From: Escherichia coli
Lineage (GTDB): Bacteria; Pseudomonadota; Gammaproteobacteria; Enterobacterales; Enterobacteriaceae
Assembly: GCF_048403405.1 (NCBI RefSeq)
Contig: NZ_CP183129.1
Length of the DNA: 64,000 nt
Direction: 5' to 3' (one strand)
Part shown: positions 1 through 64,000 of the stretch, piece after piece
Layout of the letters: the number at the start of each line of letters is the position of its first letter
How positions within the stretch are numbered: the first letter of the stretch is position 1
Program-made: the position numbers and the translations under genes
The notes under the pieces: model-generated
What the model was told of the DNA's origin: nothing
The model's database searches: none
Seen by the model: only the letters and a program-made list of their open reading frames with translations

Positions 1-781
1 CCAGACCGAGGTGGCCCAGCACTTTACCGACTTTCGCGTTGCGGGTTTTGCCTTCGCTATCGATGATAGTAACCTGCTGGTTCGGCTTCACTTTACCGCG
101 CTTGATGCGGCCAATGCCGATAACGCCAACATAGCTGTTGTAATCGAGCTGAGAAATCTGCATCTGGAACGGACCGTCAAGGTCAACGTCCGGCGCAGGA
201 ACGTGGTCAACAATCGCCTGATACAGCGGGGTCATGTCTTCCGCCATATCTTCGTGGTCCAGACCCGCGATACCGTTCAGCGCAGAAGCGTAAACGATCG
301 GGAAGTCCAGCTGCTCGTCGGTCGCGTCGAGGTTAACGAACAGATCGAATACCTGATCCACAACCCAATCAGGACGCGCGCCAGGGCGGTCAACTTTGTT
401 GATAACAACAATCGGCTTCAGGCCGTAAGCAAACGCTTTTTTGGTTACGAAGCGCGTTTGCGGCATCGGGCCGTCAAATGCGTCAACCACCAGCAGCACT
501 GAGTCTACCATGGACATTACACGTTCAACTTCACCACCGAAGTCGGCGTGCCCCGGGGTATCAACGATGTTGATACGGTAATCATTCCATTTGATAGCGG
601 TGTTTTTCGCGAGGATGGTAATCCCACGCTCTTTCTCCAAATCGTTGGAGTCCATCACGCGCTCTTGGGTTTCGGCACGAGAGTCGAACGTACCGGATTG
701 TTGGAGCAGCTTGTCTACCAGGGTGGTTTTACCATGGTCTACGTGCGCGATGATGGCGATATTACGCAATTTTTCGATCAC
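1..781 (-). CDS. typA: GTP-binding protein TypA/BipA, N-terminal part (gene 3' end lies beyond the window start)
   Basis: Reverse complement from 781 reads GTG-ATC-GAA-AAA-TTG-CGT-AAT-ATC-GCC... = (M)[19 protein letters not shown] with GTPase P-loop; frame stays open to the window edge; divergent from glnA as in E. coli. Confidence 0.9.
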
Positions 782-932
782 AACTTTGCCTCAGGCATTA
801 GAAATAGCGCGTTATTGTACACGGATTAATCGCACTACAAAACAGGATCACAAACATCCTCCGCAAACAAGTATTGCAGAGTCCCTTTGTGATCGCTTTC
901 ACGGAGCATAAAAAGGGTTATCCAAAGGTCAT

Positions 933-1070
933 TGCACCAATATGGTGCTTAATGTTTCCATTGAAGCACTATATTGGTGCAACATTCACATCGTGGTGCA
1001 GCCCTTTTGCACGATGGTGCGCATGATAACGCCTTTTAGGGGCAATTTAAAAGTTGGCACAGATTTCGCT
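933..1070 (+). promoter_or_regulatory. glnA control region: NtrC enhancer palindromes (TGCACCAATATGGTGC 933-948; GCACTATATTGGTGCA 966-981) and sigma-54 promoter glnAp2 (TGGCAC-N5-TCGCT, 1055-1070)
   Basis: Motifs read directly; they match the known NtrC site consensus and the -24/-12 sigma-54 elements upstream of glnA. Confidence 0.7.
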
Positions 1071-1153
1071 TTATCTTTTTTACGGCGACACGGCCAAAAT
1101 AATTGCAGATTTCGTTACCACGACGACCATGACCAATCCAGGAGAGTTAAAGT

Positions 1154-2563
1154 ATGTCCGCTGAACACGTACTGACGATGCTGAACGAGCACGAAGTGAA
1201 GTTTGTTGATTTGCGCTTCACCGATACCAAAGGTAAAGAACAGCACGTCACTATCCCTGCTCATCAGGTGAATGCTGAATTCTTCGAAGAAGGCAAAATG
1301 TTTGACGGCTCCTCGATTGGCGGCTGGAAAGGCATTAACGAATCCGACATGGTGCTGATGCCAGACGCATCCACCGCAGTGATTGATCCGTTCTTCGCCG
1401 ATTCTACCCTGATTATCCGTTGCGACATCCTTGAACCTGGTACCCTGCAAGGCTATGACCGTGACCCGCGCTCCATCGCGAAGCGCGCTGAAGATTACCT
1501 GCGTTCCACTGGCATTGCCGACACCGTACTGTTCGGGCCAGAACCTGAATTCTTCCTGTTCGATGACATCCGTTTCGGATCTTCTATCTCCGGTTCCCAC
1601 GTTGCTATCGACGATATCGAAGGCGCATGGAACTCCTCCACCCAATATGAAGGTGGTAACAAAGGTCACCGTCCGGCAGTGAAAGGCGGTTACTTCCCGG
1701 TTCCGCCGGTAGACTCTGCTCAGGATATTCGTTCTGAAATGTGTCTGGTGATGGAACAGATGGGTCTGGTGGTTGAAGCCCATCACCACGAAGTAGCGAC
1801 TGCTGGTCAGAACGAAGTGGCTACCCGCTTCAATACCATGACCAAAAAAGCTGACGAAATTCAGATCTACAAATATGTTGTGCACAACGTAGCGCACCGC
1901 TTCGGTAAAACCGCGACCTTTATGCCAAAACCGATGTTCGGTGATAACGGCTCCGGTATGCACTGCCACATGTCGCTGTCTAAAAACGGCGTCAACCTGT
2001 TCGCAGGCGACAAATACGCAGGTCTGTCTGAGCAGGCGCTGTACTATATTGGCGGCGTAATCAAACACGCGAAAGCGATTAATGCCCTGGCAAACCCGAC
2101 CACCAACTCTTACAAGCGTCTGGTCCCGGGCTACGAAGCACCGGTAATGCTGGCTTACTCTGCACGCAACCGTTCTGCGTCTATCCGTATTCCGGTGGTT
2201 TCTTCTCCGAAAGCACGTCGTATCGAAGTACGTTTCCCGGATCCGGCGGCTAACCCGTACCTGTGCTTTGCTGCCCTGCTGATGGCCGGTCTTGATGGTA
2301 TCAAGAACAAGATCCATCCGGGCGAAGCCATGGACAAAAACCTGTATGACCTGCCGCCGGAAGAAGCGAAAGAGATCCCACAGGTTGCTGGTTCTCTGGA
2401 AGAAGCACTGAACGAACTGGATCTGGACCGCGAGTTCCTGAAAGCCGGTGGCGTGTTCACTGATGAAGCGATCGATGCGTACATCGCTCTGCGTCGCGAA
2501 GAAGATGACCGCGTGCGTATGACTCCGCATCCGGTAGAGTTTGAGCTGTACTACAGCGTCTAA
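1154..2563 (+). CDS. glnA: glutamine synthetase
   Basis: 469-aa ORF starting [31 protein letters not shown]; SD GGAGAG upstream; classic GlnA sequence. Confidence 0.97.
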
Positions 2564-2580
2564 TAGTTGAAGTTGTACTA

Positions 2581-2600
2581 CCCGGCGCAACAACGCCGGG
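2581..2600 (+). terminator. glnA stem-loop (CCCGGCG-caacaa-CGCCGGG), weak or partial terminator in the glnA-glnL spacer
   Basis: 7-bp GC stem right after the glnA stop; no strong T-run, consistent with known read-through into glnLG. Confidence 0.45.
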
Positions 2601-2736
2601 ATTTAGTTGCCGTGGAAACTTTCAGCCCATCTCTGCATGGGCTTTTTTCTCCGTCAATTCTCTGATGCTTCGCGCTTTTTATCCGTAAAAAGCTATAATG
2701 CACTAAAATGGTGCAACCTGTTCAGGAGACTGCTTT

Positions 2737-3786
2737 ATGGCAACAGGCACGCAGCCCGATGCTGGGCAGATCCTCAACTCGCTGATTAACAGTATTTTGT
2801 TAATCGATGACAACCTGGCGATCCATTACGCCAACCCCGCCGCGCAACAACTGCTCGCCCAAAGCTCCCGCAAATTGTTTGGTACGCCGTTACCGGAACT
2901 GTTGAGCTACTTCTCATTAAATATCGAGCTGATGCAAGAAAGTCTGGAGGCGGGGCAAGGCTTTACCGATAACGAAGTGACGCTGGTCATCGACGGGCGC
3001 TCGCATATCCTTTCTGTGACGGCCCAGCGTATGCCGGACGGCATGATCCTGCTGGAGATGGCTCCGATGGATAACCAGCGCCGCTTAAGTCAGGAACAGC
3101 TACAGCACGCCCAGCAGGTTGCTGCCCGTGATTTAGTGCGCGGCCTGGCACATGAGATTAAAAATCCGCTTGGCGGTTTACGTGGCGCGGCGCAGCTGCT
3201 CAGCAAAGCATTACCTGACCCGTCACTACTCGAATATACCAAAGTGATTATCGAACAGGCGGACCGGCTGCGAAATCTGGTCGACCGTCTGTTGGGACCG
3301 CAACTGCCCGGTACGCGCGTTACCGAAAGTATTCATAAAGTGGCTGAACGCGTGGTGACGCTGGTGTCGATGGAACTGCCGGACAACGTGCGGTTGATTC
3401 GTGATTACGACCCCAGCCTGCCGGAACTGGCGCACGACCCGGATCAAATTGAGCAAGTGCTCCTGAATATTGTGCGCAATGCGCTACAGGCGCTGGGGCC
3501 AGAGGGTGGTGAAATCATTCTGCGTACCCGCACAGCTTTCCAACTGACCTTACACGGCGAGCGTTATCGGCTGGCGGCGCGAATTGATGTGGAAGATAAC
3601 GGGCCAGGTATTCCGCCTCATTTGCAGGATACACTGTTTTACCCGATGGTCAGCGGCCGCGAAGGTGGCACCGGGCTTGGCTTATCCATCGCCCGTAATT
3701 TGATTGATCAGCATTCAGGCAAAATTGAATTTACCAGTTGGCCAGGTCATACCGAGTTCTCGGTTTACCTGCCTATCAGGAAATAA
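2737..3786 (+). CDS. glnL: nitrogen regulation sensor histidine kinase NtrB (NRII)
   Basis: 349-aa [22 protein letters not shown]...; HisKA/HATPase motifs ([13 protein letters not shown]); glnLp -10 TATAAT at 2694-2699 overlaps an NtrC-like site GCACTAAAATGGTGCA (2700-2715). Confidence 0.95.
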
Positions 3787-3797
3787 AGGTGACGTTT

Positions 3798-5207
3798 ATG
3801 CAACGAGGGATAGTCTGGGTAGTCGATGACGATAGTTCCATCCGTTGGGTGCTTGAACGTGCGCTCGCTGGAGCGGGTTTAACCTGTACAACATTTGAGA
3901 ACGGCGCGGAGGTACTGGAGGCGCTGGCGAGCAAAACGCCGGATGTGCTGCTTTCAGATATCCGTATGCCGGGAATGGACGGGCTGGCGCTGCTCAAGCA
4001 GATTAAACAGCGCCATCCGATGCTTCCGGTCATCATTATGACCGCACATTCCGATCTGGATGCTGCCGTCAGCGCCTATCAACAAGGGGCATTTGATTAT
4101 CTGCCCAAACCGTTTGATATCGACGAAGCCGTGGCGCTGGTTGAGCGCGCCATCAGTCATTACCAAGAACAGCAGCAGCCGCGTAATGTTCAGCTTAACG
4201 GCCCAACGACCGATATCATCGGCGAAGCGCCAGCCATGCAGGACGTGTTCCGTATTATCGGTCGGCTTTCGCGTTCTTCTATTAGCGTGCTGATTAACGG
4301 CGAATCCGGCACCGGTAAAGAGCTGGTCGCTCATGCCCTGCATCGCCACAGTCCGCGAGCCAAAGCGCCGTTTATCGCGCTGAATATGGCGGCTATCCCG
4401 AAGGATTTGATCGAATCAGAACTGTTTGGTCACGAGAAAGGCGCGTTTACTGGCGCGAACACCATTCGTCAGGGGCGTTTTGAACAGGCCGATGGCGGCA
4501 CGTTATTTCTCGACGAAATTGGTGATATGCCGCTGGATGTGCAGACGCGTTTGCTGCGCGTGCTGGCAGACGGTCAGTTTTATCGCGTTGGCGGCTATGC
4601 GCCGGTGAAAGTGGATGTGCGGATTATCGCTGCCACTCACCAGAATCTTGAACAGCGGGTGCAGGAAGGTAAGTTCCGTGAGGATCTGTTCCACCGCCTG
4701 AACGTCATCCGCGTTCATCTGCCACCACTGCGTGAGCGTCGGGAAGATATTCCCCGCCTGGCACGCCATTTTTTACAGGTTGCCGCGCGCGAACTGGGCG
4801 TAGAAGCGAAGTTACTGCATCCGGAAACCGAAGCCGCGCTGACGCGTCTGGCGTGGCCAGGCAACGTGCGCCAGCTGGAAAACACCTGCCGCTGGCTAAC
4901 GGTAATGGCTGCCGGACAGGAAGTGTTGATTCAGGATTTGCCTGGCGAACTGTTTGAATCAACGGTTGCGGAGAGTACTTCGCAAATGCAACCGGACAGT
5001 TGGGCGACGCTGTTAGCGCAGTGGGCAGACAGGGCGCTGCGTTCCGGTCATCAAAATCTGCTTTCCGAAGCGCAGCCTGAGCTGGAGCGGACGTTACTGA
5101 CCACCGCGCTGCGACATACGCAGGGGCATAAACAGGAAGCGGCGCGGCTACTCGGCTGGGGGCGTAACACTCTGACGCGGAAGTTAAAAGAGCTGGGGAT
5201 GGAGTGA
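3798..5207 (+). CDS. glnG: nitrogen regulation response regulator NtrC (NRI), sigma-54 activator
   Basis: Starts [23 protein letters not shown] at the ATG at 3798, 11 nt after the glnL stop; the ORF-track start at 3738 is an in-frame upstream extension overlapping glnL; AAA+ GESGTGKE and GAFTGA motifs; C-terminal HTH. Confidence 0.95.
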
Positions 5208-5318
5208 TTCACGGCTTGTGTGTAAAGATTGATTATTGAGCGCAAATTGCTGGTATTTTGCGCTTTACTGTTCCGATAAGTTCAGTATGATCTTGCCCGG
5301 AAAACGGGGAGAGTCATT

Positions 5319-5429
5319 ATGCTGGAATCAATAATTAATCTGGTATCGAGTGGCGCAGTTGACAGCCACACACCGCAAACTGCCGTTGCTGCCGTGCTGT
5401 GTGCCGCGATGATTGGGCTGTTTAGCTGA
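5319..5429 (+). CDS. yshB: small hydrophobic protein (36 aa) MLESIINLVSSGAVDSHTPQTAVAAVLCAAMIGLFS
   Basis: ATG with SD GGGGAGAG 6 nt upstream; in the glnG-hemN spacer where the small protein YshB is annotated in K-12 (recalled); below the ORF-track size cutoff. Confidence 0.45.
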   Translation: MLESIINLVSSGAVDSHTPQTAVAAVLCAAMIGLFS

Positions 5430-5463
5430 GTTTCAGATTGCTGATGAAGTGCTCTTTGTTCAT

Positions 5464-5552
5464 GCCGGATGCGGCGTGAACGCCTTATCCGGTCTACAAA
5501 AGCAATATTTTCAACAGGTTTTGTAGGCCTGATAAGCGTAGCGCATCAGGCA
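5464..5552. repeat. REP/BIME element (two inverted REP units)
   Basis: GCCGGATGCGGCGTGAACGCCTTATCCGGTCTACA ... TGTAGGCCTGATAAGCGTAGCGCATCAGGCA; canonical enterobacterial REP palindromes. Confidence 0.7.
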
Positions 5553-5618
5553 ATCTTGTTCTCAGCACATTGATGGCGCTTTCGTTTTCTACTTTGTAAA
5601 CGAAGCGCCATTCACTAT

Positions 5619-6992
5619 TTAAATCACCCGTGAGAACTGCTGCATCCGCGCTTTCTGGCGCAGATAGGTATCAAAGCACATGCAAATGTTGCGGATCAGC
5701 AAGCGACCTTTCGCCGTCACCTGAATCCCCTTCTCATCCACATCCACCAGCCCATCTTTTGCTAACGGGGCGAGCAGCTTGAGATCTTCGGCAAAGTAAT
5801 CAGCGAAGTGCAAATCCCACTGTTGCTCAATGGGAGCGTAATCCAGACGGAAGTTGCAGATGAGCGACTTAATCACATCGCGGCGAATACAGTCATCACG
5901 CGTTAGCGCAATACCACGCCACAGCGCATTGCCTTGTTCATCCACTTGCTGATAGTACTGCTTCAACTCTTTCTGGTTCTGCGCGTAGCAGTCGCCAATC
6001 ATGCTGATGGCGGAAACGCCCATCCCCAGCAGATCGGTATCGCCCTGAGTGGTGTAGCCCTGGAAGTTACGATGCAGCACGCCTTCACGCTGGGCCACCG
6101 CCAGTTCGTCATCAGGACGGGCAAAGTGATCCATACCGATAAACTGATAGCCCGATTGCGTCAGGAAGGCGATGGTTTCCTGCAGGATATCGAGTTTTTG
6201 CTGCGGACTCGGCAAGTCAGCATCTTTGATTTTGCGCTGAGCAGCAAAAATGGTCGGCAGATGCGCATAGTTAAAGACGCTCAGACGATCGGGGTTCAGC
6301 TCCGCCACGCGTTTCAGGGTAAAAGCGAAACTCTCCGGCGTTTGTTTCGGCAGGCCGTAAATCAGGTCGATGTTGGTGGAGGTAAAACCAATCTCACGCG
6401 CATGGTTAAGCAGTGCAAAGATGAACTCTTCATCCTGCTCGCGGTTAACCAGACGTTGCACTTCTTTGTTGAAGTCCTGCACGCCCATGCTCAGGCGATT
6501 AAAGCCCTCGGCGCGTAAATGATCGAGTACATCCAGTTCGATTTCGCGCGGATCGACTTCGATCGAAATCTCCGCATCGGCATTGAACTGGAAGTTTTCG
6601 CGCAGCAGCTTCATCAGACGGCTGATTTGCGCTTTGTTCAGATACGTCGGCGTACCACCGCCCCAGTGCAGCTGGCTCACCTTGCGCCCGGCAAAAAGCG
6701 GTGCACGATGGACGATTTCTTGCTCCAGCGCGTCCAGATACTGATCGGCCTTGTGCTGCTGGCGAGTAACAATCTTATTGCAACCGCAGAAGTAACAAAG
6801 CTTATGGCAGAACGGAATATGTACGTAGAGAGATAATGGACGCTCAGGATAGCGCGCCACGGCTTGTAAAAACGCCTGTTCGCCGAAGTCTTCTGAAAAC
6901 TCCAGCGCGGTCGGGTACGAGGTGTATCGTGGCCCGGAATAGTTATATTTCTGGATCAGGGCCAGATCCCAGTCGATTTGCTGTACAGACAT
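5619..6992 (-). CDS. hemN: oxygen-independent coproporphyrinogen III oxidase (radical SAM)
   Basis: ORF MSMSVQQIDWDLALIQKYNYSGPRYTSYPTALEF; CxxxCxxC radical-SAM motif (HIPFCHKLCYFCGC); start taken at the second Met to give 457 aa (the alternative start at 6998 adds 2 aa). Confidence 0.93.
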   Translation of the reverse strand: MSVQQIDWDLALIQKYNYSGPRYTSYPTALEFSEDFGEQAFLQAVARYPERPLSLYVHIPFCHKLCYFCGCNKIVTRQQHKADQYLDALEQEIVHRAPLFAGRKVSQLHWGGGTPTYLNKAQISRLMKLLRENFQFNADAEISIEVDPREIELDVLDHLRAEGFNRLSMGVQDFNKEVQRLVNREQDEEFIFALLNHAREIGFTSTNIDLIYGLPKQTPESFAFTLKRVAELNPDRLSVFNYAHLPTIFAAQRKIKDADLPSPQQKLDILQETIAFLTQSGYQFIGMDHFARPDDELAVAQREGVLHRNFQGYTTQGDTDLLGMGVSAISMIGDCYAQNQKELKQYYQQVDEQGNALWRGIALTRDDCIRRDVIKSLICNFRLDYAPIEQQWDLHFADYFAEDLKLLAPLAKDGLVDVDEKGIQVTAKGRLLIRNICMCFDTYLRQKARMQQFSRVI

Positions 6993-7180
6993 GCTCACTC
7001 CTTCCGATGGCGTCTCTGGCGGCTACGGCGTACCGGCGGATGCCCGTTTCGGGTCATCAGCCGGTTGCGCAGCCACTTTTGTCGCCGCGACAACCGCTGT
7101 AGTTTAACGAATAACCACACCAGATAACATATAACCGGAAGGGTTATCAGCAGAACGGGAAGGCCCACGGCGGCAATCCG

Positions 7181-7690
7181 TTAGTTGCCCCGCAGCAGAC
7201 GCATCATGTCTTCTTGCTTCTCGTCTTCTTCCTCTTCTTCGTCATCGTCATAAGAGAGGCCGAGCTTCTGCATCAACTCATCAATACGATCCAGCTTGGC
7301 ATCCACCCAGGATTGCTCTTCGGCGCTCAGGGTTTCGCCTGCTTCCAGACGTTCCAGCAGCGCATCCAGACGCTCATCCGTTTCCAGTAACTCCAACTCC
7401 GCCTGCGGTGAAAGCATAGGTTTCTCACTCTTCGGTTTGTGCTGTTTGGTGACTTTTTCAGTCACGCCCAATGGAATAGGGGTTTTACTGCCAATACGTG
7501 GATCTTTCGGTGCGTTCTGGCCTTTGCTGCCTGACGTGGTGTTACCGCCCGCTGCGCGGCTGCCCGGCGCATGACCACGACGTTTTTTCTGACGCTTACG
7601 GTCACGAGCTTCCTGATCCAGCTCCTCGCGTGTTTTTCGACGCGCTTTTGCAAGACCTTTGCTGCGTGAGTTTGAAGATGATGGTTTCAT
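7181..7690 (-). CDS. yihI: Der GTPase-activating protein YihI
   Basis: 169-aa product [32 protein letters not shown]..., acidic C-terminus; the ORF-track start at 7753 is an upstream extension. Confidence 0.9.
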
Positions 7691-7759
7691 AATGGTTCGT
7701 CTTTTAGCCGTTTTATTCAGTATAGATTTGCGGCGGAATCTAACAGAAAGCAAGCAAAG

Positions 7760-8001
7760 AAAAAAGGCGACAGATTACTCTGTCGCCTTTTTTCCTGACT
7801 CATAACCCTTAACGGGTCTTACAATCCTTGCAGGCCGCCAACACACCCTGTTTTTCCATTAGCCGGAACAATCCGTGTTGATTCCATTTCCGTTTAATTA
7901 CGTCTCCGGACGTTTGTCTTCCTGACAATCCTCTGTCTTCGCCTCCTGGCGCTCCTGACCCTCATCCTGAGTCATTGTTCCTGTTAGCGTCCTCGCTCTA
8001 T
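7760..8001 (-). ncRNA. csrC: CsrC small RNA (CsrA-sequestering)
   Basis: Minus strand reads ATAGAGCGAGGACGCTAACAGGAACAATGACTCAGGATGAGGGTCAGGAGCG... with many GGA/AGGA motifs, ending in the terminator GGCGACAGAGTAATCTGTCGCC-TTTTTT; lies between engB and yihI as in E. coli. Confidence 0.72.
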
Positions 8002-8271
8002 GGGTGCTACTTTACGCCTTTGCTTTAAACAAACAATCAACCGCCATCAGTATTTGCACATTTTCAGAGTTTTATATAAAAGCAATTAACTGATTTATAT
8101 AGCTTATTTGACATGCATCGCAGAATTTTCTCTGCTATTTCGCATAAAGACTATCGGCAATGTCTCACAAAGCGTATGGCTTTTACTTACAACGCTCACG
8201 CCGAAAAATCCGCCTTTTATTATGGTTCAGGTATAATCGCCGCAAAGCTTTGACTGACGGAGACGACCGCT

Positions 8272-8904
8272 TTGACTAATTTGAATTATCAACAGACGCA
8301 TTTTGTGATGAGTGCGCCTGATATTCGCCACCTACCTTCCGATACCGGAATTGAAGTGGCTTTTGCAGGCCGTTCCAACGCAGGTAAATCCAGCGCGCTG
8401 AACACGCTGACTAACCAGAAAAGCCTGGCTCGTACCTCAAAAACCCCAGGGCGCACCCAGCTTATCAACCTGTTTGAAGTGGCTGACGGCAAGCGTCTGG
8501 TTGACCTGCCCGGCTATGGCTACGCGGAAGTCCCGGAAGAGATGAAGCGCAAATGGCAACGCGCGCTCGGCGAATACCTCGAAAAACGTCAGAGCCTGCA
8601 AGGTCTGGTGGTGCTAATGGATATTCGCCATCCGCTGAAAGATTTGGATCAACAGATGATTGAGTGGGCGGTAGACAGCAATATCGCCGTGCTGGTGCTG
8701 CTGACCAAAGCGGACAAACTGGCAAGCGGCGCACGTAAAGCGCAATTGAATATGGTGCGTGAAGCGGTGCTGGCGTTTAACGGTGATGTGCAGGTTGAAA
8801 CGTTCTCTTCACTGAAGAAACAAGGCGTGGACAAGCTGCGGCAGAAACTGGATACCTGGTTTAGCGAGATGCAGCCTGTAGAAGAAACGCAGGACGGCGA
8901 ATGA
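8272..8904 (+). CDS. engB: ribosome biogenesis GTP-binding protein EngB/YihA
   Basis: 210-aa ORF (TTG start) [41 protein letters not shown]...; G1 motif GRSNAGKSS. Confidence 0.93.
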
Positions 8905-8925
8905 TTTTCTTGCCTTAATGCTTGT

Positions 8926-9005
8926 GCCGGATGTGGCGTATCCGGCCCGTAAATTCAATAGATTACGATTTTACCGTTGGCCTGATAAACATGGCGTATC
9001 AGGCA
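8926..9005. repeat. REP/BIME element
   Basis: GCCGGATGTGGCGTATCCGGCC ... GTTGGCCTGATAAACATGGCGTATCAGGCA palindromic units downstream of engB. Confidence 0.65.
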
Positions 9006-9029
9006 TTACGGATCTTTTCTTTCGCCCAA

Positions 9030-9138
9030 TAAAAAACGCCCCAGTCATTACTGACTGGGGCGGCTAAAATATTCAGCCAAATCCGATTACGTGAAGTAAA
9101 AGGTCTGAAAGATAGAACATCTTACCTCTGTACCCTAC
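9030..9138 (-). ncRNA. spf: Spot 42 small RNA
   Basis: Minus strand reads GTAGGGTACAGAGGTAAGATGTTCTATCTTTCAGACCTTTTACTTCACGTAATCGGATTTGGCTGAATATTTTAGCCGCCCCAGTCAGTAATGACTGGGGCG-TTTTTTATT; matches the recalled Spot 42 sequence and its terminator; immediately downstream of polA. Confidence 0.88.
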
Positions 9139-9285
9139 GCGACTAACTTTACTCTTTTTTGTTCAGTTCAGAAAGCACTTTTTGTAATTTTTTTTCAGTT
9201 GTTGCATAGGAATTTCTAATAGCCATCACAAAACGTGACAGCTTATGTTGCTTACTTACGAAAAAAGGGCATGTTCAGGCGAATC

Positions 9286-12072
9286 TTAGTGCGCCTGATC
9301 CCAGTTTTCGCCACTCCCCACTTCCACCAGCAACGGCACATCCAGACGGGTACAGTTTTCCATCAGTTGATGAATCTGCTTCGCGACGGCATCGACATCA
9401 TCTTTATGAACTTCAAATACCAGTTCATCGTGTACCTGCATGATCATACGTACACGCGGTTGCTCAGCCTGTAGCCACGCATCAACGGCAATCATCGCCC
9501 GTTTGATAATGTCGGCGGCGGTTCCCTGCATTGGCGCGTTAATGGCTGCACGTTCAGCCGCTGCACGACGAGCACCATTGCTGGATTTGATATCCGGCAG
9601 ATACAGACGGCGTCCGTCCAGCGTTTCAACGTAGCCCTGCTCTTTCGCCTGAGCACGGGTGCGTTCCATATACTCCAGCACGCCAGGGTAGCGTTCGAAG
9701 TAAAGGTCCATGTACTTCTGCGCTTCTTTACGTGGAATGTTCAATTGCCGCGCCAGACCGAAAGCACTCATGCCATAAATCAGACCAAAGTTGATCGCTT
9801 TCGCGCTACGGCGTTGCTCGCTGGTGACGGTTTCCAGTGGCAAACCAAACACTTCTGCCGCCGTTGCCCGGTGGATATCTTTTCCTTCCGCGAATGCGGT
9901 CAGCAAGCCTTTGTCACGCGAGAGATGCGCCATAATGCGCAGTTCAATCTGCGAGTAGTCCGCTGAGACAATCACATAATCCTCTGGCGCAATAAACGCC
10001 TGGCGGATACGACGACCTTCTTCGTTACGCACCGGAATGTTTTGCAGGTTAGGATCGGTTGACGATAAACGTCCCGTTGCAGTTACTGCCTGGTGATAAG
10101 AGGTATGCACACGCCCGGTTTTCGGGTTGATCATCAGCGGCAGCTTGTCGGTGTAAGTCGACTTCAGCTTCGCCAGACCACGATACTCCAGAATCACTTT
10201 TGGCAACGGATAGTCCAGCGCCAGTTCTTCCAGTACCTCTTCCGACGTTGACGGCGCGCCACCCGGCGTTTTCTTCAGCGGTTTAATGCCCTGTTTTTCA
10301 AACAGAATGGTTTGTAACTGCTTGGTGGAAGAAAGGTTAAATTCCTCACCTGCAATTTCATGCGCTTTCTTTTCCAGCTCAGCCAGACGAAGGGTGAGCT
10401 CTTCAGAATGATTGTGCAGCACTTTCGGATCGATCTTCACACCGTTACGTTCAATGCGTGAAAGCACCGGCACCAGCGGCATTTCGATATTCTCGAAGAC
10501 GTTCAACGGCCCTTTGTGTTTTTGCAGATCCGGCCACATTTTCAGATGCAACTGCAAGGTGACATCTGCATCTTCGGCGGCGTAACGTCCGGCCTCTTCG
10601 AGGGCAATCTGGTTAAAGGTCAGTTGATTTTTGCCTTTACCAGCAATCTCTTCAAAAGTGATGGTTTTGTGCTTCAACCAACGTTCCGCGAGGCTGTCCA
10701 TATCGTGACGCCCGGCAACGCTATTGAGAATGTAGGACTCCAGCATGGTATCAAACGCAATCCCACGCAGCTCAATGCCGTAGTTCGCCAGAATACCGCG
10801 ATCGTATTTCAGGTTTTGCCCGACCTTCAGCGCCTTTTCATCTTCCAGCAGCGGTTTTAGCAACTCGAGTGCTCGCTCGCGAGAGATTTGATCGGGCGCA
10901 TCAAGATAATCATGAGCAACCGGAATATATGCCGCTACGCCTGGCTCGATAGCAAAAGAAAGCCCGACCAGGTTGGCAGAGATGTTATCGAGGCTGTCGG
11001 TTTCGGTATCAAATGCAAATACCGGCGCTTTTTCCAGCTTCGCAATCCACGCTTTCAGTGTTTCTTCATCAAGGATGGTGACGTAGTTGTCATAAGAAAT
11101 CACCGTTGCCGTCACTTCTGGTGCTTCGTCTGTAACACTGGTTTCCTGCGGCCTGGCTGCGGGTTTCGCCCCTTTAGCCTGTAACCATTTGCCCGCTTCG
11201 ACATCAGCAGTCCAGCGTTTGAACTCATACTTTTTGAACAGCCCCAACAACTCTTCCGCCGCCGGTTGCTGCACTTCCAGTTGTTCACAGGTCAGCTCCA
11301 GTTCAACGTCGGTTTTAATCGTCGCCAGCTGGTATGAGAGATAAGCAACCTCTTTGTTTTGCTCGAGCTTCGCTGCCATTGTTTTCGCGCCACGGAAGCT
11401 CAACCCAGCAATTTTTTCTGGTTCGGCATACAGCGTATCCAGTCCGCCAAGACCTTGCAGCAATGCCTGCGCGGTTTTTTCACCGACGCCCGGTACGCCA
11501 GGGATGTTATCAGAGGAGTCACCCATCAGCGCCAGGAAGTCGATGATCAGTTCTGGCGGCACGCCGTACTTATTCACCACCTCTTCCGGGCCGAGGATGG
11601 TATTCGTCATGGTATTGATAAGCGTAATATTTGGCGTCACCAGCTGCGCCATATCTTTATCGCCAGTGCTGATCAGCACCGGACGCCCGGCTTTTTCGGC
11701 TTCCCGCGCCAGAGTACCGATAACGTCGTCCGCTTCTACGCCAGAAACCGCCAGCAGCGGCAGTCCCATCGCTTTAACCATCGCGTGCAAGGGTTCGATT
11801 TGTGCACGCAGATCGTCCGGCATTGGCGGGCGATGTGATTTGTAATGTTCAAACAGTTCATCACGAAAGGTTTTTCCCTTGGCGTCAAAGACCACCGCTG
11901 CATGCGTCGGTTTATATTGCATGATCAGACTGCGCAGCATGTTGAGGACACCATACATCGCACCGGTCGGCTCGCCTGCGCTGTTAGTCAGCGGGGGAAA
12001 CGCGTGATATGCGCGATAAAGATAAGATGAACCATCTACAAGGATAAGTGGATTTTGGGGGATCTGAACCAT
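9286..12072 (-). CDS. polA: DNA polymerase I
   Basis: 928-aa [45 protein letters not shown]...; 5'-3' exonuclease, 3'-5' exonuclease and polymerase domains. Confidence 0.97.
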
Positions 12073-12435
12073 AATGTCCGTGCCTGTTTATCAGATTATG
12101 GGTAAAGGATGCCACAGACAGGATGAAAACATGAGTTTTTCACCGCTTTTCGTGAAAATCTTTTGTAGATCTTCTGGATCGCTCGCAAATCGTCATGTGG
12201 ATAACTTTGTGCATAAATTATTTACATCGCTTTTAATTTATTATCATGCTTTTTACAGCATGATGTTTGTCTTTGTTTTTCATGAAGTTAAAAATAAGAC
12301 CATCCCTAATAATTGAGATAATGGGATTTTTTCTAATGTGGATAGATATGAATTATTTTTCTCCTTAAGGATCATCCGTTATTTGGGTCGTTTTCTGCTA
12401 AAATCTGCGCCTTGCGCTTCTTTAGCGCACTGTCT

Positions 12436-13368
12436 ATGGCTAACTTTTTGAATAAATTCATTATGACGAGAATACTCGCTGCGATAACCCTTTTGCTGAG
12501 TATCGTATTGACCATTTTGGTCACTATTTTTTGCTCCGTCCCGATCATCATTGCCGGGATTGTAAAACTATTGCTTCCTGTGTCAGTCATTTGGCGAAAG
12601 GTTTCGCGTTTTTGTGATTTTATGATGTATTGCTGGTGTGAAGGTCTGGCGGTATTACTGCATTTGAACCCACACCTGCAATGGGAAGTTCACGGGCTGG
12701 AAGGGTTAAGTAAGAAAAACTGGTATCTGCTTATTTGTAACCACCGTAGTTGGGCAGATATTGTCGTACTGTGCGTGCTGTTTCGTAAGCACATTCCGAT
12801 GAATAAATATTTCCTCAAGCAGCAGCTGGCCTGGGTGCCTTTTCTTGGCCTGGCATGCTGGGCGCTGGATATGCCGTTTATGAAGCGTTATTCCCGCGCT
12901 TATTTATTACGTCATCCGGAGAGACGTGGTAAAGATGTTGAAACTACTCGGCGTTCTTGTGAAAAGTTTCGCCTGCATCCCACCACCATTGTTAATTTCG
13001 TTGAAGGCTCCCGTTTCACGCAAGAAAAACATCAGCAAACGCACTCCACTTTTCAAAACTTGTTGCCACCAAAGGCGGCAGGCATTGCGATGGCGCTAAA
13101 TGTACTGGGTAAACAATTCGATAAACTGCTTAATGTTACGCTGTGTTATCCGGACAATAACCGTCAGCCGTTCTTCGATATGTTAAGCGGTAAACTGACG
13201 CGAATTGTCGTACATGTGGATTTACAGCCTATTGCCGATGAGTTACATGGCGACTACATCAATGACAAAAGCTTTAAGCGCCATTTTCAGCAATGGCTGA
13301 ACTCACTGTGGCAGGAAAAAGACCGACTTCTGACGTCGTTGATGTCATCACAGCGTCAGAATAAGTAA
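12436..13368 (+). CDS. yihG: putative acyltransferase (PlsC-like, membrane)
   Basis: Starts [21 protein letters not shown]; HxxxxD-like acyltransferase motif (NHRSWAD); divergent from polA; the ORF-track start at 12412 is 8 codons upstream. Confidence 0.85.
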
Positions 13369-13408
13369 GTTTTACTCGCCTCTGAATGAGCAGAGGCGAG
13401 TGAGTATT

Positions 13409-14839
13409 TTAATGAACAAAACGTCCGGCACGAGACATAAATTCTTCTTCGCTCATTTCCTGTCCGTTAAAAACAACTTTACCCGGTGTATAACGCAGTT
13501 GCAGCGAGGCGGTATTGTTGTCAATCGTGATTAACTGAAACATCTGACCTAATGTCATCATCCCGCTGATTTGTTTATCAGCCCGCTTTTGCGCTTTTTC
13601 AGCATCCATTCCTTCAGATAAATTAAGCTGTTTTGCGGTTTCTGTGACGACATTAAGCGGTAACTTCACATCAAAATTGAGCGATTTAATATCTTTGTTT
13701 GTGGATGATGAGGATTTGGCTGGGTCGGCAATACTGATATCCAGATTGGCATTTAGTTCGCCGAGTGCATTCTTCCATCTTACCGGTTGTTTAATGGTCG
13801 GCTCACTTTTTTGTAATAACGGTAAATACTCTTTGAACAATGCAGCATTCACTTCTTGCAGAGCAACTTCATCGTTTGCTAACTCAGGGTGTGCAGCAAG
13901 CTGCTTCTGCATCGCAATGTTATACTGGATGACAAATTGGCGCACCGCTGAGGGATCAATAGATTCAGCAATCAATGACCACTCACCACTACCGAGTTGC
14001 TGATTCCTTTTTGTTAACTTATCAAGTTCGTAGGTCAGATTGACATTGATATAATCTTTGTCTTTAACGCGATCCAACCTGGTTTTTGCAACGAAAGCAT
14101 CGATTTGGGCAACGTCTTCCCCGTGATTGATAATGTTAATCTGATTAAATTTCGACTCGCTTTCACCAACCGGAAATTTCTTTTCTTCTAATCGCGCCAG
14201 AGAATCAATGGTAAAACTTTTCGCCGTTACTTTGTTCATCGGTGATAATTGCAGAACAATATCTTCGACTTTGCCTTCAATATCCAGGTTAGACAATGAA
14301 CTACCATCACCATTAAAAGTAAACTGGCCCTCACCAAAAGAAAACTTTCCATACTCTGCAGGGGCAACATCTAATGTCGTAGAGAATGAGCCACCAAACG
14401 CGAATCGCAATGTCGCTTCCACGGGCGATTTATTTTTCGCGGCGATAAATAGCGGTTGTGTCAGTTCATTATTCACTAAGTTCACTTTTGCCGCTGCCAG
14501 TGCTGGGATGACATTACCATGCATTAACATTGTGATGGGCAACGGACCGTGCTCAACATCCACATCAAATACAACTTTCTGGCCTGGCTTGATATTGAGA
14601 TCGGGTGCACCGTTATCGAATGTCATTTGCATTTGAAAACGGGAATTAAAAAAGCCTTTGTCAAAATTTTGATAACTTAACGTCATATCGTAGGCATGTT
14701 CACCTTTCTTTTTAGCATCGTTAAAATCTTTAATAAATTTTTCGACACCAGGCTGAATTTGCGTACCTGTGTACCATGTGCCACCACCCCAGATTACGGC
14801 TAACGCAACAATAACACCTGTAGCTGACTTACGTATCAT
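13409..14839 (-). CDS. yihF: DUF945-family protein YihF
   Basis: 476-aa product from MIRKSATGVIVALAVIWGGGTWYTG (N-terminal signal/TM); the ORF-track start at 14881 is upstream. Confidence 0.85.
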   Translation of the reverse strand: MIRKSATGVIVALAVIWGGGTWYTGTQIQPGVEKFIKDFNDAKKKGEHAYDMTLSYQNFDKGFFNSRFQMQMTFDNGAPDLNIKPGQKVVFDVDVEHGPLPITMLMHGNVIPALAAAKVNLVNNELTQPLFIAAKNKSPVEATLRFAFGGSFSTTLDVAPAEYGKFSFGEGQFTFNGDGSSLSNLDIEGKVEDIVLQLSPMNKVTAKSFTIDSLARLEEKKFPVGESESKFNQINIINHGEDVAQIDAFVAKTRLDRVKDKDYINVNLTYELDKLTKRNQQLGSGEWSLIAESIDPSAVRQFVIQYNIAMQKQLAAHPELANDEVALQEVNAALFKEYLPLLQKSEPTIKQPVRWKNALGELNANLDISIADPAKSSSSTNKDIKSLNFDVKLPLNVVTETAKQLNLSEGMDAEKAQKRADKQISGMMTLGQMFQLITIDNNTASLQLRYTPGKVVFNGQEMSEEEFMSRAGRFVH

Positions 14840-14950
14840 ATAAATATTCCCTGATAAAACAGCAAAACTTTGAATATCCACTTATGCTGAAATAATGTCC
14901 AGCGGCAGGACGCATTATCAGAATGTATTTATATTTATTAAATAATAAAA

Positions 14951-14970
14951 AAGCCCGTGAATATTCACGG
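14951..14970 (-). terminator. rho-independent terminator downstream of dsbA
   Basis: GCCCGTGA-atat-TCACGGGC hairpin followed on the minus strand by TTTTTTATT. Confidence 0.6.
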
Positions 14971-14992
14971 GCCTTATGTAATTCACAATGAA

Positions 14993-15619
14993 TTATTTTT
15001 TCTCGGACAGATATTTCACAGTATCAGCATACTGCTGAACAAAAACATCCATATTGCTGGTATCCATACCCTGCGGATTCAGCTGATATTTACCGTTAAC
15101 AAACATCGCCGGAACACCACGCAATTGCACGTCAGCTGCGGCTTTTTCCTGCTGAGCGACCAGAGATTTCACCACGAAGCTGTTCCACGCCGCGTCGTAC
15201 TCTTCACCTTTAATACCTGCGTTGATAAATACATCGCGGATATCAGATGCTGAACGAATGGTCTGGGTTTTCTGTACGCCTTCAAACAGCGGAACAGTGA
15301 CTTTGTCTTCCACGCCCAGTGCCATCGCCACTGCCCATGCCTGAGTCAAATCTTTGCCCAGGTCACCACCCATGAAGTTGACGTGATATTTAGTCATCTT
15401 CACGCCTTCTGGCAGTTTTTTCTTCACGTTATCAGAAATATGCAGAACTTCTTCAAACTGATAGCAGTGCGGGCAGAAGAAAGAGAAAAACTCCAGCACT
15501 TGCGGCGCGCCAGCTACCGGTTTTTCCAGGGTAGTATACTGTTTACCATCTTCATACTGCGCCGCCGATGCGCTAAACGCTAAAACTAAACCAGCCAGCG
15601 CCAGCCAAATCTTTTTCAT
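14993..15619 (-). CDS. dsbA: periplasmic thiol:disulfide oxidoreductase DsbA
   Basis: 208 aa, signal peptide [19 protein letters not shown], active site CPHC. Confidence 0.96.
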
Positions 15620-15635
15620 GATCTACTCTCTCCGA

Positions 15636-16622
15636 TTAATACATAGGTGTTAATTGCAAAGGGGGTTCTTGTAGAACTTTTGCCTGTTCTATAAAAGTCG
15701 CCGTCTGTCGCAGCCAGTAATCTTCCCCGGTTAACCACGGGAAATTTTTCGGGAACGCGGGATCAGCCCAACGCCGCATTAGCCAGGCAAGATAATAAAC
15801 CAAACGCATGGCGCGTAAAGGTTCAATCAGTCCGATTTCAGCGGTGTCGAACTCGCTAAATTCTTCATAAGCTTCAATAATAGTTTCCAGTTGCATCCGC
15901 TGCTCGGCTTTATCGCCATTGAGCAACATCCACAAATCCTGAACGGCTGGACCATTACGTGCATCATCCAGATCAACAAACATTGGACCATCGCGCCAGA
16001 GAATATTCCCAGCGTGGCAGTCTCCATGTAGCCGCAGAACGGTGAAATCTTCCCGCCAGTGTGCTGTAACGGCGGCGATCAGCTCATCTGTCGCTTTCAG
16101 AAATGCCGCTTTCAACCCGGAAGGTATCAGTGTAGCGTCCTCAAACAGCTTGCGAGGCTCAATGAGATATTCATTCAGACCGATGGTCGGGCGATGGATA
16201 AAAAGCTGTTTGCGCCCCGTCTGGTGCATACGCCCTAAATAACGCCCAACCGCTTCCATCTGATCGATATTATCAGCTTCGAACTGGCGACCACCGACGC
16301 TTGGAAAAACAGCGAAATAAAATCCCTGATGATTCAATAAAGTCTGACCGTTAAAGGCCACAGGTGCTGCGACCGGAACTTCATCATTTACCAACTGCAA
16401 CGCAAATTGATGTTCTTCGAGGATTTGATCGGGTGTCCAACGTTCAGGACGATAAAATTTGACGACAAAACGTCGACGATCTTCGTCCTGAAATTGATAG
16501 ACACGGTTTTCATAGCTGTTAAGCGGGGTAAGACCGGAATCCACCCGGATCCCTTGCTCAAATAGAGCATCCATGATGGTATCCGGATGTAGTGTCTGGA
16601 AAGTAAAAGCGCTGTTGTTCAT
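15636..16622 (-). CDS. srkA: stress response Ser/Thr kinase SrkA (YihE)
   Basis: 328-aa ORF MNNSAFTFQTLHPDTIMDALFEQGIRVDSG...; kinase-like HGDCHAGN motif; directly upstream of dsbA. Confidence 0.92.
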   Translation of the reverse strand: MNNSAFTFQTLHPDTIMDALFEQGIRVDSGLTPLNSYENRVYQFQDEDRRRFVVKFYRPERWTPDQILEEHQFALQLVNDEVPVAAPVAFNGQTLLNHQGFYFAVFPSVGGRQFEADNIDQMEAVGRYLGRMHQTGRKQLFIHRPTIGLNEYLIEPRKLFEDATLIPSGLKAAFLKATDELIAAVTAHWREDFTVLRLHGDCHAGNILWRDGPMFVDLDDARNGPAVQDLWMLLNGDKAEQRMQLETIIEAYEEFSEFDTAEIGLIEPLRAMRLVYYLAWLMRRWADPAFPKNFPWLTGEDYWLRQTATFIEQAKVLQEPPLQLTPMY

Positions 16623-16698
16623 CCCATCATCCGGAAAACATTACGAATGATGAAGGATATCATTTCACGATGATTTTGGTGGCGCCGCTTACAAGCTT

Positions 16699-16968
16699 TT
16701 ACTCTTTAATTACGCCGCGAGCGCGTAACAGCGCCGTTTTGAAGTCTTCTTCATAATCTTTCTGCAAACCCGGGATCACCGCATCTTTCGCGGAATCACG
16801 CATTTTCAGGTGATAGATCAGAATGTCATCCGTCAAATCCGCCAGTTCGCCGTCAAAACCTGACTCTTTCGCCAGTTTCTGCAAAAATTGCAGCAGGTTA
16901 AGGTCTGGCTCTTTTTGCCAGGCTGGCTGGAGGAGTTCAATAACTTCATTCAGACGTTTACATTTCAT
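16699..16968 (-). CDS. yihD: DUF1040 protein YihD
   Basis: 89 aa [38 protein letters not shown]...; the ORF-track start at 16998 is upstream. Confidence 0.88.
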
Positions 16969-17037
16969 AGTAATGCTCCTTACTCTTGAGACAGACACGT
17001 TAGCAGGGTCAATCCCACAATAAAAGAGGCGATATCG

Positions 17038-17622
17038 GTGAATCTGATGACGACGATAACAGGCGTTGTGCTGGCGGGCGGTAAAGCCAGACGAATGGGC
17101 GGCGTAGATAAAGGATTGCTGGAATTAAATGGCAAACCGCTGTGGCAACATGTCGCTGACGCGCTTATGACGCAGCTCTCTCACGTCGTGGTTAATGCTA
17201 ATCGTCATCAGGAAATCTATCAGGCAAGCGGTCTGAAAGTGATTGAAGATTCACTGGCGGATTACCCAGGCCCTCTGGCAGGAATGCTTTCAGTAATGCA
17301 GCAGGAAGCTGGTGAGTGGTTTTTGTTTTGTCCGTGCGATACGCCTTACATTCCCCCAGATTTAGCCGCCCGGCTTAATCATCAGCGCAAAGATGCGCCT
17401 GTCGTGTGGGTCCATGACGGTGAACGCGATCACCCGACTATTGCTCTGGTAAACCGCGCTATTGAGCCTTTATTACTGGAATATCTGCAAGCAGGAGAAC
17501 GCCGGGTAATGGCATTTATGCGTCTGGCTGGCGGTCATGCGGTTGATTTCAGCGATCATAAAGATGCATTTGTTAACGTGAATACGCCAGAGGAGCTTGC
17601 CCGATGGCAGGAAAAACGATGA
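17038..17622 (+). CDS. mobA: molybdenum cofactor guanylyltransferase
   Basis: 194 aa [36 protein letters not shown]; LAGGxxxRMG motif. Confidence 0.93.
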
Positions 17623-18131
17623 TACCGTTACTCGCCTTTGCCGCGTGGAGTGGTACCGGAAAAACTACGCTTTTGAAAAAACTGATCCCGGCATTATGCG
17701 CCAGAGGGATCCGTCCAGGGCTGATTAAGCATACGCACCATGATATGGATGTTGATAAGCCAGGCAAAGATAGCTATGAGCTGCGCAAGGCTGGCGCGGC
17801 ACAAACCATCGTTGCCAGCCAGCAACGATGGGCCTTGATGACGGAAACACCAGACGAAGAAGAGCTGGATCTACAGTTTCTCGCAAGTCGAATGGATACC
17901 TCAAAGCTGGATTTGATTCTGGTCGAAGGGTTTAAGCATGAAGAGATCGCAAAGATTGTGCTGTTTCGCGATAGAGCCGGACATCGACCTGAAGAATTAG
18001 TGATAGACAGGCATGTTATTGCTGTAGCCAGTGATGTGCCGCTTAATCTTGATGTCGCATTACTGGATATTAATGATGTTGAGGGGCTGGCTGATTTTGT
18101 GGTGGAGTGGATGCAAAAGCAGAACGGATAA
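17604..18131 (+). CDS. mobB: molybdopterin-guanine dinucleotide biosynthesis adapter protein MobB
   Basis: 175 aa with Walker A GTGKTT; overlaps the mobA 3' end by 19 nt. Confidence 0.9.
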
Positions 18132-18142
18132 GCAAGAGTAGG

Positions 18143-18174
18143 CTGGATAAGACGCGCCAGCGTCGCATCCGGCA
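18143..18174. repeat. REP element followed by a T8 run (likely mobB terminator)
   Basis: CTGGATAAGACGCGCCAGCGTCGCATCCGGCA then TTTTTTTT. Confidence 0.55.
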
Positions 18175-18189
18175 TTTTTTTTGCACCAA

Positions 18190-18220
18190 CGCAAAAAGGC
18201 CATCCTGACGGATGGCCTTT
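18190..18220 (-). terminator. rRNA operon terminator downstream of 5S rRNA
   Basis: GGCCATCC-gtca-GGATGGCC hairpin followed on the minus strand by TTTTTGCGTT. Confidence 0.6.
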
Positions 18221-18231
18221 CGCTTAATTTG

Positions 18232-18351
18232 ATGCCTGGCAGTTCCCTACTCTCGCATGGGGAGACCCCACACTACCATCGGCGCTACGGCGTTTCACTT
18301 CTGAGTTCGGCATGGGGTCAGGTGGGACCACCGCGCTAAGGCCGCCAGGCA
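18232..18351 (-). rRNA. rrfA: 5S ribosomal RNA
   Basis: 120 nt; minus strand reads TGCCTGGCGGCC...GGGAACTGCCAGGCAT, matching E. coli 5S; rrnA assigned from flanking hemG and mobB and the Ile/Ala spacer tRNAs. Confidence 0.95.
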
Positions 18352-18445
18352 AATTCTGTTTTATTAACCCGCTTGTCGCCGGTTAATTTAATCTGTATCA
18401 GGCTGAAAATCTTCTCTCAATCCGCCAAAACAGCTTCGGCGTTGT

Positions 18446-21349
<2,904 letters not shown>

Positions 21350-21533
21350 TCACAACCCGAAGATGTTTCTTTCGATTCATCATCGTGTTGCGAAAATTTG
21401 AGAGACTCACGAACAACTTTCATTGTTCAGTGTTTCAATTTTCAGCTTGATCCAGATTTTTAAAGAGCAAAACTTCGCAGTGAACCTTTGCAGGTACACT
21501 CTGAAGTATTTTTTATTTAATCACTACAGAGAT

Positions 21534-21609
21534 GGTGGAGCTATGCGGGATCGAACCGCAGACCTCCTGCGTGCAAAGCAGGCGCTCTCCCAGCTGAGCT
21601 ATAGCCCCA
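21534..21609 (-). tRNA. alaT: tRNA-Ala (anticodon UGC)
   Basis: Minus strand GGGGCTATAGCTCAGCTGGGAGAGCGCCTGCTTTGCACGCAGGAGGTCTGCGGTTCGATCCCGCATAGCTCCACCA, 76 nt, in the 16S-23S spacer. Confidence 0.96.
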
Positions 21610-21651
21610 TAACATGTAGTTAAAACCTCTTCAAATTTGCGGTGCAAATTT

Positions 21652-21728
<77 letters not shown>

Positions 21729-21795
21729 TAGAGGTTTTACTGCTCATTTTCATCAGACAATCTGTGTGAGCACTGCAAAGCACAGTTCTTTAAGG

Positions 21796-23337
<1,542 letters not shown>

Positions 23338-23518
23338 AAAAGTTTGATGCTCAAAGAATTAAACTTCGTAATGAATTACGTGTTCACTCTTGAGACTTGG
23401 TATTCATTTATCGTCTTGCGACGTTAAGAATCCGTATCTTCGAGTGCCCACACAGATTATCTGATAAATTGTTAAAGAGCAGTGCCGCTTCGCTTTTTCT
23501 CAGCGGCGCGGGGTGTGC

Positions 23519-23730
23519 ATAATACGCTTTCCCGCTACAGAGTCAAGCATTTTTTTTGCTTTTCCCTGTTGAGATTCTCAGGAGAACCCCGCTGACCCGG
23601 CGGCGTGTTTGCCGTTGTTCCGTGTCAGTGGTGGCGCATTATAGGGAGTTATTCCGGCCTGACAAGAGGAAATTTAAAATAATTTTCTGACCGCGCATTT
23701 TTTATTCTTTATGCTTATTTCAGCGTCGGT
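23519..23730 (-). promoter_or_regulatory. rRNA operon tandem promoters P1 and P2 with upstream AT-rich UP/Fis region and leader
   Basis: Minus strand P1 TTGTCA(23665-23660)-N16-TATAAT(23644-23639); P2 TTGACT(23548-23543)-N18-TATTAT(23524-23519); GC-rich discriminator; upstream region overlaps the hemG 3' end. Confidence 0.7.
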
Positions 23731-24260
23731 TTGTCGGTTAAATGGGCGATTTCTCGGGCGAAATTCGCCACCTGCTCCCAATCGGTATAGACAACTTCTT
23801 TGCGCGTATCCGTTTCACCGCCTGACATCTTCATAATTAACTTGATCATAAAACGGTCATACCAGCGATAACGTGGGTAACGCAGCGCCCCGGCAATGAC
23901 CGCGCAGCGATCGGGACGCCATTGTGAACTCATCAGAAACTTCCGCGCGTAGCTGTTGGTCTGTGGAGTACGCTTCTCAGGTTTACGCGCCACCAGGTTT
24001 ACGGAGTAAAAGGCGCTCGGCATCGAATTCAGCCGCGTCGCATGCTTTTTGACAAATTCCTGGAACGCAGAGTGGTAGTGACCATAGCGAATAGAAGCAC
24101 CAATGACCACACGGTCGTAGTTTTCCCACTGTGGTTCTTCAATGCGGTGCACATTGGCGACATCCGCCTGGATCCCCAGTTCTTTCAGTTCCGAAGCCAG
24201 GTAGGAGGCAATCTCGCGCGTTTGTCCGTCCCTTGTTGAGAAAAGAATTAATGTTTTCAC
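23715..24260 (-). CDS. hemG: protoporphyrinogen IX dehydrogenase (menaquinone-dependent), flavodoxin-like
   Basis: 181 aa [29 protein letters not shown]... Confidence 0.95.
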
Positions 24261-24271
24261 GTATTACTCCA

Positions 24272-25723
24272 TCATTCACGCCAGAAAGTCGGGGTAAAGA
24301 GCACCAGCAATGTAAAGACCTCAAGACGACCAAACAGCATGTTGGCAATCAGGATCCATTTAGCCACCGGGTTCATACTGGTAAAGTTATCAGCAACCAC
24401 GCCAAGCCCTGGCCCCAGGTTATTCAATGTCGCAACAACTGAGGCAAAGGCAGAAAAGTCATCCACGCCCGTGGCGATAATCGCCAGCATACTGACAATA
24501 AACACCAATGCATAGGCGGAGAAAAATCCCCAAACGGCTTCGAGGATACGTTCCGGCAGTGCGCGATTCCCCAGCTTAATGCTATAGACGGCGTTCGGAT
24601 GCACCAGTCGTTTCAGCTCACGGTTCCCCTGCTTAAACAGCAGCAGGATGCGGATCACTTTCAGGCCACCGCCCGTTGACCCGGCACAACCGCCGATAAA
24701 AGCTGAACATAAGAGCAGTACCGGCAAAAAGAGCGGCCAGCGGGCAATGCTGTCAGTCGTAAACCCGGCGGTTGTCGCCATCGACACCACCTGGAAAAAC
24801 GCCTGGTTAATTGTCATCAGCGCCGAACTATAGACATTATGAAACCACAGCACGAGGGTACAAATAATCACCAGCGTAAACTGTACGCCGATAAACATGC
24901 GAAATTCCGGATCGCGCCAATAAACCTTCAGACTACGCCCACTTAACAGCGAAAAGTGCAGACCGTAGTTACATCCGGAGATCAACAGGAAGATAGCAAT
25001 GATAGTGTTAATTGTCGGGCTGTCGAAATAACCGATACTGGCATCATGTGTCGAGAAGCCGCCAATAGCGATAGTCGCAAAGCTATGGCCGATGGCATCA
25101 AAGGCATCCATTCCGGCAAACCACAACGCCAGCGCACAGGCGACGGTCAGCAAGACATAAATCAACCACAGGGTTTTCGCCGTTTCCGCAATTCGCGGGC
25201 GCATTTTGTTATCTTTCAGCGGGCCGGGCATTTCTGCGCGATAGAGCTGCATCCCACCCACGCCGAGGATAGGCAGTATCGCAACCGCCAACACGATGAT
25301 CCCCATCCCGCCAAACCATTGCAGCATCTGGCGATAAAAGAGGATGGCGTGAGGGAGCGAATCCAGCCCCACCAGCGTAGTGGCCCCCGTGGTGGTCAGG
25401 CCAGAGAAAGATTCAAAAAACGCATCGGTAATCGTGAGGTTCGGGCTTTCCGAGAAGATAAAAGGGAGCGCACCGACGCTACCCAGCACGGTCCAGAACA
25501 GCACCACTATCAGAAACCCCTCACGGGATTTCAGTTCGCCCTTCTCTTTGCGGTTCGGCCACCACAGCATAGAGCCAATGGCGAGGGCGACAAAAAAGGT
25601 CTGGGTAAAAGCGCGGCCCGCTCCATCCCGGTAGATGAGTGCTACCAGCCCAGGGATAATCATGGTCCCTGAAAATAAGATGACCAGTAGTCCAACGATT
25701 CGGGTAATGGCGCGAAAATGCAT
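24272..25723 (-). CDS. trkH: Trk system potassium uptake protein
   Basis: 483 aa polytopic membrane protein MHFRAITRIVGLLVILFSG... Confidence 0.95.
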   Translation of the reverse strand: MHFRAITRIVGLLVILFSGTMIIPGLVALIYRDGAGRAFTQTFFVALAIGSMLWWPNRKEKGELKSREGFLIVVLFWTVLGSVGALPFIFSESPNLTITDAFFESFSGLTTTGATTLVGLDSLPHAILFYRQMLQWFGGMGIIVLAVAILPILGVGGMQLYRAEMPGPLKDNKMRPRIAETAKTLWLIYVLLTVACALALWFAGMDAFDAIGHSFATIAIGGFSTHDASIGYFDSPTINTIIAIFLLISGCNYGLHFSLLSGRSLKVYWRDPEFRMFIGVQFTLVIICTLVLWFHNVYSSALMTINQAFFQVVSMATTAGFTTDSIARWPLFLPVLLLCSAFIGGCAGSTGGGLKVIRILLLFKQGNRELKRLVHPNAVYSIKLGNRALPERILEAVWGFFSAYALVFIVSMLAIIATGVDDFSAFASVVATLNNLGPGLGVVADNFTSMNPVAKWILIANMLFGRLEVFTLLVLFTPTFWRE

Positions 25724-25761
25724 CTCTGCCGCTTCCTTAGTTCTGCAAAACGAAGTGGGGA

Positions 25762-26376
25762 TTATTCTTCAATCGCTAACAATTGCAATGAACCACGGCT
25801 AAAATCCGCCAGCTTTGCGGAAAATTCAGCCACTTTCGCCGCCGGAAGCGCCACCCGCAGCAGAACGAATGCCTGATAATCACTGTTGATAATTTTGCCG
25901 TCACACTGCCCCAGCAACGCTTCAATGCCGGTTAACTGACTATATTCACATTGCAAAGTATATTCGGTTAATGGCGTCTTGCGTTGGGTCGTTAGCTGGC
26001 GCAGCGCCTGATTCACTCCGCCGCCATACGCTTTCACTAACCCACCGGTACCAAGCAATATGCCGCCGTAGTAGCGCACCACCACAGCGGTAATTTCCCC
26101 GACGCCGCTGCCCATTAGTTGGGCGAGCATCGGTTTACCGGCCGTTCCCGCCGGTTCCCCGTCGTCAGAGAAACCGAGCTGTTGAGAATCATCCGGCGCA
26201 CCCGCCACCCACGCCACGCAATGGTGGCGGGCATCGGGGTGTTCTGCCCGCACCGATTCAACAAACGCTTTCGCCGCCTCAACGCCATCGGTATGCGCCA
26301 ACATCGTTATGAAGCGGCTCTTTTTGATCTCTTCAACGACCGTGACTGGTGCCGCAGGAATTAACCAGCTTTCCAT
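25762..26376 (-). CDS. yigZ: IMPACT-family protein YigZ
   Basis: 204 aa [31 protein letters not shown]; ATG shares a base with the pepQ TGA stop. Confidence 0.9.
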   Translation of the reverse strand: MESWLIPAAPVTVVEEIKKSRFITMLAHTDGVEAAKAFVESVRAEHPDARHHCVAWVAGAPDDSQQLGFSDDGEPAGTAGKPMLAQLMGSGVGEITAVVVRYYGGILLGTGGLVKAYGGGVNQALRQLTTQRKTPLTEYTLQCEYSQLTGIEALLGQCDGKIINSDYQAFVLLRVALPAAKVAEFSAKLADFSRGSLQLLAIEE

Positions 26377-27707
26377 CACGCCAGTTTCAGATCCCGGGTC
26401 ATGTTTTCCACGTTGTTTTCGTGGATCACCACGTTGTCTTCGATACGAATGCCGCCGAACGGTTTCAGTGCTTCAATTTTCTGCCAGTTAAAGTGTTTAC
26501 TGAACTGCCCTTCACGCCACGGTGCCAGTAGCGATTCGATGAAGTAGATACCCGGCTCGATGGTTAACACCATGCCCGGCTGGAGAATACGGGTGCAGCG
26601 CAGGTACGGATATTTTGCCGGTGCCGCGAGGTGTGTACCGCTATCATCCTGCATAAAACCGGCGACGTCATGCACCTGCAGGCCCAGCGGATGACCGATA
26701 CCGTGCGGCATAAACGGTCCGGTGAGATCGTTTTCGACCATCGCTTCTTCACTCATATCGGTGATAATTTGATGTTTACGCAGCAATTTGGCGATGCGCT
26801 GATGGAACTGGATGTGGTAATCCACATAGCTGACGCCAGCTTTCATGGTGGCGATCAGCGCAAGTTGTTCATCATTTACGTCGTTCACCAGCTGTGCGTA
26901 GTCGTTGTCGCTTTTTGCCGACCAGGTACGGGTCAGGTCAGCCGCATAGCCGTTATATTCGGCCCCGGCATCCAGCAGGAAGCTGCGCATCTCTTCCGGT
27001 GCCTGGTGGTCCAGTTTGGTGTAATGCAGCACCGCAGCGTGTTCGTTAAGCGCCACAATGTTGCTGTAAGGTACGTCGGTATCACGATGACCGGTCGCGG
27101 TCAGATAGGCAATATTGATATCAAACTCGCTCATGCCAGAACGGAACGCTTCTTCTGCCGCGCGATGACCGTTGACCGCCATTTTCTGCGCTTCACGCAT
27201 ACAGGCCAGTTCGTACTCGGTTTTGAAGGAGCGGTAGTAATGCAGGTAGTCGATCACCCCTTTCGGGTTGATATTGCTGGCCTCAATACCCAGTTGCAGC
27301 GCACGCTCCGGCACCGGACCGATATAACCGATATTCCCGCGCGCAGCAGGCAGCAGGCTACCAATGCCATCGGCTTTCGGCAGCGCGATCACTTCTACAT
27401 CTTCAGTCCAGAAGGAGGTCGGCAGCGGTTCGACGTTGTGCCAGTAATCAACCGGCAGATAAAACCACAGTTTCGGCTTGTTCACGCCATCCACCAACAG
27501 CCAGCAGTTTGGCACCTGAGTTACCGGCACCCACGCTTTGAATTGCGGATTCACTTTAAACGGATAGGGATGATCGTCGAGAAAAACGTTGAACAGTTCG
27601 CCGGAGTGAATAAGTAACGCATCCAGCTTGAAGCGCGCCAGCGCATCGCGAGTCCGTTCTTGTAAGGTAGCTATATGATTTTTATAGAGTGAGGCCAGTG
27701 ATTCCAT
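26376..27707 (-). CDS. pepQ: Xaa-Pro dipeptidase (prolidase)
   Basis: 443 aa [37 protein letters not shown]...; M24 metallopeptidase motifs. Confidence 0.95.
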
Positions 27708-27854
27708 TTTTTACCCTTCTGTTTTTTTGACCTTAAGTCTCCGCATCTTAGCACATCGTTCATCCAGAGCGTGATTTCTGCCGAGCGTGATCAGATCGGC
27801 ATTTCTTTAATCTTTTATTTGCATATTTTTAACACAAAATACACACTTCGATGC

Positions 27855-27871
27855 ATCTGGTACGACCAGAT
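27855..27871. promoter_or_regulatory. FadR operator in the fadBA promoter
   Basis: Perfect palindrome ATCTGGTACGACCAGAT 26 nt upstream of the fadB ATG; matches the FadR consensus. Confidence 0.7.
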
Positions 27872-27896
27872 CACCTTGCGGATTCAGGAGACTGAC

Positions 27897-30086
27897 ATGC
27901 TTTACAAAGGCGACACCCTGTACCTTGACTGGCTGGAAGATGGCATTGCCGAACTGGTATTTGATGCCCCAGGTTCAGTTAATAAACTCGACACTGCGAC
28001 CGTCGCCAGCCTCGGCGAGGCCATCGGCGTGCTGGAACAGCAATCAGATCTAAAAGGGCTGCTGCTACGTTCGAACAAATCAGCCTTTATCGTCGGTGCT
28101 GATATCACCGAATTTTTGTCCCTGTTCCTCGTTCCTGAAGAACAGTTAAGTCAGTGGCTGCACTTTGCCAATAGCGTGTTTAATCGCCTGGAAGATCTCC
28201 CGGTGCCGACCATTGCTGCCGTCAACGGCTATGCGCTGGGCGGTGGCTGCGAATGCGTGCTGGCGACCGATTATCGTCTGGCGACGCCGGATCTGCGCAT
28301 CGGTCTGCCGGAAACCAAACTGGGCATCATGCCGGGCTTTGGCGGTTCTGTACGTATGCCACGTATGCTGGGCGCTGACAGTGCGCTGGAAATCATTGCC
28401 GCCGGTAAAGATGTCGGCGCGGATCAGGCGCTGAAAATCGGTCTGGTGGATGGTGTAGTCAAAGCAGAAAAACTGGTTGAAGGGGCGATGGCGATTTTAC
28501 GCCAGGCCATTAACGGCGACCTCGACTGGAAAGCGAAACGTCAGCCGAAGCTGGAACCGCTAAAACTGAGCAAGATTGAAGCCACCATGAGCTTCACCAT
28601 CGCTAAAGGGATGGTCGCACAAACGGCGGGGAAACATTATCCGGCCCCCATCACCGCAGTAAAAACCATTGAAGCGGCGGCCCGTTTTGGTCGTGAAGAA
28701 GCATTAAATCTGGAAAACAAAAGCTTTGTCCCGCTGGCGCACACCAACGAAGCCCGCGCACTGGTCGGCATTTTCCTTAACGATCAATATGTAAAAGGCA
28801 AAGCGAAGAAACTCACCAAAGACGTTGAAACACCGAAACAGGCCGCTGTACTGGGCGCAGGCATCATGGGTGGCGGCATTGCTTACCAGTCTGCGTGGAA
28901 AGGTGTGCCGGTTATCATGAAAGATATCAACGACAAGTCGTTAACCCTCGGCATGACTGAAGCCGCGAAACTGCTGAACAAGCAGCTTGAGCGCGGCAAG
29001 ATCGATGGTCTGAAACTGGCTGGCGTGATCTCCACAATCCACCCAACGCTCGACTACGCCGGATTTGACCGCGTGGATGTTGTGGTAGAAGCGGTTGTCG
29101 AAAACCCGAAAGTGAAAAAAGCCGTGCTGGCAGAAACCGAGCAAAAAGTACGCCCGGATACCGTGCTGGCGTCTAACACTTCAACCATTCCTATCAGCGA
29201 GCTGGCCAACGCGCTGGAACGTCCGGAAAACTTCTGCGGAATGCACTTTTTTAACCCGGTACACCGGATGCCGTTGGTAGAAATTATTCGCGGCGAGAAA
29301 AGCTCCGACGAAACCATCGCGAAAGTCGTCGCCTGGGCGAGCAAGATGGGCAAAACGCCGATTGTGGTTAACGACTGCCCCGGATTCTTCGTTAACCGCG
29401 TGCTGTTCCCCTACTTCGCGGGTTTCAGCCAGCTGCTGCGCGACGGCGCGGATTTCCGCAAGATCGACAAAGTGATGGAAAAACAGTTTGGCTGGCCTAT
29501 GGGTCCGGCATATCTGCTGGACGTTGTGGGCATTGACACCGCGCATCATGCCCAGGCTGTCATGGCAGCAGGCTTCCCGCAGCGGATGCAGAAAGATTAC
29601 CGCGATGCCATCGACGCGCTGTTTGATGCCAACCGCTTTGGTCAGAAGAACGGCCTCGGTTTCTGGCGTTATAAAGAAGACAGCAAAGGTAAGCCGAAGA
29701 AAGAAGAAGACGCCGCTGTTGACGACCTGCTGGCAGAAGTGAGCCAGCCGAAGCGCGATTTCAGCGAAGAAGAGATTATCGCACGCATGATGATCCCGAT
29801 GGTCAACGAAGTGGTGCGCTGTCTGGAAGAAGGCATTATCGCCACTCCGGCAGAAGCGGATATGGCGCTGGTCTACGGCCTGGGCTTCCCTCCGTTCCAC
29901 GGTGGCGCGTTCCGCTGGCTGGACACCCTCGGTAGCGCAAAATACCTCGATATGGCACAGCAATATCAGCACCTCGGCCCGCTGTATGAAGTGCCGGAAG
30001 GTCTGCGTAATAAAGCGCGTCATAACGAACCGTACTATCCCCCGGTTGAGCCAGCCCGTCCGGTTGGCGACCTGAAAACGGCTTAA
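27897..30086 (+). CDS. fadB: fatty acid oxidation complex alpha subunit (enoyl-CoA hydratase / 3-hydroxyacyl-CoA dehydrogenase)
   Basis: 729 aa from [32 protein letters not shown]; SD CAGGAG; the ORF-track start at 27771 is an upstream extension across the promoter. Confidence 0.96.
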
Positions 30087-31259
<1,173 letters not shown>

Positions 31260-31265
31260 TCACTT

Positions 31266-31378
31266 GCCGAATGCGGCGTGAACGCCTTATCCGGTCTACC
31301 GATCCGGCACCAATGTAGGCCTGATAAGACGCGCCAGCGTCGCATCAGGCATCGTGCACCAATTGCCGGATGCGACAT
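31266..31378. repeat. REP/BIME cluster (2-3 REP units)
   Basis: GCCGAATGCGGCGTGAACGCCTTATCCGGTCTAC ... TGTAGGCCTGATAAGACGCGCCAGCGTCGCATCAGGCA ... GCCGGATGCGACA. Confidence 0.7.
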
Positions 31379-31419
31379 AGATCTAAATGCCACTGAATAA
31401 AGTTTTAGTTGCCGCTCTT

Positions 31420-31446
31420 CCCGCCTGTCAGGGGCGGGTTTTTTAT
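31420..31446 (+). terminator. rho-independent terminator of the fadBA operon
   Basis: CCCGCC-tgtcagg-GGCGGG followed by TTTTTTAT. Confidence 0.6.
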
Positions 31447-31449
31447 ATC

Positions 31450-32151
31450 TCAGATAAATGCAAACGCATCGCCAAACAGGCGATCTTCCCGTGCATTACG
31501 CTCACTGCAAAACAGGTCACGGGCAATTTTCGCCATCTCAAAACGTCCGGCAATATAGATATCATGCTCTGCCAGCGTACCGTGATCCTGCAATACCGCC
31601 GTTAACACGGTGCCAGTACGCCCACGCCAGCCCGCTTCCGGTTGTTCAACCACCGGCACCACTTGCAGACCAGGATGCTTAAGCGAAAGCGCCTCAAGCT
31701 CGGAGAGATCATAAAGATGCTGCTCTTCACGCCCGCCCCAGTAAATGGTGATATCACGGTTTGGGTTACGCGCCAGCGCCGTCAGCAAAATCGAGCGCGC
31801 ATAAGAGAACCCGGTGCCGCCCGCGATGAGAATCATTGGACGTTCTTCATCATCGCGCAGCCATGCCTCACCGTGCGGAATATCGACCACGATTTGATGA
31901 TCTTTAAGAATGCGGTCCATGACTGCTTTCGCGTAAAGGTTGATTTCAGAAGCGCCAATATGCAGCTCGATGAAACCTTTTTCATCCGGCGTCGAAGCCA
32001 TTGAGAACGGACGTTTGTCACGCTCATCCATCACTACCATCAAATACTGACCAGCACGAAAAGAAAAGGCCGCGTCTGGCACGATGCGGACACGATATAC
32101 GGTATCCGTGATAGCTTCTACCGAGGTCACTTTACAGCTTAAGGTTGTCAT
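31450..32151 (-). CDS. fre: NAD(P)H-flavin reductase
   Basis: 233 aa [40 protein letters not shown]...; the ORF-track start at 32184 is upstream. Confidence 0.93.
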
Positions 32152-32196
32152 GCGCTTTCTCTGTCGGATCGATAAATAGGGCAAAACAAACGCGCA

Positions 32197-33690
32197 TCAG
32201 GCGCTTTTACCGTTGTTAAAAATAGCCAGTTCATCCCAGATGGCGTCAATATGCGCGACAACATCCGGATCTTTTTTGATGGGACGTCCCCATTCACGCT
32301 GGGTTTCCCCTGGCCATTTATTCGTGGCATCCAGCCCCATTTTTGAACCCAGCCCGGACACAGGCGAGGCAAAATCCAGATAATCAATAGGCGTATTTTC
32401 GACCAACACCGTGTCCCGCGCCGGGTCCATACGGGTGGTAATCGCCCAAATCACATCGTTCCAGTCGCGTGCGTTGACGTCATCATCGCAAACGATCACA
32501 AATTTAGTGTACATAAACTGGCGTAAGAACGACCAGACGCCCATCATGACGCGCTTCGCGTGTCCGGCGTACTGTTTTTTGATCGTCACTACCGCCAGGC
32601 GATAAGAGCAGCCTTCCGGCGGCAGGTAAAAATCGACAATTTCCGGGAACTGTTTTTGCAGAATCGGCACAAACACTTCGTTCAGTGCGACACCCAGCAC
32701 CGCAGGTTCATCCGGCGGACGCCCGGTATAGGTGGAATGATAAATCGCATCTTCACGCTGGGTAATATGCGTCACAGTAAATACCGGGAAACTATCGACT
32801 TCGTTATAGTAACCGGTGTGGTCGCCATACGGCCCTTCCGGCGCAGTTTCGCCTTGTTCGATATACCCTTCCAGCACTATCTCCGCACTGGCGGGCACTT
32901 CAAGGTCATTGGAGATACACTTCACCACTTCGGTCTTGGTGCCGCGCAGCAATCCGGCAAACGCATACTCTGAAAGCGTATCTGGAACGGGGGTGACTGC
33001 ACCGAGAATCGTGGCGGGATCGGCACCCAGCGCCACAGAAACCGGGAAACGTTCGCCCGGATGCGCCGCACACCACTCCTGGAAATCCAGCGCGCCGCCG
33101 CGATGCGACAACCAGCGCATAATCAGTTTATTTTTACCAATCAACTGTTGACGATAAATACCCAGATTCTGCCGCTCTTTATGCGGGCCACGCGTCACGG
33201 TCAACCCCCAGGTAATCAGCGGCGCGGCGTCTTCCGGCCAGCAGGTCATAATGGGGATACGGTGAAGATCGACGTCATCGCCGGAGATAATTTTTTGCTG
33301 ACACGGCGCACCACGCAGTCGCTTTGTCGGCATGTTCAATACTTGCTTGAACTGCGGCAGTTTATCAAACAGGTCGCGGAAACCTTTTGGCGGCTCCGGC
33401 TCTTTCAGAAACGCCAATAATTTACCAACTTCACGCAGCGCCGAAACATCTTCCTGCCCCATGCCCATCGCCACGCGCTTTGGCGTACCGAACAGGTTGC
33501 ACAGCACCGGCATTGAGTAGCCTTTAGGGTTTTCGAACAACAGCGCAGGCCCACCGGCACGCAAAGTACGGTCAGCAATTTCAGTGATTTCCAGATGCGG
33601 ATCCACCGGGAGCGTGATACGTTTTAGCTCACCCTGCTGTTCAAGCAGCGTCAAGAAGTCGCGTAAATCGTTATATTTCATGGCGTCCAT
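32197..33690 (-). CDS. ubiD: 3-octaprenyl-4-hydroxybenzoate decarboxylase
   Basis: 497 aa [41 protein letters not shown]... Confidence 0.96.
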
Positions 33691-33811
33691 TGTAGCCTCT
33701 TAATCTGCGCCCATTATACGGCGTTCATCTTTGCGATGCTGTAAATTTGTTAAATTAGCGTGAACTCTGACGGTATAACGCAAACCGGGGAATATAATTA
33801 ACTTAGCGTAA

Positions 33812-35124
<1,313 letters not shown>

Positions 35125-35165
35125 CCTGAACTCCATATGACAACCGCCCTGACGGGCGGTTGAAT

Positions 35166-35942
35166 TTATTCTTCAGTTTTTTCGCTTTCTGCTTCAGCGT
35201 CGTTTTCCTCTTCCCGATTTCGCCCTTTACCAACGTAAAAGCGTGAGAAGAAGACACCGATTTCAAACAGGCAGTACATCGGGATCGCCAACAGCGTTTG
35301 CGAGAAGACATCCGGCGGCGTCAGCAGCATCCCGACAACAAATGCACCAACCAGCACATACGGGCGTTTTTTGCGTAAGTCTTCTGGCGAGGTAATCCCC
35401 ATCCAGCACAGCAGCACTATTGCCACCGGCACTTCAAAGGAGACACCAAACGCCATAAACAGCGCCATAACGAAGCTTAAATAGCTGGCGATGTCGGTGG
35501 ATACCTGTACCCCTTCCGGCGCGGTATTGGCAAGGAAGCCAAATGCCAGCGGAAAGACCACAAAGTAGGCGAACGCCATGCCGATATAAAACAACAGAGA
35601 GCTGGAAACCAGCAGCGGCACCACCAGGCGACGTTCATGCTTATACAGCGCTGGGGCGATAAACGCCCACACCTGATAGAGAATCACCGGCGCTGACAGA
35701 ATCAGCGACACCATAAAGGTCAGCTTGATCGGCGTAAAGAACGGTGAGGCCACGTCGGTGGCGATCATCGTTGAACCTTGCGGCAACTGCTTGATCAATG
35801 GCGCGGATACCAGGTGATAGATGTCATTGGCGAAATAGACCAGACACAGGAATATCACGATCACCGCGATAATGCAGTTCAGCAGACGCTTACGCAGCTC
35901 AATCAGATGCGTGATAAGCGGTTGAGTATCTTCTACAGACAT
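35166..35942 (-). CDS. tatC: twin-arginine translocase subunit TatC
   Basis: 258 aa [32 protein letters not shown]... Confidence 0.96.
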
Positions 35943-35944
35943 GT

Positions 35945-36460
35945 TTACGGTTTATCACTCGACGAAGGGGAAGGTGCAGCGGTTTTCGGTTCAGCGTCCG
36001 CAGCAGGTTTTACCACCGGCTCTGGCGTGGTTTCTGGCTTCTGTTCCGGCGAACTGGCCTGCGTTTGTGCAGCAGCAGGCGTTACGCCTTCATGCGCAGC
36101 TTCATTGTCTTTCACCACCGGGTTGTGGATGGTGTGCGCTTCATCACTCGCCTTTTCAGGATCGTTTGCAACGTAGGAACGCTTCATCGACTCCGCGGCC
36201 TGGCGTAGTTCATCCATCGACGCTTTCAGTTCGGGCGTCAGGTTAGTGAGGCTCGCCTTTTCAACCTTTTTCAGACTGTCCTGAAACTCCTGGAGTTTTA
36301 ACTCCTGGGTCAGTTCGTTCTGCACCGTTGTCGCCAGTGAACGCAACGCGCGAATCCAGCCCGCGACCGTTTTTACCGCCACAGGCAGTCGTTGCGGCCC
36401 CAGAACGACGAGGCCGATGATGAATACCAATAGCAGTTCGCTAAAACCGATATCAAACAC
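35945..36460 (-). CDS. tatB: twin-arginine translocase subunit TatB
   Basis: 171 aa (M)[29 protein letters not shown]... Confidence 0.95.
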
Positions 36461-36463
36461 GGA

Positions 36464-36733
36464 TTACACCTGCTCTTTATCGTGGCGCTTCGCGTCTTCT
36501 GTTTTAGCCTGTTCCTGATTCGTATCCGCCTGCTTATCGGCGATAGTTTTCGCAGTAAAATCAGCATCCTGACTGGTTTTATCCTGCTTTGGTTCATCAT
36601 CGCTCATTGCTTTTTTAAAGCCTTTGATCGACGCACCAAGATCGGAACCGATGGAGCCGAGCTTTTTGGTGCCAAAAAGCAGTACAACGATGACGGCAAT
36701 AATCAATAACTGCCAAATACTGATACCACCCAT
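36464..36733 (-). CDS. tatA: twin-arginine translocase subunit TatA
   Basis: 89 aa [43 protein letters not shown]...; the ORF-track start at 36775 is an upstream extension. Confidence 0.93.
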
Positions 36734-36811
36734 ACATGTTCCTCTGTGGTAGATGATGATTAAACAAGGCCGCATTATACGTTACACGGCCCGCCTTGAG
36801 CGATGAAAAAA

Positions 36812-39054
<2,243 letters not shown>

Positions 39055-39067
39055 TTCCGGTCTCCTG

Positions 39068-39823
39068 TCAGAACTTATAACCACGATGCAGCGCCACAAC
39101 CCCTGCCGTCAGATTGTAGTAGTCGACACTTTCGAATCCGGCATCTTGCATCATGGCTTTCAGGGTATCCTGATCGGGATGCATACGGATGGATTCTGCC
39201 AGATAACGGTAGCTGTCGGCGTCGTTCGCGACCAATGAGCCAATACGCGGCAGCACATGGAAGGAGTATGCATCATAGGCTTTGCTCAGCGGCTCGATAA
39301 TTGGCTTCGAGAACTCAAGCACCAGCAGGCGGCCGCCGGGTTTCAGCACGCGATACATTGAACGCAGTGCTTTATCTTTGTCGGTGACGTTACGCAGACC
39401 AAACGAAATGGTGATGCAATCAAAGGTGTTATCCGGGAACGGCAGCGCCTCAGCGTTCGCCTGAACATACTCAACGTTGCCAATCACACCGATATTACGC
39501 AGCTTCTCGCGTCCCATTTTGAGCATGGATTCATTGATATCAGCAAGGACCACTTTGCCAGTTTCTCCGACCAGGCGGGAGAATTTCGCTGTCAGGTCGC
39601 CGGTGCCACCAGCCAGATCCAGCACGGTCTGCCCGCGGCGTACGCCGCTGCAATCAATCGTGAATCGCTTCCACAAACGATGAATACCAAATGACATCAA
39701 ATCATTCATGACATCGTATTTTGATGCCACGGAATGGAAAACGTGGGCGACCATATCCGCTTTTTGTTCCTTCGCGACGGTCTGAAAACCAAAGTGCGTC
39801 GTTTCTTGTGACTTATCCACCAT
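39068..39823 (-). CDS. ubiE: ubiquinone/menaquinone C-methyltransferase
   Basis: 251 aa [41 protein letters not shown]...; SAM motif LDLAGGTGD. Confidence 0.96.
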
Positions 39824-39917
39824 CTCAATGCCTGCTCATCAAAAAATTGTTCCAGAAGTGTAACAGATTGGGCGTCGATGCCCTAGATTTCTACCCGGCT
39901 TAACTACCCCCAATGGG

Positions 39918-41345
39918 CTAGCGCGACTGCTGATTATATTCATCATCGCGTTGATAAGCTTCATCATTCGGCTGCTCCGGAACCGACCGCAGTCGATACT
40001 CTTCATCCTGGCTCACCGCCTGTTCAGCCAAATCCGGATTAATCTCGCGTTTAATTTCTACCCCTAAACCGCGAAACGCTTCTGCCTGCGCCAGCACATT
40101 TCCGCGACCTGAAGAGAGTTTTTTCATTGCCTGGCGGTAGTTATCCTGCGCTTTGTCGAGACTTTGACCAATCGCGGACATGTCATCGATGAACAAACGC
40201 ATCTTGTCGTACAGCTTGCTGGCACGATCGGCGATTTGCTGGGCGTTGCGGCTTTGATGCTCATAACGCCACAGGTTGGCGATAGTGCGCAGCGCCACCA
40301 GCAGCGTAGTCGGGCTAACCAGCATGATATTGTTTTTCAACGCTTCGGTGATCAGCTCCGGCTGGCGGTCAAGCGCCAGTAAAAAAGCGGGTTCAACGGG
40401 AATAAACATCAGCACGTAATCCAGGGTTCGCAGCCCCGGCAGCTGTTGATAATCTTTGCGTCCCAGCAAACGGATATGGTTACGCACCGACGCGATATGT
40501 TCCTGTAGCGCGCTTTCGCGGGTGTAGTCATCTTCGGCGTTGAAATAGCGTTCATAGGCGACCAGCGTCATTTTGGCGTCGATCACCACATCTTTTCCCT
40601 GCGGCAACCGCACGATGACATCCGGCTGCATCCGCGAGCGGGCGTCATTTTCGATGCTGACCTGGGTTTCATATTCATACCCTTCACGCAGACCGGAAGC
40701 CTCCAGCACCCGCGTCAATACTACCTCGCCCCAGTTGCCCTGGGTTTTATTGTCGCCTTTCAGCGCGCGCGTCAGGTTGATCGCTTCCTGGGCCATTTGC
40801 GCGTTGAGCTGCTGGAGATTGCGAATTTCGTGGGTCAGGGTATGGCGTTCTTGTGCTTCTTTACCAAAGCTGTCCTGAACCTGACGGCGGAAACCGTCCA
40901 GTTGTTCACGTAGCGGCGACAACAGGCTGTTCAGACTCTGACGGTTTTGCTCATCAACCCGGCGATTGCTGTGCTCAAAAATACGGTTGGCGAGGTTTTC
41001 AAACTGCTCACTGAGGCGCTGCTCGCTGTTAATCATCTGGCGAATTTTATCGTCAGCATGTTGCTGTGCGGCTTCCATCCGCGTGGTTACTTCACGCAGA
41101 TCGGCCTCCAGAGAGGTGTTAATACTTTGCAGGCTGCGCACTTCGTTATTGAGTAACTCGCACTCAGCGCGCCAGTGCTCGCTTTGGGTAATTTGTTGTT
41201 TTGCCGCGCTTAACTCCGCGACCATCTCTTCACGTTCAGCTAATTGCTCGGCTTTTTGCTGCGCATGTTGATAACTGGCAAACAGCCAGCCAATTGCCAC
41301 ACCCACCAACGCAATAACTGCGTAAACCATGATTGAGAAATCCAC
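39918..41345 (-). CDS. rmuC: DNA recombination protein RmuC
   Basis: 475 aa MDFSIMVYAVIALVGVAIGWLFASYQHAQQKAEQLAEREEM...; N-terminal TM and coiled coil. Confidence 0.93.
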   Translation of the reverse strand: MDFSIMVYAVIALVGVAIGWLFASYQHAQQKAEQLAEREEMVAELSAAKQQITQSEHWRAECELLNNEVRSLQSINTSLEADLREVTTRMEAAQQHADDKIRQMINSEQRLSEQFENLANRIFEHSNRRVDEQNRQSLNSLLSPLREQLDGFRRQVQDSFGKEAQERHTLTHEIRNLQQLNAQMAQEAINLTRALKGDNKTQGNWGEVVLTRVLEASGLREGYEYETQVSIENDARSRMQPDVIVRLPQGKDVVIDAKMTLVAYERYFNAEDDYTRESALQEHIASVRNHIRLLGRKDYQQLPGLRTLDYVLMFIPVEPAFLLALDRQPELITEALKNNIMLVSPTTLLVALRTIANLWRYEHQSRNAQQIADRASKLYDKMRLFIDDMSAIGQSLDKAQDNYRQAMKKLSSGRGNVLAQAEAFRGLGVEIKREINPDLAEQAVSQDEEYRLRSVPEQPNDEAYQRDDEYNQQSR

Positions 41346-41435
41346 AACGCCTCCTGACGCAACAACTTACCCGCACAAAATAGAATTGTGCTGTACAAAC
41401 GTCCAGTTGGAAAGGCATTTCCTGCGAGGCGCTAC

Positions 41436-41468
41436 GCAAAAATACAAAAGGCCGAACGCGTCGGCCTT
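41436..41468 (-). terminator. rho-independent terminator downstream of udp
   Basis: AAGGCCGA-acgcg-TCGGCCTT hairpin followed on the minus strand by TTTTGTATTTTTG. Confidence 0.6.
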
Positions 41469-41485
41469 CAGACAGGAGAAGAGGA

Positions 41486-42247
41486 TTACAGCAGACGACG
41501 CGCCGCTTCCACCACGATTTTCACCGCTTGGCTTTCAGTTTGTTTCATCGTCTCAGCATTCGGGATCTCTTGCTGGGTGCGGTTAACGATAACACCCGCT
41601 ACCATACCGGCACGTAGGCCCTGACTTGCACACATGGTCAGCAGGGTTGCAGATTCCATTTCATAGTTCATTACGCCCATCGCCTGCCACTCTTCCATAG
41701 AACCTTTAAAGTGACGAACTACGCGACCAGAGTAAGTATCGTAACGTTCCTGACCTGGGTAGAAGGTATCAGAAGAAGCCGTCACGCCAACGTGAGTCGT
41801 CGCGCCGATGGATTTCGCAGCCTCAACCAGCGCAGTCGTACATTCGAAATCAGCGACAGCCGGGAATTCCAGCGGTGCGAAGTGCAGGCTCGCGCCATCC
41901 AGACGAACAGACGCCGTGGTAACCAGGACATCACCCACATTAATATGCGGCTGAATAGCGCCCGTTGTACCGATACGCAGGAAGGTGCGAATGCCCAGCT
42001 GTGCCAGCTCTTCAACAGCAATAGAGGTAGACGGGCCGCCGATACCGGTAGAGCAGACGATAACAGGTTTACCATCCAGCTCTGCACGCCAGGTGGTGAA
42101 TTCGCGGTGAGATGCCAGCTTAACCGGCTTATCCATCAGCGCGGCGATCTTTTCCACACGATCCGGGTCGCCAGGGACGATGGCAAGCGTAGCCCCTTGT
42201 AAATCGTTTTTAGTGAGGCCGAGATGAAAAACATCAGACTTGGACAT
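41486..42247 (-). CDS. udp: uridine phosphorylase
   Basis: 253 aa [39 protein letters not shown]...; the ORF-track start at 42253 is 2 codons upstream. Confidence 0.95.
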
Positions 42248-42372
42248 ATACAACTCCTCTGTGAATCGGTTTAGTCAGAAGAAGCAAAAAGACACTTTAC
42301 CGAAGGGTTTAACATTTTTTCGTGATACTCATCACCATGACGCAAATGCGTTGCATAAATTTACCCACCAAA

Positions 42373-42388
42373 AGTGATGCAAATCACA
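42373..42388. promoter_or_regulatory. CRP-type site in the udp promoter region
   Basis: Minus strand TGTGATTTGCATCACT (TGTGA-N6-TCACt); the udp promoter is CRP/CytR-controlled in E. coli (recalled). Confidence 0.45.
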
Positions 42389-42508
42389 TAAATCACTCTT
42401 CATTCTGCAGGACTGCATAAAAGATGAGCCGATTCAGGCAATGTGATTTGTTGCATGCTGACTATAGTTAACATTGCGCAACATTTTTATAAGGGTACGG
42501 AGAATACC

Positions 42509-43318
42509 ATGGCAACAACACAACAATCTGGATTTGCACCTGCTGCATCGCCTCTAGCTTCGACCATCGTTCAGACCCTGGACGACGCGATTGTGGCGGG
42601 CTTCACCTCTATCCCTTCACAAGGGGATAACATGCCTGCTTACCATGCCAGACCAAAGCAAAGCGATGGCCCACTGCCAGTGGTCATTGTAGTGCAGGAA
42701 ATTTTTGGCGTGCATGAACATATTCGCGACATTTGTCGCCGTCTGGCGCTGGAGGGGTATCTGGCTATCGCACCTGAACTTTACTTCCGCGAAGGCGATC
42801 CGAATGATTTTGCCGATATCCCCACGTTGCTTAGCGGTCTGGTAGCAAAAGTGCCTGACTCGCAGGTGCTGGCCGATCTCGATCATGTCGCCAGTTGGGC
42901 TTCCCGCAACGGCGGCGATGTTCATCGTTTAATGATCACCGGATTCTGCTGGGGTGGACGTATCACCTGGCTGTATGCCGCGCATAATCCACAGCTAAAA
43001 GCCGCAGTGGCGTGGTACGGCAAACTGACGGGCGATAAGTCGCTGAATTCACCGAAACAACCTGTTGATATCGCAACCGATCTTAACGCGCCGGTTCTCG
43101 GCTTATATGGCGGCCAGGATAACAGCATTTCGCAAGAGAGCGTGGAAACGATGCGCCAGGCGCTGCGGGCAGCAAACGCGAAAGCAGAAATTATCGTGTA
43201 CCCGGATGCAGGGCATGCGTTCAACGCCGATTATCGTCCGAGCTATCATGCCGAGTCTGCGAAAGACGGCTGGCAGCGAATGTTGGAATGGTTTACACAG
43301 TATGGTGTTAAAAAGTAA
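42509..43318 (+). CDS. ysgA: dienelactone hydrolase-family protein (carboxymethylenebutenolidase-like)
   Basis: Starts MATTQQSGFAPAASPLASTIVQTLDDAIVAGF... at the ATG at 42509 with SD GGAGAA; the ORF-track start at 42443 is upstream; divergent from udp as in E. coli. Confidence 0.85.
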   Translation: MATTQQSGFAPAASPLASTIVQTLDDAIVAGFTSIPSQGDNMPAYHARPKQSDGPLPVVIVVQEIFGVHEHIRDICRRLALEGYLAIAPELYFREGDPNDFADIPTLLSGLVAKVPDSQVLADLDHVASWASRNGGDVHRLMITGFCWGGRITWLYAAHNPQLKAAVAWYGKLTGDKSLNSPKQPVDIATDLNAPVLGLYGGQDNSISQESVETMRQALRAANAKAEIIVYPDAGHAFNADYRPSYHAESAKDGWQRMLEWFTQYGVKK

Positions 43319-43574
43319 CGCCATAGTCGCTAAATCTGATGATTAAGCTCACACAATTTCAACGATTTTTTTAATCTCAAAACCATACAGCATCAAAAAA
43401 TTTGTTGCTGTATGCCACTCTTTGACTCCCTTCACATTCGTCATCACACCACCTGCTGAATGCAAAAATTTCGTTGCTGTGCGGCAAACTTTTTTCCTGT
43501 TTTGTGCCGCTTTTCTCCTGAATACTCGTTCTCAGAACAACTGGATCGTTTAAACATCAGACAGGAGATTTACC

Positions 43575-44243
43575 ATGACGCAATCCATTTTTCAGGCTCA
43601 ACCCTTTGAATTACCTTTTGATCCGCGCACAACTGCACTGGTCATGATCGACATGCAGCGTGACTTTGTCGAAGCAGGGGGCTTCGGTGAGGCACTGGGC
43701 AATGATGTTTCACTGGTACGCACGGCTATCGCACCATGTACAGAGGTGCTGGCAGCCGCACGTCAAAAAGGAATTATGGTTATTCATACTCGTGAAGGCC
43801 ATCGTGCAGACTTAAGCGACTGCCCGCCAGCCAAACTGACGCGCGGCGGAAAAACCTTTATTGGTGAACCAGGACCGATGGGACGCATTCTGGTCAGAGG
43901 TGAAGCAGGTCATGACATCATTCCTGAACTGTACCCGGTGGCAGGCGAACCGGTGATTGATAAGCCTGGCAAAGGCGCGTTTTATCAAACCGACTTACAT
44001 CTGATTTTGCAAAACCACGGTATCAAGACGCTGATAGTTTGTGGTGTAACAACCGAAGTTTGCGTAACCACCACCGTGCGCGAAGCAAATGATCGTGGCT
44101 ATGAATGCATTATCCCGGAAGATTGTGTCGGCTCCTATTTCCCGGAATTCCAGAAATACGCCCTCGAGATGATCAAAGCACAAGGTGCCATTTTCGGTTG
44201 GGTTACTGATTCCAAAGCCATTATTGCAGGTCTGGAAGGCTAA
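43575..44243 (+). CDS. isochorismatase-family cysteine amidohydrolase (RutB / biuret hydrolase / N-carbamoylsarcosine amidase-like); first gene of accessory module A
   Basis: 222 aa; SD AGGAG; VMIDMQRDF Asp motif and the C-G-V-T-T-E-V-C-V nucleophile region typical of isochorismatase-like hydrolases; exact enzyme not determinable. Confidence 0.78.
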   Translation: MTQSIFQAQPFELPFDPRTTALVMIDMQRDFVEAGGFGEALGNDVSLVRTAIAPCTEVLAAARQKGIMVIHTREGHRADLSDCPPAKLTRGGKTFIGEPGPMGRILVRGEAGHDIIPELYPVAGEPVIDKPGKGAFYQTDLHLILQNHGIKTLIVCGVTTEVCVTTTVREANDRGYECIIPEDCVGSYFPEFQKYALEMIKAQGAIFGWVTDSKAIIAGLEG

Positions 44244-44248
44244 CGCCG

Positions 44249-45109
44249 ATGGCACAGATTACGCTTTGCGCATCGTCGTTGGGATATCTTTTCCCGCAGA
44301 ATGAAACGCAAGATTTACGTCTGCATAGCGCTTTTAAACATGCGGTAAATCTGTATTCAGAAGCGGGAACATTCATCACTCTGTTGTGTGCGCAAACGTA
44401 TCTGAATCTCCCTGATGCTGCCAGAGTCTGGCTACCTGAATGTTGGGACTGGCGAAGAGAGATTGCCCATTCCGATCCCGTTCAGTTAACCCCAGGCTTA
44501 CTGCAGACACCTCGCTTTTGTGTGGCTCTCGATAACGCAACGCTCTGGCAGCCGTCATTTGTGGGAGGAAGGCTGACACTTGAGGCGTTCCCTTTGGTTT
44601 TCCAGCACTACCCAACGATGGCATCGCAACGGCTTTTATTTTGTCTGGAGCATAACGTTCAAAGCACATTGCACCTGCCGGATAGTCTCACGCACCAGGG
44701 ATTAGCGATTATGGAACATCCAGATGCGCTGGAACGCCAGGTGCCACAACTGATCGGCTTTGGTAAAGGCTTAACGCCCGATGGAGATGACTATTTGTTG
44801 GGCTATCTGGCAGCACTCTGGTTATGGCAACTCCCTGCACCACTTGCCGATCATCAATACCGGTTGCAGCAGGCAATTGATCAACATGCGCACAACACCA
44901 CGGATATCAGTCGTCATTATCTGGAGCGTGCGCTTCAGGGACATTTTTCAGAACCGATTTGCCAGTTACTCGCACAACTGGTTGGGAGCGCATCGGCAAT
45001 GACAATCGCATCCTGTGCAGAACAGGTCATGCAATTTGGCGCAACGTCAGGAGTAGATTGCCTTGCAGGAATGCTGCATGGCTTTCGAACCCTGAACACC
45101 ATGAATTGA
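44249..45109 (+). CDS. DUF2877-like protein (YahE/YlbF-type)
   Basis: 286 aa; 5 nt after the upstream stop; G-rich loop IGFGKGLTPDGDD; family assignment is by size and gene context (recalled family), not by search. Confidence 0.55.
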   Translation: MAQITLCASSLGYLFPQNETQDLRLHSAFKHAVNLYSEAGTFITLLCAQTYLNLPDAARVWLPECWDWRREIAHSDPVQLTPGLLQTPRFCVALDNATLWQPSFVGGRLTLEAFPLVFQHYPTMASQRLLFCLEHNVQSTLHLPDSLTHQGLAIMEHPDALERQVPQLIGFGKGLTPDGDDYLLGYLAALWLWQLPAPLADHQYRLQQAIDQHAHNTTDISRHYLERALQGHFSEPICQLLAQLVGSASAMTIASCAEQVMQFGATSGVDCLAGMLHGFRTLNTMN

Positions 45110-45203
45110 TTTCAACCTTTTCTCCTGTAGCTCATTTATGGCGCTACACGGGGATGCTTTGCCCGAATTTTACTATCGGGCGGAATGAAACAGGCGTAAC
45201 AGC

Positions 45204-46763
45204 ATGAAAGTTAAATATAAAGTTTTCAGTAATCTTTATCAGGACTCAGTTTCTCTGATGCAGATTTCCGCGCAAATCAGCAAGTTGCCCGGTATTCAAC
45301 AGGCCTCGGTCGTCATGGGAACACCCAATAATCTCGAACAATTGCGCGATGCGGGTCTGGGTAACGAAATCAACGCCAGTCCCAATGATTTAGTGATTGC
45401 AGTCATGGGTGAAGAAGATATTTGCAATGAAGCACTGGCACTGGCCCAGCAACGTCTGACCAGCAAACCCGATGATGAAACGGATAGTGGCATTAAAACA
45501 CCGGAAAATGTCAGCCTGGACATGGCACTGGAAGCCGAACCCGAAGCCAACCTGGCACTCATTTCTGTACCGGGAGACTACGCCGCCGCCGAAGCAATTA
45601 AAGCGTTAAACCTCGGAATGAACGTGATGATGTTCAGCGATAACGTCAGTATCGCGCAGGAAAAATCCATCAAAATACTTGCCCGAGAACGTCAGCGCAT
45701 CGTAATGGGACCTGACTGTGGAACCGCCATTGTTAACGGCATTCCGTTAGGCTTCGCTAATGTGGTGAAACGCGGAGCAATTGGTGTTATTGGCGCGTCA
45801 GGCACCGGGCTACAGGAAGTGACTTGCCGAATCGACCAGCTCGGAGCGGGTATTTCTCAGGCGCTGGGAACAGGCGGGCATGATCTCAGTGAAGAGATTG
45901 GTGGAATATCGATGCTCTTCGCTTTAGATGCGCTGGCGCAAGACGATGAAACTCGCGTAATTGTGCTGATTTCAAAACCGCCTTCACCGATCGTTGCCCG
46001 GACTATTCTGGAGCGTGCCGAGGCTTGTGGAAAACCCGTGGTGGTGAATTTCCTCGGTGCGAATCCGCATGATCTGGCACGTCCCAATATCACTGCCGCC
46101 ACCACACTTGCCAGCGCCGCCGACATCGCTGTGGCGTTACTGAATGCTCAGCCACTTCCGGCTGTCGAGACCGAGATTTCCTGCGCCGATCTCACAATGT
46201 TACAAAACGCCTGTCAGCGCCTGCCAGCCCATCGCCAGGCGATACGCGGTGTTTTCGCCGGAGGAACCTTCTGCTACGAAGCGCAACTTATCTGCCAGCA
46301 AAAGGGATTCCGCGCCGCCTCCAATACGCCAGTTGCGAGTAATCGTACTCTGGCAAATATCTGGCAAAGCGAAGATCACACGCTGATCGATATGGGCGAC
46401 GATGATTTCACCCGTGGCAAACCGCATCCAATGATCGACCCGACTCTGCGCAATCAACGTCTGCTCAACGAACTCAACGACTCACACACTGCCGTCGTGT
46501 TATTCGACCTGGTACTTGGTTATGGCGCTTCCGCTACACCTGCCAGCGAATTACTGGACCAACTTTCACACATCGACATGAATAACGCACCGTTGCTGAT
46601 TGCGCACGTTTGCGGAACGGAAGCTGATCCGCAAATACGCAGTCAGCAGATAAGCGCACTACAAAATGCGGGCATCATCATTGCCAGCAGCAATGCACAG
46701 GCGGCGCTATGGGCCAGCGTCGTTGCGCAGACTCAGTTGCAGAAAAAGGGGCTAAACGCATGA
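45204..46763 (+). CDS. FdrA-like protein (NDP-forming acyl-CoA synthetase / succinyl-CoA synthetase alpha-like fold)
   Basis: 519 aa; shares recalled FdrA blocks: QDSVSLM, LALISVPG-YAA, NVMMFSDNV, VMGPDCGT, GVIGASGTG, DMGDDDFTRGKPHPMIDPTLRNQ. Confidence 0.7.
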   Translation: MKVKYKVFSNLYQDSVSLMQISAQISKLPGIQQASVVMGTPNNLEQLRDAGLGNEINASPNDLVIAVMGEEDICNEALALAQQRLTSKPDDETDSGIKTPENVSLDMALEAEPEANLALISVPGDYAAAEAIKALNLGMNVMMFSDNVSIAQEKSIKILARERQRIVMGPDCGTAIVNGIPLGFANVVKRGAIGVIGASGTGLQEVTCRIDQLGAGISQALGTGGHDLSEEIGGISMLFALDALAQDDETRVIVLISKPPSPIVARTILERAEACGKPVVVNFLGANPHDLARPNITAATTLASAADIAVALLNAQPLPAVETEISCADLTMLQNACQRLPAHRQAIRGVFAGGTFCYEAQLICQQKGFRAASNTPVASNRTLANIWQSEDHTLIDMGDDDFTRGKPHPMIDPTLRNQRLLNELNDSHTAVVLFDLVLGYGASATPASELLDQLSHIDMNNAPLLIAHVCGTEADPQIRSQQISALQNAGIIIASSNAQAALWASVVAQTQLQKKGLNA

Positions 46764-48184
46764 ATACCTTATTTAATCAGCCTTTGAAGGTTGTGAACGC
46801 GGGACTACACAGTTTTGCTGACAATATTCAACATGCCGGGGGAAGCGCAATTGCACTCAACTGGCAGCCACCAGCACAAGGCGATATTGACGCTGGATTG
46901 GATCTGGCATCGTTGCTACGTCATCCACTGGTAGAAAATGCCAACCAAATCGCCATGACACGTTATCTCGAAGCACAGCCCGTGCTGGTAGATGTCATGC
47001 TCGCTAAAGAGGCCATTCCAGCAATGGCTGAACAAAAACGTATTTTGCACTCTGGCCCGCCGATTGCCTGGGAAGAGATGTGTGGTCCGGTAAAAGGGGC
47101 GATTATTGGTGCCATGCTGTACGAAGGTTGGGCCACCAGCCAGCAAGACGCTGAAAACCAGATAAACGCAGGCGAAATCGACCTTGCCCCTTGTCATCAT
47201 TATCACGCGGTTGGCCCAATGGCTGGCATCATCAGCCCGTCGATGCCGTTATGGGTGGTAGAAAACAAAACCAACGGCCACCGTACTTTTAGCAATTTCA
47301 ATGAAGGTCTGGGTAAGGTTCTCCGTTTTGGCGCCAATAACGATGAAGTTCTCAATCGTCTGGCCTGGATGCGCGATGAACTGGCGCCGGCAATGAAAGC
47401 AGCAATCGCACAACACGGCGAGCTGGAACTCAAGCCATTAATGGCGCAGGCGCTGCATATGGGGGATGAAGTTCATAACCGCAATGCTGCCGCTACCGGT
47501 TTGCTGATTAAGCGCCTGCTCCCGGCATTGCTGGCCTGCTCTCTTCCACAGGAACATATCCAGCGCGTCGTGGCATTTATCACCGGTAACGATCACTTCT
47601 TCCTCAATCTGTCGATGGCTGCCTGTAAAGCAATGATGGATGCCGCCGCCAATGTACCGTTCAGTTCAATGGTTACGGTGATGGCGCGTAACGGGGTGAA
47701 TTTTGGTATTCGGCTTTCCGGTACTGGCGATCGCTGGTTCCAGGCTCCTGCCAATGCCGTTGAAGGTCTGTTCTTCCCCGGATTTGGCGTTGACGACGCT
47801 GCTGCTGACCTGGGTGATAGCGCAATTACTGAAACCGCAGGTGTGGGTGGCTTCGCGATGGCGTCGTCTCCGGCGATCGTCAAATTTGTGGGAGGCACCC
47901 CTGCCGATGCCACCAATAACAGCCGTCGGATGCAAGCCATCACCCTCGGCGGTAACCCCGCATTTACACTTCCAGCCCTCAATTTTGCCCCCACCGCAGC
48001 AGGGATTGATGCGCGTAAAGTGACCGATCGCGGCATTTTACCGGTCATCAATACGGGTATCGCCCACAAACAAGCGGGGGTCGGGCAAATTGGTGCCGGG
48101 ATCACCACTGCGCCGATGGCCTGTTTTGTCGCCGCTGTACGTGCACTGGCGGAGATCGTCGCAAAGGAGAACCATCATGGTTAA
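46760..48184 (+). CDS. DUF1116-like protein (YlbE/YahG-type)
   Basis: 474 aa from MNTLFNQPLKVVNAGLHSF; ATG overlaps the upstream TGA (ATGA coupling); size and position match the YahG/YlbE partner of FdrA-like proteins (recalled). Confidence 0.6.
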   Translation: MNTLFNQPLKVVNAGLHSFADNIQHAGGSAIALNWQPPAQGDIDAGLDLASLLRHPLVENANQIAMTRYLEAQPVLVDVMLAKEAIPAMAEQKRILHSGPPIAWEEMCGPVKGAIIGAMLYEGWATSQQDAENQINAGEIDLAPCHHYHAVGPMAGIISPSMPLWVVENKTNGHRTFSNFNEGLGKVLRFGANNDEVLNRLAWMRDELAPAMKAAIAQHGELELKPLMAQALHMGDEVHNRNAAATGLLIKRLLPALLACSLPQEHIQRVVAFITGNDHFFLNLSMAACKAMMDAAANVPFSSMVTVMARNGVNFGIRLSGTGDRWFQAPANAVEGLFFPGFGVDDAAADLGDSAITETAGVGGFAMASSPAIVKFVGGTPADATNNSRRMQAITLGGNPAFTLPALNFAPTAAGIDARKVTDRGILPVINTGIAHKQAGVGQIGAGITTAPMACFVAAVRALAEIVAKENHHG

Positions 48185-49133
48185 GCCACTGGCTGTTGTC
48201 GCGGTTGGCGGCAATGCGCTCATTCAGGACGAGCAACGCAATAGTATTCCCGATCAATATGTTGCAGTGATGGAAAGCGTGCAGCATATCGTTGATATGG
48301 TTGAAGCCGGATGGGACCTGGTGCTAACCCACGGTAATGGCCCGCAGGTGGGCTTTATTCTGCGCCGCTCTGAACTCGCCAGTAACGAAGTTTCTCCGGT
48401 TCCACTTGATTACGCCGTGGGTGATACACAAGGTGCAATTGGCTACATGTTCCAGAAAGCGCTGCATTACGAATTGGCTCGCCGTGGCATAAACAAACCG
48501 GTAATTGCCCTGGTGACACAAACGCGAGTCAGCCCACATGACGATGCTTTCGCCAACCCCAGTAAACCGATTGGCGCGTTTCTCGATGAAGCAACGGCCC
48601 AACAACGCCAACAACAACTCGGCTGGACGCTGATGGAGGACGCCGGGCGTGGTTGGCGGCGTACAGTTCCCTCTCCTGCACCACTGGAAATTATTGAGCA
48701 CGACACCATCGCTCACCTGGTGCGCCAGGGATATCTGGTTATTGCCTGCGGCGGCGGCGGTATTCCGGTGGTGCGAGACGGGCAACAACTGAAAGGTGTA
48801 GAAGCCGTGATCGATAAAGATCTGGCCTCCGCGCTGCTCGCCAGTCAGTTAGGCGCAGATCTGCTGGTGATCCCCACCGGTGTAGAAAAAGTGGCGATTA
48901 ACTTTGGTACACCACAACAACAGTGGCTCGACGCTATCAGCGTTGCCGAAGCGCAAACGCTGTTGCGGGAAGGTCAGTTTGGTGTCGGCAGTATGCAACC
49001 CAAAGTGGAAGCCATTGTTGATTTCATCAATGCCAGCCAGCAACAAGGCAAACAGGCCAGCGGCCTGATTACTTCACCGCAAACCATAAAAGCAGCCCTG
49101 GCGCATCAGAGCGGTACATGGATAACCCTTTAA
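48177..49133 (+). CDS. carbamate kinase
   Basis: 318 aa from MVKPLAVVAVGGNALIQDEQ; SD AAGGAGA; carbamate/amino-acid kinase motifs VVAVGGNAL and IACGGGGIPV; start overlaps the upstream gene by 8 nt. Confidence 0.85.
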   Translation: MVKPLAVVAVGGNALIQDEQRNSIPDQYVAVMESVQHIVDMVEAGWDLVLTHGNGPQVGFILRRSELASNEVSPVPLDYAVGDTQGAIGYMFQKALHYELARRGINKPVIALVTQTRVSPHDDAFANPSKPIGAFLDEATAQQRQQQLGWTLMEDAGRGWRRTVPSPAPLEIIEHDTIAHLVRQGYLVIACGGGGIPVVRDGQQLKGVEAVIDKDLASALLASQLGADLLVIPTGVEKVAINFGTPQQQWLDAISVAEAQTLLREGQFGVGSMQPKVEAIVDFINASQQQGKQASGLITSPQTIKAALAHQSGTWITL

Positions 49134-49149
49134 ATCTCTGGAGAACACA

Positions 49150-49539
49150 ATGACTACAACGCTTTTAGCCGTTAACGGAACGCTGATGCGCGGCCTGGAA
49201 CTCAACCCAAATATGAAAAAAGCGGGCGGTATTTTTGTCCGTGAAGACCGAACTGACGCCCATTACCGGTTGTGGAGTATTAACGATCGCCATCCGGGAA
49301 TGATTCGCGTGAATGAAGGAGGAACACACGTCGACGTAGAAATTTGGCAATTACCGCTGGCCAGTTTTGCCGCTCTGTTAATGAGCGAACCCGCTGGGCT
49401 GGCAATTGGCAAAATCAAACTTGCCGATGGTAGCGAAGTGCTGGGCGTACTGGCAGAAAACTGGCTGACCGAAGGCCAACGGGAAATTACAGAACTGGGC
49501 GGCTGGCGCAAATACACCGGGCATTTTCATACTGTGTAA
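49150..49539 (+). CDS. small GGCT/AIG2-like protein (gamma-glutamyl cyclotransferase-like fold), function unknown
   Basis: 129 aa; N-terminal LLAVNGTLMRG resembles the YGSL/GTLxxG motif of AIG2/GGCT-like proteins; weak, motif-based. Confidence 0.45.
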   Translation: MTTTLLAVNGTLMRGLELNPNMKKAGGIFVREDRTDAHYRLWSINDRHPGMIRVNEGGTHVDVEIWQLPLASFAALLMSEPAGLAIGKIKLADGSEVLGVLAENWLTEGQREITELGGWRKYTGHFHTV

Positions 49540-49564
49540 CGCGCATTTATAAAGGGAACATACT

Positions 49565-50788
49565 ATGCGTAAAAAAGAAGAGAATCTGAATACGGCATCA
49601 GGATTGCGTATTGCCATGATTTTGCTGGGTATTGCCGTCACACCTGTGCTGTTGTCATCCTCAAGCCTCGGCAATCAACTTTCCAGCGGCAGTTTAATTA
49701 GCGTCGTATTGTTAGGCGGCGTCATTCTGACCTTACTTTCAGCCATCACCATTAGCGTGGGAGAAAAAGCCCGCCTGCCAACGTATGGCATTGTGAAATA
49801 TTCGTTTGGCGAAAAAGGGGCCATCGCCATTAACATTTTGATGGCGATAAGTCTGTTCGGCTGGATTGCCGTTACCGCCAATATGTTTGGTCATTCGGTA
49901 CATGACTTACTGGCTCAACATGGACTGGAAGTTCCACTGGCACTGTTAGTGGCGGCTGGCTGTGTCATTTTTGTCGCCTCTACGGCATTTGGCTTTGCCG
50001 TTCTGGGAAAAATTGCCCAGGTTGCCGTGCCGGTTATCGCGCTGGTGCTGTGTTACATCCTCTATGTGGCAACCCATACCGAAGTGGCAGTACCAGCGGC
50101 GATTGTGGAGATGAATACAGGTGTCGCCGTTTCCACCGTTGTTGGCACCATTATTGTGCTGGTTGCCACACTGCCTGATTTCGGTAGTTTTGTGCATAAC
50201 CGCAAACATGCACTGATTGCCGCAGGCGTGACGTTTCTGGTTGCCTACCCTCTGCTCTACTGGGCGGGTGCAACGCCGAGCGCCATTAGTGGTCAGGGAT
50301 CTTTACTGGGTGCGATGGCGGTATTCGGTGCGGTTCTGCCTGCGGCGCTGTTGTTGATTTTCGCCTGCGTCACCGGTAACGCGGGCAATATGTTCCAGGG
50401 CACGCTGGTGGTTTCCACACTGCTTACCCGCTTTCCCAAATGGCAGATTACCGTGGCGCTGGGTATCCTTTCCGCCATCGTAGGCAGTATGGATATTATG
50501 GCGTGGTTTATTCCGTTTCTGCTGTTCCTGGGTATCGCCACGCCACCCGTTGCCGGAATTTATATCGCTGACTTTTTCCTTTATCGCCGTAATGGCTATC
50601 AAGAGTCAGTGTTAGCCCAGGAGTCACAGATTAAAGTGCTGACATTCGCAGCATGGATCATAGGCGCAGCGGTTGGCTTTATGACCGTAAAAGGCTTATT
50701 CACCCTGACGACGATCCCTTCGGTAGACTCGATTCTGGTGGCATGTATCGCGTATGCGATTCTCAGTCGGGCAAGTCAACACCGCTAA
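49565..50788 (+). CDS. NCS1-family permease (CodB-like nucleobase/cytosine-type transporter)
   Basis: 407 aa, multi-TM; C-terminal block IPPVAGIYIADFFLYRRNGY closely resembles the recalled CodB IPPVGGVIIADYLMNRRRYE. Confidence 0.75.
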   Translation: MRKKEENLNTASGLRIAMILLGIAVTPVLLSSSSLGNQLSSGSLISVVLLGGVILTLLSAITISVGEKARLPTYGIVKYSFGEKGAIAINILMAISLFGWIAVTANMFGHSVHDLLAQHGLEVPLALLVAAGCVIFVASTAFGFAVLGKIAQVAVPVIALVLCYILYVATHTEVAVPAAIVEMNTGVAVSTVVGTIIVLVATLPDFGSFVHNRKHALIAAGVTFLVAYPLLYWAGATPSAISGQGSLLGAMAVFGAVLPAALLLIFACVTGNAGNMFQGTLVVSTLLTRFPKWQITVALGILSAIVGSMDIMAWFIPFLLFLGIATPPVAGIYIADFFLYRRNGYQESVLAQESQIKVLTFAAWIIGAAVGFMTVKGLFTLTTIPSVDSILVACIAYAILSRASQHR

Positions 50789-50865
50789 TTCCTGGGTATA
50801 CTCAGGCAATGATTACGGCTGAATCTGGAGAGATTCAGCCACTTTACCACTGACCAGGGAGCCTT

Positions 50866-51771
50866 ATGTTCATCTCAGACGAAACGCTTCGTGTTATTCA
50901 TCTGGTCGCCAGACACCAGAGCATTACCATCGCAGCCGAGCAGTTAAATAAAGTCCCTTCCGCCATCAGTTACACCATCAAGAAAGCGGAAGAGAGCCTG
51001 GGCGTTGAACTGTTCATTCGTAAGGGACGCTATATTGAATTATCGCCAGCGGGAAGTTACTTCATCGAACATAGCAAAACTATTCTTGGCGACCTGGAAG
51101 CATTAAAGCGCAACACAGTGCTGATTCACGATGGTATTGAGCGTGAACTGACAATTGCGGTAAACAATATTATTCCTGGTAATTTGCTGGTGGCATTTAT
51201 TCGAGATTTTGAACGGCAATTCACATCAACAACACTGACGGTAGATCTTGAGGTATACAACGGCTGCTGGGATGCGCTGTACAGTAAGCGTGCTGATCTG
51301 GTCTACGGTGCTCCTCATGCAGTACCAAGTAGTGAAGGCATCATTAGCGAACCGGTCGGACAAATGGAATGGGATTTTGTCGTCAGCCCACTCCACCCAC
51401 TGGCAGCGAAGCGGCATCCATTAGAAAACAGTGAATTGCGTCATTATCCAGCGGTTTGTATCCGCGATACCTCCGTTAACTTCCCCCCGATGCAAGCCTG
51501 GTTGTTGGAAGGACAAAAACCCATTTTTGTTCCTGACTTCGCTACGGCAATCGCCTTAATAGAACAAAACGTCGGTATTGGTTATATTCCACATCATCTG
51601 GCATTGCCGTTATTGAACAGCGGTAAATTGCTTAAAAAGCCAATGCGCGAACATAAACACGCCACCAAGTTATTTCTTGCCGCTCGTTCCGATGGTATGG
51701 GCAAAGCCTGTCAGTGGTGCATAGAATATTTAAGAAACCCGCAATTAATGACACGATTTGTATTTAATTGA
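50866..51771 (+). CDS. LysR-family transcriptional regulator
   Basis: 301 aa; N-terminal wHTH (SITIAAEQLNKVPSAISYTIKKAEESLGVELFIRKGR) and LysR substrate-binding domain; SD GGGAG. Confidence 0.85.
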   Translation: MFISDETLRVIHLVARHQSITIAAEQLNKVPSAISYTIKKAEESLGVELFIRKGRYIELSPAGSYFIEHSKTILGDLEALKRNTVLIHDGIERELTIAVNNIIPGNLLVAFIRDFERQFTSTTLTVDLEVYNGCWDALYSKRADLVYGAPHAVPSSEGIISEPVGQMEWDFVVSPLHPLAAKRHPLENSELRHYPAVCIRDTSVNFPPMQAWLLEGQKPIFVPDFATAIALIEQNVGIGYIPHHLALPLLNSGKLLKKPMREHKHATKLFLAARSDGMGKACQWCIEYLRNPQLMTRFVFN

Positions 51772-51970
51772 CAATACAATGATAAAAATATAAGTCTTGC
51801 TTTAATTAGAGCGCCCGTTTAAATTATTTTTGTGCAGTTGACGTAACTCATGAAAATTAACCGGTCTGTTAATCATTACGTTCACTGCACACCTTCATTT
51901 TTTCACACCTATCCACGCCTGAAAACTATGTTATAATCAGCACTTTCTGTCAGAATGAAATTTACTAATT

Positions 51971-52816
51971 ATGAATAACATAACCGTAAAAAGTCTGATT
52001 CAAAGCAATTACCCTACACTGCATCAGGCGGAAAAAAAGGTCGCCGACTATATTCTTAGCCACGCACATGAAGTCGTGAACTATAGTGTCACTGAACTAT
52101 CAGAAAAAAGCCATGCCAGTGAAGCGACTATCGTGCGCACCTGTAAGAAATTAGGTTATCAGGGTTATTACCATTTAAAAATTGCATTAGCAAAAGAAGT
52201 CATTAATCCTGACAATAGCTATCCTGATAATACCGATTTTACCGATATAACGTCGCTGGCCACATTTTTATTAAAAAAACAGGCCGAAGATTTAATACAA
52301 TCAACGCAATTTTTTAATGCCGAAGTGCTTGAGTCCATTCTCAAACTACTTGCTAATTGCGATACTATTTTCTTTTTTGCTGCCGGAAATTCAAACCCTC
52401 TGGCCGTTTATGGTGCTTATAAATTCAGCCAACTCGGATTAAAAACCGTTGTTCACGTCAGCCCGGAAATGCAAATTAATGCGGCATATTCTATGGGGAA
52501 ACGCGACCTGGCGATTGGTATTTCTAACTCTGGCAGCACCAACTTAATGGTCGATATCTTTAAAGTGGTGAAAGAGCGCGGTGCCAAATCCGTTTGTATC
52601 ACTAACTATATTAAATCTCCGTTATCAAAACTCTCCACCCATCAACTCAATACCGCGGTCAGCGATAAAATCTTCTTTGAAGCCTTCGACTCCACTCGCG
52701 TTCCGGCAATGGGCGTTATTGATATGCTGGTGCTGTTGTTTATGTATAAAAACAAGGCGCATTACGAGAAATACCGCACCCGTGAAGAGTTTCTCGGCTC
52801 CCGTTTCAAGGGGTAA
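51971..52816 (+). CDS. RpiR/MurR-family transcriptional regulator (HTH plus SIS domain)
   Basis: 281 aa MNNITVKSLIQSNYPTLHQAEKKVADYILSH...; HTH_6 then SIS sugar-phosphate-binding domain. Confidence 0.85.
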   Translation: MNNITVKSLIQSNYPTLHQAEKKVADYILSHAHEVVNYSVTELSEKSHASEATIVRTCKKLGYQGYYHLKIALAKEVINPDNSYPDNTDFTDITSLATFLLKKQAEDLIQSTQFFNAEVLESILKLLANCDTIFFFAAGNSNPLAVYGAYKFSQLGLKTVVHVSPEMQINAAYSMGKRDLAIGISNSGSTNLMVDIFKVVKERGAKSVCITNYIKSPLSKLSTHQLNTAVSDKIFFEAFDSTRVPAMGVIDMLVLLFMYKNKAHYEKYRTREEFLGSRFKG

Positions 52817-52838
52817 AAGGTCATCCTTTCACCCCTTG
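52807..52838. terminator. bidirectional stem-loop between convergent rpiR-like and transketolase genes
   Basis: CAAGGGGTAAAAGG-tcat-CCTTTCACCCCTTG (14-bp stem, one mismatch); the left arm includes the rpiR stop codon. Confidence 0.55.
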
Positions 52839-52845
52839 TGCAGGT

Positions 52846-54843
52846 TTAGCTATTCAGTAGCTCACGCGCCTGCGCCAGGACATTTTCCGGCGTAAAACCA
52901 AAGTGTTTGAACAACACATTCGCCGGAGCAGACTCACCAAAGCTCGTCATCCCAATGACTTTACCATCCAGACCGACGTAGCGTTCCCAGAATCCGGCGA
53001 TGCTGGCTTCTACCGCCAGACGTTTGCGTACAGCTTTTGGCAATACCGATTCTTTGTACGCCGCATCCTGATTATCGAAACGCTCGGTACACGGCATGGA
53101 AACTACGCGAACTTTACGCCCTTCTTCCGTTAACGCTTTTGCGGCGCTGACCACTAACTCAATCTCTGAACCCGCAGAAATGAGGATCATCTCAGGCTGA
53201 CCGTCACAATCACTCAGTACATAACCACCACGCGCAATCTCTGCCAACTGTGCAGCGGTGCGCGGCTGTTGCGCCAGCGGTTGGCGCGTTAATACCAACG
53301 ACGTTGGGCCATCTTTGCGCTCAATCGCCTGTTGCCAGGCCACCGCCACTTCCACCTGATCGCAACCGCGCCAGGTTTCCATATTCGGCGTCAGACGCAG
53401 CGACGCCAGTTGCTCAACGGGCTGATGTGTCGGGCCGTCTTCGCCCAGGCCGATGGTATCGTGGGTATAAACAAACACCGAGCGGATCTTCATCAGCGCC
53501 GCCATGCGCAGTGCATTACGCGCATATTCCATAAACATCAGGAAAGTACCGCCGTAAGGGATAAACCCACCATGCAGCGCAAGACCGTTCATGATGGCCG
53601 ACATACCAAATTCACGCACGCCATAGGAGATGTAATTCCCCGCCGGATTTTCCCCGGTGAAATCAACCGATTTCTGATGGCGAGTCAGGTTAGAGGGCGA
53701 CAAGTCCGCCGAGCCGCCCATCAGTTCCGGCAGCATATCAGCGAAGTGATTGAGGCATTTCTGGCTGACCTGACGGGTTGCCAGCGCCGCCGGATGGGAT
53801 TGCAGATCGTGCACATATTTCTGCATATTCTCGGCCCAGCCAGCAGGCAAATCACCCTTCATGCGACGAGTAAACTCCGCCGCCAGTTCCGGCCACTGCT
53901 TCGCGTAGTCAGCAAACAGTGCATCCCATTCCTGTTGAACCTGCGCGCCTTTCTCGGTCGCATCCCATTCGGCATAAATTTCACCAGGAATTTCGAAAGG
54001 GGCATACGGCCATTGCAGACGTTCACGCACCAGCGCCACTTCATCTGCACCCAGCGCCGAGCCGTGGCAATCGTGGCTGTTGGCTTTATTTGGTGAACCA
54101 AAACCGATAATCGTTTTGCAGCACAGCAGACTGGGCTTATCCGTGACGCTTTTCGCTTCACGCACCGCAGCATCTACCGCTTCTGGATCGTGACCATCAA
54201 CGCCTTCAATGACATGCCAGCCGTAGGCACGAAAACGGGCAGCCGTATCTTCAGCGAACCAGCCTTCTACGTGACCATCGATCGAAATACCGTTATCGTC
54301 CCAGATAGCAATCAGATTGCCGAGCTTCAGCGTTCCTGCAAGACCACAGGCCTCGTGGGAGATCCCTTCCATCAGGCAGCCATCACCCAAAAATAGCCAT
54401 GTGTGATGATCAACAATATTAAAGCCCGGTTTGTTAAATTCTGCCGCCAGCGCCTTCTCCGCAATCGCCATCCCCACCGCATTAGCTACGCCCTGCCCCA
54501 ACGGGCCGGTGGTGGTTTCAACACCCGGCGTATAACCATATTCTGGATGACCCGGCGTGCGGGAGTGGAGCTGACGAAAGTCGCGAATATCATCCATCGA
54601 CAGGTCGTAGCCTGTAAGATGCAGCAAAGCGTAAATCAACATGGAGCCGTGACCGTTCGACTGAACATAGCGGTCGCGGTTAAACCACTGCGGATTTTTT
54701 GGGTTATGACGCAGGTGACGACGCCAGACCACTTCGGCAATATCCGCCATCCCCATCGGCGCGCCCGGATGACCGGAGTTCGCTTTCTGGATCGCATCAA
54801 CACTTAACATTCGGATGGCATTAGCCAGTAATTGTGAATTCAT
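52846..54843 (-). CDS. transketolase (third paralogue, distinct from TktA/TktB)
   Basis: 665 aa [44 protein letters not shown]...; TPP-binding [10 protein letters not shown]; diverged from recalled TktA/TktB (identity not computed). Confidence 0.93.
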
Positions 54844-54893
54844 ACTTCAGCTCTCTCTGTCTGGCGGGCTGAAACCAGCCCGCTAATCTCGAA

Positions 54894-56402
54894 TTAGTTA
54901 GCACAGGCCACTGTCATTTCTGTCGGGCGCGGTCTGCTCATTACGGTTTTAATTTCGTCGCGCAGGATTTGCGATTTGCCGCCAAATATCACCTGTACAC
55001 CGCCATCACCCAGTTTCACTAACCCCGCAGCCCCCAACTCCTTCAGCCGTTTTTCATTCACTTTCTTATCGTCTACCAGCGCCAGCCTCAGGCGTGTTGC
55101 GCAGGCATCCACATCTTCGATATTGTCGAAACCACCTACTGCTTCGATGATTTGGTATGGACGTTCTTCGCGCGTTAATGTGGTTGCAACGGCAATCTCT
55201 TCATCCTCACGTCCCGGTGTTTTCAGATTCAACTTGCGGATCAGTACCCGAAATACGGTGTAGTAAATCGCTGCATAGCCCGCGCCTGCCAGGAACACCA
55301 GATACCACGGCGTGCGGTTTGGCATAACGCCATTCAGTACGAAATCAATAAGACCGCCAGCAAAAGGATGACCAATGTGCACATTCAGGATGTTCATCAG
55401 CACAAATGAAGTGGCATATAAGAAGATGTGAATGATGTAGAGAACCGGAGCTGCAAACAAAAATGCATATTCCAGCGGCTCCGTAATCCCGGTAACAAAT
55501 GTGGTCAGCGCACCGGAGAGTAAAAGGCCTTTAATCAGCGCCTTACGTTCCGGTTTTGCTTCCTGATACATCGCCAACGCGGCGGCAGGTAACGCAAACA
55601 TCATGATCGGGAAACGACCTGTCATAAACAGCCCCGCCGTCAACGGAACACCGTCGCGCAATTGGGCAAAGAACACCGGAATATCGCCCGTCACCAGTTG
55701 CCCGGATTTGGTCATGTAGTCGCCAAAGTTGTAATAAAACGGCACGTTCCAGATATGATGCAGGCCAAAAGGAATCAGCGAACGTTCGCCAACGGCGTAA
55801 ATAAAGGCCGCGAAGTTCGCGTTATGCCCACTGGTCACCAGCGTTGAAAGCGACGCCAGACCTTTTTGTACCGGTATCCACAGCCACGGCAATAAATAGC
55901 CGACAATAATTGCCGCCACCGCCGTAATAATCGGTACAAAGCGTTTTCCACCGAAGAAACCAAGAAACTGAGGCAATTCAATATTGTGGAAGCGGGTATA
56001 GAGCAGATAAACAAAGATGGCGACAATCAAACCGCCAAACACTCCCGTTTGTAACGTCGGTACCCCGAGGATCATCGCATAGTCACCGTTACTGGCTGCA
56101 ACGGACTCCGCGGTAATGCCAAGTTGCGTTCCCATCGTGGCATTCATGATCATGTAACTGATAATCGCTGAAAGTGATGAAGAACCATCACCTGTCAGGC
56201 CAATCACAATACCGACACAAAACAGCAAAGGAAGGTTGGCGAAAATCAGGCCGCCGCAATTCGCCAGCAGCTCAATGTTAAATGAAATCCCGATGGCTAA
56301 AATCAAACCCGCCGCCGGAAGAATGGCGATTGGTAACATCAGAGCAGAAGAAAATTTCTGCAACTTCTTGAAGTTAAACAAGGATGTTATTTTTTTGCTC
56401 AT
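54894..56402 (-). CDS. PTS glucose-family EIICB component
   Basis: 502 aa; EIIC motif GITEPLEYAF; C-terminal EIIB phospho-cysteine motif DACATRLRLALVD; SD CAGGAGAA; no EIIA domain or gene nearby. Confidence 0.9.
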   Translation of the reverse strand: MSKKITSLFNFKKLQKFSSALMLPIAILPAAGLILAIGISFNIELLANCGGLIFANLPLLFCVGIVIGLTGDGSSSLSAIISYMIMNATMGTQLGITAESVAASNGDYAMILGVPTLQTGVFGGLIVAIFVYLLYTRFHNIELPQFLGFFGGKRFVPIITAVAAIIVGYLLPWLWIPVQKGLASLSTLVTSGHNANFAAFIYAVGERSLIPFGLHHIWNVPFYYNFGDYMTKSGQLVTGDIPVFFAQLRDGVPLTAGLFMTGRFPIMMFALPAAALAMYQEAKPERKALIKGLLLSGALTTFVTGITEPLEYAFLFAAPVLYIIHIFLYATSFVLMNILNVHIGHPFAGGLIDFVLNGVMPNRTPWYLVFLAGAGYAAIYYTVFRVLIRKLNLKTPGREDEEIAVATTLTREERPYQIIEAVGGFDNIEDVDACATRLRLALVDDKKVNEKRLKELGAAGLVKLGDGGVQVIFGGKSQILRDEIKTVMSRPRPTEMTVACAN

Positions 56403-56443
56403 TTTTATTCTCCTGTAGGGTATCGAGCAAATAACGGCGACGA

Positions 56444-57001
56444 CTATTCCAGATTGGCGTGGCGCTTAAACAGTTCACTTTCCGGCGCACCACTTTCAGC
56501 AGCCATCTTCATCACTAATGCATCGGCAATCACCAGCAAAGCTTGCTCATACAACGACGCCATCGGCTGTGCCGAGCGGAAAACAGAATCTTTTTGATTT
56601 TTGGAAGGGGCATTGATTTGCACGATGACGTCGACAAACTCGGTGATAGTGGCGTGTCGATTCGTGGTTAACACCGCCACAGCGCCGCCAAGCTGACGTG
56701 CTTTTTTCGCCAGTGCCACCAGTTGTGCTGTCTCACCGGAAGCGGAAGAAACGATAAACAGATCGCCAGGCCCAAAGTTCGGCGTAATGGTTTCCGTCAG
56801 AAAGTAAACCTCTTTTCCCATATGCATCAGGCGCATGGTGAAGGCTTTCATGGAAAAGCCGGCGCGTCCCAGGCCATAGCAGAAAACGCGCTGGCTTTGC
56901 TGAATAGCGTCGATCAATTTGGTGCAGTCATCCTCACGGATAGAGTCCTTAACGAAGGTTAATTCATTGATGATCTCAGTGATGTACAGCTTTGCGTCCA
57001 T
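56444..57001 (-). CDS. SIS-domain sugar-phosphate isomerase (6-phospho-3-hexuloisomerase-like)
   Basis: 185 aa from MDAKLYITEIINELTFVKD (SD AGGTG upstream; the alternative start at 57013 adds 4 aa); single SIS domain with GLGRAG and SSASGET motifs. Confidence 0.72.
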   Translation of the reverse strand: MDAKLYITEIINELTFVKDSIREDDCTKLIDAIQQSQRVFCYGLGRAGFSMKAFTMRLMHMGKEVYFLTETITPNFGPGDLFIVSSASGETAQLVALAKKARQLGGAVAVLTTNRHATITEFVDVIVQINAPSKNQKDSVFRSAQPMASLYEQALLVIADALVMKMAAESGAPESELFKRHANLE

Positions 57002-57008
57002 TTCACAC

Positions 57009-57214
57009 CTCATGAAATAATTTTCTCAAACACAAAATCTCATGAAATTTTATTTCATTCCAATGCATCAGTATGAAATGTGAAGCTAGTCACAAGAAAG
57101 ATCATAGGTTGATATGTTTTTCATTAAAAAACATATAGATATCAAGTAATTTTTAATATGTGATGGAGAGGCAGATAGAAAAAATGGCGGAAATGACGAA
57201 ATTTATTTCATGAG
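57009..57214 (-). promoter_or_regulatory. control region of the SIS-PTS-transketolase operon: consensus CRP site (TGTGAAGCTAGTCACA, 57078-57093) and repeated CTCATGAAAT motifs (57009-57018, 57039-57048; inverted copy 57205-57214)
   Basis: Motifs read directly in a ~290-bp AT-rich spacer upstream of the first operon gene; a possible -10 TAAAAT on the minus strand at 57052-57047. Confidence 0.55.
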
Positions 57215-57309
57215 AAGGGAATAAAGAAGATTTTCTTAAACAGGGTATGAACTGATATCTGGAATGGTTTACGCAGTATGCTGGGAAGACGTCGCTGTAA
57301 TGAGAAAAG

Positions 57310-57332
57310 ACCGGGTGGTATTACCACCCGGT
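57310..57332 (-). terminator. metE terminator hairpin (probably bidirectional)
   Basis: ACCGGGTGG-tatta-CCACCCGGT, 8 nt after the metE stop, followed by a T-rich run on both strands. Confidence 0.6.
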
Positions 57333-57339
57333 TTGGATT

Positions 57340-59601
57340 TTACCCCCGACGCAAATTCTGCGCCGCCTGCACCATGTTCGCCAGTGCCGCGCGAGTTTCT
57401 GGCCAGCCGCGCGTTTTCAGGCCACAGTCCGGGTTGACCCACAGACGCTCTGCCGGAATGCGTTTTGCCGCTTTCTTCAGCAAGGCTTCAATCCATTCCA
57501 CGCTCGGTACGTTTGGCGAGTGAATGTCATAGACGCCAGGACCGATTTCATTTGGATAATCAAACTCTTCAAACGACTCCAGCAACTCCATGTCGGAACG
57601 CGAGGTTTCGATGGTGATGACGTCTGCGTCCAGCGCCGCAATCGAATCCATGATGTCGTTGAACTCGCAGTAACACATGTGAGTGTGGATTTGTGTGTCA
57701 TCTTTCGCCACGGCGGCGTTGATACGGAAAGCCTCTACGCCCCACTGGAGATATGCATCCCAGTCGCTACGACGCAGCGGTAAACCTTCGCGCAGCGCCG
57801 GTTCATCAATCTGAATGATGCCAATTCCAGCGGCTTCCAGGTCCGCGACTTCATCACGCAGCGCCAGCGCAATTTGTTTGGCGATGGTTTCACGGCTGAC
57901 ATCTTCACGCGGGAACGACCAGCAGAGAATGGTCACTGGGCCAGTCAGCATCCCTTTCACCGGTTTATCAGTCAGCGATTGCGCATACTTCGCCCACTCC
58001 ACGGTAATCGGTGCCGGGCGGCTAACGTCACCAATAACAATCGGTGGCTTCACGCAGCGGGAACCGTAGCTCTGTACCCAACCGTTTTGCGTAAAGACAA
58101 AGCCATCCAGATGCTCGCCAAAGTATTCCACCATGTCATTACGCTCGGCCTCGCCATGTACCAGCACATCCAGTCCCAAACGTTCCTGCTCAACAATGGC
58201 CTGCTTGATATGTTCCGCAATGCCCGTGCGGTAGTTGTTAGCGTCGAGATTACCCTTTTTAAAATCCAGACGCAGGGTACGAATCTCCGTGGTTTGCGGG
58301 AAGGAACCAATCGTGGTGGTCGGCCACGCGGGCAGTTTAAAACGCGCACGCTGGGCTTCAGCACGCACTTCATAGACATTCGCACGCTGACTGTCCTGGG
58401 CGGTGATCGCCGCCAGACGCTTTTCTACTGCCGGATTATGAACACGAGTAGAGTGACGACGCGCCTGAATCGGAGCGCTCCACTCTGCCAGAGCAGCCGT
58501 GTCACCACTGTTCAGCGCATCGCGCAGCAGTGCCAGTTCATGACATTTTTGCAGGGCGAAGGCAAACCAGCTTTTCACTTCTGCATCAAGACGCGTTTCC
58601 ACGCTCAGGTCGATGGGGCTGTGCAGCAGTGAGCAGGAAGATGCCACCCACAAATCGCGTTTGCCGACAATGTCCTTAATTTGCGCATACTTCTCGGTAA
58701 GATCGGCGCGCCAGACGTTACGACCATTGATCAGACCCGCAGACAGTAGCCAGTCAGAAGGCAGACGCTTGTGCAGTTCAGCAACGTCATCTTTACCATG
58801 TACAAGGTCCACATGCAGCCCCTGAACAGGCAGCGCAGTAATCGTGTCGAGATTTGGCGTTACGCCTTCAAAATAGGTAGTCAGCAGCAGTTTCACCTGG
58901 CCCTGAAGCGCGTCGTAAGCGGGTTTGTATGCGTCCAGCCACGCCTGCGGTAGTTCCAGTACCAGTGCGGGTTCGTCGATCTGTACCCACTCAATGCCGC
59001 GTTTTGCCAGTTCTGCCAGTACTTGCTGATAAACCGGCAGAATGTCGTTTAGCAGGCTCAGGCGGTCAAACTGTTCACCTTTCACTTTCCCAAGCCATAG
59101 GTAGGTAACCGGCCCCAGCAGCACAGGTTTCACCTTGTGGCCCAGCGCCAGCGCCTCGTCCACTTCCTCCAGCAGCTGCGTCCAGGTCAGTTTGAACTGC
59201 TGGCCTTTAACGAACTCCGGCACCATGTAGTGATAGTTGGTGTTAAACCATTTGGTCATTTCCGCTGCCGCCGCAGGTTCGCCAGTCGGCGCACGTCCAC
59301 GACCAATACGGAACAGGGTGTCGATATCTACCGAACCATCTTTGTTCTGATGACGTGGCGGAACATTACCCAGCAGCAGACTGGTGGTCAGTACATGATC
59401 GTACCAGGCAAAATCGCCCACCGGCAGCAGGTCGATACCCGCCTGCTTTTGTTGATCCCAGTGACGGGCACGCAGTTCACGCCCTACTGCCAGCAGTTCT
59501 TCACGCGTGGAGTTCCCCGCCCAATAACTCTCTTGCGCTTTTTTCAGCTCGCGACGCAGGCCAACGCGAGGGAAACCGAGGGTGTGATTAAGAATTGTCA
59601 T
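57340..59601 (-). CDS. metE: cobalamin-independent methionine synthase
   Basis: 753 aa [48 protein letters not shown]... Confidence 0.97.
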
Positions 59602-59631
59602 TATATGCCCCTTATGGAATTTTTAGTATTT

Positions 59632-59655
59632 AGCCGTCCAGATGTTTACACATCC
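59632..59655. promoter_or_regulatory. tandem MetJ boxes in the metE-metR divergent control region
   Basis: AGCCGTCC-AGATGTTT-ACACATCC: three contiguous 8-mers resembling the AGACGTCT met-box; a TGAA-N5-TTCA MetR-like motif at 59707-59719 abuts the metR ATG. Confidence 0.45.
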
Positions 59656-59718
59656 ATAATTGGCGGTTACTGTATATTCCTCAAGCGCAAATTATTCATG
59701 CCGAAGTGAAGGACTTTC

Positions 59719-60672
59719 ATGATCGAAGTAAAACACCTGAAAACGCTACAAGCGTTGCGGAACTGCGGCTCGCTCGCAGCCGCTGCGGCGACGTTGCATC
59801 AGACGCAATCCGCCCTATCTCACCAGTTTAGCGATCTGGAACAACGCCTTGGCTTCCGGCTATTTGTGCGTAAGAGCCAGCCGCTTCGCTTTACACCGCA
59901 GGGAGAAATCCTGTTGCAACTGGCAAACCAGGTGCTGCCACAAATTAGCCAGGCACTGCAAGCCTGCAATGAACCGCAGCAGACGCGTCTGCGCATCGCC
60001 ATTGAGTGCCATAGCTGTATACAGTGGCTGACGCCCGCGTTAGAAAATTTCCATAAGAACTGGCCGCAGGTCGAGATGGACTTTAAATCGGGCGTGACGT
60101 TTGACCCGCAGCCTGCGTTGCAACAGGGCGAGCTGGATCTGGTGATGACGTCAGATATTCTGCCGCGCAGTGGCCTGCATTATTCGCCGATGTTCGACTA
60201 TGAAGTACGCCTGGTGTTAGCACCTGACCATCCATTGGCGGCAAAAACGCGTATTACACCGGAAGATCTCGCCAGCGAGACGCTGTTGATTTATCCGGTG
60301 CAGCGTAGCCGACTGGATGTCTGGCGGCATTTTCTTCAGCCGGCAGGCGTCAGCCCGTCACTGAAAAGCGTCGATAACACCTTATTGTTGATTCAGATGG
60401 TTGCCGCGCGGATGGGTATTGCCGCCCTGCCGCATTGGGTAGTAGAGAGTTTTGAGCGCCAGGGTCTGGTGGTGACCAAAACCCTGGGCGAAGGCTTGTG
60501 GAGCCGACTGTACGCCGCCGTGCGCGATGGCGAGCAGCGTCAGCCGATTACTGAAGCGTTTATTCGCTCAGCGCGCAATCACGCCTGCGATCATCTGCCG
60601 TTTGTGAAGAGCGCGGAGCGACCCACTTACGATGCACCCACAGTGAGGCCAGGATCACCAGCGCGCCTGTAA
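59719..60672 (+). CDS. metR: LysR-family activator MetR
   Basis: 317 aa [63 protein letters not shown]... Confidence 0.95.
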
Positions 60673-61459
60673 TGAACGTTGGCCAGTGCGGCTGTTGGTG
60701 CCAGATAGCCAGGTTTACCAGCAGCCCTGCCGGAACGTGCATATTATTCATAATACCCAGCGTTCCGGCGTCTACTTGGGTTGCGCCGTAGTTCCACATA
60801 AAGTAGCCAATCCCGGAAGCCACCACGCCAAGAAACACCAGAATGCCCCATTGCAACGTGGTTTGCGGCATTTTCTGCGCATTTCCCAGCAAGAACCATG
60901 CAATCACCGCCACCAGGAACGCGCCAAGATAGAACCACGCAAAGGCGTTATGCTGCGGCATCGGGCGAGTTTCCATCAGGCGTTTGTAACCCACCATGCC
61001 GATGGCAAATGTGATATTGGAGAGTTGCACCAGCAGCAAGCCAGTCCAGAAATGGTCGGTGACCTGATCATAGCGAATAATCCCGGCACCAATCACCGCC
61101 AGCAAGGCGCTAAAAGCATAGCCCCAGCGCAGACGGCGCTTACTCATGATGTCATAAATCAGCGTGATGTAGAGCGGCGTCAGTACGGTGAACAGCAGCA
61201 GTTCGGAGACCGTCAGGTAGAGATAGGCGCGGAAACTCAGCATATACATCACGCCGAGCTGCATCGCGCCCACCAGCATATACAGGCCGACCGTTTTCAG
61301 GCTATTGCCACGGGTACGCAGAAACGGCAGAAAAACGAGTGCCGCCAGGCCAACGCGCACCAGCACCGCAAAATAGCTATCGACGTGCCCCGCAAGGTAC
61401 TCGCCATAAAAGCTAAAGGAGAAGGCCCACAGAATCGTGGTGATGATAAGTAGCGCCAC
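60560..61459 (-). CDS. yigM: DMT/EamA-family transporter YigM (biotin transporter)
   Basis: 299 aa [43 protein letters not shown]...; 3' end overlaps the metR 3' end convergently by ~113 nt. Confidence 0.88.
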
Positions 61460-61534
61460 AATGGAAAACTCTTTGATTAACGAGTATCCATTGTAGCGAA
61501 GTATCAGGTTGACAACTGACCAAATAAAGAACGA

Positions 61535-62335
61535 TTACGATAAATAGAGCTTACGCAGATAATGCGGCACTGCGTCTTCGGCGTTAGTACCAATCACTTC
61601 CAGCTCTGGATGCAGATCTTTCAGCCGTTGGTGCGCACTGCCCATAATGCAGCCTTTCCCCGCCATCGACAGCATTTCGGCGTCGTTCATCCCGTCACCA
61701 AACGCAATACAATCCTTCAGGCTGTAGCCCAGTTTCTTCGCCACTGCTTCCAACGCATGGCCTTTCGACACGCCGCCCGCCATCACTTCCAGACAGGTTA
61801 AGGTAGAGAAACTAACGTTGACGCGATCGCCCCAGCGAGCGTTGATCGCCTGCTCCAGCGGCAGCAGTTGTTCATGGGAATCGCAGGTGAAGAACACTTT
61901 GCTGACGCCTTCCGGCTCCAGTAATCCCGGCTCATACAGCGCATATTTGAACACCACTTCTTTAAAAAAGCGCATCTCTTCCGGGCGATGGCGATTCATA
62001 AACCATTCGTCGTCGCGATAAACGTTAGTAATGATGTCCGGATTGTCGTTGACTACGCCAAACAGATCGCTGGCAATGTCGCGATCCAGGTTATGAGCAA
62101 AAATCAGATTGCCATCCAGATCGTGAACGCGCGCGCCATTGGAGGTAATCATGTAAGACTTAATCTCCAGATTATCGCGAATTTGCCCCACATCAACGTG
62201 GTGACGACCGGTCGCAAACACAAAGTTGATGCCGCGCGCGGTGAGCAGCTTCAGAGTTTCTTTGGCGTAAGGGGATAACGTATGGTCGGGAGAAAGTAAC
62301 GTGCCATCTAAATCAGACGCAACAACCTGGTACAT
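61535..62335 (-). CDS. yigL: HAD-family (Cof-type) sugar phosphatase YigL
   Basis: 266 aa from MYQVVASDLDGTLLSPDHTLSPYAKETLKLL (HAD motif I DLDGTL); the ORF-track start at 62461 is an upstream extension. Confidence 0.88.
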   Translation of the reverse strand: MYQVVASDLDGTLLSPDHTLSPYAKETLKLLTARGINFVFATGRHHVDVGQIRDNLEIKSYMITSNGARVHDLDGNLIFAHNLDRDIASDLFGVVNDNPDIITNVYRDDEWFMNRHRPEEMRFFKEVVFKYALYEPGLLEPEGVSKVFFTCDSHEQLLPLEQAINARWGDRVNVSFSTLTCLEVMAGGVSKGHALEAVAKKLGYSLKDCIAFGDGMNDAEMLSMAGKGCIMGSAHQRLKDLHPELEVIGTNAEDAVPHYLRKLYLS

Positions 62336-62342
62336 AAGAAAT

Positions 62343-63365
62343 TTAAACCTCTGTAGAGCGGTTTCCGCTGGGTGAGTTATGCCTGTTGAAAAAATCAACG
62401 ATGGCGTGGAGCGCGACTGAGCGCATTGCGTCCTTTTCAAAAAGGATCTCATGGTACGCACCTTTAATTACCAACGGCCGTCCACCTTCGACAGGATGGC
62501 CCGCGGCGGTGCGGAGTTCACAAAAACGGTCGTGCATGCGGTTATCCACCACGCGTTCCTCTTCAGCTTGTAAGAGAAGCGTTGGCGTGGCGTCATCACC
62601 CGCACCGGCTAACACCTGTTCGCCAGCCAGAATACTTTCGCGTACCCAATGGTAGGTCGGCCCACCGACGCGAATCGTTGGGTCATCAGCATAGAAGCGT
62701 AAGTTACGTCGATATCGCTGTCTGCTGTGGGTCAGTACGTTGATAGCAAACGGCAACGCGCGCCAGCGCCCGGTGCCTATTGCATAGCCATCGCGGAAAC
62801 GTGGATGCGCTTCGGCCCAGTTGAGGATCTGCCGTGCCATAAATGACGGCATACGAATCACGATCCCAAACATTGGCGCAGTTAGCGCAATGGCGTCACA
62901 TACACCTGGATGGCGTTGCAGAAATAATGTGGAGATCGCACCGCCCATCGAGTGCGCCAGTATATAGCGTTTACGCCACGGACCGGGCTGAACCTCCTGT
63001 TGCCAGAATGCCGCCAGATCATCAACATAATCATTAAAGCGATTAACATGCCCGAGATGCGGATCGGCTAACAGGCGACCGGAACGTCCCTGCCCGCGAT
63101 GGTCGATGATTAAGACATCAAACCCTAAATGGAACAGGTCGTAAGCCAGTTCCGCATATTTTACGTAGCTCTCAATACGCCCCGGGCAGATGACTACCAC
63201 CCGGTCATGGTGCTGCGCGCGAAAACGGACAAAGCGCACCGGAATGTCATCCACACCAGTAAATTCTGCTTCATCACGCTGACGCCAGAAATCAGTCAGC
63301 GGTCCCATGGTAAAAGCAGCAAACGCGTTTTCTCTTGTTTCCCAGTCTTTTTGCTGCTGAAACAT
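62343..63365 (-). CDS. pldB: lysophospholipase L2
   Basis: 340 aa MFQQQKDWETRENAFAAFTMGPLTDFWRQRDEAEF...; lipase motif AHSMGG. Confidence 0.93.
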   Translation of the reverse strand: MFQQQKDWETRENAFAAFTMGPLTDFWRQRDEAEFTGVDDIPVRFVRFRAQHHDRVVVICPGRIESYVKYAELAYDLFHLGFDVLIIDHRGQGRSGRLLADPHLGHVNRFNDYVDDLAAFWQQEVQPGPWRKRYILAHSMGGAISTLFLQRHPGVCDAIALTAPMFGIVIRMPSFMARQILNWAEAHPRFRDGYAIGTGRWRALPFAINVLTHSRQRYRRNLRFYADDPTIRVGGPTYHWVRESILAGEQVLAGAGDDATPTLLLQAEEERVVDNRMHDRFCELRTAAGHPVEGGRPLVIKGAYHEILFEKDAMRSVALHAIVDFFNRHNSPSGNRSTEV

Positions 63366-63475
63366 CGGGTAATCTGCCTCTTAAACCACGTAAAATCGTT
63401 TTTTTAAGCGTGCCTGACACAACGCTGCGACAGTAGCGTATTGTGGCACAAAAATAGACACACCGGGAGTTCATC

Positions 63476-64000
63476 ATGACCTTAGAATGGTGGTTTGCCT
63501 ACCTGCTGACATCGATCATTTTAAGCCTGTCGCCAGGCTCTGGCGCAATCAACACCATGACCACCTCGCTCAACCACGGTTATCGCGGCGCGGTGGCGTC
63601 TATTGCTGGGCTTCAGACCGGACTGGCGATTCATATTGTGCTGGTTGGCGTGGGTTTGGGGACGCTATTTTCCCGCTCAGTGATTGCGTTTGAAGTGTTG
63701 AAGTGGGCAGGCGCAGCTTACTTGATTTGGCTGGGAATACAGCAATGGCGCGCCGCTGGTGCAATTGACCTTAAATCGCTAGCCTCTACTCAATCGCGCC
63801 GACATTTGTTCCAGCGCGCAGTGTTTGTGAATCTTACCAATCCCAAAAGTATTGTGTTTCTGGCAGCGCTATTTCCGCAATTCATCATGCCGCAACAGCC
63901 GCAGCTGATGCAGTATATCGTGCTCGGCGTCACCACTATTGTGGTCGATATTATTGTGATGATCGGTTACGCCACCCTTGCTCAACGGATTGCTCTATGG
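63476..64000 (+). CDS. rhtB: homoserine/homoserine-lactone efflux protein RhtB (LysE family), 5' part; continues past the window end
   Basis: ATG at 63476 opens a frame with no stop to position 64000: [53 protein letters not shown]...; not in the ORF track because no stop lies inside the window. Confidence 0.9.

What the first reader, a model, noticed from the sequence alone, without database searches (positions are those of the whole stretch)
52807..52838. Strong bidirectional hairpin overlapping the rpiR-like stop codon
A 14-bp imperfect inverted repeat (CAAGGGGTAAAAGG / CCTTTCACCCCTTG) separates the convergent regulator and transketolase genes within a 29-bp gap, and its left arm contains the regulator stop codon. 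It likely insulates the two transcription units and could affect the regulator mRNA 3' end.
Basis: seen in the sequence. Interest (0 to 1): 0.3.

Follow-up and report, generated by a model that had tools for sequence, protein, structure and literature searches.

The report
Tail-less shared hairpin between convergent genes
A real, stable RNA hairpin sits between a sugar-regulator gene and a transketolase operon that face each other in a pathogenic-E. coli genomic island; it is the local, U-tract-less version of an ordinary two-way transcription terminator, so it is genuine but not surprising.

Summary
A 14-bp inverted repeat with one mismatch and a 4-nt loop lies at 52807-52838. The RpiR-like regulator's TAA stop codon is inside its left arm, and the gap to the convergent transketolase gene is 29 bp. 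The hairpin folds at -18.5 kcal/mol on the + RNA and -22.2 on the - RNA (z about -6). Repeats of this quality are about 30 times rarer in shuffled sequence.

The window is the E. coli B2/ExPEC tkt1 genomic island. The hairpin is single-copy in 1134 of 5426 complete E. coli genomes and nearly invariant; the only common variant is a loop SNP.

Five orthologous rpiR-tkt junctions from other bacteria all carry a hairpin at the same place. Four are textbook A-tract/GC-stem/T-tract bidirectional intrinsic terminators.

The E. coli version keeps the stability but has a GC core of only GG/CC and no T-tract on either side. The stem is instead built from the former A and T tracts and the last codons. 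It therefore fails the canonical intrinsic-terminator test.

Most likely it is a shared marker and protector of both mRNA 3' ends, with polymerase release helped by Rho and/or head-on polymerase collisions. This is a new member of a known kind, of low interest.

The parts
52807..52820 (.). Left arm of the inverted repeat (CAAGGGGTAAAAGG). It overlaps the last codons (TTC AAG GGG) and the stop codon of the regulator.
52821..52824 (.). Loop, TCAT. It carries the only common E. coli polymorphism (A52823G, in 29 of 1134 genomes).
52825..52838 (.). Right arm (CCTTTCACCCCTTG), intergenic. It contains what is left of the former T-tract (CCTTTCA).
52814..52816 (+). TAA stop codon of the RpiR-like regulator, at positions 8-10 of the left arm. 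Stop1 (U-A) and stop3 (A-U) are paired; stop2 forms the A.C mismatch.
51971..52816 (+). MurR/RpiR-family regulator (HTH_6 + SIS domains), the transcription unit that ends at the hairpin on the + strand.
52846..54843 (-). tkt1 transketolase, last gene of the hxlB-ptsG-tkt unit. Its stop codon is 7 nt before the hairpin on the - strand.
54894..57013 (-). Upstream genes of the presumed operon: PTS EIIBC (54894-56402) and 6-phospho-3-hexuloisomerase-like SIS protein (56444-57013). Gaps of 50 and 41 nt. That they form one operon is inferred from spacing.
52800..52844 (.). Weak outer extension of the stem (CC.GG / CC.GG pairs), which adds about 3-4 kcal/mol.

Best explanation
The hairpin is the shared 3'-end element of two convergent transcription units in the E. 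coli B2 tkt1 island: the rpiR-like regulator on the + strand and hxlB-ptsG-tkt1 on the - strand.

It is the positional homologue of a canonical bidirectional intrinsic terminator that related loci carry at the same junction. In E. coli the GC-rich core has shrunk to GG/CC and both U-tracts are gone. The stem is now made of the former A-tract and T-tract plus the regulator's last codons (AAGGGG) and their intergenic complement (CCCCTT). Overall stability is kept.

Both RNAs can fold it (shown). From that I infer three things:
(i) it pauses polymerase and fixes and protects the 3' ends of both mRNAs against 3'-5' exonucleases;
(ii) polymerase release is largely not classical intrinsic termination, but depends on Rho acting on the untranslated antisense RNA downstream and/or on head-on polymerase collisions at the hairpin;
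(iii) on the + strand a ribosome at the stop codon keeps the hairpin open, so it acts only after ribosome release.
For: - The hairpin is real, stable and non-random.
- It is single-copy in each of 1134 E. coli genomes. The 40-mer is identical in 1101 of them, and 29 of the 33 variants carry one loop SNP.
- Five orthologous junctions (regulator 68-79% identical, Tkt 77-87% identical) and three more regulator orthologues all have a hairpin directly after the stop codon. The stem sequences differ: GGAGC, GGGGC, GGGGAG, GCGGC.
- L007, L087, L088 and L089 pass an A-tract/GC-stem/T-tract test on both strands. The window passes on neither.
- Hairpin energy is -19.2 kcal/mol in E. coli against -17.0 to -23.0 in the orthologues. 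The wobble base of the last codon is paired in 6 of 6 loci, with four pair types (G-C, A-U, U-A, C-G).
- All five convergent junctions in this window carry a hairpin of -18 to -22 kcal/mol, and several lack T-tracts.
- The C/G ratio is 1.2-2.0 for 400 nt downstream on the + strand, which is rut-like.
- Published work shows that E. coli Rho-dependent 3' ends sit at stable hairpins without U-tails, and that terminators may switch type by changing uridine content (PMC6061677). It also describes hairpin-encoding bidirectional terminators between convergent genes that do not resemble intrinsic terminators and work through polymerase collisions (bioRxiv 10.1101/2022.10.23.513370).
Against: - I found no transcript 3'-end data for this locus; a literature search returned nothing.
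- Conservation within E. coli is shallow (98-100% identity in the flanks), so it proves little.
- Downstream of the hairpin on the - strand, C/G is about 1 and then 0.35-0.55, which is poor for Rho loading.
- The pair covariation comes from per-sequence minimum-energy folds of only six loci. In the orthologues, pairing of the stop codon is partly a by-product of A-tract/T-tract symmetry.
- The collision model needs both units to be transcribed at the same time, which is unknown here.
Confidence: 0.6

Rival explanations
1. It is a fully competent classical (Rho-independent) bidirectional intrinsic terminator that releases polymerase by itself in both directions.
For: It has a stable 14-bp stem on both strands. 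It lies between convergent genes. Its orthologues at the same junction are canonical intrinsic terminators.
Against: There is no U-tract on either strand: the 8 bases after the full stem hold 2 T on the + strand and 0 on the - strand, and the best value with any stem boundary is 2-4. The consensus scan does not call it. The stop codon lies inside the 5' arm, and terminators a few bp after a gene are almost fully repressed by the ribosome (PMC4824070).
Confidence: 0.15
2. It is a decayed relic: the leftover of an ancestral terminator after a small deletion in its core, now without function and kept only because the island is young.
For: E. coli has the shortest gap (29 bp against 34-47) and has lost the GC core and the T-tracts. 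E. coli diversity is too shallow to demonstrate selection.
Against: Stability is retained at the family level, apparently through G-C enrichment of the outer stem. That enrichment includes synonymous A-to-G changes in the Lys and Gly codons, matched by T-to-C changes opposite. The only frequent polymorphism in 1134 genomes is in the loop. Every other convergent junction in the window also keeps a comparable hairpin.
Confidence: 0.12
3. It is a regulatory device. A deliberately leaky hairpin would let induced hxlB-ptsG-tkt transcription run antisense through the regulator gene, or would use stop-codon sequestration to tune regulator translation, coupling operon activity to regulator level.
For: The - strand hairpin has no U-tail, and the RNA downstream of it is G-rich, so it is a poor Rho substrate. 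The stop codon is inside the stem. The regulator and the operon it presumably controls are convergent.
Against: There is no direct evidence. The same stop-in-stem layout is found in orthologues that have strong canonical terminators, so it does not require a special regulatory reading.
Confidence: 0.08
4. It is a DNA-level element: a palindromic protein-binding site (for example an operator for the RpiR-like regulator), or a repeated or mobile element such as a REP.
For: It is a palindrome, and it contains TGAAA/TTTCA, which is reminiscent of the TCATGAAAT motifs clustered in the hxlB promoter.
Against: It is single-copy in every genome, so it is not a REP. No second copy of the core palindrome exists in the window, even allowing 3 mismatches. 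The promoter motif (ATGAAAT-N3-ATTTCAT) differs from it. Orthologues conserve the structure, not the sequence. Rfam gives no match.
Confidence: 0.03

Closest known systems
Bidirectional intrinsic (Rho-independent) terminators between convergent genes (A-tract, GC stem-loop, T-tract)
   Same: It has the same position and is a stable hairpin that both strands can fold. It is the positional homologue of textbook examples in loci L007, L087, L088 and L089, and there is a textbook example in this same window at 7759-7794.
   Different: The flanking A-tract and T-tract are missing. The former tracts are now inside the stem, and the GC core is only 2 bp.
Overlapping bidirectional terminators found by SEnd-seq and their collision-driven termination (Ju et al. 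2019, cited from the next paper; Wang et al., bioRxiv 10.1101/2022.10.23.513370)
   Same: It encodes a hairpin between convergent genes and does not look like an intrinsic terminator. The proposed role is to pause polymerase and set precise, overlapping 3' ends.
   Different: That class was defined by transcript mapping in K-12. No mapping exists for this island, and whether the two units are expressed together is unknown.
[quoted passage not shown]
   Same: It is a stable stem-loop with no uridine tail and no upstream A-tract, and C exceeds G downstream on the + strand. The paper itself predicts evolutionary switching between terminator types through loss of uridines, which is what the orthologue comparison suggests here.
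   Different: Downstream of the - strand hairpin the sequence is not C-rich. Dependence on Rho and trimming by exonucleases are untested.
REP elements acting as dual 3'UTR terminator/stabilisers (bioRxiv 10.64898/2026.03.23.713779)
   Same: It is a palindromic hairpin between convergent genes that could serve both mRNAs.
   Different: It is not a REP: it is single-copy, its sequence is unrelated, and it overlaps a coding sequence.

Membership tests
Canonical intrinsic terminator | Stable GC-rich stem-loop in the nascent RNA | tested here: met
   14 bp with a 4-nt loop; 7 G-C pairs; -18.5 and -22.2 kcal/mol.
Canonical intrinsic terminator | U-rich tract of 7-9 nt immediately 3' of the stem | tested here: not met
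   The + tail is TGTGCAGG (2 T) and the - tail is AAACGGGA (0 T). It is not listed by the consensus scan.
Canonical intrinsic terminator | Factor-independent release of polymerase in vitro | not testable with these tools
   Needs in vitro transcription.
Bidirectional intrinsic terminator | A-tract 5' and T-tract 3' of one symmetric hairpin, so that both strands read stem plus U-tail | tested here: not met
   The window fails on both strands. Orthologues L007, L087, L088 and L089 pass on both strands.
Overlapping / collision-type bidirectional terminator | Hairpin-encoding element in the gap of a convergent gene pair | tested here: met
Overlapping / collision-type bidirectional terminator | Overlapping, precise 3' ends of both transcripts; independence from Rho; dependence on convergent transcription | not testable with these tools
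   Needs SEnd-seq or Term-seq with and without bicyclomycin, and promoter deletions.
Protective stem-loop at a Rho-dependent 3' end | Stable stem-loop without a U-tail or an A-tract | tested here: met
Protective stem-loop at a Rho-dependent 3' end | C-over-G bias (rut-like) immediately downstream | tested here: inconclusive
   On the + strand C/G is 1.2-2.0 over 400 nt. On the - strand it is 0.35-1.2.
REP element | Multicopy extragenic palindrome with the REP consensus | tested here: not met
   One place per genome in 1134 genomes. It overlaps coding sequence.
Any Rfam family | Covariance-model match | tested here: not met
   Nothing at the hairpin, even at E-value up to 10.

The most novel reading that the evidence does not exclude
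The E. coli B2 lineage converted an ancestral strong bidirectional intrinsic terminator into a tail-less hairpin by deleting the core and strengthening the outer stem. This produced a conditionally leaky boundary. When the hxlB-ptsG-tkt1 operon is induced, transcription would run antisense into its own convergent regulator, or collide with polymerases transcribing it. That would wire operon activity to regulator level. It would also be a natural, datable example of a terminator switching mechanism.
Probability: 0.1. Interest if true: 0.45.

Novelty: new member of a known kind. Interest (0 to 1): 0.2.

Why it matters
The practical value is in annotation. Terminator predictors that require a U-tract miss this 3' boundary of the tkt1 operon, which lies in an ExPEC fitness island. 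Anyone engineering or deleting tkt1 or the regulator should know that the two genes share 32 bp of structured 3' sequence, 10 bp of it coding.

The conceptual value is modest. The locus offers a clean orthologue series, from canonical terminator to tail-less hairpin, for testing the published idea that terminators change mechanism by losing uridines.

Tried and rejected
- **Rfam:** a permissive E-value search over 51000-55000 found nothing at the hairpin.
- **Repeated element or REP:** rejected, because the element is single-copy per genome.
- **Operator hypothesis:** the promoter regions carry a different motif (TCATGAAAT), and the hairpin palindrome has no second copy.
- **Comparison within E. 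coli:** the hairpin is invariant in five sampled strains, which is uninformative.
- **MAFFT/RNAalifold on the six junctions:** the stems were misaligned because of indels, giving a meaningless consensus energy of -2.45 kcal/mol. I replaced this with per-locus folds anchored on the stop codon.
- **Genome-wide scan for the regulator:** only one non-E. coli species representative was above 41% identity (L007). The other orthologues came from the protein search and contig look-ups.
- **Ju et al. 2019:** the paper could not be retrieved, so it is cited only through the later preprint.
- **3'-end mapping in uropathogenic strains:** the literature search returned nothing usable.

Full report
**Observation**

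The window reads CAAGGGGTAAAAGG TCAT CCTTTCACCCCTTG at 52807-52838. The repeat finder reports two 14-nt arms, 93% complementary, separated by 4 nt. The one mismatch is A.C on the + RNA and a G.U wobble on the - RNA.

ORF listing gives a 281-aa regulator at 51971-52816 (+). Its TAA (52814-52816) is inside the left arm. A 665-aa transketolase lies at 52846-54843 (-), leaving a 29-bp gap.

The hairpin folds at -18.5 kcal/mol (+) and -22.2 kcal/mol (-), with z-scores of -6.05 and -6.74. No shuffle of 200 folds as well. It remains the dominant structure in longer contexts.

A whole-window scan finds only three loci with a 14-bp inverted repeat of at most 1 mismatch and a 3-8 nt loop. Thirty dinucleotide-preserving shuffles average 0.1. 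The one correction is that 10 of the 32 bases are coding.

**Where it is**

The region is 100% identical to E. coli chromosomes and is present in 1134 of 5426 complete genomes. RefSeq annotation shows the order ysgA ... LysR-type regulator, MurR/RpiR regulator, then convergent tkt, ptsG-like EIIBC and hxlB, then metE. This is the 16-kb tkt1 genomic island of B2/ExPEC strains described by Li et al. 2012 (PMC3349570). That paper does not mention terminators or operon structure.

The gaps hxlB-ptsG (41 nt) and ptsG-tkt (50 nt) suggest one operon ending at the hairpin. This is an inference.

**What it is not**

- Rfam has no match at the hairpin, even at E-value up to 10.
- It is not a REP or other repeat. 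The 40-mer occurs exactly once in each of the 1134 genomes and nowhere in the other genomes. The core palindrome has no second copy in the window with up to 3 mismatches.
- It is not the likely operator of the regulator. The three exact TCATGAAAT copies in the window all lie upstream of hxlB (57010-57213), including an ATGAAAT-N3-ATTTCAT palindrome. The hairpin does not match that motif.

**Variation within E. coli**

Five sampled strains are identical across the hairpin, and their SNPs are in flanking codons. Across all 1134 genomes, 1101 carry the identical 40-mer. Of the 33 variants, 29 carry the same SNP, A52823G, which lies in the loop. This fits constraint on the stem, but the population is too shallow to prove it.

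**Comparison with orthologues**

This is the informative evidence. A genome-collection scan and a protein search found regulator orthologues at 67-79% identity, and their contigs were fetched.

Five of them (L007, L087, L088, L089, L090) have a convergent Tkt1 orthologue at 77-87% identity. Three (L086, L091, L092) have other downstream genes. All eight have a stable hairpin directly after the regulator's stop codon, with unrelated stem sequences: GGAGC, GGGGC, GGGGAG, GCGGC, GGCCCCCACA and GGCTGTGCT.

I applied the same rule as the consensus scan: at least 5 pairs, at least 3 of them G-C, a loop of 3-8 nt, and at least 5 T in 8 bases after the stem.
- L007, L087, L088 and L089 pass on both strands. 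They are textbook bidirectional intrinsic terminators.
- L086 also passes on both strands.
- L090 is borderline, with 4 T.
- The E. coli window passes on neither strand, with at most 2 T. The tool's own scan does not list it either.

Reading the sequences side by side, E. coli TAAAAGG-TCAT-CCTTTCACCCCTTG corresponds to L088 TAAAAAGGAGC-TAT-GCTCCTTTTTATC and L087 TAAAAGGGGC-ACA-GCCCCTTTTTTACCTTT. Four differences stand out:
- The E. coli GC core is reduced to GG/CC.
- Its T-tract is shortened and interrupted (TTTCA).
- Its gap is the shortest (29 bp against 34-47).
- Its outer stem is richer in G-C (AAG GGG / CCCCTT against AAA GGA / TCC..TTT).

Hairpin energy is nevertheless within the family range: -19.2 against -17.0 to -23.0 kcal/mol.

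In all six junctions the third base of the last codon and the third base of the stop codon are paired. The last-codon wobble position shows four pair types: G-C, A-U, U-A and C-G. There are two caveats. These pairs come from per-sequence minimum-energy folds of only six loci. In the canonical orthologues, pairing of UAA-AAAA with the T-tract is an automatic consequence of bidirectional-terminator symmetry, because the regulator's stop codon lies in the complement of the tkt-direction U-tract.

By parsimony (8 relatives against 1), the E. coli form is derived. That it arose by a small core deletion plus compensatory strengthening is my inference.

**Baseline in the same window**

All five convergent junctions that I could map carry a hairpin of -18 to -22 kcal/mol. 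Several lack a T-tract on one or both sides, and the fadA/fre hairpin is a REP. A tail-less hairpin of this strength between convergent genes is therefore normal for this genome.

**Mechanism**

Shown:
- Both RNAs can form the stem.
- Neither RNA has a U-tail.
- The + strand stop codon is inside the 5' arm.

From the literature:
- E. coli Rho-dependent transcripts end precisely at stable stem-loops without uridine tails. These stem-loops block PNPase and RNase II, rut sites lie just downstream, and terminators may switch type simply by changing uridine content (PMC6061677).
- Hundreds of convergent E. coli gene pairs have hairpin-encoding bidirectional terminators that do not resemble intrinsic terminators. 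They act by pausing polymerase so that head-on and trailing collisions release it (bioRxiv 10.1101/2022.10.23.513370).
- A terminator placed a few base pairs after a gene is almost fully repressed by the ribosome (PMC4824070).

Inferred: the hairpin defines and protects both 3' ends, while release depends on Rho and/or collisions. The C/G ratio downstream is 1.2-2.0 on the + strand, which is compatible with Rho. On the - strand it is about 1, falling to 0.35-0.55, which is less so. The tkt-direction transcript may therefore be the leakier one.

**Verdict**

The feature is real and almost certainly functional at the level of transcript 3' ends. It belongs to well-known kinds of element. Its word 'strong' applies to the fold, not to demonstrated termination.

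The only mildly interesting point is the orthologue series suggesting a switch from a canonical terminator to a tail-less hairpin. Interest is 0.2, and the novelty class is new member of a known kind.

Noticed in passing
window 57010-57213 (also 51848-51856): The only three exact copies of TCATGAAAT in the 64-kb window cluster upstream of the hxlB-like gene. They include an ATGAAAT-N3-ATTTCAT palindrome at 57042-57058, and a one-mismatch copy lies in the regulator's own promoter region. This is a candidate operator for the RpiR-like regulator.
   Followed up: partly
protein P0030 (metagenome/Logan contigs); corresponds to window ~52514-52816 and ~54286-54843: A 283-aa predicted protein joins Tkt1 residues 1-186 to the last ~97 residues of the RpiR-like regulator at a shared 'GIS' tripeptide. 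The two genes are convergent, so this requires either an inversion between short inverted homologies or an assembly chimera.
   Followed up: no
window 7759-7794: A perfect canonical bidirectional terminator, GAAAAAAGGCGACAG-attactc-CTGTCGCCTTTTTTC. It is a useful internal contrast to the tail-less hairpin.
   Followed up: no
window 43384-43414: An imperfect 14-bp inverted repeat, CATACAGCATCAAA/TTTGTTGCTGTATG, just downstream of ysgA at the left edge of the tkt1 island.
   Followed up: no
window 52840-52873: A second small stem (GCAGG...AGCTA-ttcag-TAGCT...CCTGC) lies inside the last codons of tkt, directly beside the main hairpin. The common SNP A52852G falls within it.
   Followed up: no
L007 (CACSKA010000003.1): The closest non-E. 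coli locus (regulator 79% identical, Tkt 87%) is in an assembly labelled Chryseobacterium sp. 18061. The same protein cluster is labelled Klebsiella pneumoniae by NCBI, so the taxon label looks doubtful.
   Followed up: no
window ~4650-5430 and ~12600-14840 relative to NZ_CP146675.1: The window is not fully collinear with strain MS 69-1. There is an offset of about 776 bp between yshB and polA, and the IS1 insertion in the DUF945 gene of MS 69-1 could not be mapped to the window.
   Followed up: no

What the first reader, a model, noticed from the sequence alone, without database searches (positions are those of the whole stretch)
57009..57214. Consensus CRP site and a recurrent CTCATGAAAT motif in module B control regions
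A perfect CRP core TGTGA-AGCTAG-TCACA sits at 57078-57093 upstream of the SIS-PTS-transketolase operon, which argues for cAMP-CRP activation and hence a carbon-catabolic role. Copies of CTCATGAAAT occur at 57009-57018 and 57039-57048, an inverted copy at 57205-57214, and another forward copy at 51847-51856 in the promoter region of the rpiR-like gene. I read these as candidate operators for the RpiR-family repressor, flanking and overlapping the core promoter. AT-rich context raises chance matches, but four copies of a 10-mer confined to the two promoters of one module is notable.
Basis: seen in the sequence. Interest (0 to 1): 0.55.

Follow-up and report, generated by a model that had tools for sequence, protein, structure and literature searches.

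The report
CRP site and repressor boxes, tkt1 island
The control region of an uncharacterised sugar-uptake operon (hxlB-ptsG-tkt1) in an E. coli virulence-associated island holds a conserved CRP site and conserved inverted-repeat boxes that are most likely operators for the neighbouring RpiR-family regulator, which is an ordinary kind of sugar-operon switch that had not been described for this island.

Summary
CTCATGAAAT occurs exactly three times in 64 kb, all within 206 bp. A perfect TGTGA-N6-TCACA lies at 57079-57094, one base off the stated coordinates. The fourth copy (51847) is only 9/10, no better than chance, and not conserved.

The window is E. coli. The region is the tkt1 genomic island between ysgA and metE. 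I aligned ten orthologous promoters from eight lineages (Escherichia, Klebsiella, Serratia, metagenomes). The conserved elements are:
- the CRP half-sites, at a fixed distance from the start codon;
- Box B, GAAA-N5-TTTCAT, invariant arms, which is copy 2;
- Box A, GAAA-N4/5-TTTCAT, which is copy 1 and overlaps the Shine-Dalgarno sequence.

A distal inverted Box C (copy 3) recurs in three other lineages. The real unit is the inverted repeat.

Best reading: cAMP-CRP activation plus repression by the adjacent HTH_6+SIS (MurR/RpiR-family) regulator at boxes over the core promoter and 5' UTR. This resembles MurR with CAP at murQP. Binding, the transcription start and the inducer are untested.

It is a new member of a known kind, of modest interest.

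The parts
57079..57094 (.). CRP-binding site core TGTGA-AGCTAG-TCACA (22-bp site 57076-57097, AAATGTGAAGCTAGTCACAAGA). Its centre at 57086.5 lies 85.5 bp upstream of the hxlB-like ATG.
   Evidence: It is the only perfect core in the 64-kb window. A CRP-like site sits at the same aligned position in all 10 orthologous promoters. Core columns have 0.83 pairwise identity against 0.33 for the 6-bp spacer.
57042..57058 (.). Box B: perfect palindrome ATGAAAT-TTT-ATTTCAT, core GAAA-N5-TTTC(AT). Its centre at 57050 lies 36.5 bp downstream of the CRP centre and 49 bp upstream of the ATG. It is the proposed primary operator.
   Evidence: It matches GAAANNNNNTTTCAT on both strands and is the only such place in the window. 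The arms GAAA and TTTCAT are invariant in 10 of 10 promoters, with pairwise identity 1.00 against a background of 0.32-0.47.
57012..57025 (-). Box A: GAAAATTATTTCAT (GAAA-N4-TTTCAT) on the minus strand. It is the proposed secondary operator over the 5' UTR, 30.5 bp from Box B.
   Evidence: It is conserved in orthologs with 0.76 pairwise identity. The spacing is N4 in most lineages and N5 in the APEC O1-type, Serratia ficaria (L007) and the Serratia-type locus L015.
57198..57214 (+). It is a possible auxiliary operator.
   Evidence: It forms a 24-nt, 83%-complementary inverted repeat with the Box A region (I1). It is present nearly unchanged in L016 and as a TCATGAAAT half-site at about -185 in Klebsiella and L003. 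It is absent from the APEC O1-type island.
57008..57011 (-). Shine-Dalgarno GAGG of the hxlB-like gene. This is the 'CTC' end of copy 1 read on the other strand.
   Evidence: Read directly from the sequence. GAGG or GGAG is conserved 7-9 nt before the ATG in the orthologs.
56444..57001 (-). hxlB-like SIS-domain gene (6-phospho-3-hexuloisomerase family), first gene of the operon. Start is ATG 57001.
   Evidence: RefSeq annotation. NCBIfam TIGR03127 scores 205 bits against a cut-off of 160.
54894..56402 (-). ptsG-like PTS EIICB transporter gene.
   Evidence: TIGR02002, 608.6 bits against a cut-off of 591.8.
52846..54843 (-). tkt1 transketolase gene, last gene of the operon.
   Evidence: PMC3349570.
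51971..52816 (+). MurR/RpiR-family regulator gene (HTH_6 + SIS), the proposed repressor that binds the boxes.
   Evidence: Pfam HTH_6 at residues 7-77 and SIS at residues 127-255. It scores below the cut-off of every characterised NCBIfam equivalog.
57310..57332 (-). metE intrinsic terminator. Together with the island/backbone junction at about 57258/57259, it bounds the control region.
   Evidence: for the terminator. Island-free E. coli genomes match only 57259-57345.

Best explanation
The 57002-57258 interval is the control region of the hxlB-ptsG-tkt1 operon of the E. coli tkt1 island.

Proposed mechanism:
- cAMP-CRP binds the site at 57079-57094 and is needed for transcription, because the promoter has no recognisable -35/-10.
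- The adjacent MurR/RpiR-family protein (51971-52816) represses the operon. It binds the inverted-repeat boxes GAAA-N4/5-TTTCAT.
- Box B (57042-57058) is the primary operator and lies over the -10/start region.
- Box A (57012-25) lies over the 5' UTR and ribosome-binding site as DNA.
- Box C (57198-57214) is an optional upstream auxiliary site.
- A sugar phosphate made by the PTS transporter or HxlB-like step would bind the regulator's SIS domain and release it from the DNA.

Shown: the sequence elements, their statistical excess, their conservation and fixed spacing across eight lineages, and the regulator's domain make-up and genetic linkage.

Inferred: which protein binds the boxes, the sign of regulation, the position of the transcription start, and the inducer.
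For: - Excess: three exact 10-mers in 206 bp and none in the other 63.8 kb. Local shuffles reach this in 11 of 5000 trials. GAAA-N4/5-TTTCAT hits only the three boxes plus one coding-region palindrome.
- Phylogenetic footprint over 10 promoters from 8 lineages, with HxlB identity from 67 to 100%. CRP cores score 0.83, Box B arms 1.00 and Box A 0.76. Flanks and spacers score 0.32-0.47.
- Spacing: the CRP-to-Box B distance is identical in 8 of 10 promoters and 1 bp shorter in the two Serratia-type promoters.
- Specificity: in each 14.5-kb orthologous locus, GAAA-N4/5-TTTC occurs 2-4 times, and two of these are always Boxes A and B.
- Island variants: homology between the two E. coli island variants stops about 9 bp upstream of the CRP site. 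Everything needed for expression must therefore lie from the CRP site downstream.
- Sign of regulation: Box B centre is only 49-51 bp from the ATG and a conserved Shine-Dalgarno sequence must be transcribed. An activator site is therefore geometrically excluded, and a repressor site is what fits.
- Regulator: it has HTH_6 + SIS and is linked to the operon in E. coli, Klebsiella, L003 and Serratia.
- Co-loss pattern: Klebsiella and Serratia also carry an SgrR-like regulator, and its own control region holds a different conserved motif. E. coli lost both of these and kept only rpiR and the boxes.
- Negative controls: distant hxlB loci without an RpiR gene (L004, L008, L011) have no boxes upstream.
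- Precedent: MurR is a tetrameric RpiR-family repressor that binds neighbouring inverted repeats and is released by a sugar phosphate (PMC9177960).
Against: - There is no experimental binding, transcription-start or expression data. The published papers found in the four relevant literature searches contain none.
- Arm spacing differs between boxes (N5 in Box B; N4 in Boxes A and C of this window). This is unusual for a single dimeric helix-turn-helix protein.
- The best -10-like hexamer (TAWWAT in the Box B spacer) starts 34.5 bp from the CRP centre. The canonical class II distance is 29.5 bp and class I about 49.5 bp, so the CRP/RNA polymerase geometry is unresolved.
- No box is conserved upstream of rpiR itself. 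The GFO...rpiR operon of Klebsiella and Serratia lacks the boxes. There is therefore no second, independent target linking the motif to this regulator.
- Part of Box A's conservation is explained by the Shine-Dalgarno sequence.
- L009 keeps the boxes, but no rpiR is visible within 7 kb because the locus is truncated.
Confidence: 0.6

Rival explanations
1. The boxes are real operators but are bound by a different, chromosomally encoded regulator that recognises GAAA-N5-TTTC palindromes. Candidates are the IclR-family KdgR or PlaR, or another global AT-rich binder. The neighbouring RpiR-like protein would then act elsewhere or not at all.
For: - Box B has the architecture of the KdgR box as I recall it from Rodionov et al. 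2004 (AATRAAAYRNYRTTTYATT, from memory, not retrieved). E. coli reads AATGAAATAAAATTTCATG and Klebsiella AAAGAAATATTATTTCATG, each about 17/19 by eye.
- KdgR is present in all the genera concerned.
- No second target ties the motif to RpiR.
Against: - Genuine K-12 KdgR sites upstream of kdgK (AATGGAACACTGTTTTAAT) and kdgT (AATAAAACAGCGTTTCAAT) carry AAC..GTT inner bases. Box B has AAT..ATT in most lineages.
- Boxes A and C have N4 spacing in this window.
- The operon has no link to pectin or KDG catabolism.
- The boxes co-occur with the rpiR gene and are absent from RpiR-less hxlB loci.
Confidence: 0.1
2. The conserved TTTCATGA words act in the mRNA, not the DNA. The Box B right half (AUUUCAUGA) pairs with the Box A/Shine-Dalgarno segment (UCAUGAGGU) to form a 5'-UTR hairpin. 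This hairpin would sequester the ribosome-binding site or stabilise the transcript.
For: - RNAalifold predicts exactly this 9-bp stem on the 10-sequence alignment.
- It would explain why 'CATGA' is conserved beyond the TTTC arm.
- A class II CRP geometry would put the transcription start at about the beginning of that segment.
Against: - The covariation term is +0.22 kcal/mol, which is no support, and only 1 pair shows a double change.
- The single-sequence fold is not better than shuffles, with z = -0.96.
- The APEC O1-type island carries two substitutions that break two different pairs without compensation.
- TCATGA is self-complementary, so direct repeats of it pair automatically.
- The invariant left arm GAAA and the distal inverted Box C are not explained by this model.
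Confidence: 0.08
3. The repeats are a chance or compositional feature of AT-rich, horizontally acquired DNA, or a remnant of island assembly. Only the CRP site, if anything, is functional.
For: - The region has 34% GC.
- Box C sits about 45 bp from the island junction.
- The APEC O1-type island lacks Box C altogether and still carries the operon.
- An 11-mer near Box C (57178-57188) recurs in the sgrR/GFO control region of Klebsiella and L010, which hints at vestigial sequence.
Against: - Local shuffles reach the observed multiplicity in only 11 of 5000 trials.
- Boxes A and B are conserved, with invariant arms and fixed spacing, across eight lineages whose flanking bases have randomised.
Confidence: 0.05

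Closest known systems
MurR plus cAMP-CAP control of murQP in E. coli K-12
   Same: - An RpiR-family (HTH_6 + SIS) regulator is encoded next to an operon for a SIS-domain enzyme and a PTS EIIBC transporter.
- MurR is a tetrameric repressor that binds neighbouring inverted repeats in the control region and is released by the sugar phosphate formed by the pathway (PMC9177960).
- CAP dependence of murQP is from my own knowledge of Jaeger & Mayer 2008, which I did not retrieve.
   Different: - The regulator here scores only 70 bits against the MurR equivalog, whose cut-off is 408.
- The murR-murQ intergenic sequence shows no GAAA-N5-TTTCAT box.
- The genes here are convergent rather than divergent.
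- There is no sign of autoregulation.
- The substrate is unknown.
HexR and AlsR (RpiR), other characterised MurR/RpiR-family repressors
   Same: They share the same two-domain fold and sugar-phosphate sensing. They bind AT-rich palindromic operators over promoters of carbohydrate genes (general knowledge).
   Different: All their NCBIfam models score far below cut-off: HexR 105 against 296, and AlsR 94 against 400. The operator words differ.
KdgR box (IclR family)
   Same: It has the same GAAA-N5-TTTC palindrome architecture with AT-rich flanks (and consensus from memory).
   Different: The inner bases are AAC/GTT in real sites but AAT/ATT here. Boxes A and C have N4 spacing. The regulator family and pathway are different.
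Canonical CRP-dependent sugar promoters (lac, gal, mal type)
   Same: There is a perfect TGTGA-N6-TCACA core with an AAA 5' flank. The site is upstream of a promoter that lacks a consensus -35/-10.
   Different: The distance to the transcription start is unknown. The only good -10-like hexamer is 5 bp out of register with class II geometry.

Membership tests
cAMP-CRP-activated promoter | A 22-bp site with the TGTGA-N6-TCACA core. | tested here: met
   TGTGAAGCTAGTCACA at 57079-57094 is a perfect core. It is the only one in 64 kb, against 0.06 expected.
cAMP-CRP-activated promoter | The site is under purifying selection in orthologous promoters. | tested here: met
   A CRP-like site is present at the same position in 10 of 10 promoters. 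Cores score 0.83 and the spacer 0.33 in pairwise identity.
cAMP-CRP-activated promoter | The site is centred near -41.5, -61.5 or a further helical repeat relative to the transcription start. | tested here: inconclusive
   No transcription-start data exist and no consensus promoter was found. The best -10-like hexamer is 34.5 bp from the CRP centre, which fits neither class (derived).
cAMP-CRP-activated promoter | CRP binds the site, and expression depends on cAMP and CRP. | not testable with these tools
   This needs a gel shift or footprint, plus reporters in crp and cyaA mutants.
MurR/RpiR-family repressor-operator system | The regulator has an N-terminal HTH_6 domain and a C-terminal SIS domain. 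| tested here: met
   Pfam HTH_6 at residues 7-77 (E = 9.5e-22) and SIS at residues 127-255 (E = 5.7e-20).
MurR/RpiR-family repressor-operator system | The regulator gene is genetically linked to the target operon across species. | tested here: met
   It is adjacent in E. coli, L003 (282-aa ORF on the opposite strand immediately after tkt, domains not checked) and Klebsiella. It lies in the same cluster in Serratia ficaria. Linkage is unknown for the truncated loci L009, L010, L015 and L016.
MurR/RpiR-family repressor-operator system | A palindromic operator lies in the control region, overlapping the promoter. | tested here: inconclusive
   Palindromic boxes are present and conserved. Overlap with the core promoter follows from geometry only, because no transcription start is mapped.
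MurR/RpiR-family repressor-operator system | The regulator binds the operator and is released by a sugar phosphate. | not testable with these tools
   This needs a gel shift or footprint with purified protein and candidate hexose or hexulose phosphates.
Characterised RpiR-family equivalogs (MurR, HexR, AlsR) | The score reaches the curated NCBIfam cut-off. | tested here: not met
   HexR 105 against 296, PRK11337 102 against 378, AlsR 94 against 400, and MurR 70 against 408. It is a separate, uncharacterised subfamily.
KdgR regulon operator | A 19-bp palindrome with AAAC..GTTT inner arms, as in the kdgK and kdgT operators. | tested here: not met
   The real sites read GGAACACTGTTTT and AAAACAGCGTTTC. 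Box B reads GAAATAAAATTTC. Boxes A and C have N4 spacing.
Shine-Dalgarno-sequestering 5'-UTR hairpin | A conserved stem supported by compensatory changes and by stability above background. | tested here: not met
   The covariation term is +0.22 and only 1 pair shows a double change. The fold z-score is -0.96. The APEC variant breaks two pairs without compensation.

The most novel reading that the evidence does not exclude
The three boxes work together. A tetrameric RpiR-family repressor bridges the distal inverted Box C (or Box A) and Box B, looping out the CRP site and promoter. In addition, the same TCATGA-containing words reappear in the transcript as a weak Shine-Dalgarno-occluding stem, so that one sequence motif is used at both the DNA and RNA levels. 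The B2/APEC O1-type island has lost Box C and carries a point change in both remaining boxes. It would then be a naturally de-repressed variant of a virulence-associated operon.
Probability: 0.1. Interest if true: 0.5.

Novelty: new member of a known kind. Interest (0 to 1): 0.3.

Why it matters
The tkt1 island is enriched in B2 extraintestinal pathogenic E. coli, and a tkt1 transposon mutant was out-competed in chickens (PMC3349570). Even so, its hxlB, ptsG-like and rpiR genes were still listed as uncharacterised in 2026 (PMC12928451), and the substrate is unknown.

A defined operator and CRP site give practical handles:
- A Box B reporter, or a regulator knockout, can be used to screen for the inducing sugar. 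This would reveal what the pathway consumes.
- The two natural promoter variants, with or without Box C and with G-to-T and G-to-A changes beside both TTTCAT arms, can be compared for expression.

Scientifically this is a routine CRP-plus-local-repressor design, so the value is practical rather than conceptual.

Tried and rejected
- Fourth copy at 51847 as an autoregulatory operator: rejected. It is a 9/10 match, at chance level, varies within E. coli, and is not conserved.
- The ATGAAAT at 51955 near the rpiR start: not conserved in Klebsiella or L003.
- Known RNA families: nothing significant, with the best E = 0.19-0.32.
- Sigma-70 consensus promoter scan: 0 hits. I tried class II, class I and -35-like (TTGGAA) registers by hand on the alignment, and none gave a conserved -10 at a canonical CRP distance.
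- Activator model for Box B: rejected on geometry. The box centre is 49-51 bp from the ATG, and the Shine-Dalgarno sequence must be transcribed.
- SgrR-like regulator as the box binder: rejected, because E. coli lacks that gene yet keeps the boxes, and the regulator's own intergenic region has a different conserved motif.
- ArgR, Cra and NagC/Mlc boxes: considered from memory and rejected, because arm length, spacing and orientation do not fit.
- MurR operator similarity: none is visible in the K-12 murR-murQ region.
- Palindrome ATGAAACCTTTTTCAT at 31970-31985: it lies inside a coding ORF and is probably chance.
- The genome-contig scan with HxlB gave only 2 loci. Orthologs were obtained instead through the protein search and contig look-ups.
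The 64-kb window and shuffles were used instead.

Full report
**What and where**

The window is Escherichia coli. The stretch 51700-57340 is 100% identical to several complete genomes and is present at 80% coverage or more in 1133 of 5426 complete E. coli genomes. RefSeq annotation of strain MS 69-1 gives this gene order: ysgA, a roughly 9-kb 'module A', a MurR/RpiR-family regulator (window 51971-52816, +), tkt (52846-54843, -), a ptsG-like EIICB gene (54894-56402, -), hxlB (56444-57001, -), then metE (stop at 57340, -).

[quoted passage not shown] It was described in APEC O1 and is associated with B2 ExPEC (PMC3349570). Island-free genomes match only 57259-57345, so the island junction lies at about 57258/57259. 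The finding therefore sits in the 57002-57258 control region upstream of the hxlB-ptsG-tkt1 operon. The metE terminator follows at 57310-57332.

**Checking the observation**

CTCATGAAAT occurs exactly three times in the window, at the stated coordinates (57009, 57039 on +; 57205-57214 on -). The expectation is 0.14, and no shuffle out of 100 reached three.

The region is AT-rich, with 34% GC against 51.5% for the window. I therefore shuffled only the 338-bp intergenic sequence and asked how often any 10-mer reaches three copies on either strand. This happened in 11 of 5000 shuffles.

The perfect CRP core is real and unique in the window.

The claimed fourth copy at 51847-51856 reads CTCATGAAAA. 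Allowing one mismatch gives 6 hits in the window against 5.0 expected, so it carries no weight.

PGAP starts hxlB at ATG 57001. This start is preceded by GAGG at 57008-57011 on the minus strand. The 'CTC' of copy 1 is therefore the complement of the Shine-Dalgarno sequence.

**Comparative evidence within E. coli**

There are two versions of the upstream region. About 672 genomes carry the window type. The rest, which include APEC O1:K1:H7, share only the first 104-114 bp or so. Beyond that they carry a T6SS tssD pseudogene and small ORFs.

Homology ends about 9 bp upstream of the CRP site, so the functional promoter must lie from the CRP site downstream. In the APEC O1-type sequence the CRP site and the palindrome ATGAAATTTTATTTCAT are identical to the window. 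Both 10-mers are altered there, to CTAATGAAAT and CTTATGAAAT, and Box A gains one base.

**Comparative evidence beyond E. coli**

A protein search with HxlB and contig look-ups gave orthologous hxlB-ptsG loci from:
- Klebsiella aerogenes and K. pneumoniae (L005, L006);
- Serratia ficaria (L007);
- a contig labelled Chryseobacterium with an enterobacterial-like locus (L003);
- four metagenomic or short-read contigs (L009, L010, L015, L016).

HxlB identity to the query ranges from 67 to 91%.

I aligned the 115 bp before the start codon from 10 promoters representing 8 lineages. Per-block statistics show a clear footprint, given here as pairwise identity:

| Block | Pairwise identity |
|---|---|
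| Upstream of the CRP site | 0.32 |
| CRP half-sites | 0.83 |
| CRP 6-bp spacer | 0.33 |
| Between CRP site and Box B | 0.38 |
| Box B arms (GAAA and TTTCAT) | 1.00 (invariant in 10 of 10) |
| Between Box B and Box A | 0.47 |
| Box A | 0.76 |

The CRP centre lies 84.5-86.5 bp from the ATG in every promoter. The CRP-to-Box B spacing is identical in eight promoters and one base shorter in the two Serratia-type promoters.

In each 14.5-kb orthologous locus, the pattern GAAA-N4/5-TTTC occurs only 2-4 times, and two of these are always Boxes A and B. In the window, GAAA-N5-TTTCAT matches only Box B, on both strands because it is a perfect 7+3+7 palindrome at 57042-57058. GAAA-N4-TTTCAT matches Box A (57012-57025, -), Box C (57198-57211, +) and one palindrome inside a coding region at 31970.

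Box C and the Box A region form a 24-nt inverted repeat. Box C is nearly unchanged in L016. It is represented by a TCATGAAAT half-site at about -185 in Klebsiella and L003. L010 has a distal GTGAAATTTTTTTCAC.

The conserved unit, however, is an inverted repeat, not the 10-mer.

**Who binds the boxes**

The neighbouring regulator has an HTH_6 domain and a SIS domain. It falls below the cut-off of every characterised NCBIfam equivalog, including HexR, AlsR and MurR.

It is linked to the operon in all complete loci. In Klebsiella and Serratia it is the last gene of a larger cluster: an sgrR-like gene, divergent from GFO/MocA oxidoreductase, AP_endonuc_2, hydrolase, a MOFRL protein, a 108-aa ORF (Klebsiella only), then rpiR.

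The sgrR-like/GFO control region has its own CRP-like site and a different conserved motif (TTTTTCAGTTTTCC and CGGAAA), with no boxes. E. coli has lost the sgrR-like gene, the GFO operon and that motif. It retains only rpiR and the boxes. This is the pattern expected if RpiR pairs with the boxes and the SgrR-like protein pairs with the other motif.

Distant hxlB loci without an RpiR gene (L004, L008, L011) have no boxes upstream. Because those organisms are remote, this control is weak.

MurR is the best-studied relative. It is a tetramer that binds neighbouring inverted repeats and is released by MurNAc-6-P (PMC9177960).

**Sign and geometry of regulation**

Box B is centred 49-51 bp upstream of the ATG, and a conserved Shine-Dalgarno sequence must be transcribed. 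An activator site at -41.5 or further would place the start inside or beyond the Shine-Dalgarno sequence, so Box B can only be a repressor site.
- If CRP acts in class II (-41.5), Box B is centred at about -5.
- If CRP acts in class I (-61.5), Box B is centred at about -25.
- Either way it overlaps the core promoter.

No sigma-70 consensus promoter is detectable, which fits activator dependence.

One point remains unresolved. The best conserved -10-like hexamer, TAWWAT in the Box B spacer, starts 34.5 bp from the CRP centre, which matches neither canonical class.

**Rival explanations**

1. KdgR or another GAAA-N5-TTTC binder. Box B resembles the KdgR-box architecture. Real K-12 sites at kdgK and kdgT have AAC..GTT inner bases whereas the boxes have AAT..ATT. 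Boxes A and C also have N4 spacing. I rate this about 0.1.
2. An RNA stem between the Box B right half and the Box A/Shine-Dalgarno segment. RNAalifold predicts it, but there is no covariation (+0.22) and the fold is no better than shuffles (z = -0.96). The APEC variant also breaks two pairs without compensation. I rate this about 0.08.
3. Chance or vestigial sequence. The footprint disfavours this, at about 0.05.

**Comparison and novelty**

The design is CRP activation combined with repression by a locally encoded RpiR-family protein that senses a sugar phosphate. This is the same design as murQP/MurR and many other sugar operons.

Four literature searches and reading of the tkt1 island papers found no analysis of how this island is regulated. 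A 2026 genome paper still lists hxlB, ptsG-like and rpiR as uncharacterised.

This is therefore a new member of a known kind. It is useful for finding the inducer and substrate of a virulence-associated operon, but not conceptually surprising. Interest is 0.3.

Noticed in passing
window 57104-57258 vs L002 7105-9360: There are two structural variants of the island upstream of the CRP site. The window type (about 672 complete genomes) runs straight to metE. The APEC O1/B2 type has about 2.3 kb more, including a tssD (Hcp) pseudogene and two small ORFs, and lacks Box C. Homology breaks about 9 bp upstream of TGTGA.
   Followed up: partly
window 57001-57013: The longest ORF for hxlB starts at ATG 57013. 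PGAP and the ortholog alignment support ATG 57001, preceded by GAGG. The upstream in-frame ATG lies inside copy 1 and is destroyed in the APEC O1-type sequence (CATGAG to CATTAG).
   Followed up: yes
L017 5373-12647; L007 1-6762; L010 1-3653: Klebsiella and Serratia carry a larger cluster that E. coli lacks. It comprises an sgrR-like regulator divergent from a GFO/MocA oxidoreductase, an AP_endonuc_2 (sugar-phosphate isomerase/epimerase-like) protein, an alpha/beta hydrolase and a MOFRL/DUF4147 (glycerate-kinase-like) protein, a 108-aa ORF (Klebsiella only), then rpiR. This suggests the E. coli island holds only part of an unknown PTS-dependent sugar pathway.
   Followed up: partly
L017 7062-7257; L010 1767-1961; L007 4873-5070: The sgrR-like/GFO divergent control region has its own CRP-like site, which is a perfect TGTGATTTAAATCACA in L010. 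It also has an invariant 14-mer, TTTTTCAGTTTTCC, with a partner CGGAAA. This motif is distinct from the boxes and may be the SgrR-like protein's site.
   Followed up: no
window 57178-57188: GAAAAAATGGC, just beside Box C, is identical to an 11-mer in the Klebsiella and L010 sgrR/GFO control region (GCCATTTTTTC on the other strand). It may be a vestige of that region, or chance in A-rich DNA.
   Followed up: no
window 51857-51874; L005 about 12130-12150 (-); L003 about 12150-12170 (-): Upstream of rpiR there is a degenerate conserved block: TTAACCGGTCTGTTAATC in E. coli, TGTAACTGGTCTGCAAC in Klebsiella and TGTAATCGTTCTGTAATC in L003. In Klebsiella and L003 it sits between the arms of a long inverted repeat, GGCGCGAAAAT...ATTTTCGCGCC. 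Its function is unknown. The rpiR -10 (TGTTATAAT, 51929-51937) is also conserved in L003.
   Followed up: no
window 31970-31985: The perfect palindrome ATGAAACCTTTTTCAT matches the GAAA-N4-TTTCAT pattern on both strands. It lies inside a 244-aa ORF (31450-32184, -) and is probably chance.
   Followed up: partly
L003 (CACSKA010000003.1): This contig is labelled Chryseobacterium sp. 18061 but carries an enterobacterial-type hxlB-ptsG-tkt-rpiR locus, with HxlB 80% identical to E. coli and Klebsiella-like promoter boxes. The assembly is probably mislabelled or contaminated.
   Followed up: no
window 46709-51771: Module A of the island encodes fdrA, a DUF1116 protein, carbamate kinase, an allophanate-hydrolase-related protein, a cytosine permease and a LysR regulator. 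It resembles the fdrA-ylbE/F-ybcF cluster of the K-12 allantoin region, and has no box motif.
   Followed up: no
window 57274-57342 (+): There is a weak, non-significant Rfam match to sraA (23 bits against a gathering score of 56, E = 0.32) over the metE terminator region.
   Followed up: no

Follow-up and report, generated by a model that had tools for sequence, protein, structure and literature searches.

Bidirectional intrinsic terminators, where convergent genes share them, end two converging transcripts in a small space. Many long overlaps annotated in prokaryotic genomes are mis-annotations (Pallejà, Harrington and Bork 2008, PMC2478687, which cites Rogozin et al. 2002). In that survey, 54 of the 178 convergent overlaps that exceed 60 bp were judged potentially real, the only long-overlap class so judged; the candidates join well-characterised genes of conserved length and are for the most part conserved only among very close species. 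The nearest demonstrated regulatory analogue of such a pair is mscL-arfA (PMC10070815), convergent neighbours restricted to Enterobacterales with complementary 3' ends, for which antisense control and RNase III sites have been shown experimentally and in which the spacing varies (overlapping, proximal or distal).

The pair considered here, metR and yigM (now bioP), is itself already annotated and published. Cote et al. (2016, mBio; PMC5120140) described the metR/yigM overlap in E. coli K-12 and planned their deletions with it in mind; it is the identical feature, involving the same 113 bp of the same two genes. The homology arm of their yigM deletion corresponds to positions 60644-60693 of the window (the whole 64,000-nt stretch of Escherichia coli DNA that was analysed), and the overlap was thus deliberately left in place and metR spared. 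Their metR deletion leaves just the final six codons of metR in place, and BioP is lost from about residue 270 on; the mutant is synthetic-lethal with bioA, shows sensitivity to a BioA inhibitor and behaves in biotin uptake like a yigM deletion, effects that the authors blame on concomitant disruption of yigM. Physical truncation of bioP explains the effect of the metR deletion on biotin uptake. The gene yigM was renamed bioP, with Ringlstetter 2010 and Finkenwirth 2013 acknowledged as earlier work in a correction. What we add, and what is absent from the literature found, is an analysis of which reading frame evolves where within the overlap, together with an explanation of its length by stop codons pinned inside the partner gene.

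The metR-bioP overlap and its conservation

The gene block in the window runs metE (-), metR (+), then bioP/yigM, yigL and pldB (all -), and the coding sequences of metR and bioP converge and overlap at their 3' ends (Table 1). From the coordinates, metR codon positions 1, 2 and 3 face bioP positions 1, 3 and 2, respectively. MetR, the LysR-type activator of metE/metH, matches the NCBIfam equivalog NF011950 over residues 1-317 (E 1e-223) and carries the Pfam domains HTH_1 (residues 5-63) and LysR_substrate (86-288). BioP is a 10-TM DMT/EamA biotin transporter, with a match to TIGR00950 over residues 11-273 and to Pfam EamA up to residue 275; RefSeq names the yigM product 'bioP: biotin transporter', and the role in biotin transport comes from genetics (PMC5120140, PMC4049904). 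Profile matches and published genetics together identify both overlapping frames as real genes of known families. PGAP/RefSeq annotates CDSs of these lengths (954 and 900 bp), with 113 bp in common, in a 100%-identical E. coli, in a K-12-like strain and in MG1655, where bioP occupies 4011076-4011975 and metR 4011863-4012816 (b3827/b3828). A further open frame of 255 aa lies antisense to bioP at 60686-61453 (+), directly opposite the bioP codons; it looks like the usual long antisense ORF that results from the rarity of TTA, CTA and TCA codons.

Table 1. Coordinates in the window of the metR and bioP genes, their overlap and the sites discussed in the text.
Feature	Position	Strand	Details
metR CDS	59719..60672	+	317 aa, ATG start, 954 bp; ORF and RefSeq annotation
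metR stop and in-frame back-up stop	TAA 60670-60672, then TGA 60673-60675	+	Raw sequence
bioP (yigM) CDS	60560..61459	-	299 aa, GTG start, 900 bp; ORF and RefSeq
bioP stop	TAA, reverse complement TTA at 60560-60562	-	Raw sequence
Convergent metR/bioP CDS overlap	60560..60672	both strands	113 bp
Zone A	60560..60607		MetR residues 281-297 opposite BioP tail 285-299 and stop
Doubly constrained core	60608..60624		MetR S298-A-E-R-P302 opposite BioP V280-A-P-R-S284
Zone B	60625..60672		MetR tail 303-317 and stop opposite BioP TM10 residues 263-278
BioP stop site	60559..60564		TAA embedded in MetR F281-I282 (TTT ATT)
MetR stop and back-up stop site	60668..60676		Embedded in BioP F262-I263-T264
Rho-dependent termination region, approximate	60431..61231	- (bioP sense strand)	Best coordinate ~60831

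The initial annotation had named both genes, placed them on opposite strands, read both stops and given the overlap as 113 bp, all of which agrees with the ORF list, the sequence and RefSeq. Given the general record of long overlaps, it might still be suspected that one of the two genes ends earlier and that no coding overlap exists. A stop position, unlike a start, is read directly from the sequence and cannot be mis-called; among overlaps, only convergent ones were found to be potentially real (Pallejà et al., PMC2478687); and a metR deletion that removes the overlap region abolishes BioP function (PMC5120140). We looked for an earlier stop in either gene, which would remove the overlap, and found both frames open to the stops in Table 1 in more than 80 species. 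An annotation artefact was rejected on this evidence, its probability being close to nil.

Of 5426 complete E. coli genomes, 5423 carry the metR-bioP locus. A scan with MetR that took one genome per species gave 80 loci, or 82 with two extra E. coli, from Escherichia, Salmonella, Citrobacter, Enterobacter, Kluyvera, Kosakonia, Leclercia, Lelliottia, Trabulsiella, Pluralibacter and other genera. Alignment of these orthologues, the check that had been proposed for the two stops, confirms both of them, and the overlap is exactly 113 bp in 78 of the 82 Enterobacteriaceae-type loci. The four exceptions measure 98 bp (one locus, with the MetR stop at codon 313), 116 bp (two loci) and 68 bp (one locus, with an earlier stop in bioP). 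The overlap is found elsewhere too, at 113 bp in Yersinia, 95 bp in Rahnella, 98 bp in Dickeya and 95 bp in Pectobacterium; in these four genera the convergent pair adjoins metE and the genes past bioP differ. The BioP stop falls at the same MetR codon in all four, and across the orthologue loci it is the MetR end that varies (311, 312, 317 or 318 aa, with 311-312 aa in three other genera) while the BioP stop stays fixed. The overlap thus occurs in at least three families of Enterobacterales and is ancient. Gene lengths and stops agree with those of the orthologues, as in the potentially real overlaps of Pallejà et al. (PMC2478687), whose candidates are mostly conserved only among very close species whereas metR-bioP spans at least three families.

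Distant MetR proteins (42-52% identity) are 296-312 aa long and their alignment fades past E. coli residue ~289-304, and the Neisseria MetR effector-domain structure 4AB5 aligns up to residue 296. BioP is shortened to 284-285 aa in two clusters, one with 42 sequences and one, named from Salmonella Gaminara, with 66, as well as in the locus with the 68-bp overlap. The best 120 matches in a protein search for BioP relatives were all at least 82% identical, and a search by sequence found no solved BioP structure. The GTG start of bioP is kept in all six species checked, which include Salmonella, Yersinia, Rahnella, Dickeya and Pectobacterium. MetR database entries of 289-293 aa were considered as natural C-terminal truncations and rejected, as they carry internal deletions and keep the full tail.

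Several genomes depart from the common pattern in other ways. The metR-bioP allele of the window is uncommon, only nine of 5425 complete E. coli genomes being at least 99% identical over the 2 kb at 59600-61600; K-12-like strains and EcN are ~97.4-97.5% identical over these 2 kb, and the overlap in the window is thus a rarer allele than that of K-12. The MetR of the window and the one in an 'Escherichia whittamii' genome are 100% identical, and the window may come from a divergent E. coli lineage. In E. coli Z135-6 (NZ_CP159632.1, 2010948-2016027; locus positions 2037-3214) metR lacks its 3' part and bioP its 3' three-quarters, with ~1.2 kb that carry a 211-aa hypothetical ORF in their place; the whole overlap is gone and both genes are annotated as pseudogenes, the replacement being either natural or engineered. 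An endosymbiont-like Enterobacterales relative (a Logan contig from SRR29675724, 25% GC) keeps metE-metR and has lost bioP; its MetR has 311 aa, and a 30-nt gap separates metR from a convergent yigL-like hydrolase gene. Finally, an assembly titled 'Chryseobacterium sp. 18061' (CACSKA010000013.1) holds a typical Enterobacteriaceae metE-metR-bioP locus with a MetR 92% identical to that of E. coli, and is probably mislabelled or contaminated.

Frame usage and pinned stops within the overlap

Column entropies were computed by codon position from 76-80 gaplessly aligned species. Substitutions follow the MetR frame in zone A, where the mean entropy of metR third positions is 0.66 and that of bioP third positions 0.017. 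Over 16-codon windows, bioP position-3 entropy is 0.06-0.11 in zone A compared with a minimum of 0.75 elsewhere in bioP, and metR third-position diversity there lies only at about the 4th-5th percentile of metR windows. The pattern switches in zone B, where substitutions follow the BioP frame: bioP position 3 has an entropy of ~1.0, which is normal for bioP, and metR position 3 falls to 0.17-0.25, below every other metR window. Between the two zones, the 17-bp core has entropies of 0.0, 0.20 and 0.21 in the three position classes, with the codons GCG, CGA and CCC of MetR and GTC and CCG of BioP invariant in 76 species. At the protein level, a MetR segment of 17 residues followed by (R/K)SAERP is kept where the BioP tail varies, and BioP 'WPSFIxGxxVIxASLWVHRxWVAPRS' is kept where the MetR tail varies.

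This division coincides with the modelled structures. AlphaFold2 models MetR confidently to about residue 301, with a last helix at 276-292 and a strand at 296-298, and gives pLDDT below 50 for residues 302-316; BioP is modelled confidently to about residue 282, with the TM10 helix at 259-279 and pLDDT below 50 for 283-299. The confidently modelled parts of the two proteins abut in the DNA at ~60614-60621, and each tail is antisense to the partner's last structured element, the MetR tail to TM10 of BioP and the BioP tail to the last helix and strand of MetR. The overlap consists mostly of two predicted-disordered tails of ~16 residues each, low pLDDT being no proof of disorder.

The positions of both stop codons can be read from the partner protein. 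In the phase of this overlap, TTY next to an A-initial codon yields the stop TRA when the other strand is read. On the MetR side, F281 is TTT and I282 is ATT in 76 of 76 species, and F281 does not vary even among MetR relatives with 42-60% identity. On the BioP side, codon 263 (Ile or Leu) has T or C as its third base and precedes an A-initial codon in 78 of 79 species. The complements of BioP F262-I263-T/I264 form the MetR stop and its back-up, and MetR codons 318 and 319 are stops in 74 and 62 of 76 species, respectively. With both stops locked within codons that are constrained in the partner gene, the overlap has a frozen length of 113 bp. The length of the tails themselves is also unremarkable. 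The MetR frame antisense to bioP has 15 stops in 262 codons (about 1 per 17) and the BioP frame antisense to metR has seven in 280 (1 per 40), and at such densities run-ons of ~15 codons past the last constrained residue are to be expected.

It could instead be proposed that the arrangement is one of true dual coding, in which both C-terminal tails are functional peptides, for example a cytoplasmic tail of BioP containing conserved Arg and Glu, or a MetR tail rich in Pro, and the 113 bp are under selection on both proteins. The doubly invariant core fits such selection, and several wobble positions in the tails are frozen without a reason visible in their own protein. The BioP codon H276 is CAT in 76 of 76 species, which fixes MetR D305; BioP codon 270 is NNG in 75 of 76, which fixes MetR P311; and the frozen wobble positions of MetR F281 and I282 fix BioP E299 and a TAA rather than TGA stop. 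BioP R291, R293 and A296 and MetR S313 are fixed by frozen wobble as well. Synonymous codons that would create a stop in the partner are also avoided at two BioP codons. BioP V268 is GTG in 74 of 76 species, GTT or GTC being codons that would end MetR at 312, and such stop-creating synonymous codons occur there in three of 81. BioP I269 is the rare ATA in 12 of the 14 cases in which an A-initial codon (Met or Thr) comes next, including all 12 species with Met at residue 270, and a premature MetR stop is thereby avoided.

Against this, reduced synonymous variation in both frames is confined to the core and does not extend over the whole overlap; outside the core, third-position variation stays normal or nearly so in one frame and the other frame changes at second positions, and most tail residues change there in step with the partner's synonymous substitutions. 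The MetR end differs among families (311-318 aa), the shortened BioP persists in sizeable clusters, and both tails have pLDDT below 50. The background of comparably frozen sites is five of 218 in metR and three of 169 in bioP, and the excess in the tails is marginal, with a simple binomial p of ~0.03-0.2 from counts that ignore phylogenetic kinship. The frozen wobble sites hint at a weak residual constraint, and the tails are weakly constrained at best. We regard selection on both proteins across the full 113 bp as quite improbable.

Transcription and termination across the overlap

A search for terminator-like hairpins on both strands of 59400-62000 gave four weak hits, compared with 2.6 +/- 1.8 in shuffled sequence; these are hairpins of 5-7 pairs, and none lies at the 3' end of metR or bioP. 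No GC-rich hairpin with flanking U/A tracts was found in or near 60560-60672, and metR-bioP is in this respect unlike pairs that share a bidirectional terminator. Promoter-like sites in or near the overlap did not exceed chance, and an Rfam scan of 59000-62500 at E<=1 returned no match. The initial annotation had held that the overlap leaves no room for terminators. This holds for an intergenic intrinsic terminator, as no hairpin beyond chance was found on either strand; as a general statement it does not, since termination needs no intergenic space.

The available data point to Rho. Using DirectRNA-seq with and without bicyclomycin, Adams et al. (2021, eLife; supplementary file 2) list a Rho region 'internal, yigM' at MG1655 4011704 (+), with a Rho score of 5.07 (p 1.3e-12). 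Reads there fall from 98 upstream to 21 downstream without bicyclomycin and go from 300 to 326 with the drug. Mapped through the MG1655 annotation, this position gives the best coordinate in Table 1, to be read at the resolution of the data (800-nt windows, ~+/-400-800 nt, one condition, LB). Rho thus halts transcription of the bioP strand somewhere around the 3' third of bioP or the start of antisense metR. Rho-dependent termination inside the partner gene is likely on at least one strand, and the GTG start of bioP together with a Rho region inside its ORF suggests weak translation and Rho-sensitive expression of the biotin transporter.

The gene metR is MetJ-controlled and, given this repression, is probably expressed poorly in rich medium. 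Biotin synthesis, for its part, consumes SAM (BioC, BioA, BioB), and this use of SAM is a conceivable physiological link to metR. On such grounds the overlap might be regulatory, with collision of RNA polymerases or duplexes cleaved by RNase III coupling methionine/SAM status to biotin uptake, and with this coupling preserving the arrangement. With neither an intergenic space nor an intrinsic terminator, full-length mRNAs of the two genes would be complementary over at least 113 nt; the metR-bioP adjacency is kept across the order although the genes past bioP differ; and mscL-arfA offers an E. coli precedent for antisense control through a 3' overlap (PMC10070815). That pair differs from metR-bioP, in which the overlap is of CDS on CDS, has a fixed length and has no known cross-regulation.

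The initial annotation had likewise raised transcriptional interference and antisense effects. These are possible, and nothing in support of them was found in the tables of Term-seq, SMRT-Cappable-seq and p19 dsRNA capture or in Rfam. The Rho table of Adams et al. (2021), which covers LB only, has no entry for metR and none for 'antisense yigM', and their Term-seq tables list no 3' end for metR/yigM. The SMRT-Cappable-seq supplements hold no metR/yigM/yigL entry and the p19 dsRNA-capture supplements no metR/yigM entry, absence from such tables being no proof of absence. A literature search combining yigM with antisense returned nothing, and we found no published report of metR or bioP expression altering the other in cis. 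Rho already curtails bioP-strand transcription near the 3' part of the gene, and the endosymbiont-like relative that lacks bioP keeps a 311-aa MetR with the same tail region. The pinned stops fully account for the conserved overlap length: as either stop lies within codons on which the partner gene is constrained, the strict conservation of the overlap has a simpler explanation than regulation. A regulatory overlap therefore appears unlikely.

A more specific form of coupling, in which the fixed overlap is also a cis link between methionine/SAM supply and biotin uptake, we consider very improbable. If it were true, derepressed transcription of metR at low methionine, when MetJ is off, would change bioP mRNA by way of collision or of duplexes sensitive to RNase III, and this modulation would be timed to the moment at which SAM-dependent biotin synthesis is compromised. 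Regulatory coupling of methionine and biotin would be of moderate interest if shown; nothing found here points there.

Origin of the overlap and its consequences

Rather than regulation or dual coding, we favour, with a probability of about 0.8, a genuine and ancient 'mutual 3' run-on', a largely passive overlap of two tails under weak constraint. The folded and strongly selected parts of MetR and BioP would end almost together in the DNA, at ~60608-60624. Past that point each frame would simply run on along the antisense of the partner's final structured element up to the first stop, MetR across TM10 of BioP and BioP across the helix and strand that close the effector domain of MetR. Both stops are supplied by a conserved Phe-Ile dipeptide of the partner (TTY-A.. 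read as TRA) and, once reached, would be held by purifying selection on the partner protein, whereas the tails would change mainly as a by-product of the partner's synonymous substitutions. The length of the overlap would in this way be frozen without any selection for the overlap itself. We infer that the tails are translated and nearly dispensable, and that Rho-dependent or unstructured termination within the partner gene ends the transcripts of both, without a dedicated regulatory role. The overlap first noticed in the sequence is thus genuine, and the interpretation first placed on it is partly supported.

These findings bear on how mutants of either gene are built and read. A standard deletion of either gene damages the other, and a metR deletion is in effect a biotin-transport mutant (PMC5120140); conversely, the Keio yigM deletion should truncate MetR after about residue 287. 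The reported growth of yigM mutants in mineral or M9 medium (PMC4049904, PMC10038027) was not counted as evidence on methionine auxotrophy. Phenotypes of metR or yigM in genome-wide screens need care, as does the design of the mutants. More broadly, metR and bioP provide an evolutionary example of a long convergent overlap that would have lasted very long although the overlap as such was not selected for.
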